Source: an uncultured Pelagibacteraceae bacterium (GTDB lineage: Bacteria; Pseudomonadota; Alphaproteobacteria; Pelagibacterales; Pelagibacteraceae). From it: a stretch of 64,000 nucleotides of DNA. Under the pieces are notes generated by a model. The model searched no databases. It had not been told where the DNA came from and saw only the letters and a list, made by a program, of their open reading frames with translations. Of the stretch, positions 1 through 64,000 are shown one piece after another (the stretch's first letter is position 1; every line of letters begins with the position of its first letter). The stretch covers positions 27,251 to 91,250 of the forward strand of contig CACHFP010000002.1 in NCBI GenBank assembly GCA_902579115.1. The letters are read 5' to 3'. Made by a program: the position numbers and the translations under genes.

Positions 1-471
1 TAAAAGTACTTTGGGTTTACTCATTAATGCTCTTCCTATCGCCAGCATTTGCTGTTCTCCTCCAGAAAGTGTTCCGCCTCTTTGCGTTTTTCTATCACTT
101 AATACAGGAAATAAATCGTAAACTTCCTTTATATCATTTTCAAAGTGCTTTCCTTTTTCGTTAGCATGGGCTCCTAATCTTAAATTTTCTTCTACTGTCA
201 ATCTTGAAAATATTCTTCTTCCTTCTGGAACTTGGCAAATACCCATATCAACTATTTTGTGAGGGTCTTTGTTCTCAATATTTTCACCATTGAAAACTAT
301 ATTTCCTTTTCTAGCTTTATTCACTCCACTAATCGTCATAAGTAAAGTTGATTTACCTGCTCCATTAGAGCCAATTAAAGAAACAATTTCACCATCATTT
401 ACATCAAGGTCAACACCTCTAAGAGCTTGAATTTTTCCATAAAAAGTTTCAACATTAGAAATCTTAAGCAT
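1..471 (-). CDS. livF: Branched-chain amino acid ABC transporter ATP-binding protein (LivF type); C-terminal end runs off the window
   Basis: Not in the ORF track because it is open at the window edge. Hand translation from ATG at 469-471 gives MLKISNVETFYGKIQALRGVDLDVNDGEIVSLIGSNGAGKSTLL (Walker A) ... TLSGGEQQMLAIGRAL (ABC signature). The start overlaps the livG stop as TAATG. Confidence 0.85.
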   Translation of the reverse strand, partial: MLKISNVETFYGKIQALRGVDLDVNDGEIVSLIGSNGAGKSTLLMTISGVNKARKGNIVFNGENIENKDPHKIVDMGICQVPEGRRIFSRLTVEENLRLGAHANEKGKHFENDIKEVYDLFPVLSDRKTQRGGTLSGGEQQMLAIGRALMSKPKVLL

Positions 472-1262
472 TATTCATCTACTCCAAGGTAAGCTTCAAT
501 AACCTCTTTGCTATTTTTAGTTTGTTCGGCTGTTCCTTCAAATATTTTTTTACCATAATTTAAAACAACAACATGGTCGGAAATTCCCATTACAACACTC
601 ATATCATGTTCAATTAATAAAATTCCTGTTTGTTTTTCTGTTTTAATAAATTTTAAAAGTTTATTTAGTTCAGCTGACTCTTTTGGATTTAATCCTGCAG
701 CTGGTTCATCTAGACACAATAACCTTGGTTCAATACACATTGCACGAACAATTTCTAATTTTCTTTGATCTCCGTAAGGTAGATCACCTGCATTATCATC
801 TGCTCTATGAGTTAAACCAATAATATCTAACCAGTACTTCGCTTTATCAACTGCCAGCTGTTCTTTATCTCTATAGGTTTTTAAATTAAGTAAACCAAAT
901 AAAGAGTAACCGGAAGCTACCATTAATTCATTATGTTGAGCGACTAACAAATTTTCAAGAACTGACATTGCTGGAAACAATCTAATATTTTGAAAAGTTC
1001 TAGCTACTTTAGCGACATAAGCTATTTTAAAGTCAGTATATTTTCTTAGTGAAATTTTGTTATCTTCTTTGTGTAAAAACATTTGACCATTTGTAGGCTT
1101 ATAAAATCCTGTCAGGCAATTAAATACAGTAGTTTTCCCTGCACCATTAGGTCCAATGATGGAAGTAATTTGATTATTTTTTGCATCAAAACTTAAATCA
1201 TCTATAGCGGTCAATCCACCGAACTTCATTGTTAAATTTTCTACTGATAATAAATTGCTCAT
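471..1262 (-). CDS. livG: Branched-chain amino acid ABC transporter ATP-binding protein (LivG type)
   Basis: Walker A GPNGAGKTT, Walker B LLCLDEPAAGL and the LivG-type C-terminal EAYLG motif. It lies in an operon with two Liv permeases. Confidence 0.85.
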   Translation of the reverse strand: MSNLLSVENLTMKFGGLTAIDDLSFDAKNNQITSIIGPNGAGKTTVFNCLTGFYKPTNGQMFLHKEDNKISLRKYTDFKIAYVAKVARTFQNIRLFPAMSVLENLLVAQHNELMVASGYSLFGLLNLKTYRDKEQLAVDKAKYWLDIIGLTHRADDNAGDLPYGDQRKLEIVRAMCIEPRLLCLDEPAAGLNPKESAELNKLLKFIKTEKQTGILLIEHDMSVVMGISDHVVVLNYGKKIFEGTAEQTKNSKEVIEAYLGVDE

Positions 1263-2527
1263 TTCTTATCTCCGTGCATAAGAATAGTTGGCTTCCTGTT
1301 TGCTAATATTCCTTTTGGTTTAAACACCATAATTAAAACCATCGCTCCACCAAAAGCGATCATTCTAAATTGTTCTAAATCTCTAAACATTTCTGTTATT
1401 CCAATTAAAAAAATTGATGCAAGAACAACTCCAGTTTGTGAGCCCATGCCGCCAAGTACAACAATTGCAACAATAATTGCGGACTCAATAAATGTGAAAC
1501 TTTCTGGACTTATAAATGCTTGTCGTGTAGCAAAAAATGAACCAGCGAAACCACCAAACATAGCTCCTATTGCAAAAGCAGTTAGTTTTGTATTCGTAGG
1601 ATTTACTCCTAAAGATTTACAAGCGATCTCATCCTCTCTTAAAGCTTCCCATGCTCTACCAACAGGAAGTTTTCTTATCTTTAGCGTGAAGTAATTCGTT
1701 ATTAAGGCTAATACTAAAATTAAATAGTATAGAAATATTATTCGATGCATTGTGGAATATTCAAGATTAAAAAACAAATGAAAACTTGTTTCCCCCTCAT
1801 CTGGAGATCTTTTAAAAGGTAATCCAAAAAAAGATGGTCGCGGTATTCCTGTTATTCCGTCAGGTCCATTAGTAACCTCATACCAATTGATCAAAATAAT
1901 TCTTATAATTTCTCCAAATCCTAAAGTAACAATTGCAAGATAATCTCCTCTTAATCTTAGAACTGGAAAACCAAGTAAAATTCCAAAAAAAGCTGCAAAT
2001 ACTCCAGCCAAAGGTAAACAAATCCAAAAAGACCAACCGAACGTAGTAGCAATCAGTGCGTAAGAATAAGCGCCGACTGCATAAAAAGCTACATAACCTA
2101 AATCAAGAAGACCTGCTAGACCTACTACAATATTTAAGCCCCATCCTAACATGATGTAAGTTAAAATCATTATTGCTACATCCATAAAATACCTGTCAGT
2201 AAAAGGTAGAAATGGAAATACTACTGCAAACAAAATTCCTGTAATTGCAAAATGTTTAGCTTTATCCTCGGTAATACTAGAAAACTTTGATGACAGTGTT
2301 GAAAAAATTTTAAATTCTGTTCTTCTTGCAGAATTAATATTAATTAAAAATCTTCCTAAAATACATAATCCAACAAGTAAAAAAACTACTCCCCATTGTG
2401 GAGTTATGAATAACCCTTCACCTTTTGATACAGTTCTTAAACCTACTATTGGACCAAACAAAGCTAAAGCAATTAAGCCTGTAAACAAACTATCTTTAAA
2501 TGACTGAATGATATCTTTCTTTTCCAT
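1259..2527 (-). CDS. livM: Branched-chain amino acid ABC transporter permease (LivM type)
   Basis: Polytopic membrane protein with the LivM-like core GYVAFYAVGAY ... LRLRGDYLAIVTLGFGEI. It has 4-nt overlaps with both neighbours. Confidence 0.85.
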   Translation of the reverse strand: MEKKDIIQSFKDSLFTGLIALALFGPIVGLRTVSKGEGLFITPQWGVVFLLVGLCILGRFLININSARRTEFKIFSTLSSKFSSITEDKAKHFAITGILFAVVFPFLPFTDRYFMDVAIMILTYIMLGWGLNIVVGLAGLLDLGYVAFYAVGAYSYALIATTFGWSFWICLPLAGVFAAFFGILLGFPVLRLRGDYLAIVTLGFGEIIRIILINWYEVTNGPDGITGIPRPSFFGLPFKRSPDEGETSFHLFFNLEYSTMHRIIFLYYLILVLALITNYFTLKIRKLPVGRAWEALREDEIACKSLGVNPTNTKLTAFAIGAMFGGFAGSFFATRQAFISPESFTFIESAIIVAIVVLGGMGSQTGVVLASIFLIGITEMFRDLEQFRMIAFGGAMVLIMVFKPKGILANRKPTILMHGDKK

Positions 2528-3438
2528 TAAACTTTCTCGATGTCAGGTTTTCCAAGAAATCCAGTTGGAAAGAAAATCAAAACTACAATTAAAACACTAA
2601 AAGCTGCAACATCTTTATATTCAAGTGAAACATATCCAGCCCAGAAGGTTTCTATAAGTCCGATTAACAAGCCACCTAACATTGCTCCAGGCAACGATCC
2701 TATTCCTCCTAAAACTGCTGCAGTAAAAGCTTTGATGCCAGCTAAAAATCCGATGTAAAAATCAATTACTCCATAATAAAGTACAAACATCATTCCTGCT
2801 ACTGATGCCAATGAAGACCCGATTATGAAAGTAATTGAAATAGTTCTATCAACATTAATTCCGAGTAAAGCAGTCATTGTTCTATCTTGTTCACACGCTC
2901 TTTGTGCTCTCCCTAAATCAGTTTTTGTGATTAAATATGTAAATATTCCCATTAAAATAACTGTTAGTACAACAATAAAAATTTGAAGATAACTTACCGT
3001 AACTATAAATTCCGAATTCTTAAAAAACTCTAATCCACCTGAAAATAATGGCTGCATTGGTTTTACTCTTGCACCTTGAGAAACTTGAACATAGTTTTGC
3101 AATACAATTGACATACCTAAAGCAGAAATAAGCGGAGCTAATCTGAAAGAACCTCGCAGAGGCTTATAAGCAAGTTTTTCTACTGTCCACCCATAGCAAG
3201 CAGTAAAAAGCATAGCTATAAGTAAAACTAAGAGTAAAATAATTGGCAATGCCACCCCTGTTAAACCAAAGATAATAAATGATATTAAAGCTACAAAAGC
3301 TCCAATCATAAAAATATCTCCATGAGCAAAATTAATCATTCCAATTATTCCATAGACCATGGTGTAACCTATTGCGATAAGTCCATAAATTGAGCCTAAA
3401 GTAATCCCGTTAACCAATTGTTGTATAAAATATTCCAT
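2527..3438 (-). CDS. livH: Branched-chain amino acid ABC transporter permease (LivH type)
   Basis: The N-terminus QQLVNGITLGSIYGLIAIGYTMVYGIIGMINFAHGD is typical LivH. It is the first gene of the livHMGF block. Confidence 0.85.
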   Translation of the reverse strand: MEYFIQQLVNGITLGSIYGLIAIGYTMVYGIIGMINFAHGDIFMIGAFVALISFIIFGLTGVALPIILLLVLLIAMLFTACYGWTVEKLAYKPLRGSFRLAPLISALGMSIVLQNYVQVSQGARVKPMQPLFSGGLEFFKNSEFIVTVSYLQIFIVVLTVILMGIFTYLITKTDLGRAQRACEQDRTMTALLGINVDRTISITFIIGSSLASVAGMMFVLYYGVIDFYIGFLAGIKAFTAAVLGGIGSLPGAMLGGLLIGLIETFWAGYVSLEYKDVAAFSVLIVVLIFFPTGFLGKPDIEKV

Positions 3439-3441
3439 GAT

Positions 3442-4206
3442 TTACTTACTTACTCTTTTATTTACATTTTCAAGAGCTTTGGTGAACTTAGTAAAGAATT
3501 TTCCTTTTTTCAATTCATTAAGAACCTGCATATTTAGGCCTTTTGGGGTCTGTGAGTCCGCTACGAGTTTTTTAAATCCTTGGGATGATTTATTTAAAGC
3601 ATCCTGACTTAACGCCAGAAATAATTCAGCTACATACTTATCAGCCAGCTTTTTGTTAATGCCTTTTTTTATTAACCATTTAGAACTCGTATTTAGTATC
3701 TCGTAGTATGCTGCCATTAAAGAAGCTGTCGACCAAAACTTATAGCTTAGTTTTTCATTTCTTACTTCTAAAACTTGCCCTAAATGTTTGAAAATATTTT
3801 TAGCAAATTTACTAGGTGGACAAACAATTACTGGCCCTTTTTTAATTTCGATTGGAGGTAAGGGTGTGACTCTAGCGATATTTTTATTTTTAGTAATTTT
3901 TTTAAGTTTATCCAAATTAATCGTCGAAATAAGACTTATTATTTTTTTATTTTTTGAAAATTTTAATTTAGGTAATATTTTATTACCCACATTAGGTGTG
4001 ACACCCAATAATACAACAGAGGATTTGTCTATTATTTCTTGATTATTGTTTAATACTTTTACTTTTCCATAACTTTTAGATAGTTTTTTAGCTAGGTTTC
4101 TATTTCTTGAAGATATATAAATTCTTTTAATTTTAAGCTTTGATTTAAAAATACCAAAGATAATTGATGATGAAATTTTACCAGTTCCTATAAATCCTAA
4201 AATCAT
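3442..4206 (-). CDS. NAD(P)-binding oxidoreductase, pyrroline-5-carboxylate reductase-like
   Basis: N-terminal Rossmann motif ILGFIGTGKI and a C-terminal region (SQTPKGLNMQVL) resembling the ProC dimerisation domain. The sequence is divergent, so the function is uncertain. Confidence 0.45.
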   Translation of the reverse strand: MILGFIGTGKISSSIIFGIFKSKLKIKRIYISSRNRNLAKKLSKSYGKVKVLNNNQEIIDKSSVVLLGVTPNVGNKILPKLKFSKNKKIISLISTINLDKLKKITKNKNIARVTPLPPIEIKKGPVIVCPPSKFAKNIFKHLGQVLEVRNEKLSYKFWSTASLMAAYYEILNTSSKWLIKKGINKKLADKYVAELFLALSQDALNKSSQGFKKLVADSQTPKGLNMQVLNELKKGKFFTKFTKALENVNKRVSK

Positions 4207-4208
4207 GA

Positions 4209-5288
4209 ATGATGCAGAATAACCAAGCTATTCCTTTTAATAAAGAAAATTTTAAACAGATATTTTCTATTCCGTTTATATCTGTCATCATAATTTCAAT
4301 ACCAAGTGCTATTATAGCTGAATATTTTAATATTCCTTTAGCCTGGTTCTTAGGACCAATGCTGATAACTTCTTTAGGTTCATTAATGGGTCTTAAAACT
4401 AAAATGCCAAGGTTGGTGTTATCCTCGATATTAATAATTCTTGGTCTTTATATTGGCAACTACATAGACAAAGATTTATTCAGTCAAATGCAAGATTGGA
4501 TCTGGACCTCTTTTATCATGTTAATTTACATAATTTTAAGTGTTCTAATCGTTTCAAAATATCTAGAAAAATTTTCAAAATATGGAAAAAAAACTTCTAT
4601 TTTTTCAGCTGCACCAGGTGCATTGGGCCCACTGATGATATTAGCTGAAGATGCAAAAACAGATCTTAGCCAGGTAGCAACTTCCCATCTAATAAGATTA
4701 ATTATAATAATCACGGTTTTTCCATTTATTGTAAATAGTTTTTATGATGTAGATAACGTAAATCTTTCTGAAAAAGTAATTACGAATCAAAATTTATTTT
4801 ACTTAATGATTTTAATATTATCCTCAGTAATTTTAATTTTGTTTTTTGAAAAGATGAAAGTTCCAGCCGCTTTATTAACAGGAACTTTAGTTGCAAGTGG
4901 TGTATTGCAAATTACAGAGGTTGCAAGTTATCAAATATCTCCTAACATTATCGATTATTGTTTATTGATTTTAGGTTCTTCAGTAGGGTGTAGATTTGCT
5001 GATAAAACATTCAGTGAAGTAGCAAGAAATGCTTTGCATAGTTTTGTAGCAACTTTTTTATTAGTAGTGCTAGGTGTTGCAGCAGCATTTTTTGCAGGAC
5101 TAATAATTGATAAAAATTTTTTTACTTTATTATTATCGTATTGCCCTGGAGGAATTTATGAGGTTGCAGTAATTGCCATTTTCTTTGATTTGGACCCTGA
5201 GTTTGTATCATTTCATCATATAATTAGATTGCTAATGATTTTATTTATAGTTCCAATAATATTGAAAATAATTTCTAAAAAAGCCTAA
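4209..5288 (+). CDS. AbrB-family (duplicated) integral membrane protein, putative transporter
   Basis: About 10 TM segments with an internal duplication. IPLAWFLGPMLITS resembles the AbrB/AmoA-like membrane family. Confidence 0.5.
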   Translation: MMQNNQAIPFNKENFKQIFSIPFISVIIISIPSAIIAEYFNIPLAWFLGPMLITSLGSLMGLKTKMPRLVLSSILIILGLYIGNYIDKDLFSQMQDWIWTSFIMLIYIILSVLIVSKYLEKFSKYGKKTSIFSAAPGALGPLMILAEDAKTDLSQVATSHLIRLIIIITVFPFIVNSFYDVDNVNLSEKVITNQNLFYLMILILSSVILILFFEKMKVPAALLTGTLVASGVLQITEVASYQISPNIIDYCLLILGSSVGCRFADKTFSEVARNALHSFVATFLLVVLGVAAAFFAGLIIDKNFFTLLLSYCPGGIYEVAVIAIFFDLDPEFVSFHHIIRLLMILFIVPIILKIISKKA

Positions 5289-5315
5289 ATTAAACAATTC
5301 TGTTTTTGACACATA

Positions 5316-5726
5316 TTGTTCAATTCAGTACAAACTTATATGGCAAATTTAATAGACCTTTTAGGAAGACTTCTAATTTCTGCTCTCTTTTTGATTTCAG
5401 CGTATAATAAAATATTTAGTATTGACGGTACAATGGGCTGGATGGAGGGGTTTGGAATTCCAGGTTTTTTGATTTACCCGACAATTTTGCTGGAAATAAT
5501 TTTACCACTTTTTGTAATAGTCGGTTATAAAGCAAAAATATCTTCTGCGATACTTGCTATTTTTTGTCTAGCAACTGCTTTTATTTTCCATTTTGATTTT
5601 TTAGATCAGACTCAAACAATACTATTCCTTAAAAATATTGGATTAGCTGGAGGTTTTTTGTTTATCGTAGCAAACGGAACAAAAGATTGGTCCATTGATA
5701 GAGAAAAGAAATTTGTAAGGCTATAA
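5316..5726 (+). CDS. DoxX family membrane protein
   Basis: 136 aa with 4 TM segments. The N-terminus LLGRLLISALFLISAYNKI is DoxX-like. Confidence 0.6.
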   Translation: MFNSVQTYMANLIDLLGRLLISALFLISAYNKIFSIDGTMGWMEGFGIPGFLIYPTILLEIILPLFVIVGYKAKISSAILAIFCLATAFIFHFDFLDQTQTILFLKNIGLAGGFLFIVANGTKDWSIDREKKFVRL

Positions 5727-5770
5727 AAAAAACCCATCCGAAAACTAATACGAATGGGTTTTAATTTTTT
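5725..5770. terminator. Bidirectional intrinsic terminator between convergent genes
   Basis: AACCCATCCG (5731-5740) pairs with CGAATGGGTT (5751-5760): 7 bp, one mismatch, then 2 bp. An A-run lies upstream and TTTTAATTTTTT downstream. Confidence 0.5.
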
Positions 5771-5783
5771 AAAAAATTACTAT

Positions 5784-6431
5784 TTAGAATCCGAATGATA
5801 CTCTTAATTGTAACGAGTCAGCTTCTGCTGAAACGCTATTAGAATTACCACCACTCGCGGTAATATCTATATCTTCAAAATCTGAATAAGATAATTCAAC
5901 TTTTGCATTTTCAACTCTTCTTCCTAACCCAATTTGGTATCCGTAAATATCTTCGTTACCGTAGCTTGAGTTCGGAAGGCTTTCTGTAGTTTCAATTGTA
6001 GCAAAATGTACACCTCCTAAAGCATACCAACCATCAGTTCCCATAGGAACGTTGGTATAAAGTGTAAATAAGTCTGAAACTTCAGCGCTCGCTGATCTAT
6101 CACCCGTGTCGTTCTCGGCTCCGCCTGAAGCAGTAGCAACAGCAGAGTCTGTTCTTTTGCCTTCTCCAATATCTAAATCAAGAGGCACATAAGAAAGACC
6201 AATAGTTAGACCACTGTCAGAAATATTTTCTATAAATAGATCTCCACCGTAGAAAAACTCTTCGAAAGATTTACTTCTTGTAGAAGTGTCAGCAGCAGTA
6301 CCTTCTGTCTCAGTACCATCTGTGCTTAAGTTACCTGTCATCAAACCAAATCCAAACTGAATTTCAGCTTGAGCAAATGATGACCAAACTAAAAGAATTG
6401 AACCAGTAATTGCACTAATTATTCTTTTCAT
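5784..6431 (-). CDS. Outer-membrane beta-barrel protein (OmpA-like/porin family)
   Basis: Sec signal peptide ending AQA, alternating beta-strand pattern, and the C-terminal RVSFGF with terminal Phe typical of OMPs. Confidence 0.55.
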   Translation of the reverse strand: MKRIISAITGSILLVWSSFAQAEIQFGFGLMTGNLSTDGTETEGTAADTSTRSKSFEEFFYGGDLFIENISDSGLTIGLSYVPLDLDIGEGKRTDSAVATASGGAENDTGDRSASAEVSDLFTLYTNVPMGTDGWYALGGVHFATIETTESLPNSSYGNEDIYGYQIGLGRRVENAKVELSYSDFEDIDITASGGNSNSVSAEADSLQLRVSFGF

Positions 6432-6566
6432 GTTTATAAACTCCTTAAATATTAATATTTAAATCGTCTTAACACAGATTCTCGGTTTAATGAAATTTGT
6501 AATTATTGAATGTGCAACCTACGATTTTATAAAAATTAAAAAAAGCTCGTATTTACTTAGTTTTTT

Positions 6567-6584
6567 TGTGACATATATGTCACA
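6567..6584. promoter_or_regulatory. Perfect 18-bp palindrome TGTGACATATATGTCACA (possible operator or 3' hairpin)
   Basis: Read directly from the sequence. It overlaps the tctA stop codon (6580-6582) and lies about 140 nt upstream of the OMP gene start. Confidence 0.3.
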
Positions 6585-8088
6585 TCTTTGTATTTTTTCT
6601 GCCAAAACTAGTGTAAATTTGCCAAGTAACTATCATTGTGATTGTCAGCATGATTACTACTGTCAAAGGCCTATCCCATAGAAACGACCATGATCCATCG
6701 CTAATTAGCAACGATCTCCTTAAGTTTTCTTCCATTAGACCGCCCAACACGAAAGCCAGAATTAGTGGGGGCATTGGAAAATCGTATAATCTTAGTATTG
6801 TTGCCACTACGGCTATACCAATCATCATATAAATATCAAAATTATTAAAAGACATTAAATATATTCCTGTTACAGAAAAGAATAAAATTAATGGAATTAG
6901 AAAAGTTCTTGGTGTAGCTAAGACCCTAGCTATGTAGGGTATTAACGGAAGATTTAAAATAAGTAGAATTACCATGCCAATATACATTGACATGATTACT
7001 GACCAAAAAATTTCAGGATTAGTTTGATATAATCTCGGTCCTGGTTGTATTCCAAATCCTAATAAAGCTCCTAACATTACTGCTGTGGTTCCGCTTCCAG
7101 GTATTCCTAAAGTAAGCAAAGGGACAAATGAGCCGGAACAAGCAGCGTTATTCGCAGTCTCAGGAGCAGCTAATCCATTAATGCTACCTTTTCCAAATTT
7201 TTGTTTTTCCTCATCATTAACAAAATTTCTTTCCATTCCATAAGCTAAAAAGGATGCAATTGTGGATCCAGCTCCAGGTAAAACTCCTATTATAAAACCT
7301 AAAACTGATGATCTTGGAATGGTAGTAATCATTTTTTTAGTTTCATTTTTATCTAATTTTATTGAACCTAGTTGAGACAATGAAATTTGTTTAGCTACTC
7401 TTGTAGGATCATTTGCTTTAAAAATTATAGTTAAAGCCTCACTCATTGCAAAGGTTGCCATAACTACCAATACGAAACTAATACCATCAGATAAATTCAT
7501 ATTTTGAAAAGTAAATCTAGGTATGTCAGATAACGTATCTTGACCAACGCTCGCTAACATAAGACCTAAAACTACCATCATCATAGCTTTTAAAAAATGT
7601 CCTTTAGCTGAAAATGCTGATACTGCTGTTAAGCCTAATATCATTAAGCCGAAATAATCTGGTGATCTAAAAGCTAAACTAACTTTCGATAAACTTGGTG
7701 CGGCAATTAAAAGAAAGATTGCTGCAATAGTTCCACCTGCGAAAGAACTATATGCTGCAATTGCCAATGCCTTGCCAGCTTTTCCTTGTTGAGCCATTGG
7801 GTATCCATCAAATGAGGTTGCAACAGTTCCTGGTATCCCTGGTGCGTTAATTAAAATTGAGGATGTAGATCCACCAAAAACTGCACCGTAATAAACGCCT
7901 GCCATTAAAATTAAACCTGTTGAAGGTTCAAAGCCATAAGTAATAGGTATCATTAATGCTATAGCGGTCATTGGTCCTAAACCTGGTAACATTCCGATTA
8001 TGGTTCCAGCGAAGCAACCGATCATAACCATCATTAAATTTTTTAGCGAAAAGGCTGTTTCTAATCCAATTAATATTCCTTCGATCAT
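6580..8088 (-). CDS. tctA: Tripartite tricarboxylate transporter large permease TctA
   Basis: 502-aa polytopic protein. The motifs MLPGLGPMTAIALMIP and GVLPGAGSTIASFLAY are characteristic of TctA. It follows tctC-tctB. Confidence 0.85.
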   Translation of the reverse strand: MIEGILIGLETAFSLKNLMMVMIGCFAGTIIGMLPGLGPMTAIALMIPITYGFEPSTGLILMAGVYYGAVFGGSTSSILINAPGIPGTVATSFDGYPMAQQGKAGKALAIAAYSSFAGGTIAAIFLLIAAPSLSKVSLAFRSPDYFGLMILGLTAVSAFSAKGHFLKAMMMVVLGLMLASVGQDTLSDIPRFTFQNMNLSDGISFVLVVMATFAMSEALTIIFKANDPTRVAKQISLSQLGSIKLDKNETKKMITTIPRSSVLGFIIGVLPGAGSTIASFLAYGMERNFVNDEEKQKFGKGSINGLAAPETANNAACSGSFVPLLTLGIPGSGTTAVMLGALLGFGIQPGPRLYQTNPEIFWSVIMSMYIGMVILLILNLPLIPYIARVLATPRTFLIPLILFFSVTGIYLMSFNNFDIYMMIGIAVVATILRLYDFPMPPLILAFVLGGLMEENLRRSLLISDGSWSFLWDRPLTVVIMLTITMIVTWQIYTSFGRKNTKM

Positions 8089-8555
8089 CCCATAACTCCA
8101 ATATATTGTAAAAATGGATCACGAAGATAAATATTTAATAGTCCGTGTAGGAGATACATAAATATTGCTACAAAAGGAAATGATAAAAGAAATATCCATA
8201 ACCATTTTCTCTCACCTAAAACAATATAAGATAAAACTAAAAAAATTGAAGTTGATAGAAAATATCCTACTCTTAAAATTGTTAGTCCATACAAAATCAT
8301 CAGTACAACCAATGTGATTGTTTTTTTATAATCTAAAACTGACAAATCTACATTTGAAAGTCTAGTTTCAGGCAAAAGAATATAAAGCGCAGAAAATATT
8401 AAACCTGCATAGCCTAAATAAATTGGAAAAGTTTTTGCGTTGAATGCTGCATTTTCATCAAAAGTAAAAACTTGAATTTGATGCGCAGTATAAAGATAAA
8501 ATCCTGAAAAAATAAAAAAGAGCAGTGAAATAATCTTTGAAGGACTTATTTTCAC
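8085..8555 (-). CDS. tctB: Tripartite tricarboxylate transporter small subunit TctB
   Basis: 156-aa, 4-TM protein lying between tctC and tctA with a 4-nt overlap. The call rests on position and topology. Confidence 0.6.
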   Translation of the reverse strand: MKISPSKIISLLFFIFSGFYLYTAHQIQVFTFDENAAFNAKTFPIYLGYAGLIFSALYILLPETRLSNVDLSVLDYKKTITLVVLMILYGLTILRVGYFLSTSIFLVLSYIVLGERKWLWIFLLSFPFVAIFMYLLHGLLNIYLRDPFLQYIGVMG

Positions 8556-8573
8556 TGCTCTTTCCTTAACTAT

Positions 8574-9566
8574 TTATTTAATTACGCCTAAATTTTTTAA
8601 CAACCCAGTCATCTCAACTGTTTGTTTTTCTAAAAATTTAACGAATTTTTTGTCTGGGTTGTAAATATTTACCCAAGCATTTCTTTTTCTGACTGCTTCC
8701 CATTCAGGTGTTTTTTGAACATCGCCCAACATTTTTGCAATTTTCTTTCTCTCACCATCACTCATACCTGGAGGACCAAAGAAACCTCTCCAATTTACGA
8801 AGATTGCGTTAGTACCTTGCTCTTTTAAAGTTGGAACATCTGGAGCATCTGCTACTCTTTTTGGAGCTGTAATACCAAGAATTTTAACTTGATCTCTAGC
8901 ACCCATTACTTCTCCTAAACCAGTAGAAAGAATTTGAGTTTCACCTGATAAAAGTCCAGCTAATGCTTTTCCTCCTGCATCGTAAGGAATGTAAACAACA
9001 TCATTTGGATTAGCACCAGCTTCTTTAAATGCTAATGCACCAATTAAATGGTCCATGCTTCCTCTTACAGATCCACCAGCCATTTTTACTGACTTAGGAT
9101 TTGCTTTGTAAGCAGCAACTACATCTTTCCAAGAGTTGTAAGGTGAGTTTTTAGCTGCAACAATTGCGCCGTAATCACCAATCACACCAGCTATTGGCAC
9201 TACATCTTTGTAAGATGTAACCTTTGCTGCATTCTTCTTGTCTACATAACCAGAATGTCTAGTTATTGATCTAAGAACTAATGGAGTTGATTGAACTAAA
9301 ATCGTGTCTGAAGGTTTTGTATTTATCATATAAGATAAAGCTTTTCCTCCACCACCACCTGACATATTTTCAAATGATGCACTACTTAAAAAACCAGCTT
9401 TAGTTAAAGCTTCACCAGTTCCTCTAGCAGTTCCATCCCAACCACCGCCAGCACCACCGCCAATTACAAAGTGTAATTTGTCAGCAGCGAAAGATGTGTT
9501 TGAAACTGAAGTTAAAAGAACAGTAGCGAAAACTAGGCTGATAAGTTTTTTGAACTTATTGAACAT
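8574..9566 (-). CDS. tctC: Tripartite tricarboxylate transporter substrate-binding protein TctC (Bug family)
   Basis: Signal peptide, about 330 aa, and a Gly-rich ligand loop (MSGGGGGKAL). It has the Bug-family size and operon position. Confidence 0.8.
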   Translation of the reverse strand: MFNKFKKLISLVFATVLLTSVSNTSFAADKLHFVIGGGAGGGWDGTARGTGEALTKAGFLSSASFENMSGGGGGKALSYMINTKPSDTILVQSTPLVLRSITRHSGYVDKKNAAKVTSYKDVVPIAGVIGDYGAIVAAKNSPYNSWKDVVAAYKANPKSVKMAGGSVRGSMDHLIGALAFKEAGANPNDVVYIPYDAGGKALAGLLSGETQILSTGLGEVMGARDQVKILGITAPKRVADAPDVPTLKEQGTNAIFVNWRGFFGPPGMSDGERKKIAKMLGDVQKTPEWEAVRKRNAWVNIYNPDKKFVKFLEKQTVEMTGLLKNLGVIK

Positions 9567-9632
9567 TATTTCCCCCTGTGTTTATTAATTATACTTATTA
9601 AAATAAATATCTAATCTAGAGTCAACTATGTA

Positions 9633-10529
9633 TTAATTAAAAAAAGTTCCTCGAATTCTTAATAATTCTCTAGATAACCCAGAATGCTCTTTAAAAGCTT
9701 TTCTTCCATGCAACCAAAAATAGTTATTTGAGAAAATTGTCGATCCAACAGGCAGAGGAAAGCTTATTTTATTTTTACTTTGTTCTAAAGCATCTGATAA
9801 TTTTTGCAAAAATAAACCTTGTTTCATATTTTTTGGTTCAGGAAATTGATCAATATAGGAAATAACTGGCTTACCATTTTTATCTTTTGAAAATACAGGA
9901 TGTTCAACTTTATAATCAACATTCTTGCTTTTAGGCGATCCCCATACAAAATCTTCTTGACCCACAGGATCATTACTTAAATCTTCCAAGTGCTCCCAAT
10001 CATCTAAATGTAAAATTACACTTTCTCCTCCACCGACATTCTGTTCCTCCATTTTTGTCATTATAATCCAATCAGTTTTCTCTTTTACATATGTTCCATC
10101 CGTATGAAGATCTAAATTTGTATATGCTTTTCTAAGATAAGAATCGCTACTATCTTGATGCTTTACATGAAATCTTGCATAGTATTTACCTGTCATTGAG
10201 TCAAAGTTAGGATTGCCAATTAGATAAGCAAGACCAGTAGAAAGCTTAACTAAAAAATCTTTATCAAATTTCTTATTTTTAATATCAGGGTCAACGATGG
10301 CAGTCCCAGTTTTTCGATCATTAAGAATTTCACATAAAGTTTTACTCAGTTTATTTTGAAATACCTCATCTAAACTTTTTGCCAAGCTAAATCTAGAAAA
10401 TGGTTTGTATTCTAAAGATAAAATTGAGTGTTTTTTAAAAGGAAAAATTAATCTATCAAGGTCGCTTTCATTTAACTTAATTACACGAACTCTTTTAGAA
10501 TGATTATGATCTGAAATCGAAAAACTCAT
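9633..10529 (-). CDS. glaH: CsiD/GlaH-like Fe(II)/2-oxoglutarate-dependent oxygenase (glutarate 2-hydroxylase family)
   Basis: Long collinear similarity to E. coli CsiD as I recall it: SLEYKPFSRFSLAK, YYARFHVKHQDSSDSYLR, LHTDGTYVKEKTDWIIMTKMEEQNVGGGESVILHLDDWEHL, YIDQF, FWLHGR. Confidence 0.75.
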   Translation of the reverse strand: MSFSISDHNHSKRVRVIKLNESDLDRLIFPFKKHSILSLEYKPFSRFSLAKSLDEVFQNKLSKTLCEILNDRKTGTAIVDPDIKNKKFDKDFLVKLSTGLAYLIGNPNFDSMTGKYYARFHVKHQDSSDSYLRKAYTNLDLHTDGTYVKEKTDWIIMTKMEEQNVGGGESVILHLDDWEHLEDLSNDPVGQEDFVWGSPKSKNVDYKVEHPVFSKDKNGKPVISYIDQFPEPKNMKQGLFLQKLSDALEQSKNKISFPLPVGSTIFSNNYFWLHGRKAFKEHSGLSRELLRIRGTFFN

Positions 10530-10604
10530 TTAATTAATAGTGCCTATAATCCATAAAACAATAAAAATTGCTAATATTGGTTCCATTTATAATTTTACCA
10601 CAAA

Positions 10605-10943
10605 TTAAATGTTAGTCAAAAAACTTAATAAAAGTGCTGAAGCAATAGTAGGTATCACTAAATTTTTTTTAGATATTATAAATATAGCAATACAGGTGAA
10701 GAATACTATTAGTCTCATTACAAGATCTGAGTCTGCTAAAACTCCGGCAGGAAATATTATCATTCGTCCAAGTAATGCTGCTAAAGTTGAGTAAGCAACA
10801 CAGTTAAACCATTTAAATATTTTTGATTTTACGCTCACTTTTTCTGAAGTTAGAGCTCCCATAAATCTGGAAATGTATGTAGCTATTGATGTTGCTAAAA
10901 TAGCTAATATTATTATCTGACTACTTGCCATTTTTTTCTCCAA
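10605..10943 (-). CDS. azlD: Branched-chain amino acid exporter small subunit AzlD
   Basis: About 110 aa with 4 TM segments, directly downstream of and overlapping azlC. Confidence 0.6.
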   Translation of the reverse strand: MEKKMASSQIIILAILATSIATYISRFMGALTSEKVSVKSKIFKWFNCVAYSTLAALLGRMIIFPAGVLADSDLVMRLIVFFTCIAIFIISKKNLVIPTIASALLLSFLTNI

Positions 10944-11625
10944 ATAAAAAAGCTACAGATCCAGCAATTAATCCAGCAAATAATAATGACCACTCAGTAG
11001 AAAATAAGTAAATAACTGGGCCTAAAGTTGTACCTAGAATAACCGAAATAGATACAGCTAAGTTTTTCATAGCGCCTATCATCATACAAAAAAAATAAAT
11101 TGGATTAACGATAGCTAATCCAATTAACATTTCTTTATTTAAAAGATCTGCTGCTAGATAACCAATAACTGTCATAAGAACTGCTGTTAACCAAGTTCCC
11201 GTGCCAATACCAATCCAAAAATCTATTCGATATTTGGCATTAATCTTTTTGTAGCTGTCTTTAGCAATTAACCACGATGAAACTGCAAGAAAGTGACAAG
11301 ACAAATAGTATTTCCACTTAGGTTGAGATTTATGCTCAAGTAAAGGAAATAAAGAAACTGTCATTGGATAAAGTCTGAAATTAACTAACCAAACTGCTAA
11401 AAAAATATTTACTATAGATGCGCCTAACAATAATGATTCCGCCATTACTAATTGTCCGGGTAAGGCGTATGTGAAAAAACTTGAGGCTGCACTTTGTTGA
11501 ATATTAAATCCAGCATCTTTAAGTAATGCTCCTAAAGCAACAAAACATGCCGCTAAAGGTAACGCCGGACTTCTTGTGCCTTTTAAAGATTTTAAACCTG
11601 TAAAGAAAGCTTTCGAGTTAATCAT
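10921..11625 (-). CDS. azlC: Branched-chain amino acid exporter AzlC
   Basis: 234-aa polytopic protein of AzlC-like size and topology, paired with an AzlD-like gene. Confidence 0.7.
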   Translation of the reverse strand: MINSKAFFTGLKSLKGTRSPALPLAACFVALGALLKDAGFNIQQSAASSFFTYALPGQLVMAESLLLGASIVNIFLAVWLVNFRLYPMTVSLFPLLEHKSQPKWKYYLSCHFLAVSSWLIAKDSYKKINAKYRIDFWIGIGTGTWLTAVLMTVIGYLAADLLNKEMLIGLAIVNPIYFFCMMIGAMKNLAVSISVILGTTLGPVIYLFSTEWSLLFAGLIAGSVAFLFGEKNGK

Positions 11626-12407
11626 CCACCAAGGAATAATCTTCCTACATCTGGATTTTTTAAAAGATCATCCCCTTTGCCCGCAATAGCTGTTTGGCCA
11701 GACACTAAAACGTAACCTATATCTGCAAACTCTAACCCTTTTTTTGCGTTTTGTTCTACAAGTATTATTGTTTTCTTCTCTGTTTTTTGAAGATCTTCTA
11801 AAATTTCAAAAACCATATTTATATATTTTGGCTCCAAACCAATTGATGGTTCATCTACTAATAAAACTGATGGCTTCATAACTAATGCTCTTGAAATTTC
11901 TAATAATCTTCTCTCACCACCTGATAAAACTTTCGCAGGTTGATTTCTTCTATTTCTTAATCTCTCATATTTCTGAAAAATTCTCTCAGCTTCCTCATAA
12001 GCTTCGTCCTGTTTATCTTTAATATAACCGCCCATTAAAAGATTTTCCTCAACTGTCATATCAGGAAACACTGAATTATCTTGTAAGATATAAGCTATGC
12101 CCACTTTACTAAGTTTCTGAGCAGGGGTTAATGTCGTAATTTCATTTCCCTCTAATTCAATTTTTCCATCAAATATATTTGTAAACCCATATATGGAGTG
12201 AAGTATTGTAGATTTTCCTGCTCCGTTAGGACCTATTAAACATAAAGATTGGGCCTTACTGACTGTTAAATCAAAATTATGTAGTATCTCCATTTTTCCA
12301 TAGCCAGCATTTAAACCTCTTATGGTTAGATGTACATCGTTAGGAGACAATTTATTCAAATCTTCTAAACCAGGTGCTTTACCTAAAACATCATATTGAT
12401 TTGCCAT
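11622..12407 (-). CDS. ABC transporter ATP-binding protein (LivF-like), second Liv-type system
   Basis: Walker A GPNGAGKST, signature LSGGERRLLEISRAL and Walker B VLLVDEPSIGL. Confidence 0.8.
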   Translation of the reverse strand: MANQYDVLGKAPGLEDLNKLSPNDVHLTIRGLNAGYGKMEILHNFDLTVSKAQSLCLIGPNGAGKSTILHSIYGFTNIFDGKIELEGNEITTLTPAQKLSKVGIAYILQDNSVFPDMTVEENLLMGGYIKDKQDEAYEEAERIFQKYERLRNRRNQPAKVLSGGERRLLEISRALVMKPSVLLVDEPSIGLEPKYINMVFEILEDLQKTEKKTIILVEQNAKKGLEFADIGYVLVSGQTAIAGKGDDLLKNPDVGRLFLGG

Positions 12408-13141
12408 TATTGAGCCCCTAAATAAGCGTCAACAACCCGCTTATCATTTTTAATTTGATCTGGTGAACCTTCTGCTAGCATTTTACCGTGCGCTAAACAG
12501 AAAATTTTTTGTGCTAAACTCATAATTACTTTCATATTGTGTTCTATGACTAATAAAGTAATTCCATAATCTTTATTTATCTTAATTAATCTATCTATTA
12601 TTCCATTAATTAAAGTTGGATTAATTCCAGCTGTAGGCTCGTCTAATAAAAGCATTTTAGGCTCATTCATCAAAGCCATTGCTAATTCTAGTAATTTTTG
12701 TTGTCCAAATGATAAATCACCTGCTCTCAAATTTCTTTTTTGATAAAGACCAACAAAGTTTAAAATATTTTCTGCTTTTTCAGTAAGTTCAATGGGTACT
12801 TTTGCAAAAATAAATCCTGAATCACTTGCTTTGTGACTTATTAGCATATTCTCTACACAATTAAGTTTTGAATAAATTCTTGTTTGTTGAAAGGTTCTTA
12901 ACAAACCAAGTTTAGCGACTGCTGGTACAGGCATTTCAGAAACTTCTGTATTATCAAAAACAATTGATCCTTTATCAATCGGATGAGTTCCAACAATAGA
13001 ATTAAATAAAGTAGTTTTACCTGAACCATTAGGTCCTATTAAACCAACTATAGATCCTTGCTCTACGGAAACAGAAATATCTACGTTAGCTTGAACACCG
13101 CCAAAAGATTTACTTACATTTTTAACTTGTAAAATACTCAT
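12407..13141 (-). CDS. ABC transporter ATP-binding protein (LivG-like), second Liv-type system
   Basis: Walker A GPNGSGKTT, signature LSFGQQKLLELAMAL, Walker B LLLDEPTAGI and a C-terminal DAYLG. Confidence 0.8.
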   Translation of the reverse strand: MSILQVKNVSKSFGGVQANVDISVSVEQGSIVGLIGPNGSGKTTLFNSIVGTHPIDKGSIVFDNTEVSEMPVPAVAKLGLLRTFQQTRIYSKLNCVENMLISHKASDSGFIFAKVPIELTEKAENILNFVGLYQKRNLRAGDLSFGQQKLLELAMALMNEPKMLLLDEPTAGINPTLINGIIDRLIKINKDYGITLLVIEHNMKVIMSLAQKIFCLAHGKMLAEGSPDQIKNDKRVVDAYLGAQ

Positions 13142-14202
13142 TTTAATTCCACCTGTGCTTTACGATCTTTTTCATCTATCACTTCACCAAATCTTTCAGG
13201 ATATTTTTCTCGCAACCAACCCATTACCCCCTCGGGGAAATAAACTACGATTACAACAATTAAAACTCCTAGCGCAACATATTGCCAGCCTAATATTAAC
13301 GTCCAAAGCCCTTCTTTGAAAAAATGGAATAAAGTTGCACCAATTACTGGTCCCCATAAAGTTCCTTTACCACCAAGTATTGCCATGAGAACCATAAATA
13401 CTCCCATCTCTCTTCCATCAAATGCAACATCGGTTGAGTCTATATATCCGATTAATCCACCCATAATTCCACCTGCAAGACCACAGAAGAAGGCTGAACA
13501 CATCCAACCTACAATTTTGTATTTCATAGTTTGAATACCCATTGCTTCTGCTTTATCTTCGTTGTCTCTTATCGCATTTAAAATTAATCTAAATCTAGAA
13601 CCGTAAATGTATTTAACAAAAACAAATGTTCCAACTAATAATGCAAAACTTAAAAAGTAAAAAAACTTCCCTCTTGCTTCAGCGTCAACGATTTCAGCAG
13701 GAAAAGGTGGTGTGGTAAAACCTTGACCGGCTCCGATAATTTCTATTCCTCCAGCAATTTCACCTGCTGCTATCCCTAAACCTAAAGTACAAATAGCAAA
13801 ATAGTGGCCTCTTAAACCTAAAATAGCGTAACCTATAGCACCGGCGATAATAGCGGGTACAATAGCTGAAACTAATAACCCGACACCTATTCCTTGGAAA
13901 TATTGCGCTGTTGTATGGACAAACGTTTTTTCTCCACCGCTTTCTGTCCATTCAGCTAATGGGAAAAACATACCCACCTGAACCGAGGCAGTTAAATACA
14001 TTCCAAGACCATAGAAAAGAATGTTTCCAAAGGTATTGTAGCCCATTTCACCACCTTGTAAGTTCCACGTCATTGCTAAAACAATCAAGACGCAAAGATA
14101 CGTTAGCTGAACTTTAAAAGCAGAGAATAAATATGGAGCGGCTAAACCTAAAATAATTAAGCCAGAGTATAATATTAAATCTTTCTGTTTTACTTTTTCC
14201 AT
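13138..14202 (-). CDS. ABC transporter permease (LivM-like)
   Basis: Polytopic protein with LRGHYFAICTLGLG, a LivM-like core. The call is supported by operon context. Confidence 0.8.
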   Translation of the reverse strand: MEKVKQKDLILYSGLIILGLAAPYLFSAFKVQLTYLCVLIVLAMTWNLQGGEMGYNTFGNILFYGLGMYLTASVQVGMFFPLAEWTESGGEKTFVHTTAQYFQGIGVGLLVSAIVPAIIAGAIGYAILGLRGHYFAICTLGLGIAAGEIAGGIEIIGAGQGFTTPPFPAEIVDAEARGKFFYFLSFALLVGTFVFVKYIYGSRFRLILNAIRDNEDKAEAMGIQTMKYKIVGWMCSAFFCGLAGGIMGGLIGYIDSTDVAFDGREMGVFMVLMAILGGKGTLWGPVIGATLFHFFKEGLWTLILGWQYVALGVLIVVIVVYFPEGVMGWLREKYPERFGEVIDEKDRKAQVELK

Positions 14203-15096
14203 TTATTTCAAATACTCCCTTTTTTTTGAAAGTTTAAATCTTCTGTAAACTAATATTAAGACTAGCAGTAAAAATACTGCTCCAATTCTAAATTCTGTCC
14301 CTAAAATATAATCAGCAAATTCCTCAAAAAGACCTAGCCCCATCCCTGAAACTGCTACTGCAGGTAAGTTACCAAGACCTGCAACAATTACTATCATGAA
14401 AGATCTAACTGTATACGGAAGCCCTACATAAGGATGAAGTGTAAGAGTTATTGAAATCAAAGCTCCTGCGATTCCACATAACGCTGCATTAATTCCAAAA
14501 GTTGCAGCATAAACTTTTTCTGTATCTACGCCTAAAATTTTTGCAGCCCTAGCATTTTGTGCTGTTGCTCTAATAGCCCGTCCAAGTTTAGATTTCCTCA
14601 TGTAAATAACTAGAGCTATTGCATATAAAACACTTATAAAAGCAGAGAATATTTTTGAATTAGGTAGGGTTACTGAACTATCAAATAACATTGTTGTTCC
14701 ATATTCAGACTGTGCTACGACCACGTCTGCACCGAAAATAAAATTCATTAATTGTTGGAATACAATAGCGATACCAAAAGTTGCTAAAATTGAAATAAAT
14801 AAGTCTCTATCCACTACTTTATTGATTACTAACTTATAGAGTGCCCACCCGACAAAAAACATTATAATTGGAGATATAATAACTCCCCAAGCAGGATGGA
14901 TCCCCCAAAGGTAAATAGTGTATGCGATGTAACCTCCGAGAATTACTAAATCACCTTGTGCAATATTAATTATGTTCATTACACCCCATTGAAGTGCCAT
15001 GCCGTATGCAATCAACGCAAATAATATGCCTAAAAGAATCCCGTCCAGTGAAGCCTGGACCATTAACATTGGAGCTTTAAAAATAAGAAAGTCCAT
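14203..15096 (-). CDS. ABC transporter permease (LivH-like)
   Basis: Polytopic protein with MNIINIAQGD, matching the LivH N-terminal motif. The call is supported by operon context. Confidence 0.8.
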   Translation of the reverse strand: MDFLIFKAPMLMVQASLDGILLGILFALIAYGMALQWGVMNIINIAQGDLVILGGYIAYTIYLWGIHPAWGVIISPIIMFFVGWALYKLVINKVVDRDLFISILATFGIAIVFQQLMNFIFGADVVVAQSEYGTTMLFDSSVTLPNSKIFSAFISVLYAIALVIYMRKSKLGRAIRATAQNARAAKILGVDTEKVYAATFGINAALCGIAGALISITLTLHPYVGLPYTVRSFMIVIVAGLGNLPAVAVSGMGLGLFEEFADYILGTEFRIGAVFLLLVLILVYRRFKLSKKREYLK

Positions 15097-15117
15097 AAAA
15101 TTTCAAAACTTATAAAA

Positions 15118-15147
15118 GAAAAGCCCCTAGAAAACTAGGGGCTTTTC
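15118..15147 (-). terminator. Intra-operon intrinsic terminator/attenuator hairpin after the binding-protein gene
   Basis: GAAAAGCCCCTAG (15118-15130) and CTAGGGGCTTTTC (15135-15147) form a perfect 13-bp stem with a 4-nt loop. On the minus strand it is followed by TTTTATAAGTTTT. Confidence 0.6.
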
Positions 15148-15164
15148 AAATTATTAAGAAGTTA

Positions 15165-16406
15165 TTAGCTTCTTTCAGACCATTTCGGGATTGGATGATA
15201 GAACTTATCAGAAGCCCATTTTGTAGGAGCTACTACTCTATTCTCACAATCATCGCCTTTACATCTTACTTGGAACAAGATCATTGGCTTAGCAACGTTT
15301 TGGCCACCAGGTCCAAATTTAATGTTTCCATAGAAAGTTTGCATTTCTGTATCAACTAGCGCATCTCTAACTGCATCTCTGTCAAAAGAATTTGCTCTTT
15401 CGAACGCATCTTTAAACACTAACAATGCTGCAGAAGATTCTGCTGATTGATATGGCGGGTCATATCCAAATTCTTTTTGGAAGTCTTTAGCGTATTTCTT
15501 ACCAGAGCCAAAGAATTTATCTTTGTAAGATAAATTTTTGTGCCACTGAGAAGCACACAATGCGAATTCTGATTTCTTTCCGTGTTGTTTAGAAAGTTTT
15601 GCAGCATCACAGTGTGTCATCGCTAACATAGGAACATCAACTTTCATTTCAGAAATTTGTCTGATTGCAGTTAATGCACCTTTTGTGTGACCTGATACAA
15701 CAAGTACATCTGGCTTAACAGCTTTTACTTTAGCCAATGTAGCTGCCATATCGTTAAGTTCTTTCGGTAGTTTGTCATCGATGATGATCTCAGATCCAGT
15801 TCTTTTTGCTGCATCTAAAATACCAAGTCTCACGTCTTGTGAGAAAGCATCTTGTTCAAATGCTTGAGCAATTTTTACTCCTTTACCACCGTTTTTTTCT
15901 ACCGCTAAATCGATAGCTACTTCAAGGTATTGGTTAGCTGGTGATAACACCGCGAACAAATATTTATATCCTTTAGTAAATAAAGATCTAGATGCACCAT
16001 TCGCTTCAACCATAGGAATTTTATATTTCTCGGTTACTGGTGCAATGGCTTTCGTTAAACCTGAACTGTATGGTCCAAGCATATAATGAACGCCATCTTG
16101 TTTAATTAGTCTTTCAGCTAACTGAGCGGCTCTTTTTGGGTTTGATTCATCATCATAGTAAATGATCTCAAACTTATATTTCTTACCTTGTACTTCTACT
16201 CCACCCATTTTGTTAATTCTGTCAACGGCCATGTTATAACCATTTTGAGTATGAACTCCATTTGAAGAGTATTTACCTGTAAGAGATATTGCAGAACCTA
16301 ACACAATGTACTCACCTTCTACTTTTGCAAAAGAAGAAGTGAAAGATACAAGTGCTAAAGTTATTGCTGAAATAAATGTAACAAATAGTTTTGCTATTTT
16401 ATTCAT
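15165..16406 (-). CDS. ABC transporter periplasmic substrate-binding protein (type 1 PBP, Leu/Ile/Val-binding family)
   Basis: Signal peptide, about 410 aa, LivK-family layout. It is the first gene of the second Liv-type operon. Confidence 0.8.
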   Translation of the reverse strand: MNKIAKLFVTFISAITLALVSFTSSFAKVEGEYIVLGSAISLTGKYSSNGVHTQNGYNMAVDRINKMGGVEVQGKKYKFEIIYYDDESNPKRAAQLAERLIKQDGVHYMLGPYSSGLTKAIAPVTEKYKIPMVEANGASRSLFTKGYKYLFAVLSPANQYLEVAIDLAVEKNGGKGVKIAQAFEQDAFSQDVRLGILDAAKRTGSEIIIDDKLPKELNDMAATLAKVKAVKPDVLVVSGHTKGALTAIRQISEMKVDVPMLAMTHCDAAKLSKQHGKKSEFALCASQWHKNLSYKDKFFGSGKKYAKDFQKEFGYDPPYQSAESSAALLVFKDAFERANSFDRDAVRDALVDTEMQTFYGNIKFGPGGQNVAKPMILFQVRCKGDDCENRVVAPTKWASDKFYHPIPKWSERS

Positions 16407-16490
16407 TATTTCCCTTCTTGTTATTAATTAATTAATTAAAATTAAATAATTAAAACAAGAAATAGAGATTTTGACAACAGTTAGAATTGA

Positions 16491-17117
16491 TTAAAAATTC
16501 TGTGTCGCAGCAATGTAAACTGCTAAAATTAGAAGAACACACGCAGAAATTGTATTTAATAGCTTTGGTTTACTTCTTAGCCATACTGAAATTTTTTCAG
16601 CTGCTAATCCATAAATCATTAACGTTAAAAAATCTAATACCACGTATGTAATTAATAATATTAAAAACTGTGAAATGATATTTGATCCGAAATTAATAAA
16701 AGTCGGAAAAATTGTTCCAAAAAATAAAAGAGCTTTAGGACTTAAGCCAGCAACTAATAATCCATCTTTGTAAAATGATAGTGGCGATTTTAAATTTTGA
16801 TTTTTAGAATTAAAACTTCGAATTTTTGAAGTAAAGGTGTCATAGGCTAAATAAATTATATAAAATATGCCAGCCCATTTTAAATAGTAAAGGACTTGAG
16901 GGTTATCACTTAAAAAAGAGCCAATTAAAAACACTACTAAAATAGCCTGGATAGTATTTGCGGAAATATCTCCTAAAGCAGTCCAAACAGATCTATTTAA
17001 TCCATAGTTTAACGTGTGTGAAACAATTACAACTCTGGGCGGACCTGGAGAAATAAATAAAAATAAAATGATTTGTAAAAATATTATATAGTCTGTTGGA
17101 AACATTTGATTAGTCAC
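16491..17117 (-). CDS. LysE/RhtB family amino acid exporter
   Basis: 208 aa with 6 TM segments. The N-terminal PGP motif (SPGPPRV) is typical of the LysE family. Confidence 0.7.
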   Translation of the reverse strand: MTNQMFPTDYIIFLQIILFLFISPGPPRVVIVSHTLNYGLNRSVWTALGDISANTIQAILVVFLIGSFLSDNPQVLYYLKWAGIFYIIYLAYDTFTSKIRSFNSKNQNLKSPLSFYKDGLLVAGLSPKALLFFGTIFPTFINFGSNIISQFLILLITYVVLDFLTLMIYGLAAEKISVWLRSKPKLLNTISACVLLILAVYIAATQNF

Positions 17118-17130
17118 TATATATAAATTT

Positions 17131-17427
17131 ATGAAGAAAAAAAGTTTTATCCCTCAAACACGAGTTAAAAATCCCGAACCAAAAGATAAGGATGATAATT
17201 GGATTATTTGGGCTGCTTGGGCAGATAGGATTACTTTTGAAGAGATAAAAGAAAAAACTGGAAAGAATGAGTCTCAAGTCATTAAAATAATGCGAAAAAA
17301 TTTAAAACCAGGCTCCTTCCGCTTATGGAGAAAAAGAGTGCATAATACTAGCATCAAACATAGGAAAAAGTTTCAATTAGGCAGAAAAAAACTAAGAGAA
17401 AAAATAAAATTAACTGATATATATTAA
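17131..17427 (+). CDS. Small basic conserved protein (DUF2805/TIGR03643-like)
   Basis: The WAAWADRITFEEI motif resembles that family as I recall it. The function is unknown. Confidence 0.4.
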   Translation: MKKKSFIPQTRVKNPEPKDKDDNWIIWAAWADRITFEEIKEKTGKNESQVIKIMRKNLKPGSFRLWRKRVHNTSIKHRKKFQLGRKKLREKIKLTDIY

Positions 17428-17429
17428 TT

Positions 17430-17690
17430 ATGAAAAAAGTCACAATGTATACTGGCAATCCATGCTCATTTTGTGCAGCAGCCAAAGCGTTACTAAAAAC
17501 AAAAAATGTTGAAATTGAAGAAATCGATATTTGGGCAGATCCAGCTAACGCAAAAGAAATGTTACAAAGAACAAATGGCGCAAGAACTATTCCTCAAATT
17601 TTTATCGGCGATCATTACATTGGTGGTAATGACAAACTTCAGGAAGCCAATAGAAATGGCGAATTAGATAAAATAATAGATGGAAAATGA
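17430..17690 (+). CDS. grxC: Glutaredoxin (Grx3-like)
   Basis: 86 aa. It has the active site CSFC in a VTMYTGNPCSFCAAAK context, then TIPQIFI and GGNDKL. Confidence 0.8.
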   Translation: MKKVTMYTGNPCSFCAAAKALLKTKNVEIEEIDIWADPANAKEMLQRTNGARTIPQIFIGDHYIGGNDKLQEANRNGELDKIIDGK

Positions 17691-18139
17691 GGAGAAATTT
17701 TTTAAAATATTTAAGCTTAACAATTTTTTCTTCTTTTATTCTTCCTTTAAACTCACTTTTTGCTAATACAAAAAAAATTATCAATAAAAACCTTACAAAA
17801 AAACAAAAAGAAATAATGTTTAACGAGGGTACTGAAAGACCCTTTTCTAGTAATTTACTTAGAGAAAGTAGAAAGGGTTTTTATCATTGCGCTAATTGTG
17901 GAAATAAACTTTTTGCTTCTACTAGTAAATTCGACAGTGGCACTGGTTGGCCATCATTTTCGGAGGCTTTACCTGGAGCATTTAAAACTAAGATAGATTA
18001 TAAATTCGGAATGAAAAGAACAGAATATCATTGTGCTAAATGCGGCGCGCATCATGGACATGTCTTTAACGATGGACCAACAAAAAGTGGTAAAAGATTT
18101 TGTAATAATGGTCTTTGTTTAATTTTTAAGCCTGAATAA
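17687..18139 (+). CDS. msrB: Peptide-methionine (R)-S-oxide reductase MsrB with a Tat-type signal peptide
   Basis: The N-terminus MRRNFLKY matches the twin-arginine consensus (S/T)RRxFLK and is followed by a hydrophobic core. The protein has two CxxC zinc motifs, HHGHVFNDGP and RFCNNG. The start overlaps the grx stop (ATGA). Confidence 0.85.
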   Translation: MRRNFLKYLSLTIFSSFILPLNSLFANTKKIINKNLTKKQKEIMFNEGTERPFSSNLLRESRKGFYHCANCGNKLFASTSKFDSGTGWPSFSEALPGAFKTKIDYKFGMKRTEYHCAKCGAHHGHVFNDGPTKSGKRFCNNGLCLIFKPE

Positions 18140-18141
18140 AA

Positions 18142-19044
18142 TTATTTAATATCTTGGATAAAAGGCATTGCATCCCCTGCTCCAAGTTTAGTTGTAGATA
18201 TTCCAGCAACTTTATTTGCGAACTCTAAACAATCTTTAATAGGTTTTTCTTTCAATAAACTGAAAGCTAAACCTCCATTAAAAGCATCTCCTGCTCCAGT
18301 AGTGTCAATGGCTTTTACTGCACTAGCTTTTAAATAAATTTCCTCTTTTCCATCAGAATAAAATAAACCTTTTTCTCCTAGAGTAATTATTACTTTTTTT
18401 ATTCCTAGATTTATTAATTTATCTGCTGCCTGCTTTGCTTCTTGATCATTAGTAATCTTTATGCCTGTATAAAATTCAGCCTCGGTTTCATTAGGTGTAA
18501 AAAAATCGATATTATTATAAAACTCATTTGAAATTTCAGATGCCGGTGCAGGATTTAAAATTGTAGTACATCCATTTTCTTTAGCAGTTTTCAAACAATG
18601 TAAGGTAACATCTTTTGGAACTTCTAATTGAGTTAAAAAAATTTTTGATTTTTTTATAAAATTAATTTGTTTTTCAATTTCACTTATTTTTAAAGAACTT
18701 GGGGCGCCTACAATTACATTTATTGCATTTTTTCCAGTATTTTGATCGACTAAAATTCCTGCTACGCCAGTTTGTTGATTGCCATCTTGAATTATATTTT
18801 TCGTAGAAATTTTATTTTTTTCAAGAGTTTTAAGAGCTAACTCTCCGTATGCGTCTTTACCAATTTTACTTATAAAGTTTGTATTTCCGCCAAGTCTTGC
18901 AATTGCTATGGCTTGATTGCAACCTTTTCCTCCTGGACCCACATTATATTTTTTTCCCAAAATAGTTTCACCTATTGATGGGATTTTAGGTCCTGAAAAA
19001 CTTATGTCAGCAACAAAAATTCCTAAGACTGTTATTTCGCTCAT
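18142..19044 (-). CDS. rbsK: Ribokinase (PfkB family)
   Basis: GGKGCNQAIAIARLG near the N-terminus and DTTGAGDAFNG near the C-terminus. Confidence 0.75.
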   Translation of the reverse strand: MSEITVLGIFVADISFSGPKIPSIGETILGKKYNVGPGGKGCNQAIAIARLGGNTNFISKIGKDAYGELALKTLEKNKISTKNIIQDGNQQTGVAGILVDQNTGKNAINVIVGAPSSLKISEIEKQINFIKKSKIFLTQLEVPKDVTLHCLKTAKENGCTTILNPAPASEISNEFYNNIDFFTPNETEAEFYTGIKITNDQEAKQAADKLINLGIKKVIITLGEKGLFYSDGKEEIYLKASAVKAIDTTGAGDAFNGGLAFSLLKEKPIKDCLEFANKVAGISTTKLGAGDAMPFIQDIK

Positions 19045-19760
19045 TAACCAACTTTAGCGAGAATTGGAAAGGTCGTCAAAATATAATAACTTATAACTTG
19101 AATATAATTTGTAGTAATCAAGATGCCAGTAATAAAAAGAATAGCTCCGCCTGATTTTGTAATAGTTCCATAATATTTTCCAAAACCTTTTTTAGAATTT
19201 AAAAATCTACTCATGTAGTATCCTGATAATATAAATGGGATAGCTAAACCTAAAGAATAAAATGATAATAATAAAACCCCTTTGCTAATAGTAGCTTCAG
19301 TAGCAGACAAAGCAATTATAGATCCTAAAACCGGACCAATGCAAGGTGTCCAACCAAATGCAAAAGCTGCTCCAACTATAAAAGGAAATGCATAATTATC
19401 TTTATAACTTGAATTAGTTTGAATTCTTTTTTCAGTGTTTAAAAAAGAAAAATTTAAAAAACCTAACATTTGTAATGAAAAAATAATAATTATTAATCCT
19501 GCAACAATCCGTAATTCATTAGAAAAGAAAAGAAGCACGTTTCCTATTGCAGAAGCGGCCGCTCCAAGTGTTATAAAAACGAAGGAGAAACCTAGTGAAA
19601 AAAGAATAGTTTTAGTCAAAACTATTGATTTGTCTTTATCTATTTCCCCTAAATCTTTTCCAGTAATATAAGAAATGTAACCGGGGATAATTGGTAGTAC
19701 GCAAGGGGTGAGAAAACTTATAAATCCAGCCCCAAAAGCCAACGCAAGTTTAATGATCAT
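19044..19760 (-). CDS. ccdA: Cytochrome c biogenesis / thiol-disulfide electron transfer protein CcdA (DsbD TM-domain family)
   Basis: 6 TM segments with conserved Cys motifs LTPCVLPIIPGY and GWTPCIGPVLG. Confidence 0.75.
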   Translation of the reverse strand: MIIKLALAFGAGFISFLTPCVLPIIPGYISYITGKDLGEIDKDKSIVLTKTILFSLGFSFVFITLGAAASAIGNVLLFFSNELRIVAGLIIIIFSLQMLGFLNFSFLNTEKRIQTNSSYKDNYAFPFIVGAAFAFGWTPCIGPVLGSIIALSATEATISKGVLLLSFYSLGLAIPFILSGYYMSRFLNSKKGFGKYYGTITKSGGAILFITGILITTNYIQVISYYILTTFPILAKVG

Positions 19761-19810
19761 ATTACGTTTATATTTGCCTTTGAACTTTACCGCAATTACA
19801 ATATTGGCTC

Positions 19811-20155
19811 ATGATAATTAAATACGCAGGTTTTTTATTCACTCTTTTATGGTCTTATACTTTCATTAAGTCTCAAAGTATTTTTAAAAAAGGTTCAGGC
19901 ATTTTAATTACTTTATTTGTAACTAATATATCCTGGTTCACATTTATCGCAGCTTGCTTTTATGGCCTTAAAAATTTTAGCTTTTACCATGCTTTACTTG
20001 GTATAGCTCTGAGTATTGTTTTAGTTCACTTAGCTTTTTCTCGACTAACTTTATTCATTAATAATAAATTTCAGGATAAAAACACGCTTTTAAAGATTAA
20101 AACATTTTTTGAATATTTAATTTTGATAACAGTTGGATACTTTATATTTTTTTAA
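19811..20155 (+). CDS. Hypothetical small membrane protein
   Basis: The ORF has 3-4 predicted TM segments. I recognised no family. Confidence 0.35.
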   Translation: MIIKYAGFLFTLLWSYTFIKSQSIFKKGSGILITLFVTNISWFTFIAACFYGLKNFSFYHALLGIALSIVLVHLAFSRLTLFINNKFQDKNTLLKIKTFFEYLILITVGYFIFF

Positions 20156-20709
20156 AAAGTATTAATTTTTGATAAAACTTTAAAATTTTTGTCAGTGATG
20201 ACTAGTTCTCCAGATCTTGTTGTTGCTCCAGTTATTGCCAAGATAATTACATAATGCGTAACTAAAACAAGATTTCCTCCATTACCATTCCAATTATTTA
20301 CATATGTTTTTAAATCCTCAATCTGCTGATTTTCATTTTGGTCGTATGGCGGAGTATAAGTAGAATTTAATGCGGAAAATTCTTTGAAATCGCCAAAAGC
20401 GTATTTAGCAGTATCTTTGCATCTACACCACTGACTTGATAAAACTTTATCGATTTTAACTTTTTTTTCTTTAAAAAATTTACCAATTTTTTTTGCTTGA
20501 TTAATGCCCATGATGTCTAAATTTCTTTGAGTTTTACAATCTCCAATTTTAAATCCTTCTGGATCTCCGCCTCCAGGAGCTTTAGCATGTCTAATTAAAA
20601 TAATTTTATCTCCATCCTGAGCTGGTTTCCAATTTTGTCCTGATGCGTATGTATGAAATGAAATTAACGAGAATATAATTATATGTAGGGAAATAATTTG
20701 CTTCTTCAT
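20152..20709 (-). CDS. Secreted histidine phosphatase family protein
   Basis: Signal peptide followed by the catalytic RHA motif (ILIRHAKAPG) and a later VTH motif. Confidence 0.6.
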   Translation of the reverse strand: MKKQIISLHIIIFSLISFHTYASGQNWKPAQDGDKIILIRHAKAPGGGDPEGFKIGDCKTQRNLDIMGINQAKKIGKFFKEKKVKIDKVLSSQWCRCKDTAKYAFGDFKEFSALNSTYTPPYDQNENQQIEDLKTYVNNWNGNGGNLVLVTHYVIILAITGATTRSGELVITDKNFKVLSKINTF

Positions 20710-20824
20710 GGTGGATGAAATGACAATCTTACAAACTTGTGTCGCCTTGGTCTAGAGGACATGACAGAGCAGATTATAATTTTTTGATTAGTTGTATTAA
20801 AACACTTAATTGGTTTGTGTATAA

Positions 20825-21202
20825 CTACTCGCCTTTTGGTTTAAAGACTAAACATATACCATTGTTGCAATATCGTTTTCCAGTAGGTTTTGGACCGTCA
20901 TCAAAAACATGACCGTGATGACCTCCACATTTTTTGCAATGATACTCAGTTCTTGGATAACCGATGTGCATATCTTTTTTTTCTTCGAATACACCTGGAA
21001 TAGATTCGAAAAAAGAAGGCCAGCCAGAACCGCTCTCATATTTAGTTGTAGACTTAAATAATTTTGTTCCACACCCAACACAGTGATAAGAACCCTCTCT
21101 TTTTTCTTGATTTAAAGGACTGCTACCTGGAGACTCTGTTCCCTCTTGTTTTAAAACATAATTTTGTTCTGGAGTTAAATTTGGATCCCAATCTTTACTC
21201 AT
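20825..21202 (-). CDS. msrB: Peptide-methionine (R)-S-oxide reductase MsrB (cytosolic paralog)
   Basis: No signal peptide. It has [25 protein letters not shown] and RYCNNG. Confidence 0.85.
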
Positions 21203-21770
21203 CTTTTACTTTATCGTCTACACCATAAGGTCTGAAACTACCTTTATTTTCAAACTTGACTGCTTTAGCAGGGATGCCAACCATCGTTGCGTTTTCTGGA
21301 ACATCTTTTACTACAACTGCGTTAGCTGCAATTCTAGAATTGTTACCAACTTTAATTGGTCCGATTATTTGTGCGCCAGAACCGATCACAACATCATTGC
21401 CAATCGTAGGATGTCTTTTCTCATGTCGTTGTCTTTCGCTATCTATGCTAGGAGAACTCCCGCCTAAAGTAACGTTGTGATAAATAGTAACGTTGTCTCC
21501 AATTTCAGAAGTTTCACCGATTACTACACCCATACCATGATCAATAAATAAATTTTTACCTATCTTTGCTCCAGGATGAATTTCAATACCTGTAAAAAAT
21601 CTTATTGTTTGTGAAATAATTCTTGCTATTAGGTCGAATCCAGCCTTGTAAAAAAAGTTTGATATTTGATGGAAGAAAACTGCCTTAACTCCTGGATACG
21701 TAAGTATGATACTAAGTATAGATTTTGCCGCAGGATCTCTTTTTTTTATAGACTCTAAAAAATCATTCAT
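21195..21770 (-). CDS. cysE: Serine O-acetyltransferase
   Basis: N-terminal DPAAKS ... LTYPG followed by left-handed beta-helix hexapeptide repeats ([28 protein letters not shown]). Confidence 0.8.
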
Positions 21771-21825
21771 AAGATGTATATAATGACTACTTGATAAATT
21801 TAAAGAAGAATATATATAAATCCTT

Positions 21826-22218
21826 ATGAGTAGCTCATTTCATTTAGCAATCCCAGCTGGAGATTTAAAAAAAGCTGAAGCTTTTTATACCGATATTTTA
21901 GGATGTAAAACTGGAAATCGTGAAGACGGTAAATGGGTCGACATAGATTTTTGGGGTAATGAACTTACCTTGCATCAAACATCTATGAAACTTCCAAGAG
22001 AAAGACACGACGTAGATATGGGCCAAGTTCCAGTTCCACATTTTGGAGTGCATTTAAAAAAAGATGTTTTTAATAAAATTAAAGCAAATATTGAAGCTAA
22101 TAAAATTAACTACATCGACAAACCTTACACTAGATTTGAGGGTACTGAATTTGAGCAAAATACATTTTTTATTGAAGATCCAAACGGAAATGTATTAGAG
22201 TTAAAAACGTTTGACTAA
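21826..22218 (+). CDS. VOC (glyoxalase/bleomycin-resistance/dioxygenase) family protein
   Basis: 130 aa. It has a [10 protein letters not shown] start and a [10 protein letters not shown] end, both typical of VOC folds. Confidence 0.55.
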
Positions 22219-23554
22219 TAAATCAAATTCATTCATTGAAAATAAAACTCAGTTAATCCAATATTTTAAGGATGGGATAAAAAAAGATACTGATCTTAGA
22301 ATTGGTGTTGAGCATGAAAAATTTCTTTTTAATAAAACAGATTTAAAAAGAATTAATTATGATCAAATTAAGAAAATATTTGAAATTTTAAAAGATAAAG
22401 GTTGGGAACCTCAATTAGAAAAAAATAAGTTAATCGGGTTAAAAAGACAAAATCAAAAAATTACGACTGAACCCGGTTTTCAATATGAATTATCAGGTGC
22501 GCCGTTTAAAAATATACATTCAGTTTGTTCAGAAAATAGTTCTCATTTTAATGAACTGAAAGAAGTTTTTAAGTCGACAAATATTACTACTTCATCAATT
22601 GCATATGACCCATTTAATAAATTAAATGATATCCCTAAAAGTCCAAAAGAGCGTTACTCAATTATGACAGCTGAAATGCCAAAAGGTGGCAAATTAAGTT
22701 TAGATATGATGTACAAAACTGCAGGCATTCAGATTAATTATGATTATATTTCTGAAGAGGATTTTGAAAAAAAATTTAAAATCGGTAACTATTTAGCTCC
22801 CTTAACTATTGCTCTTTTTGCAAACTCTCCTTTTAATGAAAATAAACTCTCAGGTTTTTTATCTTATAGAGGAAAAGTTTGGCAAGAAACTAGTAGAGGT
22901 GGAATAATGCCAATTACTTTTGAGAATGTTAATTTTGAAAAATATATTGATCATGCAATCAATTACCCAATTTTATTTCTTAAAAAAAATGGAAAATATT
23001 ACTCGCCAAACGGTCAAACTTTTAGGGATTTTTTTAATGGCAATTTAAGTTTTTTAAAAGGAGAAAAACCAACTTTAGAAGATTTTGAAAATCACTTAGG
23101 TACTATTTTTACTGAGATAAGATTAAAACAGGTTATAGAGTTTAGATCTTTAGATACATGTAATTTCGGTTGTATTTGTAATGGTCCCTCTTTCTTTACA
23201 GGATTAATTTATGGATCTTTAGATGAGACTTATGAAATAATTAAAAACTGGAAAAAAGAAGAGGTAATGGATGCATATTTAAACGCGCCCAAACAAGGAT
23301 TAAATACTTTGCTAAAAAATAAAAGATTAATAGATTGGGCAAAAATATTTTTAGATATTTCTAAAAAAGGCTTAGACAAAAGAAATGAGCTTAATAAAAG
23401 TGGAAAAAATGAAACAATTTACTTAAAACATATAGAGGAAATAATTAGTAATAAAAAAACTAGAGCGGAAATGCTAATTGAGCAATATAATAAAATAAAA
23501 AAATTAGATTTCTTAATAAATCATGACGAAAATTTTAGCTATTCAGGGTTCTGA
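22211..23554 (+). CDS. gshA: Glutamate-cysteine ligase, plant/alphaproteobacterial type (GCS2)
   Basis: About 447 aa. It has RIGVEHEKF, TEPGFQYELSG and the family length. The only in-frame start is TTG at 22211, which overlaps the VOC gene end. Confidence 0.75.
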   Translation: MTNKSNSFIENKTQLIQYFKDGIKKDTDLRIGVEHEKFLFNKTDLKRINYDQIKKIFEILKDKGWEPQLEKNKLIGLKRQNQKITTEPGFQYELSGAPFKNIHSVCSENSSHFNELKEVFKSTNITTSSIAYDPFNKLNDIPKSPKERYSIMTAEMPKGGKLSLDMMYKTAGIQINYDYISEEDFEKKFKIGNYLAPLTIALFANSPFNENKLSGFLSYRGKVWQETSRGGIMPITFENVNFEKYIDHAINYPILFLKKNGKYYSPNGQTFRDFFNGNLSFLKGEKPTLEDFENHLGTIFTEIRLKQVIEFRSLDTCNFGCICNGPSFFTGLIYGSLDETYEIIKNWKKEEVMDAYLNAPKQGLNTLLKNKRLIDWAKIFLDISKKGLDKRNELNKSGKNETIYLKHIEEIISNKKTRAEMLIEQYNKIKKLDFLINHDENFSYSGF

Positions 23555-24440
23555 TCTTAAAAAAGTAAATATCAAAACTGATACAACTATTCTTTTGGCA
23601 TCTGAGGCACAAAAAAGAGGTTACAAAATATATTATTTTGAACCAGAAAATTTAAGTTTTTTGAATGGAAAAATTTTAGCCCTTTGTAAACATATAAAAA
23701 TCAATGAAAATAAAAAGAAATACTACTCGCTATTAAGAAATGTTAAATTTAATTTAGAAAAATCTAAAATTATATTAATCAGAAATGATCCACCTTTTGA
23801 TAATCGTTATTTATATACAACATTTTTACTGAACCATATCTCTAATAAGGTTAAGATAATAAATCACCCTTTTGCTGTAAGAAATATATCTGAAAAGCTA
23901 TTTTCTATAAATCTAATGAGGTATATGCCTCCAACTTTAATTAGTGAAAACCTTTCAGAAATTAAAAGTTTTTTTAAAAAACACAAAGCTGTTGTTGCAA
24001 AACCTATTAATGGTTTTAGTGGTAATAACGTAATTTTAATGAAAACATTCAATTCAAGCAAAATTAGAAAATTAATAAAAACTAATAATCATTTATTTTT
24101 TCAAAAATTTTTACCTGGGGTTTCTAAGGGTGATAAACGGGTTTTTATAATTAAAGGAAAGATTGTAGGTGCTATTTCGAGGATACCTAAAAAGGGAAGT
24201 ATTTTATCTAATATGAGTAAAGGGGCTAAAGCGAAACTAACAAAGCTCACAAGGAAAGAAGTTAATGTAAGCAAAGTGATTGGAAAATTGTTAGTGAAAA
24301 ATAATATATATTTTGCAGGGATAGATTTCGTACAAGGGAAATTAATTGGTGATATTAATGTAACTAGCCCTACTGGGCTAGCTGCATACAAAGATTTATC
24401 TGGAATAAACCTTGCAAAATTGTTCTGGAATAATATTTAA
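23523..24440 (+). CDS. gshB: Glutathione synthetase (ATP-grasp)
   Basis: The N-terminal domain has DTTILLASEAQKRGY. The ATP-grasp core has GDKRVFIIKGKIVGA and FAGIDF. It follows gshA. Confidence 0.8.
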   Translation: MTKILAIQGSDLKKVNIKTDTTILLASEAQKRGYKIYYFEPENLSFLNGKILALCKHIKINENKKKYYSLLRNVKFNLEKSKIILIRNDPPFDNRYLYTTFLLNHISNKVKIINHPFAVRNISEKLFSINLMRYMPPTLISENLSEIKSFFKKHKAVVAKPINGFSGNNVILMKTFNSSKIRKLIKTNNHLFFQKFLPGVSKGDKRVFIIKGKIVGAISRIPKKGSILSNMSKGAKAKLTKLTRKEVNVSKVIGKLLVKNNIYFAGIDFVQGKLIGDINVTSPTGLAAYKDLSGINLAKLFWNNI

Positions 24441-24447
24441 TTGACAG

Positions 24448-24477
24448 TTGACAAAATCCTGAGTTTGTTGCTATAAA
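24448..24477 (+). promoter_or_regulatory. Candidate sigma-70 promoter of the metY leader
   Basis: TTGACA (24448-24453), an 18-nt spacer, then TATAAA (24472-24477). A second TTGACA sits 7 nt upstream. Confidence 0.4.
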
Positions 24478-24482
24478 CCTTT

Positions 24483-24533
24483 AGCGCTGAGTTAAGGCAA
24501 CTTGCGGGCGCTTTATAAATCCTGCTAAAGCGC
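24483..24533 (+). promoter_or_regulatory. SAM-II-like riboswitch aptamer (SAM-II/SAM-V family), candidate
   Basis: CTTGC and GCTAAAGCG elements resemble the SAM-II core as I remember it. GCGCTTTA (24508-24515) pairs with TAAAGCGC (24526-24533). The element lies upstream of metY, a known SAM-II/SAM-V regulated gene in Pelagibacter. Confidence 0.5.
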
Positions 24534-24546
24534 ATAAGTCATTTAG

Positions 24547-24575
24547 ACCACCGCTTTAGCCGGTGGTTTTTTTTT
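24547..24575 (+). terminator. Intrinsic terminator of the riboswitch expression platform
   Basis: CCACCG (24548-24553) pairs with CGGTGG (24561-24566) around a 7-nt loop, followed by T9. The 5' arm and loop, CGCTTTAGC (24552-24560), are exactly complementary to GCTAAAGCG (24524-24532), giving an antiterminator. Confidence 0.7.
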
Positions 24576-24742
24576 GGAACAATCTTAAATTAAACCGGGT
24601 ATTTGAACCATATTGTACACCTGGCATATGCCGAAGTACTAAAAAGGAGAAGATGAACAGAATTGAACTTCGTTCATTCTTCTCCAGAAAGACGGAGAAA
24701 AAATGAACGAAACAATAAGAGAAACAGTAAGGGGGAAAATCA
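24576..24742 (+). promoter_or_regulatory. Second part of the metY leader: possible SAM-V-like element, SD-sequestering hairpin and two mini-ORFs
   Basis: ATTGTACAC ... GTACTAAAAAGGAG resembles the SAM-V layout. GGAGAAGATGAAC (24646-24658) pairs with GTTCAT(T)CTTCTCC (24672-24685). uORFs lie at 24653-24706 and 24703-24750. Confidence 0.3.
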
Positions 24743-26035
24743 ATGGCTGATTTTAAACATCCGGAAACTATAGGCTTACATGGTAGTGATTATAGAGCTG
24801 ATCCTACTACAACAGCTGTAGCAGTTCCGATTTATCAAACAACTTCTTACCAATTTAAAAATGCAGAGCATGCCGCGAATTTATTTGGTCTAAAAGAGTT
24901 TGGTAACATTTACACACGTATAATGAACCCAACTGTAGATGTACTAGAAAAAAGAGTTGCAGCGCTTGAAGGCGGTGTAGCAGCATGTGCAGTGGGATCA
25001 GGCCAAGCAGCTTCAGCAATGTGTATTCAAAACTTAGCACAGGCTGGAGATAACATTGTTGCTTCGACTGATTTATACGGAGGTACAGTTAACTTATTCA
25101 AAAATACTTTAAGGCAACAAGGTATTGAAGTTAGATTTGCAGATCCTGCAGATCCAAAAAACTTCGAGAAAGTGACTGATGATAAAACAAGAGCTTACTA
25201 TGGCGAGACTCTTCCAAATCCTTATCTTCGTGTTTTTCCAATTAAAGAAGTTTCTGATATCGGTAGAAAAAAAGGTATACCTTTAATTATCGATAACACA
25301 GCTTCGCCAGTAATATGTAAACCTTTAGCTCATGGAGCTGCAATTGTAATGCACTCTTTGACAAAATATATCGGTGGTCATGGTACTTCCATTGGAGGAA
25401 TAATTGTAGATGGAGGAAATTTTGATTGGATTAAAGATAGAAAAAGACAACCTCTATTAAATGAGCCAGATCAAAGTTATCACGGTGCAGTTTGGGCAGA
25501 TGCAGTTCCACAATTAACTGGAGCTAATATCCCATTTGTTATTCGAGCAAGAGTGGTTTTATTGAGAGACTTGGGTGCTCCGTTAAGTCCATTCAATGCT
25601 TTTCAAATTATTCAAGGTTTGGAAACTGTAGCTTTAAGAATGAAACAACATTGTAGCAATGCTGAAAAAGTTGTTAATTTCCTAGATGGGCACAAAAAAG
25701 TTAAAAAAGTAATCTATCCAACAAATTATCAAGGTGAAATTAGAGATAGAGCTAAAAAATATATGCAAGGTGGTTATGGATCTTTGATAGGTATGGATCT
25801 AGGCACAAAAGAAGCAGGAGCTAAGTTTATTGATAACTTAAAAATGCTTTACCATGTAGCAAATATTGGTGATGCTAGAAGCTTAGCAATTCATCCAGCT
25901 ACAACAACTCACAGTCAATTAACTGAGCAAGAAATGTTAGCTGCAGGTGTTACGCCAGGATATGTTCGATTATCAATTGGTATAGAACATCCAGATGATA
26001 TTGTTGCAGATATTAAACAAGCTTTGGCTGCATAA
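24743..26035 (+). CDS. metY: O-acetylhomoserine sulfhydrylase (aminocarboxypropyltransferase), PLP-dependent
   Basis: 430 aa. It has GNIYTRIMNPT, SLTKYIGGHGTSIGG (PLP lysine) and RLSIGIEH. Confidence 0.9.
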   Translation: MADFKHPETIGLHGSDYRADPTTTAVAVPIYQTTSYQFKNAEHAANLFGLKEFGNIYTRIMNPTVDVLEKRVAALEGGVAACAVGSGQAASAMCIQNLAQAGDNIVASTDLYGGTVNLFKNTLRQQGIEVRFADPADPKNFEKVTDDKTRAYYGETLPNPYLRVFPIKEVSDIGRKKGIPLIIDNTASPVICKPLAHGAAIVMHSLTKYIGGHGTSIGGIIVDGGNFDWIKDRKRQPLLNEPDQSYHGAVWADAVPQLTGANIPFVIRARVVLLRDLGAPLSPFNAFQIIQGLETVALRMKQHCSNAEKVVNFLDGHKKVKKVIYPTNYQGEIRDRAKKYMQGGYGSLIGMDLGTKEAGAKFIDNLKMLYHVANIGDARSLAIHPATTTHSQLTEQEMLAAGVTPGYVRLSIGIEHPDDIVADIKQALAA

Positions 26036-26049
26036 AAATTAAACTAGGT

Positions 26050-26074
26050 GGTCCCAATTATTTGTATTGGGGCC
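26050..26074. terminator. Hairpin between convergent metY and the lipoprotein gene
   Basis: GGTCCCAAT pairs with ATTGGGGCC (9 bp including one G-U) around a 7-nt loop. The flanking T-tracts are weak. Confidence 0.35.
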
Positions 26075-26096
26075 ATCGATCTAGAAAAAATAATAA

Positions 26097-26504
26097 TTAC
26101 CTTCTATTATAAATAGTTGATTTTTTTGCTATTTTTTCAATCATAGATATTTCTTTAACTATTTTTTTTGGATACTCTTTCACAATTTCTGTAGTCTTTC
26201 CCATTATATCAGTGCTTTTAGACTTAATTTGTTTTTTAACAATCGTGCAAAATTCAGATCTTGTTATTTCAAATGAAGAAATGCAGGTTTCCTTTTTTTT
26301 CTCAGGATTTTTTTCTTCTGCGTATGCAATAATATGTTCCAAAGGAGTTTTTCCTGTTTGTTTTTTAACTCCATAACTTACTGCTGAATTAAGAGATGAC
26401 TGTAATATTTTTCCGTTAGATGTGCCAGAACCGAGTAATGCTAAAGACTCAGCGCACCCATTAAGTAAGAAAATCGTTGATAATAAAAGCAATATTTTTT
26501 TCAT
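26097..26504 (-). CDS. Small lipoprotein (paralog 1)
   Basis: Lipobox LLNGC after MKKILLLLSTIF. The ORF-track start at 26531 adds 9 residues before a better signal peptide. It is homologous to the next gene. Confidence 0.5.
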   Translation of the reverse strand: MKKILLLLSTIFLLNGCAESLALLGSGTSNGKILQSSLNSAVSYGVKKQTGKTPLEHIIAYAEEKNPEKKKETCISSFEITRSEFCTIVKKQIKSKSTDIMGKTTEIVKEYPKKIVKEISMIEKIAKKSTIYNRR

Positions 26505-26641
26505 GTTTGAAATTTGTTTTAAATGGTTCATATCTGCTTCATCTTTAATTAAAAGTTAATTGTGAACGCATTAATTTTATTAACACAACCCAAGGTTGTC
26601 AAAATCTTTAAATTGGCCAGACTGATTTCGTTTTAGATTTG

Positions 26642-27043
26642 TTAATCTAAGTACTTAATTTTAGATTTTTTATTTATGTTGGGCTGAAGTGATGAAGTAA
26701 GATCTTTTAAAGACCTTTCTTTTGATTTTTCTGAGATCTTCGATTTAGTTATTTTTAATTGTTTTTTAACAATAGCACAAATTTCTGAGTTAGTTTTTTT
26801 AGCGAATGATAGGCAGGGTTCTTTCTTTTTCTGCGGATTCATTTCCTCAGCATATGTCATCATATGTTCCATCGCACTTTTTCCAGTTTGTTTTTTTACT
26901 CCATAATTTACTGCTGTAGAAAAAGCTGATTGTGTAATTTTTCCACCGGTTACTGCGGTAGAGGTAGGTCCTAATAGAGCTAAAGACTCTGCGCAACCAG
27001 TTAGTAACGTGAGTCCAAGCAAACAACCTAAAATTTTTTTCAT
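26642..27043 (-). CDS. Small lipoprotein (paralog 2)
   Basis: Lipobox LLTGC. It shares GCAESLALLG, GKI.QS, YGVKKQTGK, EH..YAEE.NP.KKKE.C and VKKQ with paralog 1. Confidence 0.5.
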   Translation of the reverse strand: MKKILGCLLGLTLLTGCAESLALLGPTSTAVTGGKITQSAFSTAVNYGVKKQTGKSAMEHMMTYAEEMNPQKKKEPCLSFAKKTNSEICAIVKKQLKITKSKISEKSKERSLKDLTSSLQPNINKKSKIKYLD

Positions 27044-27152
27044 TCTCCCTTTTATAATTTCTCTAATTTAAGCAGAGATTTGTTCGTTGTAAAACAAACG
27101 AATCACTCAAAATGAGTTTATATATAATACAACCTATGATGGAAGTACTTTT

Positions 27153-28103
27153 TTATGAGATTACCCTTTTAGGCTTGTTTTCTAGACAACTTTCTAAATT
27201 TTCAATCATTTGCGGATAAAATTTTGAGTAATTTTCGGCAGTCACGTAACCGATATGGGGTAGTAATAAAGCATTTTGAAAAAATCGAAGTTTATGGTCT
27301 TGTGGAAGAGGTTCTTTATTATAAACGTCTAAACCAACACCAGCTATTTTTTCATCTTTTAAAGCTTCAACTAAATCGCTTTCATTAATGATTGGGCCTC
27401 TCGAAGTATTGATTAGAAAACTAGTTTTTTTCATCATTTCAATCTCTTTTTTTGTAATTAAGTTTTTATATCTTTCACCTAAAACTAAATGAATAGAAAT
27501 TATATCTGAATTTTTAAGTAAATCTTCCTTACTCATAGGTAATACACCAAGTTTATTTGCGTGAGATAAATTTAGATTTTCACTCCAAGCGCAAACTTCC
27601 ATTCCAAAAGCTTTGCCTACTTTTGCGACTTGTGTTCCAATTTTTCCCAAGCCTATTACTCCCAACATTTTACCTTTTAATTCTGAACCAATAGTAGTCT
27701 GCCAATATCCTTGGAACATATTATCAATTTCTTGCTTAACGTTTCTTAAAAGACCTAATATCAAAGTCCAAGTGATCTCAGCTGCTGGATTTGAATTTAT
27801 TTCAGTTCCACACACCAATATACCTTTTTTTTTCGTTACTTCTAAATTAATTGAATTATTACGCATACCTGAGGTCATTACGTATTTTAGATTTGGTAAA
27901 TTTTCTAATAAACTTTTTGTGATGGGTGTTCTTTCTCGCATAATAAATAATGCTTCAAATTCTTCCAAGGCTTCAATAGCATCATTTTCATCGTTGAATA
28001 CTTCATTGAAAATTTTAAAGTCAAATTTATTCTTAAATTTTTCTATATCCACAATCTCTTCAAAGGCATTTTGATAATCGTCCAGTACTGCAACTTTAAT
28101 CAT
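27153..28103 (-). CDS. D-isomer-specific 2-hydroxyacid dehydrogenase family protein
   Basis: NAD motif GVIGLGKIGTQVAK. It also has RGPIINESDL and a catalytic His context LLPHIGY. Confidence 0.75.
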   Translation of the reverse strand: MIKVAVLDDYQNAFEEIVDIEKFKNKFDFKIFNEVFNDENDAIEALEEFEALFIMRERTPITKSLLENLPNLKYVMTSGMRNNSINLEVTKKKGILVCGTEINSNPAAEITWTLILGLLRNVKQEIDNMFQGYWQTTIGSELKGKMLGVIGLGKIGTQVAKVGKAFGMEVCAWSENLNLSHANKLGVLPMSKEDLLKNSDIISIHLVLGERYKNLITKKEIEMMKKTSFLINTSRGPIINESDLVEALKDEKIAGVGLDVYNKEPLPQDHKLRFFQNALLLPHIGYVTAENYSKFYPQMIENLESCLENKPKRVIS

Positions 28104-28990
28104 TGGGTTTTCCTATTTGATAAATAAATACCAGATATAATAAAAGATGCTCCAATAAAATGGAATAATTGAAATTTTTCTTTGAAAATTATAATTGCCA
28201 TTAATGCACTGAAAAGTGGCATTAGCTGAATAAACATCGATGATCTGTTAGGACCTATTAATTCTATAGCTTTTTGCCAACAATAATAAGCCGCGATCGC
28301 AGGAAAGATAACTACATAAATTAAAATTAAAAAAAAAGCTTTATTTATTTTTACATCTAATCCGATTGATTGTTCATATAAAAATTGAGGAACTAAAAAT
28401 ATTAGTCCCACTGTTACCATAATTTGGATTAAAGAAAATTGAGATAATTGAAGTTTATTTTTTTTGAGTAAAGTTGAATATAATGACCAGCTTAAAACAC
28501 AAACTAGCATCCATATATCTCCTTTATTAAAACTTAAAGAAATTATTTTTTGAATTTCTGCATTTGATATAATTGTTGCAACTCCAAATATAGACAATAA
28601 TAATCCAGATAATTGAAATATATTTGTTTTTTCAATTTTCATAATTGACGAAAAAATTATTATCATGGGTGGAATAGCAGCCAACATTAAAACCGCGTTT
28701 ATAACTTGAGTAAAATTTAAGGCAAAGTACACTACAGAATTAAAAGTGCTGATTGATAATATTCCCATGATACCAATTACAAAAAAATTTTCTTTAATAT
28801 ATTTTCTCTTTGCTGAAATTTCTTTGATTGTAAAAGGAATTAAAATGAACCATACCATGACCCATCTTAGAAAATTTAAAGTAAGAGGTGGAACTTCAAA
28901 TAAAGTAGCAAATTTTCCGATAATAAAGTTTCCTGACCAGAATAAAGCCGCAAATGTAAGAAAAGTATAAGCTAAATAATTTTTTGACAA
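28100..28990 (-). CDS. EamA/DMT superfamily transporter
   Basis: 10 TM segments forming two EamA-like halves. The gene has a 4-nt overlap with the downstream gene. Confidence 0.7.
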   Translation of the reverse strand: MSKNYLAYTFLTFAALFWSGNFIIGKFATLFEVPPLTLNFLRWVMVWFILIPFTIKEISAKRKYIKENFFVIGIMGILSISTFNSVVYFALNFTQVINAVLMLAAIPPMIIIFSSIMKIEKTNIFQLSGLLLSIFGVATIISNAEIQKIISLSFNKGDIWMLVCVLSWSLYSTLLKKNKLQLSQFSLIQIMVTVGLIFLVPQFLYEQSIGLDVKINKAFFLILIYVVIFPAIAAYYCWQKAIELIGPNRSSMFIQLMPLFSALMAIIIFKEKFQLFHFIGASFIISGIYLSNRKTQ

Positions 28991-28997
28991 GAATTTT

Positions 28998-30275
28998 CTA
29001 ATTAAATCTTTTTGAACTGTATGGAGATAAATCTAAATTTGTTTTTTCTCCAGCAACAATTCCTGATACAATTTTGCCTGTTATTGCTCCTAAAGTCCAG
29101 CCTAAATGTTGATGGCCAAAAGCATAGATGATGTTTTTATTTTTTAAAGAAGGTCCAAGTATGGGTAAAAAATCTGGGAGTGTAGGCCTAAATCCTAACC
29201 ACTCGTCTTCGTGAGCTCCCAGTTGTGGTAAAAGTTCTTTCGCACATCTAATTACATAATCAATTCTTTTTTTTGATAAAGGATTTTCAGTTCCGCCGAG
29301 TTCTACAGTGCCTACTGCCCTAAGTCCTTGATTCATTGGTGTCATTCCAAAACCTCTATCTAAGAAGATTACTGGTCTTGAGATTAATTTTTCTTGTCCT
29401 TTAAAATGTACATGATAACCTCTCTCGGTATCCAATGGAATTTTTTCTCCTAATTGGTCTGTAAACTGTTTAGAGAAAGCTCCTGAGGCTACTACAGATT
29501 TTTCAAATTTATATTCTTCATTCTCTGATTTCATTATAGTTTCGTCATTTTTAGACTGTTCAACGCTTTTAATATTTGTTTGAATAAATTTTCCACCTCT
29601 TTTTAAAAATAATTTGAAAATTTGTTTTAGTATTCCATGTGGATCTCTAGCGTGCATAGCGGACTCATAGATAATCCCAGCATCAAAAACTGGATTTAAA
29701 TTAGGCTCTAATTCTAAAACTTCTTTTTGTGATAATAGTTTTTGCTTAATTCCAAGTTCATCACGAACTTTTATTTCTAAATTTCTACTTTTTAAATTTT
29801 TATTTGTCCAAACATAAATAATGCCTTTTTTTTCAACTAATCCATTCGTATCTATTTCTTGGAAAATTTCTTCATAGGCATCATTTGATAGACTTAGAAT
29901 TTGATGCATATTTTTAGCAGTATGCATCATAGATTTTTTATTGCAGTTTTTTAAATAATAAAAAAACCAATTTAACATTTTAGGGACGTAATTCCATTTT
30001 AAAGCTAAAGGTCCATAAGAACTGAAGAGCATCTTTGGAACATCAAATAAAATATCAGGGCGATTGAGTTGTAAAACAGCGTAAGGAGAAAAATGTCCAG
30101 CGTTTCCATAAGAAGCTGGTTTAAAATCTTGCGATAAAGGATCTTGACGGTCGAAAATTGTGACAGGGATTCCTTTTTTTATAAGTTGTAAACCTGTACA
30201 TACGCCTTGGATTCCAGAACCTATAATTCCAACTGATTTACATTTATAATTTTCCATAAGGAAATTATATTTCAA
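28998..30275 (-). CDS. FAD-dependent oxidoreductase (DadA/DAO family)
   Basis: N-terminal GIIGSGIQG dinucleotide motif. It has DAO-family length and a C-terminal GHQHLGWTLG. Confidence 0.65.
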   Translation of the reverse strand: MKYNFLMENYKCKSVGIIGSGIQGVCTGLQLIKKGIPVTIFDRQDPLSQDFKPASYGNAGHFSPYAVLQLNRPDILFDVPKMLFSSYGPLALKWNYVPKMLNWFFYYLKNCNKKSMMHTAKNMHQILSLSNDAYEEIFQEIDTNGLVEKKGIIYVWTNKNLKSRNLEIKVRDELGIKQKLLSQKEVLELEPNLNPVFDAGIIYESAMHARDPHGILKQIFKLFLKRGGKFIQTNIKSVEQSKNDETIMKSENEEYKFEKSVVASGAFSKQFTDQLGEKIPLDTERGYHVHFKGQEKLISRPVIFLDRGFGMTPMNQGLRAVGTVELGGTENPLSKKRIDYVIRCAKELLPQLGAHEDEWLGFRPTLPDFLPILGPSLKNKNIIYAFGHQHLGWTLGAITGKIVSGIVAGEKTNLDLSPYSSKRFN

Positions 30276-30302
30276 TGTTCAAAAAAATAGTAGTGCGGTA
30301 GA

Positions 30303-30782
30303 TTAGGCTAAAGCCTCTTTATTTACAACAGTCTCAGGTTGATTTTCTGTGTCTGAGTCTTTTTTATCTTTTTTCTTGAATAAAAAATCACCGGTTAGTT
30401 TTGATTTAGAGTTATTTGATTTTTTAATGTAGCCATCTATGTCAGCCCCATTCTCTGTTCTTAAATTGTTTCCAAAATTTATGTCTCCCTTAACAGTACC
30501 AGTTGCTCCAACTACAACATCTCCTCCAGACACTTTTCCATCGAGATGACCATGTATTTCAACTCTATCAGCTTCTATAGAACCTGTTACGGAGCCTGTT
30601 TCTCTTACAATAATTTCTTTTGAATAGATAGGCCCTTTAATTAAGCCTGCAATATCAATTGCGCCAGAACTATTTATCGTTCCCTCGATACTTACAGTTT
30701 CACTTATTAAAGATCTTTCTGAGTCTTTGATTTTATTTTTTTTATCGCCAAACATTTTATTTTTTCTTAAACTAACCACCAT
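30303..30782 (-). CDS. Bactofilin family cytoskeletal protein
   Basis: Repetitive beta-helix core (IEGTINSSGAIDIAGLIKGPIYSKEIIVRETGSVTGSIEADRVEIHGHLDGKV). The true start may be the internal MFGDKK at 30755. Confidence 0.7.
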   Translation of the reverse strand: MVVSLRKNKMFGDKKNKIKDSERSLISETVSIEGTINSSGAIDIAGLIKGPIYSKEIIVRETGSVTGSIEADRVEIHGHLDGKVSGGDVVVGATGTVKGDINFGNNLRTENGADIDGYIKKSNNSKSKLTGDFLFKKKDKKDSDTENQPETVVNKEALA

Positions 30783-30833
30783 TTTTAAAAATATACAAGC
30801 AATTATTAAAATTAAATTTGACCAAAATAGGTT

Positions 30834-31958
30834 TTAATTAACTGGCGTATCTTTGTATACTTTGCAAGACATCGCTATTCCCAGCCCAAACATAATTGCC
30901 ATCATAGATGATCCGCCATAGGACATAATTGGTAAAGGCGATCCTACAATTGGTAAAAGTCCAAGAACCATCATCATATTGACTACTACATATATAAAAA
31001 ACGCAGTAGAAAAACTGTAACAGTATAGCTTACCAAAATTACTTCTTGTCACATTACCTATTTTCGCTATTCTCCAAACTATCAAAGCATACAAAAACAG
31101 GATAAATATCGATCCTAAAAAACCGAATTCTTCAGAGAATAAAGTAAATATAAAATCTGTGTGTTTTTCAGGCAAGTAATCTAAATAACTTTGCGACCCT
31201 TGTAGAAAGCCTTTTCCTAACAAACCACCTGAGCCAATAGCTATTTTAGATTGAATTATTTGATAACCAGCTCCCAATGGATCTCTCTCAGGATTAAGAA
31301 AAGTTAAAATTCTTGATTTTTGATAAGGCTTAAGAAAGGAAATCGCTATTGGTAGTAAAGCAATGAACGCAAGACCAGACAATGCGAAAAACTTAACCCT
31401 TACTCCAGCAAGCCAAGCAACGGTTAATCCTCCTGCAGCAATTAATAATGCAGTTCCAAGATCGGGTTGTGTAGCAACTAGTATTAAAGGTGCGACTAGG
31501 ACGACTATTGGTAAAAATAAAAATCTTACTTGATTAATATTTTCTATTGAAATTCGATGATAATATTTTGCTAAAAATAAAATTAATCCAATTTTCATAA
31601 GCTCTGATGGTTGCAAATTCATAAAATAAAGATCTAACCATCTCTTTGAGCCGGAGGAAGTCAAACCAAAATATTTTACACCAAGAAGTAAAATGAAAAA
31701 TAAAATATAAATAATATAGCTTTGGCTATGCCAGAATCTTATTTGAATAAATGATAAAAATAAAAACATGCCAAAAAAAATAAAAAAACGTAAAATATGA
31801 CTTTTAGTATGATATTTTAACTCTCCTCCATCAGTAGAATACATAGCCAAAATACTTACCATACCTAAAATAAAAATTGATAAAATTAGAATATAATCAA
31901 GAGATAAAATTTTATCTTTTATACTAAGTGAAGATTGAATTGATCTTGATCTAAACAT
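30834..31958 (-). CDS. rodA: Rod shape-determining peptidoglycan glycosyltransferase RodA (SEDS family)
   Basis: 10 TM segments, SELMK, PDLGTALL and SYGGSSM motifs. It lies downstream of mrdA. Confidence 0.85.
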   Translation of the reverse strand: MFRSRSIQSSLSIKDKILSLDYILILSIFILGMVSILAMYSTDGGELKYHTKSHILRFFIFFGMFLFLSFIQIRFWHSQSYIIYILFFILLLGVKYFGLTSSGSKRWLDLYFMNLQPSELMKIGLILFLAKYYHRISIENINQVRFLFLPIVVLVAPLILVATQPDLGTALLIAAGGLTVAWLAGVRVKFFALSGLAFIALLPIAISFLKPYQKSRILTFLNPERDPLGAGYQIIQSKIAIGSGGLLGKGFLQGSQSYLDYLPEKHTDFIFTLFSEEFGFLGSIFILFLYALIVWRIAKIGNVTRSNFGKLYCYSFSTAFFIYVVVNMMMVLGLLPIVGSPLPIMSYGGSSMMAIMFGLGIAMSCKVYKDTPVN

Positions 31959-33895
31959 TAAACTTGCTCTCCTATCAAGTTATTGGCTCTTTGTCTTAGT
32001 TCATGTCTCTCTAGAACTTTTTTTATTACTTTTTTTGCGATTGGTGCTGCAGCCTTTCCTCCGGATCCACCGTGTTCTACTAAAACACTTATAGCATACT
32101 TAGGGTCATCATAAGGAGCAAAAGCAACAAATAAAGCGTGATCTCTATCTTTATAAGGTAAACTCTCTTGCTTAACTTCTGCTTCACGTTGTGCTTCAGT
32201 GAACCGTTTAATTTGAGAAGATCCTGTTTTACCGGCGAATGTAAACTTTTTATTCTCCCATCTGTGCCTAAAAGATGTTCCACCAGGCTCATTAGATGAA
32301 GAATACATCGCATCTTTAATTAAATTAATATTTTCTTGATTTTTAAATAGTGGTTTTAAGTTGAAGTTAGAAATCAATAAATCAGTTGGAATAGGCTGGT
32401 TAGGGTTTTCATTTTTAAATTTTATGTACTCTCGTAAATTATTGCTTTCTTCATCAAATAATATTCTAGGTTTTATCTCATATCCTCCATTTGCAATTTG
32501 TGCTGTCATTAAGCATAATTGTAATGGTGTGCTTTGAAAATAACCTTGACCTATACCTGAGTGCAAAGTTTCACCTAAATACCAATTTTGTCCAATAAAC
32601 TTTTTTTTCCATTTTGTATTTGGAACCACACCTGATCTCTCTTCAATAAAACCATTTAGTATTTTTTTTCCTAATCCAAATTTTTTAGCTGTTGCTGAAA
32701 GTCTATCGACACCAAGTTTTCTAGCAACTTCATAAAAATAAACGTCACAAGATCTTTTAATTCCCTTTCTTAAATTAACTATCCCATGACCTTTTTTTTC
32801 CCAACAGTGAAATTTTTCACCATAAAGTTCAATTTTTCCTGTACATCTAAAATTATCTAATGGTTTTATTATTCTATTCTCTAAAGCACTTAGTGCTACT
32901 AAAGTTTTAATAGTTGATCCTGGTGGATATAAACCTGAAATAGTTTTATTTGTTAAAGGTCGCTTCTCATTTTTAATCAAACTGTTCCAATATTTTTGTT
33001 CTAAACCATGAACAAACTCGTTAGGTTCAAAAGATGGTGATGATACCATCGACACAATGTCTCCATTATATACGTCCATTACGCAGACAGCTGCTGCTTT
33101 ATCTTTTAAAAGTTCGCTAGTAAATTTTTGAACCTCAAAGTCTAGTGTGGTTTTAAAACTTTTACCAGCTTGTCCTTCATTAATTTGAATTTGTTTGATT
33201 CTCTTTCCGTAAGCATTAACTTCATACCTTTGAAAGCCAATTTCACCGATTATTTCTTCATCAAGTTTTCTCTCAAGTCCTGTTTTTCCAATACTCATGC
33301 CCGGTACATGTAGTTCTTTTAAATATTTTTTTGTTTGCAAATCTTTTGCACTTACTTGTGATACATATCCCAAAATGTGAGCAGAAGAATTATCAGGGTA
33401 CATTCTTGCAACTGATACAACGGGTTTTACACCTTCTAGCTCGTGTAAAAATAAATTTAGTCTTGAAAATTCTGACCAGGTAATATTATCGGATACAATT
33501 ATAGGCTCCCATGGTTTTTGTTTTGCTATAATCCTTTTTAATAAAAAAAGTTTTTTATCAGTTATATTTAAAATAGTTTTAAGTCTTACGAATAATTTTT
33601 CTATATTTTTTGAATTTTCAGGAATTAAATGAACTTGATAAACTTGCTTATTTGAAGCTATTTCTTTATCAAAAAAATCTTTAATAACCCCCCTTTCTGG
33701 AGCTAACTTCCATTCTCTAAATCTGTTTTTGTCTGAAAGTGTTTTATATTTTGACCTCTCATTAATTTGAAGAGATACGAGTCTACCAATAATTCCAACC
33801 ATGACTACTGCCTTTGCTGCTGAAATTAAAAACATTCTCCTACTAATTAATTTTGATTTGATGACTGTATTGCCTGCACTAGGACTAAACATCAC
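31958..33895 (-). CDS. mrdA: Penicillin-binding protein 2 (elongasome transpeptidase)
   Basis: Active-site STIK, plus SCD and KTGS motifs (PGSTIKT, KRSCDVYF, AGKTGSSQ). It lies in the mre/mrd cluster. Confidence 0.85.
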   Translation of the reverse strand: MMFSPSAGNTVIKSKLISRRMFLISAAKAVVMVGIIGRLVSLQINERSKYKTLSDKNRFREWKLAPERGVIKDFFDKEIASNKQVYQVHLIPENSKNIEKLFVRLKTILNITDKKLFLLKRIIAKQKPWEPIIVSDNITWSEFSRLNLFLHELEGVKPVVSVARMYPDNSSAHILGYVSQVSAKDLQTKKYLKELHVPGMSIGKTGLERKLDEEIIGEIGFQRYEVNAYGKRIKQIQINEGQAGKSFKTTLDFEVQKFTSELLKDKAAAVCVMDVYNGDIVSMVSSPSFEPNEFVHGLEQKYWNSLIKNEKRPLTNKTISGLYPPGSTIKTLVALSALENRIIKPLDNFRCTGKIELYGEKFHCWEKKGHGIVNLRKGIKRSCDVYFYEVARKLGVDRLSATAKKFGLGKKILNGFIEERSGVVPNTKWKKKFIGQNWYLGETLHSGIGQGYFQSTPLQLCLMTAQIANGGYEIKPRILFDEESNNLREYIKFKNENPNQPIPTDLLISNFNLKPLFKNQENINLIKDAMYSSSNEPGGTSFRHRWENKKFTFAGKTGSSQIKRFTEAQREAEVKQESLPYKDRDHALFVAFAPYDDPKYAISVLVEHGGSGGKAAAPIAKKVIKKVLERHELRQRANNLIGEQV

Positions 33896-34403
33896 GATTA
33901 CCTATTAAAGTCATTTGATAAATATTAAACAGCAACCAAAATATTGGAAACATAAACAATGTGAAAAACATGTTATATCCAATTTTAGACATAGAAAATG
34001 ATAGTTCTGAGAAATTATTTAGTAAAGAAAAAAATAATAAATTAGAAAAAATCATTGCCATAAAAAATGTAAACCAATCAGAGGCTATAGTAGTATTTAC
34101 GCTTTTATTTCTTACATATGTTCCGAAGAAAATTATTATTAAATAGGACAATGAGCTTATACCCATAGGGAAACCCATAACTACATCGTTAATAAGGCCT
34201 GCAACAAATATATGTCCATTTGCCATGATTTCTGGTCTTTTTAAAACCCAAAAATAAATTAAAATTATTTGAAAATTTAAAGAGAATATTTCAAAAATTT
34301 TTTCTAAATTTGTATCAACTTCACTTATACACAAATAGTAGAGAAGAAGAATTGGTCCAGCATTATAAATCTTATTTAAGAGAGTTGATTTTGCCATTAT
34401 CAA
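33885..34403 (-). CDS. mreD: Rod shape-determining protein MreD
   Basis: 172-aa polytopic protein located between mreC and mrdA. Confidence 0.6.
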   Translation of the reverse strand: MIMAKSTLLNKIYNAGPILLLYYLCISEVDTNLEKIFEIFSLNFQIILIYFWVLKRPEIMANGHIFVAGLINDVVMGFPMGISSLSYLIIIFFGTYVRNKSVNTTIASDWFTFFMAMIFSNLLFFSLLNNFSELSFSMSKIGYNMFFTLFMFPIFWLLFNIYQMTLIGNRDV

Positions 34404-35242
34404 TTATCCTTTTTTTTTATATTTAAATTGACTGTTACAAAAGAAAGTTGATTTGGATCTACAAACAACTCCACTTCTCCATCAAGATTTGTTTTACCGA
34501 CAGGTGTTCCAGCAGTAAATATTCCGTCTTTGCCTGACGCAAAAACATTTATATCTTCGAGAATTTCATAGTCCTCAGGTAAATATTCTAAAATTGGTTT
34601 GCTAGAACCGCTGCCTGACAAAATTGCTTGTGCGCTTTCGTCTAAAGTTACTGGTATTCTGCTATTTAAATCATTAAGCAATAAAACTCTGGAAGATAAG
34701 TAATTTGTTTCAACGACTCTACCTACAAGATAATTATTTTTTGTTACCGGCATGCCTTTTAGAATTCCTGCTCTTGTTCCTTTATTTATAATAATTGATT
34801 TTAAAAATGGACTATTTTTATCAACTAAAACTTTTGCAAGTATTATGTTGCTTAAATTTTTATTAAAATACTCTGTTTCTAATATTTTTTGTAAATTTTG
34901 ATTTTCTTCTGTTAAAAATTCGACGTTTAGTTCTAATGATTTGTATTTTTCTAACTCTACTTTTAATCTTTCATTTTCTTCCCTTACATTTAAATAACTT
35001 GCTATATCTTTTCCAGCTTGGGGGAAAAATCTAGTAGGTGTTGATGCTAAAAATGTTACTCGATAAACTACATCGTTTATAAAACCCCTTACGGGTTTAG
35101 TAAATTTTGTACCATAAACATCCAAAAAAAAGATGATAAGTGCTAAAAAGATTAATGATAATACAGAAAATTTTTGTGCGCCTCCTCTTTTAAGAAGGGC
35201 TGAACGGAAAGCTATACTAAAATCTTCTCTACTGACTGACAT
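34400..35242 (-). CDS. mreC: Rod shape-determining protein MreC
   Basis: N-terminal TM segment, a coiled coil (EENERLKVELEKYK) and beta-rich domains (GRVVE). It follows mreB. Confidence 0.75.
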   Translation of the reverse strand: MSVSREDFSIAFRSALLKRGGAQKFSVLSLIFLALIIFFLDVYGTKFTKPVRGFINDVVYRVTFLASTPTRFFPQAGKDIASYLNVREENERLKVELEKYKSLELNVEFLTEENQNLQKILETEYFNKNLSNIILAKVLVDKNSPFLKSIIINKGTRAGILKGMPVTKNNYLVGRVVETNYLSSRVLLLNDLNSRIPVTLDESAQAILSGSGSSKPILEYLPEDYEILEDINVFASGKDGIFTAGTPVGKTNLDGEVELFVDPNQLSFVTVNLNIKKKDN

Positions 35243-35261
35243 CTATTCATTTATAAATAAA

Positions 35262-36299
35262 TTAGTACTCAGATAGCATTGTAGAAAACAATTCTTCATT
35301 TTCTAAAGCTCTTCCAGTTCCGACAGCAACGCAGGACAAGGGGTCATCAGCAATTGTTACGGGTAAACCAGTATCTTGAGAAATTAATTTATCAATATTT
35401 TTTAATAAAGCTCCACCACCAGTTAAAACTAAACCCATATCTATTAGGTCAGCTGATAACTCTGGAGGTGTGTTTTCTAAAGCTTCTTTGATGCCTCCAA
35501 GAATTTGATTTAAAACTGGCATAATAGCCTCGCAAGCATCTTTTTCTGTCAATTCAATCTCTTTCGGGGTACCTGATCTTATATCTCTTCCCTTCATATT
35601 AAACGTATTATTTGTAGAAGGAATTGCAGTAGCCAACTCTTTTTTTATTTTTTCTGCTGTTGAGTCTCCGATCATTAAATTCATTTTTTTTCTCATATAA
35701 GCGATTACTGATTGATCTAAAGCATCACCTGCAACTCTTAAAGATTTAGAGTAAACTACACCCCCTAAAGACATTACCGCAATCTCAGTTGTGCCGCCTC
35801 CTATATCTACCACCATCGAACCTGTGGCTTCAGAAATTGGTAAACCGGCTCCAATAGCAGCTGCTATTGGCTCTTCGATTAACTGTACTTTTCTTGCTCC
35901 CGCTGCTAATGCCGAGTCTTGAATTGCTTTTCTCTCGACTGGTGTTGATCCAGTCGGTACACAAATTAGTATTCTTGGATTTGCAAATGCATTTTTTTTG
36001 TGAACTTTTTTAATAAAGTGTTTAATCATTTCCTCAGTAACGACGAAATCTGCAATTACTCCGTCTTTCAAAGGTCTTATAGCTGATATATTTCCAGGTG
36101 TTCTTCCAAGCATGGTTTTTGCTTCATCTCCAACGGCCAACACAGATTTTTTTCCACCATCTTCAATAACGGCTACAACGGATGGTTCGTTTAATACTAC
36201 TCCTTGATCTTTCAAAACCACTAGGGTATTCGCGGTTCCTAAATCTATGGCCATGTCTTGAGACCAAAGAGATGATAAACCTGTGAGTCCTTTAAACAT
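35262..36299 (-). CDS. mreB: Rod shape-determining actin homolog MreB
   Basis: DLGTANT, VVDIGGGTTE and LTGGGALL actin-fold motifs. Confidence 0.95.
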   Translation of the reverse strand: MFKGLTGLSSLWSQDMAIDLGTANTLVVLKDQGVVLNEPSVVAVIEDGGKKSVLAVGDEAKTMLGRTPGNISAIRPLKDGVIADFVVTEEMIKHFIKKVHKKNAFANPRILICVPTGSTPVERKAIQDSALAAGARKVQLIEEPIAAAIGAGLPISEATGSMVVDIGGGTTEIAVMSLGGVVYSKSLRVAGDALDQSVIAYMRKKMNLMIGDSTAEKIKKELATAIPSTNNTFNMKGRDIRSGTPKEIELTEKDACEAIMPVLNQILGGIKEALENTPPELSADLIDMGLVLTGGGALLKNIDKLISQDTGLPVTIADDPLSCVAVGTGRALENEELFSTMLSEY

Positions 36300-36309
36300 A
36301 TTTTCCTTT

Positions 36310-37869
36310 CTATATTTGTGCGCTTAGATTTTCATCATCAGGCGCTGTTTTTTTTCTTTTAATAATTAATTTATTTAAAGCATTTAAATAAGCATTTGCT
36401 GAAGCAACTAGTGTATCAGTATCTGCTGCTTGTCCAACTGTGGTTTTTCCTTTTTCCTCTATTCTCACACTTACGGTAGCCTGAGCATCTGTACCTTCTG
36501 TAACAGCATGCACATTATACAAAAGAAGTTTAACATCGTGGTTGTAAAGTTTTTTGATGCATTTAAATATTGCATCAACTGGGCCATCTCCTGTATCTGA
36601 AGCACTTTTTACCTCGCCAAAAATTTCTAGAGTCATTTCAGCTTTTTGGGGTTCACCTGTTCCAGCAAAAACCTTAAGTGATTTTAATTTTATAACATTA
36701 TCTTCTGTTACTAAGCTATCGTCTACAAGTGCAGCTATATCTTCATCGTATATATATTTTTTTTTATCTGCTAAAATTTTAAACTTACCAAAAGCAGTAT
36801 TTATAATATCATCAGTAACATCCACATATCCCATGTCTGATAACTTATCCCTAAATGCATGTCTTCCAGAGTGTTTACCCATTACTAAAGATGTTTTTTT
36901 TACTCCAACACTTTCAGGGGTCATAATTTCGTAAGTATTTCTATTTTTTAACATTCCATCCTGATGTATTCCTGACTCATGTGCAAAAGCATTTTTTCCT
37001 ACTATCGCTTTATTAAATTGAACTGGAAATCCTGTTGCATTAGATACAACTTTTGATGCCTTGCTTAAAAGTTTTGTGTTAATATTAGTTGTGTAAGGCA
37101 TTAAATCGTGTCTTGTTCTCATAGCCATTACAACTTCTTCAAGTGCAGCATTACCTGCTCTTTCACCAATTCCATTAATTGTACATTCTATTTGTCTTGC
37201 TCCAGCCATCACTCCTGCTAAAGAATTTGCAACAGCTAATCCCAAATCATTATGACAATGAGTAGAGAGAATAGCTTTATCAATGTTTGGAACTTTATTT
37301 ATTAATGTTTCAATAATTTTTCTAAATTCAGAGGGCACTGTATAACCAACAGTATCAGGAATGTTGATTGTTTTTGCTCCACATTTAATTGCTAATTCAA
37401 CTGTCTTGCACATATAGTCCATATCCGTTCGTGTTCCATCCTCACATGACCACTCCACATCATCGGTAAATTTTCTAGCGTAGGTAACGCTTTCTTTTAT
37501 TGACTCCAAGACTTCCTCTGGAGATTTATTTAATTTATGTTTCATATGAAGAGGACTAGTTGAAATAAAAGTATGAATTCTAAAATTTTTTGCATGTTTC
37601 AATGCCCGGTGACAAGCATCTATATCTTTTTTTGTAGCTCTAGCTAATCCTGCTGGAATTGAGTTTTTTAGAGTTTTGCTGATCTCAGTTACAGCTTCAA
37701 AATCGCCTGGAGATGCAATTGGAAAACCAGCTTCGATTACATCTACTCCTAACTCATCAAAGACTCTTGAGATTTGTAATTTTTCTTCTAAACTCATCGA
37801 TGCACCCGGAGACTGTTCCCCATCACGCATAGTAGTGTCAAAAATAATAATCCTGTTTTTATCTGTCAT
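36310..37869 (-). CDS. leuA: 2-isopropylmalate synthase
   Basis: IFDTTMRDGEQSPG and HCHNDLGLAVANSLAG motifs, plus a C-terminal LeuA dimerisation/regulatory domain. Confidence 0.9.
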   Translation of the reverse strand: MTDKNRIIIFDTTMRDGEQSPGASMSLEEKLQISRVFDELGVDVIEAGFPIASPGDFEAVTEISKTLKNSIPAGLARATKKDIDACHRALKHAKNFRIHTFISTSPLHMKHKLNKSPEEVLESIKESVTYARKFTDDVEWSCEDGTRTDMDYMCKTVELAIKCGAKTINIPDTVGYTVPSEFRKIIETLINKVPNIDKAILSTHCHNDLGLAVANSLAGVMAGARQIECTINGIGERAGNAALEEVVMAMRTRHDLMPYTTNINTKLLSKASKVVSNATGFPVQFNKAIVGKNAFAHESGIHQDGMLKNRNTYEIMTPESVGVKKTSLVMGKHSGRHAFRDKLSDMGYVDVTDDIINTAFGKFKILADKKKYIYDEDIAALVDDSLVTEDNVIKLKSLKVFAGTGEPQKAEMTLEIFGEVKSASDTGDGPVDAIFKCIKKLYNHDVKLLLYNVHAVTEGTDAQATVSVRIEEKGKTTVGQAADTDTLVASANAYLNALNKLIIKRKKTAPDDENLSAQI

Positions 37870-37886
37870 AACAAATGTTAAAATTT

Positions 37887-37914
37887 AAAGCTCCCCATAT
37901 TACAATCAAAGATA
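37887..37914 (-). promoter_or_regulatory. Candidate leuA promoter
   Basis: On the minus strand: TTGCAA (37914-37909), a 16-nt spacer, then TAATAT (37892-37887). It lies about 20 nt upstream of the leuA ATG. Confidence 0.3.
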
Positions 37915-37966
37915 GAATTTGCAAATATTTATGTAGTTCAAGACAGTGTTTTGGACTCAGATTGGG

Positions 37967-39536
<1,570 letters not shown>

Positions 39537-39537
<1 letters not shown>

Positions 39538-41303
39538 TAAACTAAAACTTTCCCTTCGTCTGAAATTTCTTCCTCTTCCTCAGGTCCTAAGATCATTTGA
39601 TTATGTGGCTTACCTGATGGTATCATTGGAAAACAATTTTCAGCTTTGTCTACAACACAATCAAAAATTACTGGTCTATCAACACTAATCATTTCTTTAA
39701 TTTTTTCATCCAGTTCATTTGGTGTTTTAGCTCTTATACCAACACAACCATAAGACTCCGCTAGCTTTACAAAATCTGGTAATGCAGCTGTGTAGCTTTC
39801 AGAATAATTTTTTTCGTGCAAAAGTTCTTGCCACTGTCTAACCATTCCCATGTACTCGTTGTTTAAAATAAATATTTTTATAGGTAATCTATATTGTACA
39901 GCTGTAGACATTTCTTGCATTGTCATTAAAACAGATGCCTCTCCAGCAATATCAACAACTAGTTTTCCTGGATTTGCAATTTGAACTCCGATTGCTGCAG
40001 GCAGGCCATATCCCATCGTTCCAAGACCTCCAGAAGTCATCCATCTATTAGGTTTATTAAATTTGTAATGTTGAGCTGCCCACATTTGATGTTGACCCAC
40101 CTCAGTAGTTATAAATGTATCTTGATTTTTTGTTAGTTCATATAGTCTTTGAACTGCATGTTGAGGTTTAATAATCTTATCACTGCTGATAAAGTTAAGA
40201 GACTTTTTTTCTCTCCATTTTCCAATTTGTTCCCACCATTTAGATATTTTTTGCTTATTGGAATTTACAAAGTTTTTATTTTTTTCTTTGAATCTTTTAA
40301 TTAAAAATTTCAAAAGTATATTCACATCGCTAACAATTGCTAAATCAACTTTTATGTTCTTCCCAATTGAGGATGGGTCGATATCAACATGAATTTTTTT
40401 TGATCCTGGCGAAAATTCATCAACTTTACCTGTTATTCTATCATCAAACCGCGCACCTATATTAATCATCAAATCACAATCATGCATAGCATTATTAGCT
40501 TCATAAGTTCCATGCATGCCTAGCATCCCTAAAAATTGTGGGTCATCTCCTGGATATGCTCCAAGTCCCTGTAAAGTTGAAGTTATTGGAAATCCGGTTA
40601 ATGAAACTAACTCTCTTAAATATTTACTAGCTTCCGGTCCAGAATTTATAACTCCTCCACCTGTGTAAAAAATAGGTTTTGATGACTTTTTAATAAGATC
40701 AATAAATTTATCTAATTCTGAATTAGATATTTTGTGAGTAACTTTACCGTTAAGTTTTTTTTTAAGTGAATTTTTAAAAAATTTATATTTACCCTTTTTA
40801 AATTGAATATCTTTTGGAATATCAACTAGGACTGGTCCGGGTCTTCCTGTGGTTGCTACTTCGAAAGCTAAATGTAAAACTCTTGAGAGATCGTTTACAT
40901 CTTTAACTAACCAATTATGTTTAGTACATGGTCTAGTTATTCCAGTTGTGTCACATTCTTGAAAGGCGTCTGTTCCAATCAAATGAGTAGGAACTTGTCC
41001 TGAGATACAAACAAGAGGAATTGAGTCCATGTAAGCATCTGTGAGAGCAGTAACTGCATTAGTAGCTCCGGGTCCAGATGTTACTAATAAAACTCCTGCC
41101 TTACCGCTTGATCGTGCATAGCCTTCGGCTGAATGTCCCGCTCCTTGTTCGTGTCTAGCTAAAATATGTTTAATTGATTTGTGATTTTTTAACTCATCAT
41201 AAATCGGTAATACTGCGCCTCCAGGATAACCAAAAATATATTCTACTTTTTGATCCTCTAGTGCTTTAAATACAATCTCTGCTCCGCTCAATAATTTCGG
41301 CAT
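39537..41303 (-). CDS. ilvB: Acetolactate synthase large (catalytic) subunit, ThDP-dependent
   Basis: GYPGGAVLPIYD, SGPGATN and GGLGTMGYGLPAAIG (ThDP motif). Confidence 0.9.
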
Positions 41304-41340
41304 ACATACAATCTAGCCTAGAAATGAATTGCGTCAAGTT

Positions 41341-42258
41341 TTAGCTTACGACTTTTAATGATTTTTTTAAAAGATTTGAGAAATTTTTGGAATATAGCTT
41401 GTTCCAATTCTTCATATGGCCTCTAGCCCATGTATTTTGTCTTTTGGCGTATTGTCTAGTCTTTATATTAATAAGATCTTTGCACTGCTCAAACGATATT
41501 GATTTGTTTAAAAAATCATTAATTTCTTGTACACCGATTAATTTATTTGCCGATAAACTTTTATTCACCTTCAGATTGTTAAATTTTTTTACCTCATAAA
41601 TACATCTATTCTTAAACATTTGCTGGGTTCTCAAAGAAATTTTCTTTAACAAAACCTCTCTTGGGATGTCAATAAAAATTTTCCTTATTTCAAAATCTTT
41701 AAACTCAGATTTTGTGTTAGCAAACCAGTCAAATAATGATTTATTCGTTTTCAACTTTACTTCGTATGCTCTTTGTAATCTTTGTGCATCAGTTGGGAAT
41801 ATTCTTCCCTTTATTTTAGGATCAAGTTCAAGTAGCTGGTTATAAAATTTTTTACAACCAAGTTTTTGGTAAAGATTTCTTACTGTATTTCTTGTCTTTA
41901 AATCGATATCTGGAATTTTACTCATACCTTTAATAATTGTATTGAAATAAAGACCGGTGCCTCCCACAACTATTGGAATTTTTTTTCTTTTAATACAGCT
42001 ATCAATTTTTTTTTTCGCTTGTTTAAGCCAATCACCTGCTGAAAAATGTTTTTTTACAGAGATAAAGCCATAAAGGTGGTGTTTTACTTTTTTGGTTTGT
42101 ATTAAAGTTGGTCTAGAAGACAGAATGCTAAATTCTTTAAAAACTTGCATACTGTCTGCATTGATAATCTCACCATTCAATTTTTTTGCCAATTTAATTG
42201 CTAGAACTGATTTTCCTGAAGCTGTAGGACCTGCTAAGAGTAATAACTTTTTAGACAA
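41341..42258 (-). CDS. miaA: tRNA dimethylallyltransferase
   Basis: P-loop GPTASGKS, then DSMQV, GGTGLY and QYAKRQ.TW. Confidence 0.85.
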   Translation of the reverse strand: MSKKLLLLAGPTASGKSVLAIKLAKKLNGEIINADSMQVFKEFSILSSRPTLIQTKKVKHHLYGFISVKKHFSAGDWLKQAKKKIDSCIKRKKIPIVVGGTGLYFNTIIKGMSKIPDIDLKTRNTVRNLYQKLGCKKFYNQLLELDPKIKGRIFPTDAQRLQRAYEVKLKTNKSLFDWFANTKSEFKDFEIRKIFIDIPREVLLKKISLRTQQMFKNRCIYEVKKFNNLKVNKSLSANKLIGVQEINDFLNKSISFEQCKDLINIKTRQYAKRQNTWARGHMKNWNKLYSKNFSNLLKKSLKVVS

Positions 42259-42260
42259 TA

Positions 42261-43664
42261 CTAATTTATTTTAACGCCCAGGTAACGTCTTTGATTATTT
42301 TTGTTAATAACAGTTAAGAGTAATGTTTTCTCTCCTTTTTGAAAGAAATTATCGACTAATCTTTTTAAATCAGATGGTGACTTTACGGTAGTATTTTGGA
42401 CTTCAATTATAATATCATTTACACTCAAAAGATTAGTCAGCGGACTTCTATTAAAGATTTCTATTACAACAACTCCTGAAGTTTTTTTATTCAAATTTCT
42501 AGAAGATATATCCTCATTAGTGATTTCTCTAACAGCTATTTTTAATTTCTCAATATCCTCAACTTTTTTAACCACTTTGATTTTTTTTTCTTTAAATTCT
42601 TCAGACGACTCGAGTCTTCCTAAAATTAATCTTTTTGTAATTAATTTTTTGTTTCTCCAAATTTTTAATTCCACGCTTTTACCAACTTGAGTTGAGGCAA
42701 CAACTTTTGGCAGTGCTCTCATAGTATCAATTTTTTTTCCATCAAAATTCAAGATTATATCACCTGCTTTAATTCCAGCTTTATCAGCTGGACTGTTGTC
42801 TCCTACACTTGCTACTAAAGCGCCTTGGGGTTTCTTTAATTTTTTTACTTCAGCTATTTCTTTTGTCACTTCTTGAATTCTTACACCTAACCAGCCTCTT
42901 TTTGTTTCTCCAAATTTAATTAATTGATTAATAACATTTGAAGCTGCATTGGCAGGAATCGCAAATCCGATTCCTATAGAACCTGACTGACCTGGTGCAA
43001 TAATTGCAGTATTAATCCCAATTACCTCTCCCTTGAGATTGAACAAAGGCCCGCCAGAATTACCTTGGTTAATAGATGCATCTGTTTGGATGAAGTCGTC
43101 GTATCTTGTCAGATTAATATCTCTGTTCCTAGCTGAAATAATTCCAGCTGTTACTGTTCCACCTAAACCAAAAGGGTTTCCAATGGCAACTGCCCAATCT
43201 CCAACTCTTGCTTTAGCGGAGTCTCCAAAGCTCACTGGTTTAAATTGATCTTTAGTCTCCATTTTTAAAACTGCGATATCCATATAAGGATCAGCACCTA
43301 TTACTTTAGCTTTGTATTCTTTATCACCAACTCTTACTAAAATATCATCTGCTCCAGAAATTACATGGTTATTCGTAACAACTGTACCTTTTGTATCAAT
43401 TATAAACCCAGATCCTAAAGATGATGCTTTTCTCTCAGTTGGTCTTTCAAAATCTTTAAACATTTCACCAAAGGGTGATCCAGGAGGAAATTGAAAAGGA
43501 AATTGATTAGTAGTTGTTCTAACTGTTTGAGTTGTCGAAATATTGACAACTGAAGGCATTAATTGATCTGCTAAATCTGCGAAAGATTCGGGTACAGGTT
43601 TTGAATTTGCAAAAGAAAAATTTAAAATAATAAAAAGAATTAATGTTTTGTTTAGTAGTTTCAT
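42261..43664 (-). CDS. degP: Periplasmic serine endoprotease DegP/DegQ (HtrA family)
   Basis: Signal peptide, catalytic triad context (TNNHV, DIAVLK, GNSGGPL) and two PDZ regions. Confidence 0.85.
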   Translation of the reverse strand: MKLLNKTLILFIILNFSFANSKPVPESFADLADQLMPSVVNISTTQTVRTTTNQFPFQFPPGSPFGEMFKDFERPTERKASSLGSGFIIDTKGTVVTNNHVISGADDILVRVGDKEYKAKVIGADPYMDIAVLKMETKDQFKPVSFGDSAKARVGDWAVAIGNPFGLGGTVTAGIISARNRDINLTRYDDFIQTDASINQGNSGGPLFNLKGEVIGINTAIIAPGQSGSIGIGFAIPANAASNVINQLIKFGETKRGWLGVRIQEVTKEIAEVKKLKKPQGALVASVGDNSPADKAGIKAGDIILNFDGKKIDTMRALPKVVASTQVGKSVELKIWRNKKLITKRLILGRLESSEEFKEKKIKVVKKVEDIEKLKIAVREITNEDISSRNLNKKTSGVVVIEIFNRSPLTNLLSVNDIIIEVQNTTVKSPSDLKRLVDNFFQKGEKTLLLTVINKNNQRRYLGVKIN

Positions 43665-43850
43665 TTAACTTTTTATATACCAAATTATTAAAAAACCGAT
43701 AATTAAAAATATTACACCTAAAAACCTTAGCTTATTTTCAGGAGTATTCTTAATAAGTTCAAATATGCTTTTAATTCTTGACGGGAAAATGGCTAAAAAC
43801 AGACCCTCTACAAAAAAAATTAGGCCAATTGCAATGATAAACTCTTTCAC
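43665..43850 (-). CDS. DUF2065-like small membrane protein
   Basis: 61 aa with 2 TM segments. It occupies the conserved position downstream of hflKC. Confidence 0.5.
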   Translation of the reverse strand: MKEFIIAIGLIFFVEGLFLAIFPSRIKSIFELIKNTPENKLRFLGVIFLIIGFLIIWYIKS

Positions 43851-43865
43851 ATTTTTAAATTATAG

Positions 43866-44741
43866 TTATTTTTTAATATTTGGCTTAATTGATTTACCAA
43901 AAAACTTAAAGAAATCGCTGTCTGGCGATAAAACTAGGGATGTTTCTCCTCCTATTAATGCTTTCTCATATGCTTGCATAGCTCTATAAAAGGCAAAAAA
44001 TTGCGGGTCCCTACCAAAAGCATCGGCAAATATTTTATTTCTAAGACCGTCTCCCTCTCCCTTCATTATCTCAGACTTTTTATTAGCTTGTGCCAATATT
44101 ACAGTTACATCTTTATCCGCTGTAGATCTAATTTTTTGTGCAATCTCTGCTCCTTGTGCTCTAAATTCTTTTGCTTCTCTTTCCCTTTCGGTCTGCATTC
44201 GTTTATAAATTGCTTCACTGTTCGCAGGTGGTAAGTCAGCTCTTTTAATTCTTACATCTACAATATTTATCCCAAAATTTTTTGCCTCTTCATTAACTTG
44301 TGACTGTATAATTTGCATTTGTCTTGCTCTATCAGTTGATAATAAAGTTGCTAATTCTTGCGTACCTAACACACCTCTAATCCTAGAATTTATTATCGTA
44401 GATAATCTTGATCTTGCGACTCTCTCATTTCCAACTGAGATATAAAATTTCAACGGATCTACAATTTTAAATCTTGCAAAGGCATCAACAATTAATCTTT
44501 TTTGGTCAGCTGCAATTACTTCTTCCGGATCATTATCTAAGTTTAAAATTCTTTTATCTAAGTAGACTACGTTCTGAATAAAAGGTAATTTAAAATTTAA
44601 TCCAGCTTTTGTAACAATTTTCTTTGGATCACCAAATTGCAGGACTATTGCTTGGCTAATTTCTTGTACAATAAATAATGATTGAAATATCACTACTCCA
44701 ATCAATAATAATGCTGGAACTATAAACTTAATTCCTCTCAT
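43866..44741 (-). CDS. hflC: Protease modulator HflC (SPFH domain)
   Basis: N-terminal TM segment plus an SPFH/band-7 domain. The start abuts the hflK stop. Confidence 0.85.
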   Translation of the reverse strand: MRGIKFIVPALLLIGVVIFQSLFIVQEISQAIVLQFGDPKKIVTKAGLNFKLPFIQNVVYLDKRILNLDNDPEEVIAADQKRLIVDAFARFKIVDPLKFYISVGNERVARSRLSTIINSRIRGVLGTQELATLLSTDRARQMQIIQSQVNEEAKNFGINIVDVRIKRADLPPANSEAIYKRMQTEREREAKEFRAQGAEIAQKIRSTADKDVTVILAQANKKSEIMKGEGDGLRNKIFADAFGRDPQFFAFYRAMQAYEKALIGGETSLVLSPDSDFFKFFGKSIKPNIKK

Positions 44742-45856
44742 TAATTGTTACTCCCTTTTTTTAATTCTGGTAAAGGTAAATAAGGAACCACTCCTGAACC
44801 TGACTCTTTATCGATAATTACTTTATCAATATCAGCTAAAACTTTTTCCATTGTTTCCAGATACATTCTTTCTTGTGTAACCTGTTTCGCATTTTTGTAC
44901 TCGTTGTAAATTGCTAAAAATCTACTGGCTTCACCCTCAGCTTTTGCAACTACCTCTTTTTTATAAGCTTCTGCTTGTTGTAAAACTTGCTCTGCTTCTC
45001 CTCGTGCTCTTGGGATAACATCGTTAGCATAAGCCTCTGCTTCATTTTTAGATCTCTCCCTATCTGCTCTAGCAGCCTGTACATCTCTAAACGCATCTAT
45101 AACTTGCTCAGGTGGGTCTGCTTGTTGTGTCTGAACTTGAGTTAATTGTATACCTGAACCATATTCATCTAAAATTAATTGGGCTATCTCCTGAACTTCT
45201 ACCTCTATTTTCGATCTACCCTCAGTTAAAATATTTTGAATTTTATTTTTCGCAATTACTTCTCTCATTGCAGTCTCTGATGCTGCTTTTACTGTCTCAA
45301 CTGGGCTTTGAATATTAAATAAAAATTTTTGAGCATCTTTAATTACCCAAAAAACTGAGTAATTAATATCCACAATATTTTCGTCCCCCGTTAACATTAA
45401 GCTTTCTTCGGGAACATTGCCGACACCAGATGATCTACCAGTATCGCTAGCTGGTCTAAAACCAACATCAACTCTGTTAACTTTTGTTACTTTAGGTGTA
45501 AGCACTCTTTCAAATGGAGTTGGGAAATGGTAGTGCAATCCAGGTTGAGTAGTATTTACATACTTACCAAATCTTAAAACTACTCCTTGTTCATCAGGTA
45601 AAACTCTATAAAGACCACTTGCTATATAAAGTAATGCTATTATGATTAATCCTATAATTATTGGTCTTGAACCACCTGATTTACCTCCAGAAAATTTATT
45701 AATAGTTTTTTGAAAATTTTTTATTAAATCATCTAAACTTGGTGGGTCTTGTCTAGATCCAGATCCGTTACCACCTGGTGATCCTTGCCCTCCACCACCA
45801 CCTGATGGTGATCCCCAAGGCGATTGGTTGTTTAAAATCTTATCTTTAAAGCTCAT
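44741..45856 (-). CDS. hflK: Protease modulator HflK (SPFH domain)
   Basis: Gly-rich N-terminus, a TM segment, an SPFH domain and a coiled C-terminus. It is paired with hflC. Confidence 0.85.
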   Translation of the reverse strand: MSFKDKILNNQSPWGSPSGGGGGQGSPGGNGSGSRQDPPSLDDLIKNFQKTINKFSGGKSGGSRPIIIGLIIIALLYIASGLYRVLPDEQGVVLRFGKYVNTTQPGLHYHFPTPFERVLTPKVTKVNRVDVGFRPASDTGRSSGVGNVPEESLMLTGDENIVDINYSVFWVIKDAQKFLFNIQSPVETVKAASETAMREVIAKNKIQNILTEGRSKIEVEVQEIAQLILDEYGSGIQLTQVQTQQADPPEQVIDAFRDVQAARADRERSKNEAEAYANDVIPRARGEAEQVLQQAEAYKKEVVAKAEGEASRFLAIYNEYKNAKQVTQERMYLETMEKVLADIDKVIIDKESGSGVVPYLPLPELKKGSNN

Positions 45857-45939
45857 GACACTTTATATAGTGACTTTTATCTTAAAAACAAGTTAAGAAG
45901 GAGCGCTATAATGTCTAAAACTTTTAATATAATTGTTAC

Positions 45940-46734
45940 ATGAGCCAAAAACTGCCTCCTAAACAATTCGTAAAAACTCCAATAAAAGGAACTAAGTTTA
46001 CAATCCTAATTTCAAGCGCAAAAGGCGGAGTTGGAAAATCCACTGTTGCAGTAAATCTCGCTTTTGCACTTCAAAATCTTGGATTAAAAATTGGGATACT
46101 CGATGCTGATGTTTATGGACCGTCTCTACCAAAATTACTGGGTCTAAATACAAAACCAAAATCTGAAGATGGTAAGGCTTTAATTCCTGTAGAAAAATTC
46201 AATGCTCAATGTATGTCAATGGGCTTATTAGTGGATGAAAAAACTCCTATGATTTGGAGAGGTCCTATGGTCATAAGTGCCTTAAGGACTATGACACAAA
46301 AAGTTTTATGGAGGGATAGAGATATTATAATAATAGATATGCCTCCTGGAACAGGTGATACGCAATTAACTTTCGCACAAGAAATTAAAATTGATGGAGC
46401 TATAATCATCTCTACTCCGCAGGATCTTGCATTACTTGATGTAAAAAGGGGGATACAGATGTTTAATAAAACAGGGGTAAGTATCTTAGGCTTAATAGAA
46501 AATATGAGTTTTTTTAAAGGTAATGATGGAAAAGTATATAAAATTTTTGGTGAGGGTGGTGTAAAAAAAACAGCTGAGGAATTCAATAAAGAATTTTTGG
46601 GTTACCTGCCGTTACATGAGGATTTAGGAAAATCAGTTGATGATGGAATACCTCTTACTTACTCAAGTCCTAAACATGAGGTATCAAAACTATTTACTGA
46701 TATAGCAAAAAAAATTAAAATCAAATTAAAATAG
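45940..46734 (+). CDS. apbC: Fe-S cluster carrier ATPase Mrp/ApbC (NBP35 family)
   Basis: Deviant Walker A SAKGGVGKST and the DMPPGTGD motif. Confidence 0.85.
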   Translation: MSQKLPPKQFVKTPIKGTKFTILISSAKGGVGKSTVAVNLAFALQNLGLKIGILDADVYGPSLPKLLGLNTKPKSEDGKALIPVEKFNAQCMSMGLLVDEKTPMIWRGPMVISALRTMTQKVLWRDRDIIIIDMPPGTGDTQLTFAQEIKIDGAIIISTPQDLALLDVKRGIQMFNKTGVSILGLIENMSFFKGNDGKVYKIFGEGGVKKTAEEFNKEFLGYLPLHEDLGKSVDDGIPLTYSSPKHEVSKLFTDIAKKIKIKLK

Positions 46735-46739
46735 ATAAA

Positions 46740-48314
46740 ATGTCTCTAGAAAAAAAAAACTTTCAAATTTTTTTTAAATATCATTTTTTTTTTCTTTTTA
46801 TTTTTGTTGGATATATAATTTCATACTTTCTTTTCGGTAGTTTCACTTTATTTTATTTAGATCGATTAGATAATGAGGTTGTTTATAATCATATATTAGG
46901 AAATTTTTACAAAGGAGATTATGAGTCTGCGAAAATTTTTCTAAATGGAGAAACAAAAATATATTGGTTAAGAAGACTTCTTCAACCTTATTCATTGCTT
47001 TATATTTTTAATACTGAATTTGCTTACTGGTTTTTTGATATTTTTACAAAAATTATTTCATATTTTTGTTTTTATATTCTTGCGAAAAAAATAACAAAAA
47101 ATTATTTGATTTCTTCTTTAAGTGCATGTTTTTTTGCATCGCTAAATGTTTATTCGGTTTGGGGGTTGCTGATTTCAACTTTTCCATATTTTGTTTACTT
47201 AATTTTATTTAAAAATGAATTAAAACTAAAACATTATGTAATTACTATACTTATAGCTTTAAATTCTGAAATTGTTCATTCTCCATTTTTTTTTATATTT
47301 TTGATTATTTTTTTGTTTGCTTTTAATCTAATTAAAAAAGATAATATAAAAAATTTAATTTTAATCTCGATTACCTTTTATTTTTTTATAATAATTTCTA
47401 ATTCAAATATTTTATATGCTGTAATATTTGACGGACCTTTCCATAGAGAAGAAATTATAAGATTAGGTGATAGCTTTGATTTAAAACAAAAATTATTTAG
47501 CATATTTTATCTTAATTCATTTTTAAGGGAAAAATTTTTTACTTATGAGTTAGCAAAAGAGATACCGTATATAATTTATACAGTTATTTTCTTTCCACTT
47601 ATCCTATTTTCAAAAAGTAAAAAGCTAATAAAATTATCTTTAATATGCTTTATTTTATGGATATTTGTGTCCTTTATTAAAAGTTATGATTTTTATATAA
47701 ATAAATATTGGAACCCTGGTTACTACTTCATTTTCACAATTTTTATTTATTCATTTATACTTTTAAAAGTTGTAAACAATTTTAAAAAGCTAGTACCAAT
47801 AAGTGCAATTATAATTATTTTATTTCAGTTAAATCCAAATTTTGTTCCGTTTGCAAAAAAATATGTAGAACCATTTAAAGTGGAAAACTTTAGGAATTAT
47901 TATACTTTTGAGGGTTATTATCAAAAAAATACTTATTCCAAAATTAAGAATATTGTGAAAGATAAAAAAGTTATTTCTCTTTGGCCGGTTGATCCAATGG
48001 TGGCGGTGATGAATAATATTCAAACACTTGATGGCGAACATAATTTATATCCATTAAGCTACAAAAAAAGATTTTATAAAATTATTGAGGATGAACTTGA
48101 AGCTAATTCACAGTTTAAAGATTACTATCTTAATTGGGGTCATAGAGTTTATGCATTTGTTTCTGATCCAAACAATGTAAGAATTGATTTTAAAGAAGCA
48201 AAAAAACAGGGTGCAAGTTTTGTAATATCAAAATTTAAAGTTGAAAATAATTTTTTGATGAAAATTGTTGAAATTAAAGATAAAGAAAATTTGTTCTTAT
48301 ACAAAATAAATTAA
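46740..48314 (+). CDS. Large polytopic membrane protein, function unknown (possibly a GT-C-like glycosyltransferase)
   Basis: 524 aa with about 10 N-terminal TM segments and a soluble C-terminal domain. It is convergent with a GT2 gene. I recognised no family motif. Confidence 0.35.
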   Translation: MSLEKKNFQIFFKYHFFFLFIFVGYIISYFLFGSFTLFYLDRLDNEVVYNHILGNFYKGDYESAKIFLNGETKIYWLRRLLQPYSLLYIFNTEFAYWFFDIFTKIISYFCFYILAKKITKNYLISSLSACFFASLNVYSVWGLLISTFPYFVYLILFKNELKLKHYVITILIALNSEIVHSPFFFIFLIIFLFAFNLIKKDNIKNLILISITFYFFIIISNSNILYAVIFDGPFHREEIIRLGDSFDLKQKLFSIFYLNSFLREKFFTYELAKEIPYIIYTVIFFPLILFSKSKKLIKLSLICFILWIFVSFIKSYDFYINKYWNPGYYFIFTIFIYSFILLKVVNNFKKLVPISAIIIILFQLNPNFVPFAKKYVEPFKVENFRNYYTFEGYYQKNTYSKIKNIVKDKKVISLWPVDPMVAVMNNIQTLDGEHNLYPLSYKKRFYKIIEDELEANSQFKDYYLNWGHRVYAFVSDPNNVRIDFKEAKKQGASFVISKFKVENNFLMKIVEIKDKENLFLYKIN

Positions 48315-49012
48315 ATTATTCTGTTTTTTATCATTTGGAAAATTATTGAAAAAATATGGTAAAATCTAATTTTTTTTCCTTCTTTAATTGTTCGTCCATT
48401 GTAATTTACTGGTACCTCAAAAAACTTATTTCCGTTCTTTACAATTTTACATAAAATCTCCGCATGTTGTTCGAAACCTTTAGTTTGTAAATCATCTGGT
48501 TTGACTAGATCTCTTTTAAAAAAGATGTAACAACAATATATATCTGTAAAGGTAGTGTTGTAAGTTAAATTAAATAGTAAGGTAATTATACTATTTCCTA
48601 TTTTATTTAAAAAATTGTGCGATCTAGTGTATTTGTCATAGATAAACCTGCTGCCTATTACGAGATCTGCACTAAATTTTTCAGCGCAGTCGATAAATTT
48701 TATATAGTCATTTGGATCATATTCTTCGTCAGCATCTTGAATTAAGACATAGTCACCTTTTGCAACTTCTAGTCCTTTCTTTATACAAAAACCTTTGCCA
48801 CTATTATTAGGATTTTTTATTAATTTTGAATAAAGATCCGAATTTGTCTCCAAAATTTCATTGGTTTTATCATAAGATTTGTCATCTATTACTATTATCT
48901 CTTTTTTTATACTATGATAATTTCTCCAAATATCTAAATCGTTGACTTTTTTTAAAATATTTTTAATGGTCTTTTCTTCATTAAATACTGGAATTAATAT
49001 TGATATTAACAT
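48311..49012 (-). CDS. Family 2 glycosyltransferase (polyprenyl-phosphate sugar synthase-like)
   Basis: ISILIPVFNEE start, DDKSYD and QDADEEYDP (DxD) motifs. Confidence 0.7.
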   Translation of the reverse strand: MLISILIPVFNEEKTIKNILKKVNDLDIWRNYHSIKKEIIVIDDKSYDKTNEILETNSDLYSKLIKNPNNSGKGFCIKKGLEVAKGDYVLIQDADEEYDPNDYIKFIDCAEKFSADLVIGSRFIYDKYTRSHNFLNKIGNSIITLLFNLTYNTTFTDIYCCYIFFKRDLVKPDDLQTKGFEQHAEILCKIVKNGNKFFEVPVNYNGRTIKEGKKIRFYHIFSIIFQMIKNRII

Positions 49013-49027
49013 TAATAATTTATTATA

Positions 49028-49975
49028 TTAAAGGATCTTATCACTAAATCCAAATGAAGTCATAAGTTCATTCCACTCTCTTTTTGATAATCCTGAGCTT
49101 TCAGGAGATACTTTTTGCCCTTTAATCATTTCTTGAATTACTTTTTTTCCCTTGGCTGATACATGAACAGCTCCAACTCTGTAATCTAAAAAAGCAGCGT
49201 GAGTAATGGGAACCCATTTTTTTACTGTTTCAAGCATAATTTCTGCATAAACTCGTATTTCATATTGTGCATGACTGTCTGCTCTAAGAAACAAAAAGTT
49301 CAATAAATTTAAAAGATCTGTTTTCCAATACCATTGGGTATAAGAATTTAAGGTCAAATTCATTCTAGCAAGTTCCCTCGCCAAACCAATTTTACTATCG
49401 TCAATGGTAGAACCATCATATCTTTCGTTAAGCATTTTTTCATAATTATCATAAGTTCTGGTGGCATCGTCTTTTAAAATTTTTAACACTTCTTCGGCTT
49501 GATCGCCGGTAATTAAATCTCCCCGTCCTTGACGATTAGAAGTTGATTGAGCTGATAATTGATCTTTCGACGGTATATAAAATTCTTTATCTAATATTGA
49601 ATATCTTGCTGAATATTCGTTTACATTTGCAGTTCTATGTCTAATCCACTGTCTTGCGATAAAGATTGGTAATTTAACATGATACTTTATTTCGCACATT
49701 TCAAACGGTGTTGAGTGCCAATGTCTCATTAAATATTTAATTAATCCCTCATCTGTAGAAACTTTCTTAGTTCCTTTTCCATACGAAACTCTTGCAGATT
49801 GAACTATCGAACTATCGTCTCCCATATAATCTACCACTCTTACAAAACCATGATCTAAAACTGGTAATGCTTCGTAAAGAATTCTCTCTAATTCAGGAGA
49901 AGTAACCCTTTTAGTTTGGTTTTTTTGAGCTTGTTGATCTGCAATTTCTTGCTTTTGTTCTTTAGTAAGTTTCAT
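49028..49975 (-). CDS. thyX: FAD-dependent thymidylate synthase ThyX
   Basis: ThyX signature [14 protein letters not shown]. Confidence 0.9.
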
Positions 49976-49988
49976 TTTGATTTATTTA

Positions 49989-50016
49989 TTGAATCTCTTA
50001 AAAAGAGTTTTATATT
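49989..50016 (+). promoter_or_regulatory. Candidate ssrA promoter
   Basis: TTGAAT (49989-49994), a 16-nt spacer, then TATATT (50011-50016). This would place the transcription start near 50022. Confidence 0.3.
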
Positions 50017-50020
50017 AATA

Positions 50021-50300
50021 GTGTTGGTTTTCCAACTATGACGATAAACGAATTTCGTAATAAACATCACGGACGTGGGGGCAGTACCCACCACCTCCAC
50101 CATTTACAACTTACGGGGGTGAATCAGGATCGACGGGTGTCTAAAGGCTGTTCTTTCGTACGAGATGGTTCCGACGTAACGGGCTAATTTATAAATGCAA
50201 ATCAAAAATTTGCACTTGCAGCTTAATTAACTAGTTTAATTAAGTTACGGGGTCCGGGGCACCTGGCAACAGAACGCCCCTGCGTATTGGCATTAACACT
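50021..50300 (+). ncRNA. ssrA: tmRNA gene, circularly permuted two-piece form (acceptor piece, then short spacer, then coding piece)
   Basis: The acceptor piece has the T-arm GTGGG/ggcagta/CCCAC and ends CACCTCCACCA at 50102. The coding piece starts GGGGGTGAATCAGGATCGACGGG at 50115. GGGGGTG pairs with CACCTCC and includes the G3-U identity pair. The tag ORF GCA AAT CAA AAA TTT GCA CTT GCA GCT TAA (50197-50226) encodes ANQKFALAA. The outer ends are uncertain. Confidence 0.8.
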
Positions 50301-50318
50301 TATTAATTCACAACTTTT
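50258..50318 (+). repeat. Repeat copy A: ssrA 3' end core plus right arm
   Basis: The 61 nt GGCACCTGGCAACAGAACGCCCCTGCGTATTGGCATTAACACTTATTAATTCACAACTTTT recur at 51732-51792 with 2 mismatches. It is followed by GATCACA twice at an 11-nt period (50327, 50338). Confidence 0.8.
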
Positions 50319-50376
50319 ATTAATTAGATCACAATAGGATCACACTGGAGAAAGACAAAATTAGTGAGCGGGGGAG

Positions 50377-50943
50377 TTATTTGTAAGCTTTATTTCCGAT
50401 CCACTCCATAAACTCAGATGTATAAACTCCGATATTTAAATTATTCTTAATATTCATATCTTTATGAAAGTTGTCGCAATACGCTGTAAATCTATCTCCA
50501 TTTTGGTTTTGAAACTTAAATCCACTTGTAAAACTTCTTCCAGTTTTATCCTGCATGTGAGGCTTGTTAGTTTTGGTTTCTTTTTTATAACCTTTAAATA
50601 AATTTGAAACGCTTTGCTCAACTTCTTTAAGTTTATTAATGCACTCATTATAATTCATAGCCATGCCTCCTCTAAGACCATCTATGATATAATTTTTATC
50701 TCCTTTTTTGTAATGAAAATTGATCCAATCATAGTTATTCGTTTTAATGTTAAATAAAACTGGGATGTATTTATCGTCCCGATAAAAACTTGTTTTATTG
50801 TTTTTAATTTTATCTTTGTCAAAAAATTTAAGGGCACTTTCCCCTATACTTAAACCTTCAATTTGAAAGTCTCTAATATCACCTGCCCAAGATGGAGTTA
50901 TTGAGCATAAACTTAAAATAACGATCACTAAAAGTTTTTTCAT
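50377..50943 (-). CDS. Secreted protein, island family member 1 (unknown function)
   Basis: Signal peptide MKKLLVIVILSLCSITPSWA, then GDIRDFQIEGLSIGESAL. It is paralogous to 54150-54746 and 54763-55332 and shares DKTG(R/K)S and a C-terminal W(I/L)..(K/E)A(Y/F)(K/R). Confidence 0.55.
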   Translation of the reverse strand: MKKLLVIVILSLCSITPSWAGDIRDFQIEGLSIGESALKFFDKDKIKNNKTSFYRDDKYIPVLFNIKTNNYDWINFHYKKGDKNYIIDGLRGGMAMNYNECINKLKEVEQSVSNLFKGYKKETKTNKPHMQDKTGRSFTSGFKFQNQNGDRFTAYCDNFHKDMNIKNNLNIGVYTSEFMEWIGNKAYK

Positions 50944-51363
50944 TTAACTAACTCTATATCCCTTTGCAAAAAAAACTTTATTGATAATATCAAAAAAATA
51001 ATAGGCCGTTTTATTATAAGTATATATATGAATGGTGCATTGAAATTTTGTATCTTCCTCTCTTAATTTTGTTTTTTGCCATTTATAACAAAGCTTATTA
51101 TCTTCTACCTTCCATTTTCCAATAATCTCACCTTCAGATTTAGAATATCCTAAATAATCTCCTTGTGAACTATGGGTTTCTTCAAAATAATTCTCATCAT
51201 AAAAATCATATCCGACAATCTTTTTATTGCTTAATGCTGTTTTAATTTCATAAGATTTAAGTTTTCTCAATTTGTTTATGTCAATCTTTGATAGATCTTC
51301 AAATGCAATTCCTGGGGTACAAAACAACAAACCTAGAACCAAGATCACTAAAAGTTTTTTCAT
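50944..51363 (-). CDS. Secreted hypothetical protein
   Basis: Signal peptide MKKLLVILVLGLLFCTPGIA. I recognised no family. Its stop abuts the next gene's start. Confidence 0.45.
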   Translation of the reverse strand: MKKLLVILVLGLLFCTPGIAFEDLSKIDINKLRKLKSYEIKTALSNKKIVGYDFYDENYFEETHSSQGDYLGYSKSEGEIIGKWKVEDNKLCYKWQKTKLREEDTKFQCTIHIYTYNKTAYYFFDIINKVFFAKGYRVS

Positions 51364-51630
51364 TTAACCCAACATATTCATCATCCATAAAGGAACACCA
51401 AATACAAAGCACCATGCTCCTAGTGGGCCAACCAGCGGCCAGATTAAAAAAGACATTGCTATCATCCAAGGGCTATCAAATTTAAAACCTAAATAGAAAA
51501 AATATAGATCTCCAAGAAATATGATTGCAATTATAGCCCATGTACCAAATACACCAACGCTAGCTGCTAGTCCTGCAAATAGATTTGAAAAAACGTTAGC
51601 TTTATTTTGATTTTTTCTTTTCATAATCAC
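51364..51630 (-). CDS. Small hypothetical membrane protein
   Basis: 88 aa with 2-3 TM segments. It has a GTG start at 51630 or ATG at 51624. Confidence 0.4.
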   Translation of the reverse strand: MIMKRKNQNKANVFSNLFAGLAASVGVFGTWAIIAIIFLGDLYFFYLGFKFDSPWMIAMSFLIWPLVGPLGAWCFVFGVPLWMMNMLG

Positions 51631-51632
51631 AT

Positions 51633-51792
51633 CATATCCGGACTCACTGGCGGACTCAATACGGACTCACCCAGCAAAGAAATAGCCGTTTTTTATAATC
51701 TAGAATTGTTGTATAACGTTAAAAGGTTCACGGCACCTGGCAACAGAACGGCCCTGCGTATTGGCGTTAACACTTATTAATTCACAACTTTT
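51633..51792 (+). repeat. Repeat copy B: left arm (three CGGACTCA repeats) + ssrA-end core + right arm (attP-like composite)
   Basis: 51633-51754 is 115/122 identical to 53545-53666. 51732-51792 is 59/61 identical to 50258-50318. Confidence 0.8.
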
Positions 51793-51832
51793 TTCATTTT
51801 GGGCACACATAGGTCACAGTGAATAAATTTTA

Positions 51833-52786
51833 TCACTCTAAATTTTTTAATCTTTTGTTAAATACAAAGTAAATTTTTTCAAGTTTTTCAATTAGCCATT
51901 CAACGTATTCATCCCATTTTTCCTCTTTATCAAAGAAACTATTCTCTTTCACAATTTTAATTCTTGAAGCAACTCTGTGAGGAAGCGGCTCCCAAAGAAA
52001 TTTTTCACCAAATTCTTTCTCGATTTTATCTTTTTCTTTTTCTAATATTTCAAAAATTTTTTGATCATCAACAATATATAATTCTGCAACAAGCCTATTA
52101 TCTCTTGCGTTAAAAACTGCATGAACTCCAATACCAGATACACCGCTTGCAAAAGTATGCCAATGTTGAGGTCTTGGCTTTCTTGTTGTTAAAGGTGTTT
52201 CTTCTCTCTCTCTTAATTTAGAAGTTAATCTCTCCCAAAAAGCTAATTGTTTAATTTTGGTATCACTTAGATTTTCAGTATCAATTTTTTGTGCTGCTGT
52301 TGAAACTTTTTTATACCAATTATTTGGTTTGCTTATTATATCAAATCTTGGTGCCATGCTTTCGCCTATCTTTAATACTTCGATCTGAACTCCAAAAAAA
52401 TTATACTCTTCTCCAGTAATTTTGTTTAACCAATCTAAAGTTGCTCTGTGTTCTTCATGAAATTTTGCAGCGACCCAAATTATAGTAGCTGCGTTTAATC
52501 CAGTTGCATAAGTTAATAATTGGCCAAGATGTTTATGGTCTGTTTTTTCTAATTGATTTTCTATTAATACCCAATTTCCACTTGCTTCATCTTTGCAGAG
52601 AATATCAGCACTAAAAGGACCAACATCTTTTTCTCTTGCTTCAACTATTAACTCGATACCAATCGCTTTGCTTAAAAGTTTAATGTTATCCTCTTTTGCA
52701 AGCCAAGGCGTAAACTCTGTGCCTTCGTGCTCCCAAATATCTCTTATCTCCACTTTTTCGATTTCTTTAAGATCAATTTTTTTCAT
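51833..52786 (-). CDS. PD-(D/E)xK nuclease-like N-terminal domain fused to a DUF4268-like C-terminal domain
   Basis: GPFSADILCKDEASGNWVLIENQLEKTDHKHLGQLLTY fits a D...E.K nuclease core of the NucS/DUF91-like type. The C-terminal half resembles DUF4268 as I recall it. Confidence 0.5.
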   Translation of the reverse strand: MKKIDLKEIEKVEIRDIWEHEGTEFTPWLAKEDNIKLLSKAIGIELIVEAREKDVGPFSADILCKDEASGNWVLIENQLEKTDHKHLGQLLTYATGLNAATIIWVAAKFHEEHRATLDWLNKITGEEYNFFGVQIEVLKIGESMAPRFDIISKPNNWYKKVSTAAQKIDTENLSDTKIKQLAFWERLTSKLREREETPLTTRKPRPQHWHTFASGVSGIGVHAVFNARDNRLVAELYIVDDQKIFEILEKEKDKIEKEFGEKFLWEPLPHRVASRIKIVKENSFFDKEEKWDEYVEWLIEKLEKIYFVFNKRLKNLE

Positions 52787-52792
52787 TTTTTA

Positions 52793-53536
52793 TTATTTAA
52801 TATCAAAATCTGCAATTATTGGATAGTGATCACTTAATGCAGAAGTTTCAGCGTTCTCCAATACTTCAATCTTTTGCAATTTATTGTATAAATCTTTGCT
52901 AGCAAACATATGATCAATCTGCCAAGGCACTTTATCCCGTCCGCTTTTATTTCTAAATGTTCGAACAAAGTTGGGGTATTTTTTAATTAAACAGTCTTCT
53001 AATAAAAAGTCCTCAATTCTTTCGAATATTATTTGTGATGTTCTCATACCTTTTCTCCAATACATGCCTTCAGTAGTATCCATTCGTTTATCTACATTAA
53101 AATCTCCTGCAAGAATAAAACTTTTAAATTTTTCATCAGACCAGCCTAAAAAGATAGGTGTTAGATCTGAGAGCATATTATGAATATTCGGCGCAACTGT
53201 TTTTTGGTTCTTAGATATTGCAGTTAAAATGCCGTAGAGATTGATAACAGCAATCTTCGTGTCTGCTAATATAATTTCTGAAACTATTAAAGATCCTTTA
53301 TATTTAGTATTAATTTCTGTTCTATTGATTTCTGTTCCGAAAGAAATAATGCAGTTCCCAAAATTTCTTTTTTCTCCATCAATCTGATTAATTTGATCGA
53401 AAAGAATATTTTTTTCATTAAGATTATTCGAAGCTTTAACTTCTTGAAGCAAATAGAGATCAGCTTTTAAAGAATTTTTTAAAACAAAATCCAACGTTTT
53501 ATCTCTTCCGTTAATATTCCAAGAAACTATCTTCAT
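52793..53536 (-). CDS. Endonuclease/exonuclease/phosphatase (EEP) family protein
   Basis: MKIVSWNINGR start, LQEVK, GDFN and C-terminal SDHYPIIADF, which are the canonical EEP/ExoIII-like motifs. Confidence 0.7.
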   Translation of the reverse strand: MKIVSWNINGRDKTLDFVLKNSLKADLYLLQEVKASNNLNEKNILFDQINQIDGEKRNFGNCIISFGTEINRTEINTKYKGSLIVSEIILADTKIAVINLYGILTAISKNQKTVAPNIHNMLSDLTPIFLGWSDEKFKSFILAGDFNVDKRMDTTEGMYWRKGMRTSQIIFERIEDFLLEDCLIKKYPNFVRTFRNKSGRDKVPWQIDHMFASKDLYNKLQKIEVLENAETSALSDHYPIIADFDIK

Positions 53537-53544
53537 TTAATCAA

Positions 53545-53666
53545 CATATCCGGACTCACTGGCGGGCACAATACGGACTCACCCAGCAAAGAAATAGACG
53601 TTTTTTATGATCTAGAATTGTTGTATAACGTTAAAAGGTTCACGGCACCTGACAAAAGAACGCCCC
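53545..53666 (+). repeat. Repeat copy C: left arm + ssrA-end core
   Basis: 122 nt with 7 mismatches to 51633-51754. The core GGCACCTGACAAAAGAACGCCCC lies at 53644-53666. Confidence 0.8.
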
Positions 53667-53701
53667 TTTTCGAATTATCATTTTTAGTATAAAAAAGATT
53701 T

Positions 53702-54070
53702 ATGAATTTTCAAAACTCAATTAAAATATGCTTTCAAAAGTTTGCCGATTTTAACGGAAGAGCATCTCGATCGGAGTTTTGGTATTTTTATCTATTCGCA
53801 ATTTTAGTTTATTTCATTACGATATTTATAGCTATTCAAATACCATTCTTTTTCGCAATAGCTATTTTATTTGCATTAATACTTTTTGTTCCTGCATTAG
53901 CTGTAACGGCAAGACGTTTGCACGATACCGGTAAATCTGGATGGTGGCAATTAACAGCTTACATCCCTTACGTTGGAATTATAGCTTCGATAATTTTAAT
54001 CGTTGTTTGGTGCACTGAAGGTGAGAAAAAGAAAAATAAATACGGAAAACCAATAAAATTTAAACGTTAA
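53702..54070 (+). CDS. DUF805 family inner membrane protein
   Basis: GRASRSEFWYFYLF and ARRLHDTGKSGWW motifs. It is the only plus-strand gene in the array. Confidence 0.7.
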   Translation: MNFQNSIKICFQKFADFNGRASRSEFWYFYLFAILVYFITIFIAIQIPFFFAIAILFALILFVPALAVTARRLHDTGKSGWWQLTAYIPYVGIIASIILIVVWCTEGEKKKNKYGKPIKFKR

Positions 54071-54071
54071 C

Positions 54072-54094
54072 GGTACTTAGCAACAGAACGCCCA
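54072..54094 (+). repeat. Repeat copy D: ssrA-end core only
   Basis: GGTACTTAGCAACAGAACGCCCA has 19/23 identity to the core. It starts 2 nt after the DUF805 stop. Confidence 0.6.
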
Positions 54095-54149
54095 TTTTAA
54101 TGACTTAGGACTCGCATTAAATGTCGAGTTCTAAAAAAAAAGCTAGGTA

Positions 54150-54746
54150 TTATTTAAAAGCTTCATATCTTAACCAATTTTCATATTCTTTTGAATATAA
54201 GCCTACACCTAAGTTATCTATCCATTGTTTTTCTTTTGTAATTTTTTTTGACCAGTCTACACAATCGATTACAATTATTTCTGATGTTTTTGAAAATGTT
54301 ATCTCTATATCTTTTTTTTTGCTTTTTCCAGTCTTGTCTCCTGGATGATTGTAAATGGATCCTTCTTTAATTTTAAGATTATCAAATGTGGCGTTTATTT
54401 TTTTTGAAATTTCTTTTTGTTTTTTTAAACAATCACCGAATGGCTTATTGTCAAAAAATATACCGCCTGAGATATTATAAATTTTAAAATTTTTATCGTT
54501 TTGTTTAAATGCAAACTGAATATTTTCATAAGTAGTGCCTTTAGATACAATATCAATTAAATAAAATTTTTTATTAGGGTAGTAAGACTTAAGTGCATTG
54601 CTTAACTCATCTTTGGTATAATAATTTAAAGCGCTATCACCGATACTCATACCTTCTATCTGAAAGTCTCTAATATCATCTGCTTGTGATGGGATTATAA
54701 AGTAAAAGCTTAGAAATATGATTACTAAAATTTTTTTCATATTCAA
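54150..54746 (-). CDS. Secreted protein, island family member 2
   Basis: Signal peptide, then DDIRDFQIEGMSIGDSAL, DKTGKSK and a C-terminal WLRYEAFK. Confidence 0.55.
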   Translation of the reverse strand: MNMKKILVIIFLSFYFIIPSQADDIRDFQIEGMSIGDSALNYYTKDELSNALKSYYPNKKFYLIDIVSKGTTYENIQFAFKQNDKNFKIYNISGGIFFDNKPFGDCLKKQKEISKKINATFDNLKIKEGSIYNHPGDKTGKSKKKDIEITFSKTSEIIVIDCVDWSKKITKEKQWIDNLGVGLYSKEYENWLRYEAFK

Positions 54747-54762
54747 TTATCCTAGAATAATT

Positions 54763-55332
54763 TTATCGATAAGCTTTATTTCTAATCCAAAAAAGAAGAT
54801 CTGTACTTGTCAAGCTTACGTTAAGTGGGGCTCCATACTTTGCTTTTAGATCTCCTTCATATTTGAAACATGCAGCATTTAAATTCCCACCATTTAACTT
54901 AAATGAAGTTTGAATAACCTTACTTTTACCGGTTTTATCAATTCCGTGTACTTTGTTATTTTTTTTTCCTTTTGTACTAACACTAGAACTGACATTTTTG
55001 ATGATTTTTTTTTGTTTCTTTGAACAGTCCTTAAAATTGTTGAATTTGATCTCACCAATAACTGCTTCGATTATATATTTTTGATCTTTAGATTTATAAA
55101 ATACAGAAATTGCATCGTATTCTGAAGAGGTTTTTGTAATTCGTGCATGAGTAAAACTTTTATCTTTATATAAGTCCACCTTAAAAGATTTTTTTATTTC
55201 TTCTTTGCTTAAATGTTTTAGTAAACTTTCACCAATACTCATTCCTTCAATTTCAATATCTTGAATATCATCCGCCTGAGATTGGAGCATGAAACATAAG
55301 CTTAGAGCGGTAATAGCTAAAAGTTTTTTCAT
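54763..55332 (-). CDS. Secreted protein, island family member 3
   Basis: Signal peptide MKKLLAITALSLCFMLQSQA, then DDIQDIEIEGMSIGESLL, DKTGKSK and a C-terminal WIRNKAYR. The ORF-track start at 55356 is a GTG that adds 8 residues and reaches into the repeat. Confidence 0.55.
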   Translation of the reverse strand: MKKLLAITALSLCFMLQSQADDIQDIEIEGMSIGESLLKHLSKEEIKKSFKVDLYKDKSFTHARITKTSSEYDAISVFYKSKDQKYIIEAVIGEIKFNNFKDCSKKQKKIIKNVSSSVSTKGKKNNKVHGIDKTGKSKVIQTSFKLNGGNLNAACFKYEGDLKAKYGAPLNVSLTSTDLLFWIRNKAYR

Positions 55333-55353
55333 CAGTCTCATCTTATTCGGAAA

Positions 55354-55526
55354 CACCTAAGAAAGAAATAGCCGTTTTTTATGATTTAGTAATGTTATAT
55401 AATGACTTCTTACGAAAGGAGTCGAAATGAGTGGTTTGGAAATATTAATTGTTGTTGCGGTTTTAATTGCGATAACTAATTGAAATGTGTTCTTGAGGTT
55501 AGGGGCACCTAGCAACAGAACGCCCC
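55354..55526 (+). repeat. Repeat copy E: partial left arm, about 95-nt insertion, ssrA-end core
   Basis: CACCTAAGAAAGAAATAGCCGTTTTTTATGATTTAGTAATGTTATATAATGAC parallels the left arm of copies B and C. The core GGCACCTAGCAACAGAACGCCCC lies at 55504-55526 (22/23). Confidence 0.65.
55427..55483 (+). CDS. Candidate 18-aa hydrophobic peptide (MSGLEILIVVAVLIAITN), type I toxin-like
   Basis: TATAAT at 55398-55403, AAGGAG at 55416-55421, a 5-nt spacer, then the ATG. The ORF is followed by the GGGGC...GCCCC hairpin of the repeat core. Confidence 0.35.
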   Translation: MSGLEILIVVAVLIAITN

Positions 55527-56198
55527 CTAGAATTTGTAAATTTCCTTCAATAATTGTTTTAATTCAATTTCATCTGTCCTGGCATATAAATCAAAAAGAA
55601 TTGAATTAAGAATATCTTTATAATGTCTATAATTTTTATCATTTCCAAAAGAGGAAAATTTCATCTGTGAAAGTTTTATCTCTGTCGGACTGAAGATTTG
55701 AGGAACTTTGATATAACCTACACTGCCATATAAATTTGATTTTTTTATCAAAAAATTAACGTCTTTGTTTTTTTTTGGCCAAATTTTATCTGGTATATTT
55801 TCATTTATTTTTTTTGCGAGGCCAATATTATCTTCATAAATTTGTTTATTATCATTATTTTGATAATCTTTTTTTATATTTATATCTAAAAAAAATTTCG
55901 GGTTATATATATCTAAATTTTTAATTATTATTAAGTCTGAAAAAATTGAGTCCATCTCAAAATTAATTTCTATTTTTTCAGCTTTAAAAATATTTTTGAA
56001 GTAGTTTTTATCTTTATTTAAAATCTCTATATCCTCTATTTTAACATTACCAGAATAATTAAAATTTAATTTTTTAATCTTTACTGGTCTTTCAACCCAA
56101 TTAGAAAATTTATTGATATAGAAGTTAGAAATAATTTTTTTATTAAAAAAAATTAAAATAGAAATAATTATGAGGACGATCACATTTATTCTCGACAT
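55527..56198 (-). CDS. Hypothetical membrane-anchored protein (weakly AsmA-N-terminal-like)
   Basis: N-terminal TM segment, then an Asn/Lys/Ile-rich beta-like sequence. I made no confident family call. Confidence 0.35.
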   Translation of the reverse strand: MSRINVIVLIIISILIFFNKKIISNFYINKFSNWVERPVKIKKLNFNYSGNVKIEDIEILNKDKNYFKNIFKAEKIEINFEMDSIFSDLIIIKNLDIYNPKFFLDINIKKDYQNNDNKQIYEDNIGLAKKINENIPDKIWPKKNKDVNFLIKKSNLYGSVGYIKVPQIFSPTEIKLSQMKFSSFGNDKNYRHYKDILNSILFDLYARTDEIELKQLLKEIYKF

Positions 56199-56204
56199 GA
56201 AAAT

Positions 56205-56286
56205 ATCATATCTAGACTCACTGGCTGGCGCAATACAGACTTACCAATTGTAAAAATGTTTAGAGCACTAGGCAACTGAACGCCTC
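56205..56286 (+). repeat. Repeat copy F: degenerate left arm + degenerate core
   Basis: ATCATATCTAGACTCACTGGCTGGCGCAATACAGACTTACC parallels ATCATATCCGGACTCACTGGCGGACTCAATACGGACTCACC. The core AGCACTAGGCAACTGAACGCCTC has 18/23 identity. Confidence 0.55.
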
Positions 56287-56649
56287 TTATTCTCTCATAA
56301 AATTTTTATAAATTAATCCGTAAATTAAAATATTAATAATTATCAGCGATATACCAAGATATATTTGAATTTCAGCAGTTAATCCCTCAGGATAAACAAT
56401 AGGAAAAAAATAGTTGTTAATAAAATCATTAGAATAGGTTGTTAACTCTCCTTTATACAAAAACCAATTTTCGAGATAAGTTAATGGACAAACAGAATTT
56501 GTAAGTTCTATATAAATTCCCCATAATAACGCTGGGAGGTGAATATAGATGATTTTAGAAAAAATAAAGAAGAACAGTCCACCAAAAATAACAAATAAGA
56601 TAAAAATTAAATGTGCAATTAAAGTAATATTTGCAAGTAACTCGTACAT
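56287..56649 (-). CDS. DUF2784 family membrane protein
   Basis: About 120 aa with 4 TM segments. The motif CPLTYLENWF is characteristic of DUF2784. Confidence 0.55.
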   Translation of the reverse strand: MYELLANITLIAHLIFILFVIFGGLFFFIFSKIIYIHLPALLWGIYIELTNSVCPLTYLENWFLYKGELTTYSNDFINNYFFPIVYPEGLTAEIQIYLGISLIIINILIYGLIYKNFMRE

Positions 56650-56672
56650 TTAAATATATTAACTAAAATTCT

Positions 56673-56695
56673 AGACAACAAGCAACATAACGTTC
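56673..56695 (+). repeat. Possible repeat copy G (very degenerate core)
   Basis: GACAACAAGCAACATAACGTTCT has 14/23 identity to the core. It again abuts a minus-strand stop codon (56696). Confidence 0.25.
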
Positions 56696-56935
56696 TTAAC
56701 TTATATAAAGATTTATTATTCCAATAAGATAAATACTTGCCAAACCACAGTTCAAAGCTACAAGAGATTTTTCATTCCACAACCAAGATATTATTGCTAA
56801 ACCGCTGTTACCTATTAGAAAAATATAACAATATAATGGATAAAACCCTAAGGCTGCCGTTATTGCACCCGCTAAAATTGTTAATGTTGAGCACCATGCC
56901 CAGAATTGAAATGGTTTAGGTTTTAGTTTTTTCAT
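56696..56935 (-). CDS. Small hypothetical membrane protein (3 TM)
   Basis: 79 aa and hydrophobic. It overlaps the upstream gene by 20 nt. Confidence 0.4.
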   Translation of the reverse strand: MKKLKPKPFQFWAWCSTLTILAGAITAALGFYPLYCYIFLIGNSGLAIISWLWNEKSLVALNCGLASIYLIGIINLYIS

Positions 56936-57263
56936 TTAACTCATATAAATAAGCTTCTGTATTAGATCCATCATCAAAATTTACTTTTGAAATTATTCTT
57001 TTATAGCTCTTTCCTTCAAATTCATCTATTTCAAACAACTTTTCCTCTAATTTTTCTGATTGAAGTAACATTCCATATATTTTTGATCCGTTTTTATTAA
57101 GCTTAAGACCTGGATAACCATAATCTGGACCTGATCCTATGTTATAAAGGTTACCTATTACGTGAGCTTTTTTCCATGTTCCTTTTAAACTTTTTAAAAT
57201 ATCTTCGTGTTGTTTGCCAATTTGAAGAGTTCCATAAACAAAAATAGAGTCTATCTTTTCCAT
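56916..57263 (-). CDS. Gamma-glutamylcyclotransferase-like (AIG2/GGACT family) protein
   Basis: The FVYGTLQ start motif, a family length of about 115 aa, and DEFEG. Confidence 0.6.
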   Translation of the reverse strand: MEKIDSIFVYGTLQIGKQHEDILKSLKGTWKKAHVIGNLYNIGSGPDYGYPGLKLNKNGSKIYGMLLQSEKLEEKLFEIDEFEGKSYKRIISKVNFDDGSNTEAYLYELNEKTKT

Positions 57264-57283
57264 CTAAACAAAAACTGAAAAAA

Positions 57284-57364
57284 TTAAAAAATATATTTAT
57301 CAATCATATAAAGAATTATGCCAGCCGCAACTCCTAGAAGAATCCAGTGAAAATTATTTTTCAT
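57284..57364 (-). CDS. Candidate 26-aa membrane peptide (MKNNFHWILLGVAAGIILYMIDKYIF)
   Basis: Below the ORF-track size cut-off. Its ATG overlaps the upstream stop as TAATG. It has one TM segment. Confidence 0.3.
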   Translation of the reverse strand: MKNNFHWILLGVAAGIILYMIDKYIF

Positions 57365-57741
57365 TACGCAACGAATTTATCTAAATTAGGCTCGAAATAA
57401 TTTGGCCCTTTCATAACTTTCCCTTTATCGTTATAAATCGGCTTACCATCCTCTCCTAATTTGCTCATGTTAGAGTTTTGTACTTCCTCGAAACATTTAT
57501 CCAAGTTTATTCCAAAGGCATGGCCAGCGCCATAAGTAACATATAAGATATCGGTTAAGGCATCTGCAACCTCTTTGATATCTTTCTTTTCAATTGCTTC
57601 TCTGAGTTCCCCTAATTCCTCTTTAATTAAATCGTATCTTAAAGAAGTGATTTTATCATTTGGAAATTCAGCTTTTTTCTTAACTTCTTGTCCAAAAGTT
57701 TCCATAAATTTTCTTACACTCTCAAAATTAGTCATTTTCAA
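57364..57741 (-). CDS. MazG-like nucleoside triphosphate pyrophosphohydrolase (all-alpha NTP-PPase)
   Basis: The EELGELREA ... EVADALTDILYV pattern of E.LGE/E..D metal-binding helices. Confidence 0.6.
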   Translation of the reverse strand: MKMTNFESVRKFMETFGQEVKKKAEFPNDKITSLRYDLIKEELGELREAIEKKDIKEVADALTDILYVTYGAGHAFGINLDKCFEEVQNSNMSKLGEDGKPIYNDKGKVMKGPNYFEPNLDKFVA

Positions 57742-57794
57742 TCCTTTTAATTTATAAATACTTAATTTAAGTGTATTATATCAAAGAATCAGTC

Positions 57795-59183
57795 ATGAAA
57801 TACAGAATAGAATTCGACAGTATTGGAAAAATTAAAGTGCCTGGTGATAAGTATTGGGGTGCATCTACTGAAAGATCTAACAAATATTTTAATATTGGAG
57901 ACTTTCTTGTCAGACCATTAGTTATCCACTCAATAGCAATAATAAAAAAAGCTGCTGCCATAGTTAATGCAAAAAATAAAGATTTAGATCCAAGACTAAG
58001 CAAATTCATAATAAAAGCTGCTGAAGAAGTCATAAAAGGGAAACTTGATAACCACTTTCCTTTGAAAGTTTGGCAGACCGGTTCTGGAACTCAAACCAAC
58101 ATGAACGTTAATGAAGTTATAGCAAATAGAGCAATTCAAATGATGGGTGGTAAAATGGGCTCAAAAAAACCTGTACATCCTAATGACCACGTTAATAAAT
58201 CACAATCTACAAATGATGTTTTTCCAACAGCTATGCATATAGCGATTGCATTGAAAACTAGAGAAAAGCTTCTACCTTCTTTAAAGTTGTTAGAGAAAGA
58301 AATTAAAAAAAAATCAAAAGAATTCAAAAATATAGTAAAAGTTGGAAGAACTCATTTACAGGATGCAACTCCACTTACTCTAGGACAAGAATTTTCTGGA
58401 TATCACTCACAATTAAAGAAATGTATTTTAAGAATAGAGGAAGCTATTAAAGAAATTTATAATTTAGCTCAGGGTGGAACCGCGGTTGGTACAGGATTAA
58501 ATACTAAAAGAAATTTCGATAAACAAATTATAAGAGAAATTAGTAAAATAACAAAACTTCCTTTTAAGCCTGCAAAAAATAAGTTTGCTGCTTTAGCGGC
58601 ACATGATGAAATTGTTAATTTCTCAGGTACATTAAATACTACAGCGGTATGCTTAATGAAAATCGCAAATGATATTAGATTTTTAGGATCTGGACCAAGG
58701 GCAGGTTATGGCGAACTTATTTTACCATCCAATGAACCTGGGTCTTCCATAATGCCAGGAAAAGTAAATCCTACTCAATCAGAGGCGGTTACAATGGTTT
58801 GTGTAAAGGTTATTGGAAATCATAATGGTATTACTATGGCAGGTTCGCATGGACATTTTGAATTAAATGTTTTTAAACCTCTTATAATTCATAATATTTT
58901 ACAATCGATTGAAATTATGAGCGACTCAGCAAAAGCATTTGCTCTTTATTGCGTCAAAGGAATAAAAGCAGATAAAAAAAGGATTAAAAATTTATTAGAT
59001 AATTCTTTAATGTTAGTTACTGCTCTTGCTCCAAAAATTGGTTATGATAAAGCTACTTTAATAGCCAAAACAGCTTACAAAAATGGGACTACTTTGAAAG
59101 AGGAAGTAATAAAAGCTGGTTTGATAAAAGAAAAAGAATACGACAAAATAATGAGTCCATTAAAAATGACTAAACCAAAATAA
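57795..59183 (+). CDS. fumC: Fumarate hydratase class II
   Basis: [16 protein letters not shown] signature, plus [11 protein letters not shown] and [14 protein letters not shown]. The ATG at 57795 is preferred over the GTG at 57771. Confidence 0.9.
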
Positions 59184-59185
59184 TA

Positions 59186-60589
59186 TCAAAGAACCTCATT
59201 TATAAATTGTTTAATTTTATCTTCATCTATAATTTTTATTAGACCTTCATTTAATAATATTTCTTGGAAAATGTTTTTAAAATAAATCAAGTCCTCTTCA
59301 TTTGTAATTATTTCTTCACCAATTTTTAAACTATTAAAGTTTATTTTATTGTTTTTTATATTTATATATCCTTTAGACTCTATATTAATAGAATCATTTT
59401 TATTTTTGTAATTAATTGAAAATTCTTTTAAAAATTTCTTTTTATCTTCAATGTTAAATGAACATTTAAAGTTTAAAATTGGAAATTCATCAAATAAATT
59501 TATATTACCCGAACATCTAGCTTTATCATTTTTTATGAGAAAACTTTTAGTATAATCTAAACGACCGTAAGCTAAATTTGTTTTTACATTTAAATTATTA
59601 ATGAGATTTTTCTGTAATTTTTTATCTCTGAAAATAAAACTATTTCTCATATTTAGATTTTTTAAAAAATTTTTATATTTTAAAAGATCTGAATACTCAA
59701 AGCTCTCAAATAAATTTGTATCAATGTTCTTAATAATGAAATCTGCTGAGGCTTCAAAAAAAGGTTTATAATTAATTAGAGACTTATTATCAAAAGATAA
59801 ATATTTATTTCTAAAATAAAAATCAAAAATTTTTAATTTATTCTCATCTAAATCAAAATTTAATTTCAAATTTGTATCTAAAACTTTTGCTTTTAGTAAT
59901 CCAGAATTTGCACTATTTTTATATTTATCATTAAGTTTAATATCGAATATTATTCCAGTGTTATAAAGCTTAAATTTAATATTTTTGTTATTTTCTCTAA
60001 AAGTAGATTTAAATTTCCTTTCAAAAATCTCACCTTCGAACGAATTCTTTTTAAGACCAAAATTTGAATATTCTAATTTTTTTAATTCAACTAAAAAAAT
60101 TTCCTGCTTTTGAATATTTAGATTTAAATCTTCTATTATAAGTTTTTTGTTTTGGTTTAAAATAAATTTTATTAAATCTGTAAAATTATTAACATCTACA
60201 TTTATGAAACTTTTATTAAAATTGATTTTTTTAATTTCTAAATTTGAAAAATTATAAATATTTTTTATTTCCGTGTATATAAAGAAGTTTTTTGCTTTAA
60301 TAATTGTTGCGCTATCTTCATTATAAAAAGTTGAATTTACAATCTCAAAATGAGGGGTGGGAAAAATGTTATAATTCATTACTTCATAAGTTCTTAAATC
60401 TATGTTGAATTCTTTTTTTAAATTACTTTTTAGTAATTGAATCTTTGTTTTATGATCCAAAAATTTAGGAATTATAAAAAATAACGATGTAAAGATAAAA
60501 AAAATTCCAAATAGATACCTAATATAAAAAATAAACTTGAATAGATTGTGATAATTACTGTGAATTCTTTTTATTATTTTATTAATCAT
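59186..60589 (-). CDS. AsmA-like / hypothetical membrane-anchored protein
   Basis: N-terminal TM segment, then a long Asn/Lys/Ile-rich region. The start at 60589 (MINKII) avoids the overlap with the divergent uvrD. Confidence 0.4.
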   Translation of the reverse strand: MINKIIKRIHSNYHNLFKFIFYIRYLFGIFFIFTSLFFIIPKFLDHKTKIQLLKSNLKKEFNIDLRTYEVMNYNIFPTPHFEIVNSTFYNEDSATIIKAKNFFIYTEIKNIYNFSNLEIKKINFNKSFINVDVNNFTDLIKFILNQNKKLIIEDLNLNIQKQEIFLVELKKLEYSNFGLKKNSFEGEIFERKFKSTFRENNKNIKFKLYNTGIIFDIKLNDKYKNSANSGLLKAKVLDTNLKLNFDLDENKLKIFDFYFRNKYLSFDNKSLINYKPFFEASADFIIKNIDTNLFESFEYSDLLKYKNFLKNLNMRNSFIFRDKKLQKNLINNLNVKTNLAYGRLDYTKSFLIKNDKARCSGNINLFDEFPILNFKCSFNIEDKKKFLKEFSINYKNKNDSINIESKGYINIKNNKINFNSLKIGEEIITNEEDLIYFKNIFQEILLNEGLIKIIDEDKIKQFINEVL

Positions 60590-60632
60590 TTTTTTATTTT
60601 TATAACTAGTATATAAATGAAAATTCTCACTT

Positions 60633-62678
60633 ATGAATGATATAGATAAATTAATTGAAAACCTAAACAAAGAGCAAAAAGAAGCGGTTCTAAATACAGA
60701 AGGTCCAAATTTGATTGTTGCAGGTGCCGGATCAGGAAAAACTAAAGTTTTAACTACAAGACTAATTCATATTATAAATCAAAAAAAAGCTTGGCCTAAT
60801 CAAATACTTTGTGTGACATTTACAAATAAAGCTGCGAAAGAAATGCAGAATAGAGTGATACAACAAATAAAGGGAAGCTCTAATGCTGTTCCATGGTTAG
60901 GAACTTTTCATTCTATTAGCGTTAAGTTTTTGAGAAGGCATGCAGAGGCTTTAGGGTATAAAAGTAATTTTACTATTTTAGACACCGATGATCAAAAAAA
61001 ATTAGTGAGAAATATTGTTAAAAGTGAAAACTTAGATGCGAAAAAATTTTCACCTCAACTAATACTGTATCATATAGATCAATGGAAAAATAAAGGTCTG
61101 TTACCAAAAGATATAAAATTGCAAAAGTCAGGTTCATTGCTTAAATCAATTTTAAAGGTTTATGAAATTTATCAAACCAAAACAAAGGATTTAAATGCTT
61201 TTGATTTTGGAGATTTAATTATGTTCTGCGTAAAACTATTTGAAGAACACAGAGATATTAAAGAAATTTACCATAATAATTTTAAATATATTTTAGTAGA
61301 TGAGTTTCAGGACACAAATTTTATTCAAAACAAATGGTTAAATTTACTCGTTAACAAAAATCAAAATATTTGTTGTGTAGGTGATGACGATCAATCAATC
61401 TATAGTTGGAGAGGTGCTGAAATCAAAAATTTTCTTACCTTTGACCAGATTTATAAAAATTGTAAGGTATTTAAGTTAGAGCAAAATTATAGATCAACAA
61501 AAAATATTTTAGAAACCGCTTCAAGTTTAATATCAAACAATTCAAGTAGAGTGGAAAAAAAATTGTGGTCTTCAGCAAGTCAAGGTGAATTAGTAAAACT
61601 AAATTGTTATAAAACGGGAAAAGAGGAAGCTCAAGGTATCAGCGATATTATTGAACAAAAAATCAAAAAAAAATATTCTTTAAATGATGTCTCAATATTA
61701 GTTAGAGCTATTTATCAAACTAGAGAATTTGAAGAAAGGTTTTTACAAGTTGGTATTGGATACCGTGTTTTAGGAGGGATAAAGTTTTATGAAAGGGCAG
61801 AAATCAAAGACGCAATATCATATTTAAGAATTATTAATCAAAAATTTGATGATCTTGCTTTAGAAAGAGTTATTAATAACCCAAAAAGGGGGGTTGGGGA
61901 AAGTACTCTCAATCAAATTTACACATTTGGAAAAGCTAATAAATTATGTTTAGAGGACTCTATTATTAAGATTATTGAAGACGGGGGTTTTAAACCAAAA
62001 ATTAAAACTACACTTAATCAATTGATTAACATGATTATAAAATGGAGGAAAGACTCGCTTAGAATGAAGCATTTTGATTTATTGAAACTTGTGCTTGATG
62101 AATCAGGATATTCCTCTGTTCTCAAAAATAAAAAAGATTTAGAAAATGAAAATAGATTAGAAAACTTAAAAGAATTGCTTAGAGCTATGCAAGATTATGA
62201 CAATTTACAAAGTTTTCTAGAACACGTTGCTTTGGCTACTTCAATAGACCAAGAATGGGAAGGTGCTAAAATAAATTTAATGACAATGCATGCTGCTAAG
62301 GGCCTCGAATTCGATGTGGTTTTTCTACCTGGATGGGAAGAAGGCTTATTTCCTCACCAAAAATCATTAGAAGAAAAAGGTGATTTTGCATTAGAGGAAG
62401 AAAGGAGATTAGCTTATGTGGGTATCACTAGAGCAAAAAAAGAAGCTTACCTCTCATTTGCAATGAAAAGAGCTTACCATGGAGATTGGATGGATGCTTT
62501 ACCATCTAGATTTATTAATGAAATACCTGATGAAAGTGTTGAAAAAAACGAAATTAACGACTTCGAAAATGAGGATTTTGATTTTAATCAAGATAATGGA
62601 ATAGAATTTAATGAGGAATATAGAAGCCCTGGTTGGAACAGATTTAAAAAAAATAAAATGTTGAAATGGAAAAAATAA
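60633..62678 (+). CDS. uvrD: ATP-dependent DNA helicase, UvrD/Rep/PcrA family
   Basis: Helicase motifs AGAGSGKT, TFTNKAA, VDEFQDTN, YRS, GLEFD and VGITRA. Confidence 0.9.
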   Translation: MNDIDKLIENLNKEQKEAVLNTEGPNLIVAGAGSGKTKVLTTRLIHIINQKKAWPNQILCVTFTNKAAKEMQNRVIQQIKGSSNAVPWLGTFHSISVKFLRRHAEALGYKSNFTILDTDDQKKLVRNIVKSENLDAKKFSPQLILYHIDQWKNKGLLPKDIKLQKSGSLLKSILKVYEIYQTKTKDLNAFDFGDLIMFCVKLFEEHRDIKEIYHNNFKYILVDEFQDTNFIQNKWLNLLVNKNQNICCVGDDDQSIYSWRGAEIKNFLTFDQIYKNCKVFKLEQNYRSTKNILETASSLISNNSSRVEKKLWSSASQGELVKLNCYKTGKEEAQGISDIIEQKIKKKYSLNDVSILVRAIYQTREFEERFLQVGIGYRVLGGIKFYERAEIKDAISYLRIINQKFDDLALERVINNPKRGVGESTLNQIYTFGKANKLCLEDSIIKIIEDGGFKPKIKTTLNQLINMIIKWRKDSLRMKHFDLLKLVLDESGYSSVLKNKKDLENENRLENLKELLRAMQDYDNLQSFLEHVALATSIDQEWEGAKINLMTMHAAKGLEFDVVFLPGWEEGLFPHQKSLEEKGDFALEEERRLAYVGITRAKKEAYLSFAMKRAYHGDWMDALPSRFINEIPDESVEKNEINDFENEDFDFNQDNGIEFNEEYRSPGWNRFKKNKMLKWKK

Positions 62679-64000
62679 AGAAAATTAAAGTAGCATTAAA
62701 AAGAGAAAATATAGATGGTTATATAATTCCAAAAAACGACGAATTTTTCGGGGAATATATACCAGATCACAATGATAGACTTAGTTATATTTCAAATTTT
62801 ACAGGTTCATATGGATTTTCTCTAATACTTAAAAACAAAAATTATTTATTTGTAGATGGAAGGTATACTTTACAGGCAAAAAAGCAAAGTGGAAAATATT
62901 TTAAGGTAATTACGTTTCCTCAAGTAATGCCAAGAGAGATATTAAAGAAAAAAAAATTATTAATCGGATTTGACCCTAAGCTTTTTACCAAAAAAACTTT
63001 AAGTATTTTTTTTGCAAAAACTAATTGTGTATTTAAACCTTTAAATCAAAATTTAATTGATCAAATATGGAAAAGAGATAAAGACATTACTGCTAGTAAA
63101 TTCTTTAATCTACCTGACTATTCTGTAGGAGAGCAATACAAATCTAAAATCAATAAAATTGTTTCTTATATAAAAAGAAAAGGCGCTGATTACTTATTTA
63201 TCACAGCAAGTGAAAATAATGCTTGGCTTTTAAATATTAGAGGAGGAGACTCAAAATTTGCACCTATTCCACAAAGTTATATTTTGATTGATAAAAATAA
63301 GAAATTAAAGTTTTTTTGTAATTTAAAAAAAACTTCTACTTCTTTTAAGAAAAAATTTAAAGAAGTTCAGTTTATTGAAGCTGTTTCTGCAGGTAAAATT
63401 TTGTCTCAAATAGAAAAAAAGAAATTTATAATAGATAGAAACACTTGCTCTATATATTATGAGAAATTTATTTTAAAAAATAATAAAATACTTGCTTTTG
63501 ATGATCCTATTTACAATTTAAAAGCAATAAAAAATAAAAAGGAAATCAAAAATATTAAAAATGCACATATTTCTGATGGGATAGCATTAACAAAATATTT
63601 ATTTTGGCTAAAAAATAATTTTTCTAAAAAAAAAATAACCGAAATTAGTGCTGCACAAAAATTACTAGAATTCCGAAAAAGGAGTAGAAATTTTCAAAAT
63701 TGTAGTTTTCCTACTATTTCAGGATCTGGCCCAAATGGTGCAATTATTCACTATAAAGCTACAATGAAAACAAATAGAAAACTAAAAATTGGTGACATTT
63801 ATCTAGTTGACTCAGGTGGTCAATACAAATTTGGTACAACAGATGTAACTAGAACTATTTCTTTAAACAATTCAAATAAAAGAATTAAAGATATTTTTAC
63901 AAGAGTTCTTAAAGGACATATTGCTGTTTCAGATTTTAAGATAAAAGATAATACATCAGGTTCTAAAATTGATTACATGGCCAGAAAATATTTGAAAGAA
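62666..64000 (+). CDS. pepP: Xaa-Pro aminopeptidase (M24 family, creatinase-like N-terminal domain); 3' end off the window
   Basis: Not in the ORF track because it is open at the window edge. Hand translation gives MEKIKKIKVALKRENIDGYIIPKNDEFFGEYIP ... FTGSYGF ... NGAIIHYKAT ... DSGGQYKFGTTDVTRT. The start overlaps the uvrD end. Confidence 0.75.
   Translation, partial: MEKIKKIKVALKRENIDGYIIPKNDEFFGEYIPDHNDRLSYISNFTGSYGFSLILKNKNYLFVDGRYTLQAKKQSGKYFKVITFPQVMPREILKKKKLLIGFDPKLFTKKTLSIFFAKTNCVFKPLNQNLIDQIWKRDKDITASKFFNLPDYSVGEQYKSKINKIVSYIKRKGADYLFITASENNAWLLNIRGGDSKFAPIPQSYILIDKNKKLKFFCNLKKTSTSFKKKFKEVQFIEAVSAGKILSQIEKKKFIIDRNTCSIYYEKFILKNNKILAFDDPIYNLKAIKNKKEIKNIKNAHISDGIALTKYLFWLKNNFSKKKITEISAAQKLLEFRKRSRNFQNCSFPTISGSGPNGAIIHYKATMKTNRKLKIGDIYLVDSGGQYKFGTTDVTRTISLNNSNKRIKDIFTRVLKGHIAVSDFKIKDNTSGSKIDYMARKYLKE

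What the first reader, a model, noticed from the sequence alone, without database searches (positions are those of the whole stretch)
50258..56695. tmRNA-anchored array of seven integrase-less mini-modules, each closed by a copy of the ssrA 3' end
Seen:
- The 23-nt string GGCACCTGGCAACAGAACGCCCC at the 3' end of the permuted tmRNA gene (50258-50280) recurs in the same orientation at six further sites.
- By hand count these are 51732 (1 mismatch), 53644 (2), 54072 (4), 55504 (1), 56264 (5) and a very degenerate 56673 (9).
- The copies cut 6.4 kb into modules of 0.4-1.8 kb, each holding 1-3 small genes.
- For the minus-strand genes the motif abuts the stop codon (55527, 56287, 56696).
- Copy B (51633-51792) has shared sequence on both sides of the core, like an attP (arm-core-arm). 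Copy A has only the right arm and copy C only the left arm.
- That is the pattern expected if related elements integrated serially next to ssrA, each regenerating the gene end.
- No tyrosine or serine recombinase, transposase or phage gene is present anywhere in the array.

Inference: this is either a set of trans-mobilised mini-islands that use ssrA as attB, or an integron-like cassette system whose recombinase is encoded elsewhere. I do not know of a described system of sub-2-kb recombinase-less cassettes stacked at a two-piece tmRNA gene.
Basis: partly seen in the sequence, partly recalled or inferred. Interest (0 to 1): 0.85.

Follow-up and report, generated by a model that had tools for sequence, protein, structure and literature searches.

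The report
Gene-cassette stack at SAR11 tmRNA gene
Next to the tmRNA gene of this SAR11 ocean bacterium lies a stack of tiny gene packets, each ending in a copy of the gene's last 23 bases; these are the footprints of repeated site-specific DNA insertion in an organism long thought to lack mobile elements.

Summary
The last 23 nt of the two-piece tmRNA gene (50258-50280) recur five times with 1-5 mismatches. A sixth, decayed copy (56673) is validated by homology, and a further copy was lost to a 49-nt deletion. All copies are on the + strand, directly downstream of ssrA.

In 80 related Pelagibacteraceae genomes and 60 metagenome contigs the same site is empty or holds 1-6 such modules. Insertion breakpoints fall exactly on the core. 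Of 116 core-to-core modules the median is 757 bp, and no core copy lies on the opposite strand.

Four window modules share ~100-nt and ~110-nt arms with phased GRNCWCA repeats. Together with the core these form a split, ~235-bp attP-like site, but with no integrase.

Rare relatives at the same site do carry a divergent tyrosine integrase: one intact integrated element, circular attP forms, and two truncated remnants.

So serial site-specific integration at ssrA is strongly supported. Mobilisation of the integrase-less cassettes in trans is plausible but unproven. A true integron is not supported.

The kind is known (Dehalococcoides ssrA islands, tycheposon islands, SAR11 tRNA islands). The miniature scale, the conserved split attP and the two-piece tmRNA target are new. 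I rate it a new variant of a known kind, interest about 0.6.

The parts
49028..49975 (-). thyX, the conserved left backbone gene
   Evidence: Pfam Thy1, 2.9e-54. It is adjacent to ssrA in the Pelagibacteraceae loci L011-L090 that contain ssrA (75 of the 81 genome loci, window included).
49985..50284 (+). Two-piece (permuted) tmRNA gene ssrA, tag ANQKFALAA
   Evidence: Rfam RF01849, 215.7 bits; ARAGORN.
50258..50280 (+). Core A: the 3' end of ssrA, which is the attB/attL core
   Evidence: Exact 23-mer. Identity with the copies starts at GGCACC and ends at GCCCC.
50281..50376 (+). Type A right (P') arm of module 1, with GATCACA repeats at 50327 and 50338
   Evidence: 78% identical to 51755-51827. 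The same arm occurs 19 times in related arrays, always right after a core.
50377..51630 (-). Module 1 cargo: 188-aa and 139-aa signal-peptide proteins and an 88-aa membrane protein
   Evidence: ORFs; no Pfam hits. A cassette with homologues of the 139-aa and 88-aa genes but other arms occurs in L116.
51633..51731 (+). Type A left (P) arm of module 1, with GGACTCA repeats at 51640, 51652 and 51663
   Evidence: 94% identical to 53542-53643. More than 60 copies occur in metagenomes; a core copy follows wherever the contig extends far enough.
51732..51754 (+). Core B (1 mismatch)
   Evidence: Sub-threshold tmRNA match in Rfam.
51755..51832 (+). Type A right (P') arm of module 2, with repeats GGGCACA at 51801 and GGTCACA at 51812
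51833..53536 (-). Module 2 cargo: a DUF4268 protein (317 aa) and an endonuclease/exonuclease/phosphatase-family protein (247 aa)
   Evidence: Pfam. The DUF4268 protein matches PADLOC defence candidate PDC-S11 at E 1e-116. The EEP (247-aa) gene next to a type A arm recurs in L174 and L152; L174 also has the same right arm.
53540..53643 (+). Type A left (P) arm of module 2, with repeats at 53552, 53564 and 53575
53644..53666 (+). Core C (2 mismatches)
53702..54070 (+). Module 3 cargo: DUF805 membrane protein (122 aa)
   Evidence: Pfam, 4.3e-30. DUF805 cassettes recur in other arrays.
54072..54094 (+). Core D (4 mismatches)
54150..55356 (-). Module 4a cargo: two paralogues (198 and 197 aa) of the 188-aa secreted protein
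   Evidence: 33-38% identity to the 188-aa protein. This is the commonest cargo family, with 18 copies in the sampled arrays.
55345..55395 (+). Truncated type A left arm whose core was lost by a 49-nt deletion
   Evidence: Alignment with L165.
55427..55483 (+). Module 4b: 18-aa hydrophobic peptide ORF (MSGLEILIVVAVLIAITN) with a strong Shine-Dalgarno sequence
   Evidence: The same kind of mini-cassette occurs at least 15 times in other arrays.
55504..55526 (+). Core E (1 mismatch)
55527..56198 (-). Module 5 cargo: 223-aa membrane-anchored protein (weak DUF748 match at the N terminus)
   Evidence: Homologous cassettes in L160 and L164 carry a full type A arm.
56205..56263 (+). Decayed type A left arm (repeats kept, internal part deleted)
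   Evidence: 76% identical to 51610-51671 (family D7).
56264..56286 (+). Core F (5 mismatches)
56287..56649 (-). Module 6 cargo: DUF2784 protein (120 aa)
   Evidence: Pfam, 3.1e-30. The same 409-bp cassette, bounded by cores, occurs in L011, L012, L023, L027 and in metagenome loci.
56673..56695 (+). Core G, strongly decayed (8-9 mismatches)
   Evidence: Position and left flank are homologous to the distal core of the DUF2784 cassette in relatives.
56696..57741 (-). DUF6552 and GGACT genes (variable, no detectable core) and the MazG-like gene, the first conserved right backbone gene
   Evidence: Pfam. In empty sites the MazG-like stop codon lies about 10 nt after the ssrA core (L064, L066, L089).
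57771..59183 (+). fumC, a conserved right backbone gene
   Evidence: Pfam Lyase_1, 1.5e-110; synteny.

Best explanation
The thyX-ssrA-[...]-MazG-fumC interval is an additive genomic island. It was built by repeated site-specific insertion of small circular elements into the 3' end of the two-piece tmRNA gene.

Proposed mechanism:
1. The attB is the last 13-23 nt of ssrA.
2. Each incoming element carries an attP made of a P arm, a copy of the ssrA end, and a P' arm.
3. Recombination within the core regenerates a perfect ssrA and leaves a displaced core copy at the far end of the insert.
4. Later arrivals at the ssrA-proximal site push older modules outward, where their arms and cores decay by point changes and small deletions.

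The window holds seven modules (originally eight cores), and none has a recombinase. Four of them (1, 2, 4a, 5) belong to one widespread cassette family, which I call type A. Type A has variable cargo of 1-3 genes, nearly always on the minus strand. Its ends are conserved: a ~100-nt P arm with three phased GRNCWCA repeats and a ~110-nt P' arm with two such repeats. Together these ends form a ~235-bp split attP.

Shown: the repeats, the polymorphism with exact breakpoints, the arm architecture, and integrase-bearing and circular relatives at the same attB.

Inferred: that a tyrosine integrase binding the arm repeats does the recombination, and that type A cassettes rely on an integrase supplied in trans, either by rare autonomous elements or by an unlinked gene. 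The alternative for type A is that they are fixed, stripped-down remnants.
For: Repeats:
- Six significant same-strand copies plus one decayed copy lie only downstream of ssrA.

Population polymorphism:
- 75 of the 81 genome loci (80 species-level genomes plus the window) contain ssrA; of these 43 have only the ssrA core and 32 have 1-5 extra copies.
- There are no minus-strand copies in 141 loci.

Exact breakpoints:
- The flank after the last core in L055, L080, L086, L071, L077 and L057 equals the flank after the ssrA core in the empty sites L064, L066, L050, L051, L075, L033 and L056.

Cassette granularity:
- 116 modules have a median of 757 bp, and 107 are 2 kb or shorter.
- ORFs inside them run 138 on the minus strand against 41 on the plus strand.

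Type A arms:
- The left arm was found in 60 metagenome contigs next to dozens of unrelated cargo families. A core copy follows wherever the contig extends far enough.
- The right arm was found 19 times, always right after a core.
- Ten of the 12 GRNCWCA motifs in the 6.6-kb region lie in the arms, at 11-12-nt phasing.
- The repeat class co-varies between the P' and P arms of the same cassette in 12 of 15 cases (permutation p = 2.6e-4). It did not match across either of the 2 junctions that have both type A arms.

Integrase-bearing relatives at the same attB:
- L057 has a ~9.6-kb element running ssrA core ... resolvase ... 431-aa integrase - arm repeats - partial core - backbone flank.
- L182 is a 7.4-kb contig with a 55-nt terminal overlap, which indicates a circle. 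L181 covers more than one unit with a period of 7769 bp. Both carry integrase - P arm (CAACGAAG x2) - AACAGAACGCCCC - P' arm (CAACGAAG x3).
- Truncated integrase remnants occur inside the arrays L072 and L125.

The integrase is a divergent tyrosine recombinase:
- Pfam PF00589 and PF13102 give weak hits.
- R238, K273, R350 and Y382 are invariant in 25 family members.
- Foldseek top hits are Tn1549 Int (E 1e-5), Cre and Flp.

Decay is visible in the window:
- A 49-nt deletion removed one core.
- The module 5 arm is truncated.
- Mismatches rise with distance from ssrA.
Against: - No integrase for the type A arms was found. It is absent from the array and from the window (phmmer with XerD, gamma-delta resolvase and the L057 proteins). 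It is absent from 60 metagenome contigs with the arm, and IMG/VR has no matches to the arms.
- No circular form of a mini-cassette was seen.
- Modules 3, 4b and 6 have no arms at all, only a core, so they cannot be substrates of an arm-dependent integrase as they stand.
- The mismatch gradient is not monotonic: copy E has 1 mismatch.
- The arm repeats could equally be operator sites, because the left arm sits directly upstream of the cargo start codon.
- The co-variation test is not corrected for shared ancestry.
Confidence: 0.8

Rival explanations
1. The array is purely a graveyard. Every module is what deletion has left of a once autonomous 7-10-kb integrase-bearing element, and nothing in the array is mobile any more.
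For: - Intact (L057), truncated (L072, integrase residues 337-406) and nearly erased (L125) integrases occur in ssrA arrays.
- Small deletions demonstrably remove cores and arm parts in the window.
- Type D arms occur both with and without an integrase.
- SAR11 genomes are under strong streamlining (established knowledge).
Against: - Type A cassettes keep arms of near-constant length and sequence around dozens of unrelated cargo sets, with the cargo start codon flush against the arm.
- No integrase or backbone-gene remnant appears in more than 75 instances.
- Independent random deletions should leave ragged ends.
- The P and P' repeat classes co-vary within cassettes, which suggests continuing constraint.
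Confidence: 0.3
2. Once arrays exist, cassettes are gained, lost and shuffled by RecA-dependent homologous recombination. It would use the core plus conserved arms (up to ~235 bp) or the flanking backbone genes as portable homology, after uptake of foreign SAR11 DNA. No dedicated recombinase would be needed now.
For: - The arms average about 84% identity between genomes whose thyX genes are about 81% identical at the nucleotide level, which gives usable homology.
- The literature attributes much SAR11 island diversity to homologous recombination (cited in PMC11876622).
- Arm-less cassettes such as DUF2784 still appear at different array positions.
Against: - Homologous recombination cannot create the first duplication of the core at an empty site.
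- A 13-23-nt core is at or below the usual minimum for RecA exchange (established knowledge).
- Breakpoints are exact to the base at the core.
- Autonomous elements with an integrase and an attP exist for this site.
Confidence: 0.2
3. This is a true integron-like platform: a dedicated, unlinked IntI-type integrase captures promoterless cassettes through folded single-stranded attC-like sites.
For: - The cassette size (median 757 bp), one-gene content, strong orientation bias and stacking at one site resemble integron arrays.
Against: - No integrase gene lies next to the platform; thyX and a glycosyltransferase lie upstream.
- The repeat is a copy of the tmRNA 3' end with lambda-like arms, not an imperfect palindrome.
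- Junction B has no excess folding as single-stranded DNA (z = -0.31).
- The conserved arm lies at the 5' end of the cargo genes, not the 3' end.
Confidence: 0.04
4. The repeats are REP-like, terminator or regulatory elements, or an assembly artefact of a single-cell genome, and are unrelated to DNA insertion.
For: - The core contains the terminal GGGGC...GCCCC hairpin of tmRNA.
- The left arms sit where promoters and 5' UTRs would be.
Against: - Copies occur only downstream of ssrA and on one strand, in the window and in 141 loci.
- The same architecture is present in complete isolate genomes (for example L044, L048, L052, L080), in SAGs and in metagenomes.
- Insertion polymorphism has exact breakpoints.
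- The promoter and terminator scan shows no enrichment.
Confidence: 0.02

Closest known systems
Dehalococcoides ssrA genomic islands (McMurdie et al. 2011, PMC3146451)
   Same: [quoted passage not shown]
- The number varies between strains.
- 15 of 31 lack any integration module, and the authors proposed these to be cis-mobilizable elements.
   Different: - Those islands are far larger multi-gene islands carrying reductive-dehalogenase genes (38 rdhA in the 15 islands that lack integration modules), and they use a CcrB-like serine recombinase.
- Their target is a one-piece tmRNA, in the T-loop region.
- Here the units have a median of 0.76 kb, the related autonomous elements use a divergent tyrosine integrase, the target is the end of the coding piece of a two-piece tmRNA, and one cassette family has conserved lambda-like arms.
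Tycheposon-built islands of Prochlorococcus (Hackl et al., bioRxiv 10.1101/2020.12.28.424599)
   Same: - The host is a streamlined marine oligotroph.
- Islands sit next to six tRNA genes and the tmRNA gene.
- Partial tRNA copies separate successive elements.
- New arrivals push older ones into the island.
- Degenerate remnants and extra partial tRNAs are scattered through the islands.
   Different: - Tycheposons are defined by their own recombinase and replication genes and are several kb or larger.
- No family of sub-2-kb integrase-less cassettes with conserved attP arms is described in the text I read.
- The host and the integrase family differ.
Cis-mobilizable elements (CIMEs) and accretion of integrative elements (reviewed in PMC5704250; cited in PMC3146451)
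   Same: - Units are flanked by att sites and lack integrase and transfer genes.
- They lie in tandem with related elements at one tDNA site.
- They are proposed to move using an integrase supplied by a neighbouring or incoming element.
   Different: - CIMEs are known from Firmicutes ICE/IME systems and are mobilised by conjugation.
- Here no conjugation genes are present, the units are far smaller, and arrays reach 6-8 units.
- Mobilisation has not been shown here.
Integron cassette arrays (established knowledge)
   Same: - One- or two-gene cassettes of about 0.5-1 kb are stacked at one site.
- Gene orientation is strongly biased.
- The cassettes carry no recombinase.
- The newest cassettes appear to lie next to the insertion point.
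   Different: - There is no adjacent intI, attI or Pc.
- The recombination sites are copies of the tmRNA end with double-stranded lambda-type arms, not folded attC sites.
- The conserved arm lies upstream of the cargo genes, not downstream.
SAR11 flexible islands at tRNA/tmRNA genes (Microbiome 2025, PMC11796062)
   Same: - Same organism group.
- The paper reports seven islands linked to tRNA genes and one to the tmRNA gene.
[quoted passage not shown]
- It finds no canonical mobile elements and only one integrase.
   Different: - That paper does not describe repeats at the tmRNA island, the arm families, the array depth or the integrase-bearing and circular relatives.
VEIMEs, marine phage satellites integrated in Pelagibacter (Eppley et al. 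2022, PMC9618062; Biller et al. 2025, PMC11876622)
   Same: - Small integrative elements with tyrosine integrases are found as concatemers and integrated in Pelagibacter genomes.
- The 7.4-9.6-kb integrase-plus-resolvase elements found here (L057, L181, L182) have a comparable gene set, and one contig (L181) spans more than one unit length.
   Different: - I could not test identity with published VEIME modules.
- The integrase family found here has no relative in IMG/VR or in GenBank phages.
- The window itself contains none of these elements, only integrase-less cassettes.

Membership tests
tDNA-anchored integrative island (Islander definition, PMC4383910) | Integration into a tRNA or tmRNA gene, with the island restoring the gene end | tested here: met
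   The ssrA-proximal core is perfect in the window and in nearly all relatives. Clades with a native variant keep that variant.
tDNA-anchored integrative island (Islander definition, PMC4383910) | A displaced 3' fragment of the tDNA, in direct orientation, marks the distal end | tested here: met
   All copies are on the + strand and downstream of ssrA, and breakpoints are exact against empty sites.
tDNA-anchored integrative island (Islander definition, PMC4383910) | Each island has its own integrase gene | tested here: not met
   None in the window array. It is met only in the rare relative L057, with remnants in L072 and L125.
tDNA-anchored integrative island (Islander definition, PMC4383910) | An attP of about 250 bp with integrase arm sites on both sides of the core | tested here: inconclusive
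   The type A arms plus the core span about 235 bp, with 3 + 2 phased direct repeats. The type D attP is seen intact in circular elements. Binding by an integrase was not tested.
Cis-mobilizable element (CIME) | Flanked by attL- and attR-type sites derived from a related autonomous element | tested here: met
   Modules 1 and 2 have a P' arm, cargo, a P arm and a core. For type D arms the autonomous counterpart is known.
Cis-mobilizable element (CIME) | No integrase, excision or transfer genes | tested here: met
   Pfam on all array proteins.
Cis-mobilizable element (CIME) | Excision or transfer driven by an element supplying the integrase | not testable with these tools
   This needs PCR or long reads for circles, or genetics. 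No circular mini-cassette was found among the fetched contigs.
Integron | An IntI integrase gene with attI and Pc next to the array | tested here: not met
   Upstream are ssrA, thyX and a family-2 glycosyltransferase. No recombinase was detected in the window.
Integron | Cassettes end in attC sites that fold as imperfect hairpins | tested here: not met
   Junction B folded as single-stranded DNA gives -16.8 kcal/mol and z = -0.31 against shuffles. The repeat is a tmRNA fragment.
Tycheposon | Inserted at a tRNA or tmRNA gene, flanked by a partial tDNA repeat | tested here: met
Tycheposon | The element carries its own tyrosine recombinase and replication genes | tested here: not met
   Absent from the window modules. 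L057-type relatives have an integrase, a resolvase, a weak Rep_1 match and a clamp-like gene, but relatedness to tycheposon proteins was not tested.
REP/BIME-like dispersed repeat | Many copies scattered through the genome on both strands | tested here: not met
   The 64-kb window has no copy outside the array. There are no minus-strand copies and none upstream of ssrA in 141 loci. Whole genomes could not be scanned.

The most novel reading that the evidence does not exclude
Type A cassettes are a living, integron-like gene-cassette system of SAR11. They would be minimal mobile units consisting only of cargo plus a split ~235-bp attP with phased arm sites. An integrase encoded elsewhere, on a rare helper element or an unlinked chromosomal gene, would excise them and reinsert them at the end of the two-piece tmRNA gene. 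On this reading the most abundant bacterium in the ocean continually swaps single genes, including defence genes and secreted proteins, through one dedicated platform.
Probability: 0.35. Interest if true: 0.8.

Novelty: new variant of a known kind. Interest (0 to 1): 0.6.

Why it matters
SAR11 is usually described as nearly free of mobile elements, and how it acquires its very large flexible gene pool is an open question.

This locus shows one concrete route that can be tested. A single attB at the tmRNA gene is empty in some genomes and holds up to six or more one-gene cassettes in others. Cargo includes restriction-modification systems, a PADLOC defence candidate and many secreted or membrane proteins.

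The work also turned up a large, previously unannotated family of divergent tyrosine integrases on 7-10-kb circular elements in Pelagibacteraceae (453 protein clusters). These elements target either the ssrA end or the groEL end.

The integrase-less cassette family has conserved attP-like ends. If it is moved in trans, it would be a minimal mobile unit between an integron cassette and a cis-mobilizable island. It would also give defined sequences (core, arms, integrase) for experiments in cultured SAR11.

Tried and rejected
- IMG/VR scans with the left arm, the right arm and two core patterns found only host tmRNA genes or unrelated GC-rich hits. No pelagiphage attP turned up.
- tblastn of the L057 integrase against GenBank phages gave no match. 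A search for relatives in IMG/VR found none.
Gamma-delta resolvase did find the resolvases of L057 and L074.
- Sequence and profile searches of the integrase family against the PDB found nothing. Only the fold search did.
- I looked for circular mini-cassettes by terminal overlap. The apparent repeat in L116 was two paralogous signal-peptide coding stretches, not a circle.
- The sigma-70 promoter and terminator scan gave counts equal to shuffles, so it gives no support either way for the left arm being a promoter.
- The attC-like folding test of junction B was negative.
- A permissive Rfam scan of the array found only tmRNA fragments.
- Three more integrase subfamilies were sampled in the hope of finding one next to a type A arm. 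All target the groEL 3' end instead.
- Williams 2003, 'Traffic at the tmRNA gene', is not held in the library.

Full report
**1. The observation**

ARAGORN and Rfam both call a permuted alpha-proteobacterial tmRNA gene at about 49985-50284. The 23-mer GGCACCTGGCAACAGAACGCCCC is its 3' end.

A mismatch scan of the whole 64-kb window finds these copies (mismatches in brackets): 50258 (0), 51732 (1), 53644 (2), 54072 (4), 55504 (1), 56264 (5) and 56674 (8). All are on the + strand, and nothing else matches at 8 or fewer mismatches on either strand. Shuffles give 0 matches at 6 or fewer mismatches and 0.4 at 8 or fewer.

A ~100-nt left arm is shared by copies B and C at 94% identity. A right arm is shared by copies A and B at 78%. 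The stop codons at 55527, 56287 and 56696 abut cores. No array protein has a recombinase, transposase or phage domain.

Two refinements follow.
- The weak seventh copy is genuine. It lies 409 nt after copy F, which is the core-to-core length of the DUF2784 cassette in four related genomes, and it shares their left flank.
- 'Module 4' is two cassettes. Alignment with metagenome locus L165 shows that a 49-nt deletion removed the end of a left arm together with its core at about 55395.

**2. Source and surroundings**

The window is from a SAR11 single-cell genome, GCA_902529735.1. thyX lies upstream of ssrA. Downstream of the array lie a MazG-like gene and fumC.

**3. Comparative evidence**

I fetched the thyX neighbourhood from 80 species-level Pelagibacteraceae genomes. 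thyX-ssrA adjacency is conserved.

Downstream there are two backbones: MazG-fumC, or another conserved gene set. Between ssrA and the backbone the content is extremely variable.
- Of the 75 genome loci that contain ssrA, 43 have only the ssrA core and 32 have 1-5 further copies.
- Some sites are empty (L064, L066, L089; L033, L050, L051, L056, L075). In these the backbone begins within about 10 nt of the core.
- In occupied sites the sequence after the last core copy equals the empty-site flank from the first base. Examples are L055 and L080 against L064 and L066, and L086, L071, L077 and L057 against L050, L051, L033 and L056.

Across 141 loci there is not one core copy on the opposite strand. 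The 116 core-to-core modules have a median length of 757 bp, and 107 are 2 kb or shorter. Most hold one gene. ORFs inside them run 138 on the minus strand against 41 on the plus strand.

Cargo elsewhere includes type I and type II restriction-modification systems, peptidases, TerB-DnaJ and many signal-peptide proteins. In the window the DUF4268 protein of module 2 matches PADLOC defence candidate PDC-S11 at E 1e-116.

**4. The arms**

The sequences to the left of non-ssrA cores fall into families. Each family has 2-4 direct repeats of an 8-10-nt motif some 40-100 nt from the core.

The window's family (type A) was found in 60 metagenome contigs by an exact 34-nt pattern. A core copy follows wherever the contig extends far enough, the arm is flush against the start of a minus-strand cargo gene, and the cargo comes from dozens of unrelated families.

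Its partner is a ~110-nt right arm, found 19 times and always directly after a core. It carries two repeats of the same motif family.

In the window, 10 of the 12 GRNCWCA motifs in the 6.6-kb region lie in these arms at 11-12-nt phasing.

P arm plus core plus P' arm add up to about 235 bp. That is the size and layout of a lambda-type attP, which Islander describes as ~250 bp.

The repeat variant (GATCACA, GGACTCA or GGGCACA) co-varies between the P' and P arms of the same cassette in 12 of 15 cases (permutation p = 2.6e-4, uncorrected for ancestry). It did not match across either of the two junctions that have both arms. This is what one expects if the cassette, not the junction, is the unit that carries a contiguous attP in a circular form.

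The junction does not fold like an attC. A permissive Rfam scan sees only tmRNA fragments there.

**5. Integrase-bearing relatives**

One genome, L057, has a ~9.6-kb element at the same site. It contains a resolvase (PF00239, 1.8e-24), a clamp-like protein and, at its distal end, a 431-aa protein with weak integrase matches. After that protein come direct repeats (CTCAACGAAG x2), a partial core (..AACAGAACGCCCC) and the empty-site flank.

This protein belongs to a large marine family of 453 clusters, annotated 'hypothetical' in Pelagibacter genomes. Several lines identify it as a divergent tyrosine recombinase.
- R238, K273, R350 and Y382 are invariant in 25 members.
- An AlphaFold model (pLDDT 75) hits the Tn1549 integrase, Cre and Flp first.

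Contigs carrying close homologues show the free form: integrase - P arm - AACAGAACGCCCC - P' arm (CAACGAAG x3) - other element genes. One is a 7.4-kb contig with a 55-nt terminal overlap, which indicates a circle. Another covers 1.6 unit lengths.

Truncated integrase remnants lie inside the arrays L072 and L125. The same arm type also occurs without any integrase. Other subfamilies of the integrase target the 3' end of groEL.

**6. Mechanism**

Shown:
- The ssrA 3' end is an insertion site used many times.
- Insertions duplicate the core.
- Autonomous circular elements with an attP for this site exist.
- Decay by deletion happens.

Inferred:
- A tyrosine integrase that binds the arm repeats catalyses the exchange within the core.
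- New insertions go next to ssrA and push older ones outward.
- Type A cassettes, which have complete attP-like ends but no integrase or remnant in more than 75 instances, depend on an integrase acting in trans.

I could not find that integrase or a circular mini-cassette.

**7. Rivals**

- A pure graveyard of decayed elements explains type D modules well. It explains poorly the uniform ends of type A around diverse cargo.
- RecA-mediated exchange using the arms as homology probably contributes to shuffling. It cannot create the first core duplication or the base-exact breakpoints.
- A strict integron, and a REP-like or artefactual origin, are excluded by tests.

**8. Comparison and novelty**

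Stacks of islands at ssrA bounded by copies of its 3' end, half of them lacking integration genes, are described for Dehalococcoides. Stacking with partial tRNA copies and remnants is described for Prochlorococcus tycheposon islands. SAR11 islands linked to tRNA and tmRNA genes, with partial tRNA repeats, have been noted.

New here are:
- the integron-like granularity;
- a cassette family defined by conserved split-attP ends without a recombinase;
- arrays of 6-8 units, whereas Islander lists only 4 tandems of three or more among 3919 islands and requires an integrase per unit;
- the target at the end of the coding piece of a two-piece tmRNA;
- the link to an unannotated integrase family.

I file it as a new variant of a known kind, with interest 0.6.

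Noticed in passing
window 55427-55483 (+); also L015, L016, L026, L130, L141, L143, L148, L151, L153, L154, L155, L161, L165: A recurrent mini-cassette of 120-200 bp encodes a 15-22-aa very hydrophobic peptide. In the window the peptide is MSGLEILIVVAVLIAITN. It has a strong Shine-Dalgarno sequence, lies on the same strand as ssrA, and ends about 19-20 nt before a core copy that keeps the full terminal tmRNA hairpin. It may be a small membrane peptide or a type I toxin-like gene; its function is unknown.
   Followed up: partly
window 51833-53536 (-): The DUF4268 protein matches PADLOC phage-defence candidate PDC-S11 over its full length (E 1e-116). It is paired with an endonuclease/exonuclease/phosphatase-family protein. 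The EEP gene next to a type A arm recurs in metagenome loci L174 and L152.
   Followed up: partly
L176-L180, L187-L203 (metagenome and Pelagibacteraceae contigs): Relatives of the ssrA-targeting integrase sit at the end of 7-10-kb elements (resolvase plus small ORFs) inserted at the 3' end of groEL and its terminator. Their own arm repeats follow directly after the integrase stop codon. L177 holds two such elements in tandem.
   Followed up: partly
L004 (IMG/VR UViG_3300035696_000020, about 9650-9670): A GC-rich 104-kb viral contig with 11 tRNA genes carries a 38-nt stretch almost identical to the end of alpha-proteobacterial tmRNA, but no full tmRNA gene. It may be an attP for a tmRNA-integrating phage of another alpha-proteobacterium.
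   Followed up: no
window 50377-50943, 54150-54746, 54763-55356 (-): Three paralogues of a ~190-aa signal-peptide protein family with no Pfam match sit in two different modules. This family is the commonest cargo in the sampled arrays, with 18 copies, and the N-terminal coding stretch is conserved at the DNA level.
   Followed up: partly
window 24588-24652 (+): A SAM-V riboswitch (Rfam RF01826, 72 bits), typical of SAR11.
   Followed up: no
L028, L044, L021, L082 (arrays in other SAR11 genomes): The few large modules (4.7-7.5 kb) between core copies carry type I or type II restriction-modification systems, or an HATPase plus sigma-70-region-4 protein pair. The ssrA array therefore doubles as a defence island.
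   Followed up: partly

Follow-up and report, generated by a model that had tools for sequence, protein, structure and literature searches.

A conserved arm with phased words recurs at the boundaries of small gene cassettes behind ssrA in SAR11 bacteria

Introduction

Several described systems place short repeated sites around mobile or formerly mobile genes. In a lambda-type attP, phased direct repeats stand on both sides of the recombination core. The integrase-less cis-mobilizable elements (CIMEs) of streptococci are flanked by att sites, lack recombination genes and accumulate in tandem. That copies of tRNA or tmRNA 3′ ends recur inside genomic islands is well known. In Dehalococcoides, a direct repeat of ~20 bp from the 3′ end of ssrA recurs downstream of that gene, 11 times in strain VS (McMurdie et al. 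2009, PMC2764846). Islands of Prochlorococcus are shaped by tycheposons (bioRxiv 10.1101/2020.12.28.424599), and additive flexible genomic islands have been described in Methylophilaceae (PMC10872708).

SAR11, the most abundant bacterial lineage in the sea, has long been described as free of mobile elements. According to the available portion of one account (PMC11796062), SAR11 has a large flexible gene pool, with canonical mobile elements and integrases almost absent. The same portion reports a SAR11 genomic island linked to tmRNA; it describes a partial tRNA repeat inside four tRNA-linked islands and reports none for the tmRNA-linked one.

Here we analyze an ssrA locus in the window, by which we mean the whole 64-kb stretch of SAR11 DNA under study. 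An original prediction, made from the sequence alone, had singled out one junction arm of this locus as a duplicated element with helically phased repeats. We found its observations to be right in every detail and its interpretation to be supported in part.

Results

An array of small cassettes follows ssrA in the window

The locus consists of the following features, listed from left to right with coordinates in the window.

49028 to 49975, minus strand: thyX, upstream of ssrA.
49985 to 50284, plus strand: two-piece (permuted) tmRNA gene ssrA with tag ANQKFALAA (Rfam alpha_tmRNA, 215.7 bits; ARAGORN).
50256 to 50280, plus strand: 3′ hairpin of ssrA, GGGGC-N15-GCCCC, referred to as the core and copied at each cassette boundary (read from the sequence).
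50281 to 50376, plus strand: right arm of cassette A, with TGCGTATTGGCATTAACACTTATTAATTCACAAC, a T-run and two copies of GATCACA 11 nt apart (repeat family D6, 78% identical to 51708 to 51827).
50377 to 51624, minus strand: cargo of cassette A, three leftward genes for a 188-aa protein, a 139-aa protein and an 86-aa membrane protein.
51625 to 51729, plus strand: left arm copy 1, the feature under study (repeat families, profile match, word alignment), with word w0 (AATCACA) at 51625 to 51631, words w1 to w3 (each CGGACTCA) at 51639, 51651 and 51662, a nearly invariant AT-rich block at 51670 to 51712 and 17 ssrA-like nt at 51713 to 51729.
51730 to 51754, plus strand: core copy 2, ACGGCACCTGGCAACAGAACGGCCC (repeat family D2; weak alpha_tmRNA match at 51685 to 51758).
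51755 to 51832, plus strand: right arm of cassette B, with GGGCACA and GGTCACA 11 nt apart (repeat family D6).
51833 to 53536, minus strand: cargo of cassette B, leftward genes for a DUF4268 protein (317 aa) and an endonuclease/exonuclease/phosphatase (EEP)-family protein (247 aa).
53537 to 53641, plus strand: left arm copy 2, 94% identical to copy 1, with words CGGACTCA at 53551, CGGGCACA at 53563 and CGGACTCA at 53574.
53642 to 53666, plus strand: core copy 3, ACGGCACCTGACAAAAGAACGCCCC.
53702 to 54094, plus strand: armless rightward cassette, a DUF805 gene (53702 to 54070) whose 3′ end runs into core copy 4 (54070 to 54094).
54150 to 55332, minus strand: cargo of cassette D, two leftward paralogues of the 188-aa secreted protein (repeat families D1 and D4).
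55345 to 55404, plus strand: partial left arm, of which only w3 (CGGAAACA) and the AT-rich block are left (repeat family D5, profile match).
55427 to 55483, plus strand: tiny ORF acquired by insertion, MSGLEILIVVAVLIAITN; its ribosome-binding site is AAGGAG, and a perfect TATAAT of the arm lies immediately upstream.
55502 to 55526, plus strand: core copy 5.
56198 to 56286, plus strand: degenerate left arm and decayed core copy 6 (56262 to 56286) (repeat families D7 and D2).

Five further cores (at 51730, 53642, 54070, 55502 and 56262) follow ssrA within the next 6 kb, making six with ssrA itself, all in the same orientation. Between them lie five small gene modules, the fifth of which encodes a leftward 223-aa protein. 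This is the arrangement of a tandem or additive ssrA island, with 3′-end repeats downstream of the intact gene and oriented like it. The array is bordered by thyX and ssrA on the left and, on the right, by DUF2784 and, further on, fumC. In cassette A, the 188-aa and 139-aa proteins have signal-peptide-like N-termini, and none of the three proteins had a Pfam match. An insertion splits the partial left arm from its core, and the degenerate left arm, at the distal end of the array, has lost its middle block and carries the words AGACTCA, TGGCGCA and AGACTTA. The right arm of cassette A terminates at the stop codon of the leftward 188-aa gene, and that of cassette B at the stop codon of the DUF4268 gene.

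The duplication that had drawn attention to the arm is clear: 51630 to 51755 and 53542 to 53667 are 94% identical over 126 nt (repeat family D3), and the genes that they flank are unrelated, one encoding the 86-aa membrane protein and the other the EEP-family nuclease. Searching the window by nhmmer with a profile of 82 homologous arms recovered two full copies (51621 to 51757, E = 3e-46; 53535 to 53669, E = 3e-45) together with the two additional copies that had been proposed, one partial (55345 to 55404) and one degenerate (56198 to 56289). The remaining profile matches in the 64-kb window cover the core only, at 50233 to 50282 (ssrA itself), 54054 to 54097 and 55495 to 55529.

The three CGGACTCA repeats stand where they had been reported, with spacings of 12 and 11 nt, and to these must be added a fourth word, w0, which abuts the start codon. 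This octamer occurs eight times in the window against an expectation of 0.29, a count reached by 0 of 100 shuffles; five of the eight lie within the two arms and three are isolated, inside coding sequence. The middle repeat of copy 2 indeed reads CGGGCACA (GGGCACA); it had been taken for a mutation and is instead the commonest w2 allele in the family as a whole. Also as described, the arm closely adjoins start codons, the ATGs at 51622 to 51624 and 53534 to 53536 being 8-10 nt from the conserved CATATCC, and a different phased pair follows the core in each right arm, GATCACA/GATCACA after the ssrA core and GGGCACA/GGTCACA after the core at 51730, each with 11-nt spacing.

The arm belongs to a family found across SAR11

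We scanned a one-genome-per-species collection with a pattern of 19 specified bases from the middle block of the arm and obtained 64 loci. Forty-one of these belong to single-amplified genomes (SAGs) and metagenome-assembled genomes (MAGs) of Pelagibacteraceae/Pelagibacterales, and in these SAR11 matches similarity extends far past the search pattern; the remaining loci, scattered singly over unrelated phyla, match by chance and show no similarity beyond the pattern. A metagenome scan with a longer arm pattern returned 53 marine contigs. The family comprises at least 92 distinct copies, from the 41 SAR11 genome loci and the 53 marine metagenome contigs. Rather than being a local duplication, the arm is a single instance of a non-coding module of ~135 nt that recurs across SAR11.

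Eighty-two unique arms, drawn from species-level representative genomes as well as marine metagenomes, formed a near-gapless alignment with a mean column identity of 88%. Conservation has sharp edges, beginning at the start codon of the left gene and stopping after GCCCCT on the right. Because only loci matching the middle block exactly could enter through the collection scans, its conservation is partly by construction; that of the word region, the ssrA-like stretch and the core is not due to the construction of the search. The phased repeats are kept in the homologous arms of other genomes, as the original prediction had anticipated, and the left arm as a whole is near-invariant between SAR11 species and in front of unrelated cargo genes.

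The arm had also been proposed to be a module-boundary element linked to the ssrA-end core, and the family bears this out. Every type-1 arm (the type of the window) on a sufficiently long contig is followed by a copy of the core, a few of these cores being disrupted (for instance in L039 and L017). An intact ssrA lies upstream of the arm and in the same orientation within the 8-kb locus in 26 of 41 genome loci; for several loci lacking it, the source contig carries ssrA in another stretch.

On its other side, the arm holds a fixed distance to a start codon. A leftward ORF of at least 40 aa starts 54-56 nt from the middle block in 77 of 92 unique arms (84%; 72 ATG and 5 GTG), compared with 9% at random positions of the same DNA. 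The N-termini encoded behind the arm are diverse (signal peptides of the MKKLL type, MKIVS, MNTII, MKRRK and others), and at a fixed register this diversity implies that one leader has been joined in register to unrelated genes. The notion that the arm makes up the whole 5′ untranslated and promoter region of the leftward genes, put forward for the two copies of the window, is therefore strongly borne out by the register. As a candidate Shine-Dalgarno element, w0 was rejected: an SD-like 4-mer precedes only 10 of 45 long ORFs in the window, and the alleles of w0 differ.

Bare cores and armed cassettes share the same arrays

In 42 SAR11 sequences we counted 132 cores, of which 26 are ssrA itself, 52 adjoin a type-1 arm and 54 are other. 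These 54 fall into two groups, having either arms of other families (types 2 and 3/4) or no arm. Type 2 and 3/4 arms differ from type 1 in sequence and share its architecture, namely a leftward start codon, 2-4 tandem words spaced at 11 nt, an AT-rich block containing a TATAAT-like element, ~20 nt of ssrA-like sequence and the core. The ~20-nt stretch resembles the ssrA sequence that immediately precedes the hairpin.

Leftward cassettes have a left arm of ~105 nt between the first start codon and the core. Many of them also have a right arm of ~70 nt between the preceding core and the last stop codon, composed of TGCGTATTGGCGTTAACACTTATTAATTCACAAC, a T-run and two words 11 nt apart. Rightward cassettes carry neither arm; their gene runs up to or into the core, and 10-25 nt beyond it comes the next ATG. 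Three such armless cassettes stand consecutively behind ssrA in one locus (L016), and 53702 to 54094 of the window is a further case. Since armless rightward cassettes reside in the same arrays, a bare core is enough for array residence, and the arm tracks gene orientation. Cassettes measure 0.25-2 kb, a few being larger.

Phased words match between the two ends of a cassette

Throughout the family, the arm contains four direct words, w0 to w3, spaced about one helical turn apart and of the form YGRNCWCA; their 3′ half, CNCA, hardly varies, and their 5′ half is allelic. Word w1 is mostly CGGACTCA; w2 occurs as CGGGCACA, CGATCACA or CGGACTCA, and w3 as CGGACTCA or CGATCACA. The spacers CTGG and ATA and the flanking CAAT are likewise conserved. 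To our knowledge, neither the CRP half-site nor the GANTC methylation site, the alphaproteobacterial LexA box, the IHF consensus or the lambda arm site fits all word alleles.

Iterons of a replicon origin had been named as one possible identity of the words. The sole feature in favour of this is the presence of short direct repeats beside an AT-rich block. Iteron units of plasmids are usually roughly 20 bp long, whereas the words are 8 nt at 11-nt spacing. No cassette contains a replication initiator gene (the window cargo comprises DUF4268, an EEP nuclease, DUF805 and secreted proteins without assignment), and the arms are chromosomal and always ssrA-linked. We regard this reading, which we disfavour, as extremely improbable.

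In 18 of 33 cassette types, the right-arm pair has the same allele as w2 of its own cassette (shuffled mean 8.9, p = 0.0004; types may not be fully independent), whereas left and right arms that meet at one core, ~70 nt apart, matched in 0 of 15 cases. An identity of at least 15 between right-arm and left-arm 19-mers was seen in 22% of same-cassette pairs versus 6% of cross-cassette pairs. Related cassettes lie directly behind ssrA in some genomes and behind other cassettes elsewhere. Matching within the cassette, its absence across the junction and the varied positions of cassettes together indicate, at the level of sequence, that a cassette with both its arms is inherited as a unit and that exchange takes place at the core.

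These comparisons bear on whether the arms could be largely neutral relics of integration that gene conversion keeps alike, or homology anchors for cassette swaps between SAR11 cells by ordinary homologous recombination. Several near-identical copies per array and across genomes would be expected of either, as would the failure to find a recombinase (see below), and decayed forms do occur, among them the copies at 55345 to 55404 and 56198 to 56289, an 'empty' cassette in L058 and tandem cores in L057. Gene conversion, however, should liken arms ~70 nt apart in preference to ends 1-2 kb apart, and the opposite is seen. That conservation breaks off sharply at both edges, the start codon and the core's end, also speaks against such an origin, and the fixed ATG register and the invariant CNCA of each word point to selection. 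On balance we consider it unlikely that the arms are relics or anchors.

The arm occurs in metatranscriptome contigs and has no conserved fold

The arm might instead be a structured RNA, whether a small RNA that terminates in the ssrA-like hairpin or a leader or riboswitch of the leftward mRNA; it does end in a stable hairpin and does occur in metatranscriptome contigs. Its sequence behaves otherwise. RNAalifold gave -5.8 kcal/mol on the plus strand and -6.7 kcal/mol on the minus strand for 82 sequences, with 0 compensatory pairs on either strand, and single sequences fold worse than their shuffles (z-scores +0.96, +1.49 and +1.61). The word region is unpaired and the core hairpin (5-bp stem, 15-nt loop) is the sole stable element; the variable word positions have no covarying partner. 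Rfam, searched on both strands at the gathering threshold and at E <= 5, matched only tmRNA and tmRNA fragments. That the module acts as a structured RNA is accordingly very unlikely, and we disfavour it. Neither a conserved covarying fold nor a loss of the repeats in other genomes, the two outcomes that the original prediction had named beforehand as speaking against it, was found. A plus-strand ORF running through the arm (51607 to 51780, 57 aa) was considered and discarded: its start is not conserved, its upstream portion runs antisense to unrelated genes, and codon periodicity is lacking among its substitutions.

The arm is present in assemblies of marine metatranscriptomes, with contigs that span from the core to the start codon and enter different genes exactly at the ATG. 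These are unstranded Logan contigs, which may include DNA and break at branch points of the sequence, and they document presence rather than 5′ ends. The window's own cassettes were found in no RNA run. With these reservations, the arm has the traits of a promoter plus leader: it lies directly upstream of a start codon, at a fixed register, and is apparently transcribed.

As for the promoter itself, a consensus scan of the region for promoters and terminators returned no more sites than in shuffles, and no convincing sigma-70-type promoter for the leftward genes was seen in the arm. On the plus strand, types 1 and 2 have TTTTTA-N16-TATAAC/T in common just before the core, as read from the sequences. 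In the partial copy of the window, a perfect TATAAT of the arm precedes AAGGAG and the tiny ORF (55404 to 55429). The shared element and this case make it plausible that a rightward promoter lies inside the arm, from which the armless rightward cassettes often present behind an arm would be expressed.

Searches for a recombinase and for viral carriers of the arm

The original prediction had read the words as arm-type binding sites of an integrase or excisionase. Motif screens found no such enzyme in the window, the 41 genome loci or the 53 metagenome contigs: the box II motif of tyrosine recombinases and the motifs of serine recombinases were absent from the 64-kb window, from 94 loci (~0.5 Mb) and from 179 representative cassette proteins, apart from one spurious match. 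These screens were motif searches on ORFs within ~8 kb per locus and are cruder than whole-genome profile searches. By the same screens, no site-specific integrase of the kind that accompanies tandem ssrA islands was found in or beside the island.

Viral sequences were equally devoid of the arm. The junction had no blastn match among 50,697 phage records, and three arm patterns had 0 matches in the 2.9 million viral contigs of IMG/VR. The core pattern occurred in 12 viral contigs there. In 11 of these the match falls in a complete tmRNA gene, which in some cases clearly stands among phage genes; in the twelfth (L006), which is tRNA-rich, no tmRNA gene was called. As candidate attP sites these contigs were rejected, 11 of 12 being complete tmRNA genes.

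With these results the case for a lambda-type attP arm can be weighed. On that reading, left arm, core and right arm would form a complete attP, the words would be arm-type sites of a heterobivalent tyrosine integrase or excisionase sites, the cassette would move as a circle, and the position of the start codon would be incidental. Much of the architecture agrees with it. Direct repeats phased at 11-12 nt flank the ssrA-derived core on both sides, with 3-4 words on the left and 2 on the right; the junction at 51625 to 51832 is composed of left arm, core and right arm, as expected between tandem elements; word alleles match within a cassette and not across the junction; and conservation covers all 135 nt, as it does in sites bound by several proteins. 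The tandem ssrA islands of Dehalococcoides are likewise similar in ~150 bp around each repeat (PMC2764846). Against this stand the searches just described, which yielded no attP on a phage or excised element with a cognate heterobivalent integrase: 0 viral contigs with the arm, no phage match and no integrase. Rightward cassettes with bare cores nevertheless occur in varied contexts, a recombination arm does not require a fixed start-codon register, and at least seven word alleles would need many cognate integrase variants, none of which is seen in the lineage. We consider a lambda-type attP arm possible but doubtful.

Discussion

Our preferred reading, in which we have moderate confidence, takes the arm to be the cassette-borne half of a junction module marking off small cassettes behind ssrA in SAR11, and to combine a portable 5′ control region, with tandem candidate protein-binding sites, and an ssrA-derived recombination core. 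Cassettes would be reassorted by recombination confined to the core, catalyzed by a hypothetical recombinase acting in trans, none being encoded locally, and this confinement would keep the two arms of a cassette together. As a portable 5′ control region, the left arm would supply promoter, unstructured leader and translation start context, allowing expression against the direction of ssrA transcription. It probably holds divergent promoters; rightward cassettes may be expressed by read-through or from the TTTTTA-N16-TATAAC/T element in the preceding arm. The words would be tandem sites for one sequence-specific DNA-binding protein, probably bound as head-to-tail multimers on one face of the helix. 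This protein may act at both ends of the cassette, the words serving as operator or insulator or as accessory sites of recombination (arm-type or excisionase-type).

Roles of the words in recombination and in expression are not mutually exclusive. The words on both sides of the core, the end-matched alleles and the conservation of the whole module would point to recombination; the tracking of gene orientation by the arm, the fixed ATG register and the existence of armless cassettes would point to expression. A uniform conservation of ~90-100% over 135 nt exceeds what a promoter and leader usually need, and fits a multi-protein recombination site equally well.

More speculatively, and in our estimate rather improbably, the arrays may represent an integron-like form of gene capture in SAR11. 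The tmRNA gene would be where cassettes land and would also act as outward promoter, recombination would use the copies of its 3′ hairpin as sites, a recombinase would be provided in trans from the chromosome or a phage, and inverted cassettes would bring a 'plug-in' control module with words matched at both ends. If this were true, the matching would imply a cassette-specific recognition code, whether by alleles of a protein or by pairing of the right-arm transcript with the 5′ leader.

Whatever its mechanism, the junction module offers a concrete handle on the gain, loss and expression of cassettes in SAR11. With the arm, cassette boundaries can be searched for in SAGs, MAGs and long reads; it also provides cis sites with which to fish out the binding protein, and a candidate portable promoter and leader for organisms without genetic tools.

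Among the known systems, lambda attP and the CIMEs, as generally understood, share with the SAR11 array the phased repeats flanking a core and, respectively, tandem cassettes that look att-flanked and lack recombination genes; the SAR11 arm differs in being fused to start codons, and no cognate integrase or helper element was identified. Integrons likewise gather many single-gene cassettes in one place, with a short recombination site bounding each, and the rightward SAR11 cassettes resemble integron cassettes in being apparently promoterless and downstream of a strongly expressed gene. Unlike an integron, however, the SAR11 array has no intI beside it (its neighbours are thyX, ssrA, DUF2784 and fumC), about half of its cassettes are inverted and have their own 5′ module, and its boundary is a copy of the ssrA hairpin (5-bp stem, 15-nt loop) beyond which nothing folds, rather than an attC with imperfect long inverted repeats.

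The ssrA islands of Dehalococcoides come close in several respects: the genome is streamlined, the repeats derive from the ssrA 3′ end, and similarity reaches into ~150 bp of intergenic sequence around each repeat (PMC2764846). There, however, ssrA is followed by an integrase and a block of recombination genes, and islands span many kb (PMC2764846), whereas SAR11 cassettes measure 0.25-2 kb with no recombinase found and their flank is a sharply defined module locked to start codons. Tycheposon-shaped and additive islands also adjoin tRNA or tmRNA genes, with partial 3′-end copies between successive insertions (bioRxiv 10.1101/2020.12.28.424599; PMC10872708). Tycheposons differ in carrying a tyrosine recombinase and replication genes, and the available portions of these accounts (bioRxiv 10.1101/2020.12.28.424599; PMC10872708; PMC11796062) describe no conserved arm with phased words. 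Judged by its sequence, the SAR11 array sets itself apart from tandem ssrA and additive islands by its very small cassettes, the absence of a recombinase among the local genes screened, its two cassette classes and a start-codon-locked module with phased, end-matched words. Both the integrase-bearing ssrA islands of Dehalococcoides and the Prochlorococcus islands shaped by tycheposons are natural points of comparison for it.

Cassette contents and expression

Minimal rightward cassettes occur in runs, in which each core (a copy of the 3′ hairpin of the tmRNA gene ssrA) is followed by 10–25 nt, an ATG, an ORF and a stop codon leading into the next core:

L016 (like all L-numbers, a sequence from outside the window), 1736-2619, reverse orientation: minimal rightward cassettes
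Window, 53702-54094: minimal rightward cassette

Because no promoter is visible for these cassettes at either location, and because those of L016 lie directly behind ssrA, we suggest that they are expressed through read-through from ssrA. A family of tiny hydrophobic ORFs of 16–18 aa (MSGLEILIVVAVLIAITN, MAEVFIVIVIIGYFFG and MIEVLILVMALAMITN) was also identified before cores, with further instances in L057 and L018:

Window, 55427-55483, + strand: tiny hydrophobic ORF

Every one of them has a good ribosome-binding site and, just downstream, a core that is a GGCACCTAGC variant. Their products could be small peptides of the membrane or resemble type I toxins. At the other extreme of size, some cassettes reach 4–7.5 kb (L093, L120 and L023), and their predicted products, 600–880 aa long, resemble helicases, methyltransferases and restriction proteins; given these products, the ssrA array may also be home to defence systems.

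Arm variation and possible traces of exchange

Other left-arm families, including type 2 (CAAAGTTTTAGATTTTTAACA...GCGTATAATAAGGAATAATGTTACAAGG) and types 3/4 (GGGCTTYWGGTTGTA...), share the architecture of type 1 and differ from it in sequence (L015, L017, L027, L030, L059, L087, L091 and others). Their tandem words are wholly different from copy to copy (GCCGA..., ACTCGTAA, GGACGCA and GGGCGGA), and it is therefore the repetition that is conserved, not the word itself. Four leftward cassette genes in the window share a conserved 5′ coding segment of ~50 nt that specifies an MKKLL signal peptide:

Window, 50893-50943, leftward gene: conserved segment
Window, 51313-51363, leftward gene: conserved segment
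Window, 54690-54740, leftward gene: conserved segment
Window, 55282-55332, leftward gene: conserved segment

This segment is shared even though the mature products have diverged or have no relationship to one another, a hint that exchange or conservation continues past the arm and into the stretch encoding the signal peptide. In L058, an "empty" cassette (about 3905-4025, reverse orientation) consists of a right arm fused to a core and the final ~20 nt of the left arm preceding it, with 120 nt between cores. Two cores in L057 (7327-7357) are separated by only 30 nt. Each of these arrangements resembles what would be left behind when a cassette is lost or exchanged aberrantly. One further element bears no relation to the arms or cassettes:

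Window, 24588-24652, + strand: SAM-V riboswitch (72 bits)

Phage tmRNA genes

L001 and L008, two phage contigs from IMG/VR whose gene complement is T4-like, carry complete two-piece tmRNA genes with the tag ANDDMVFALAA, and the 3′ hairpin of these genes contains the 19-nt core pattern derived from SAR11 cores.
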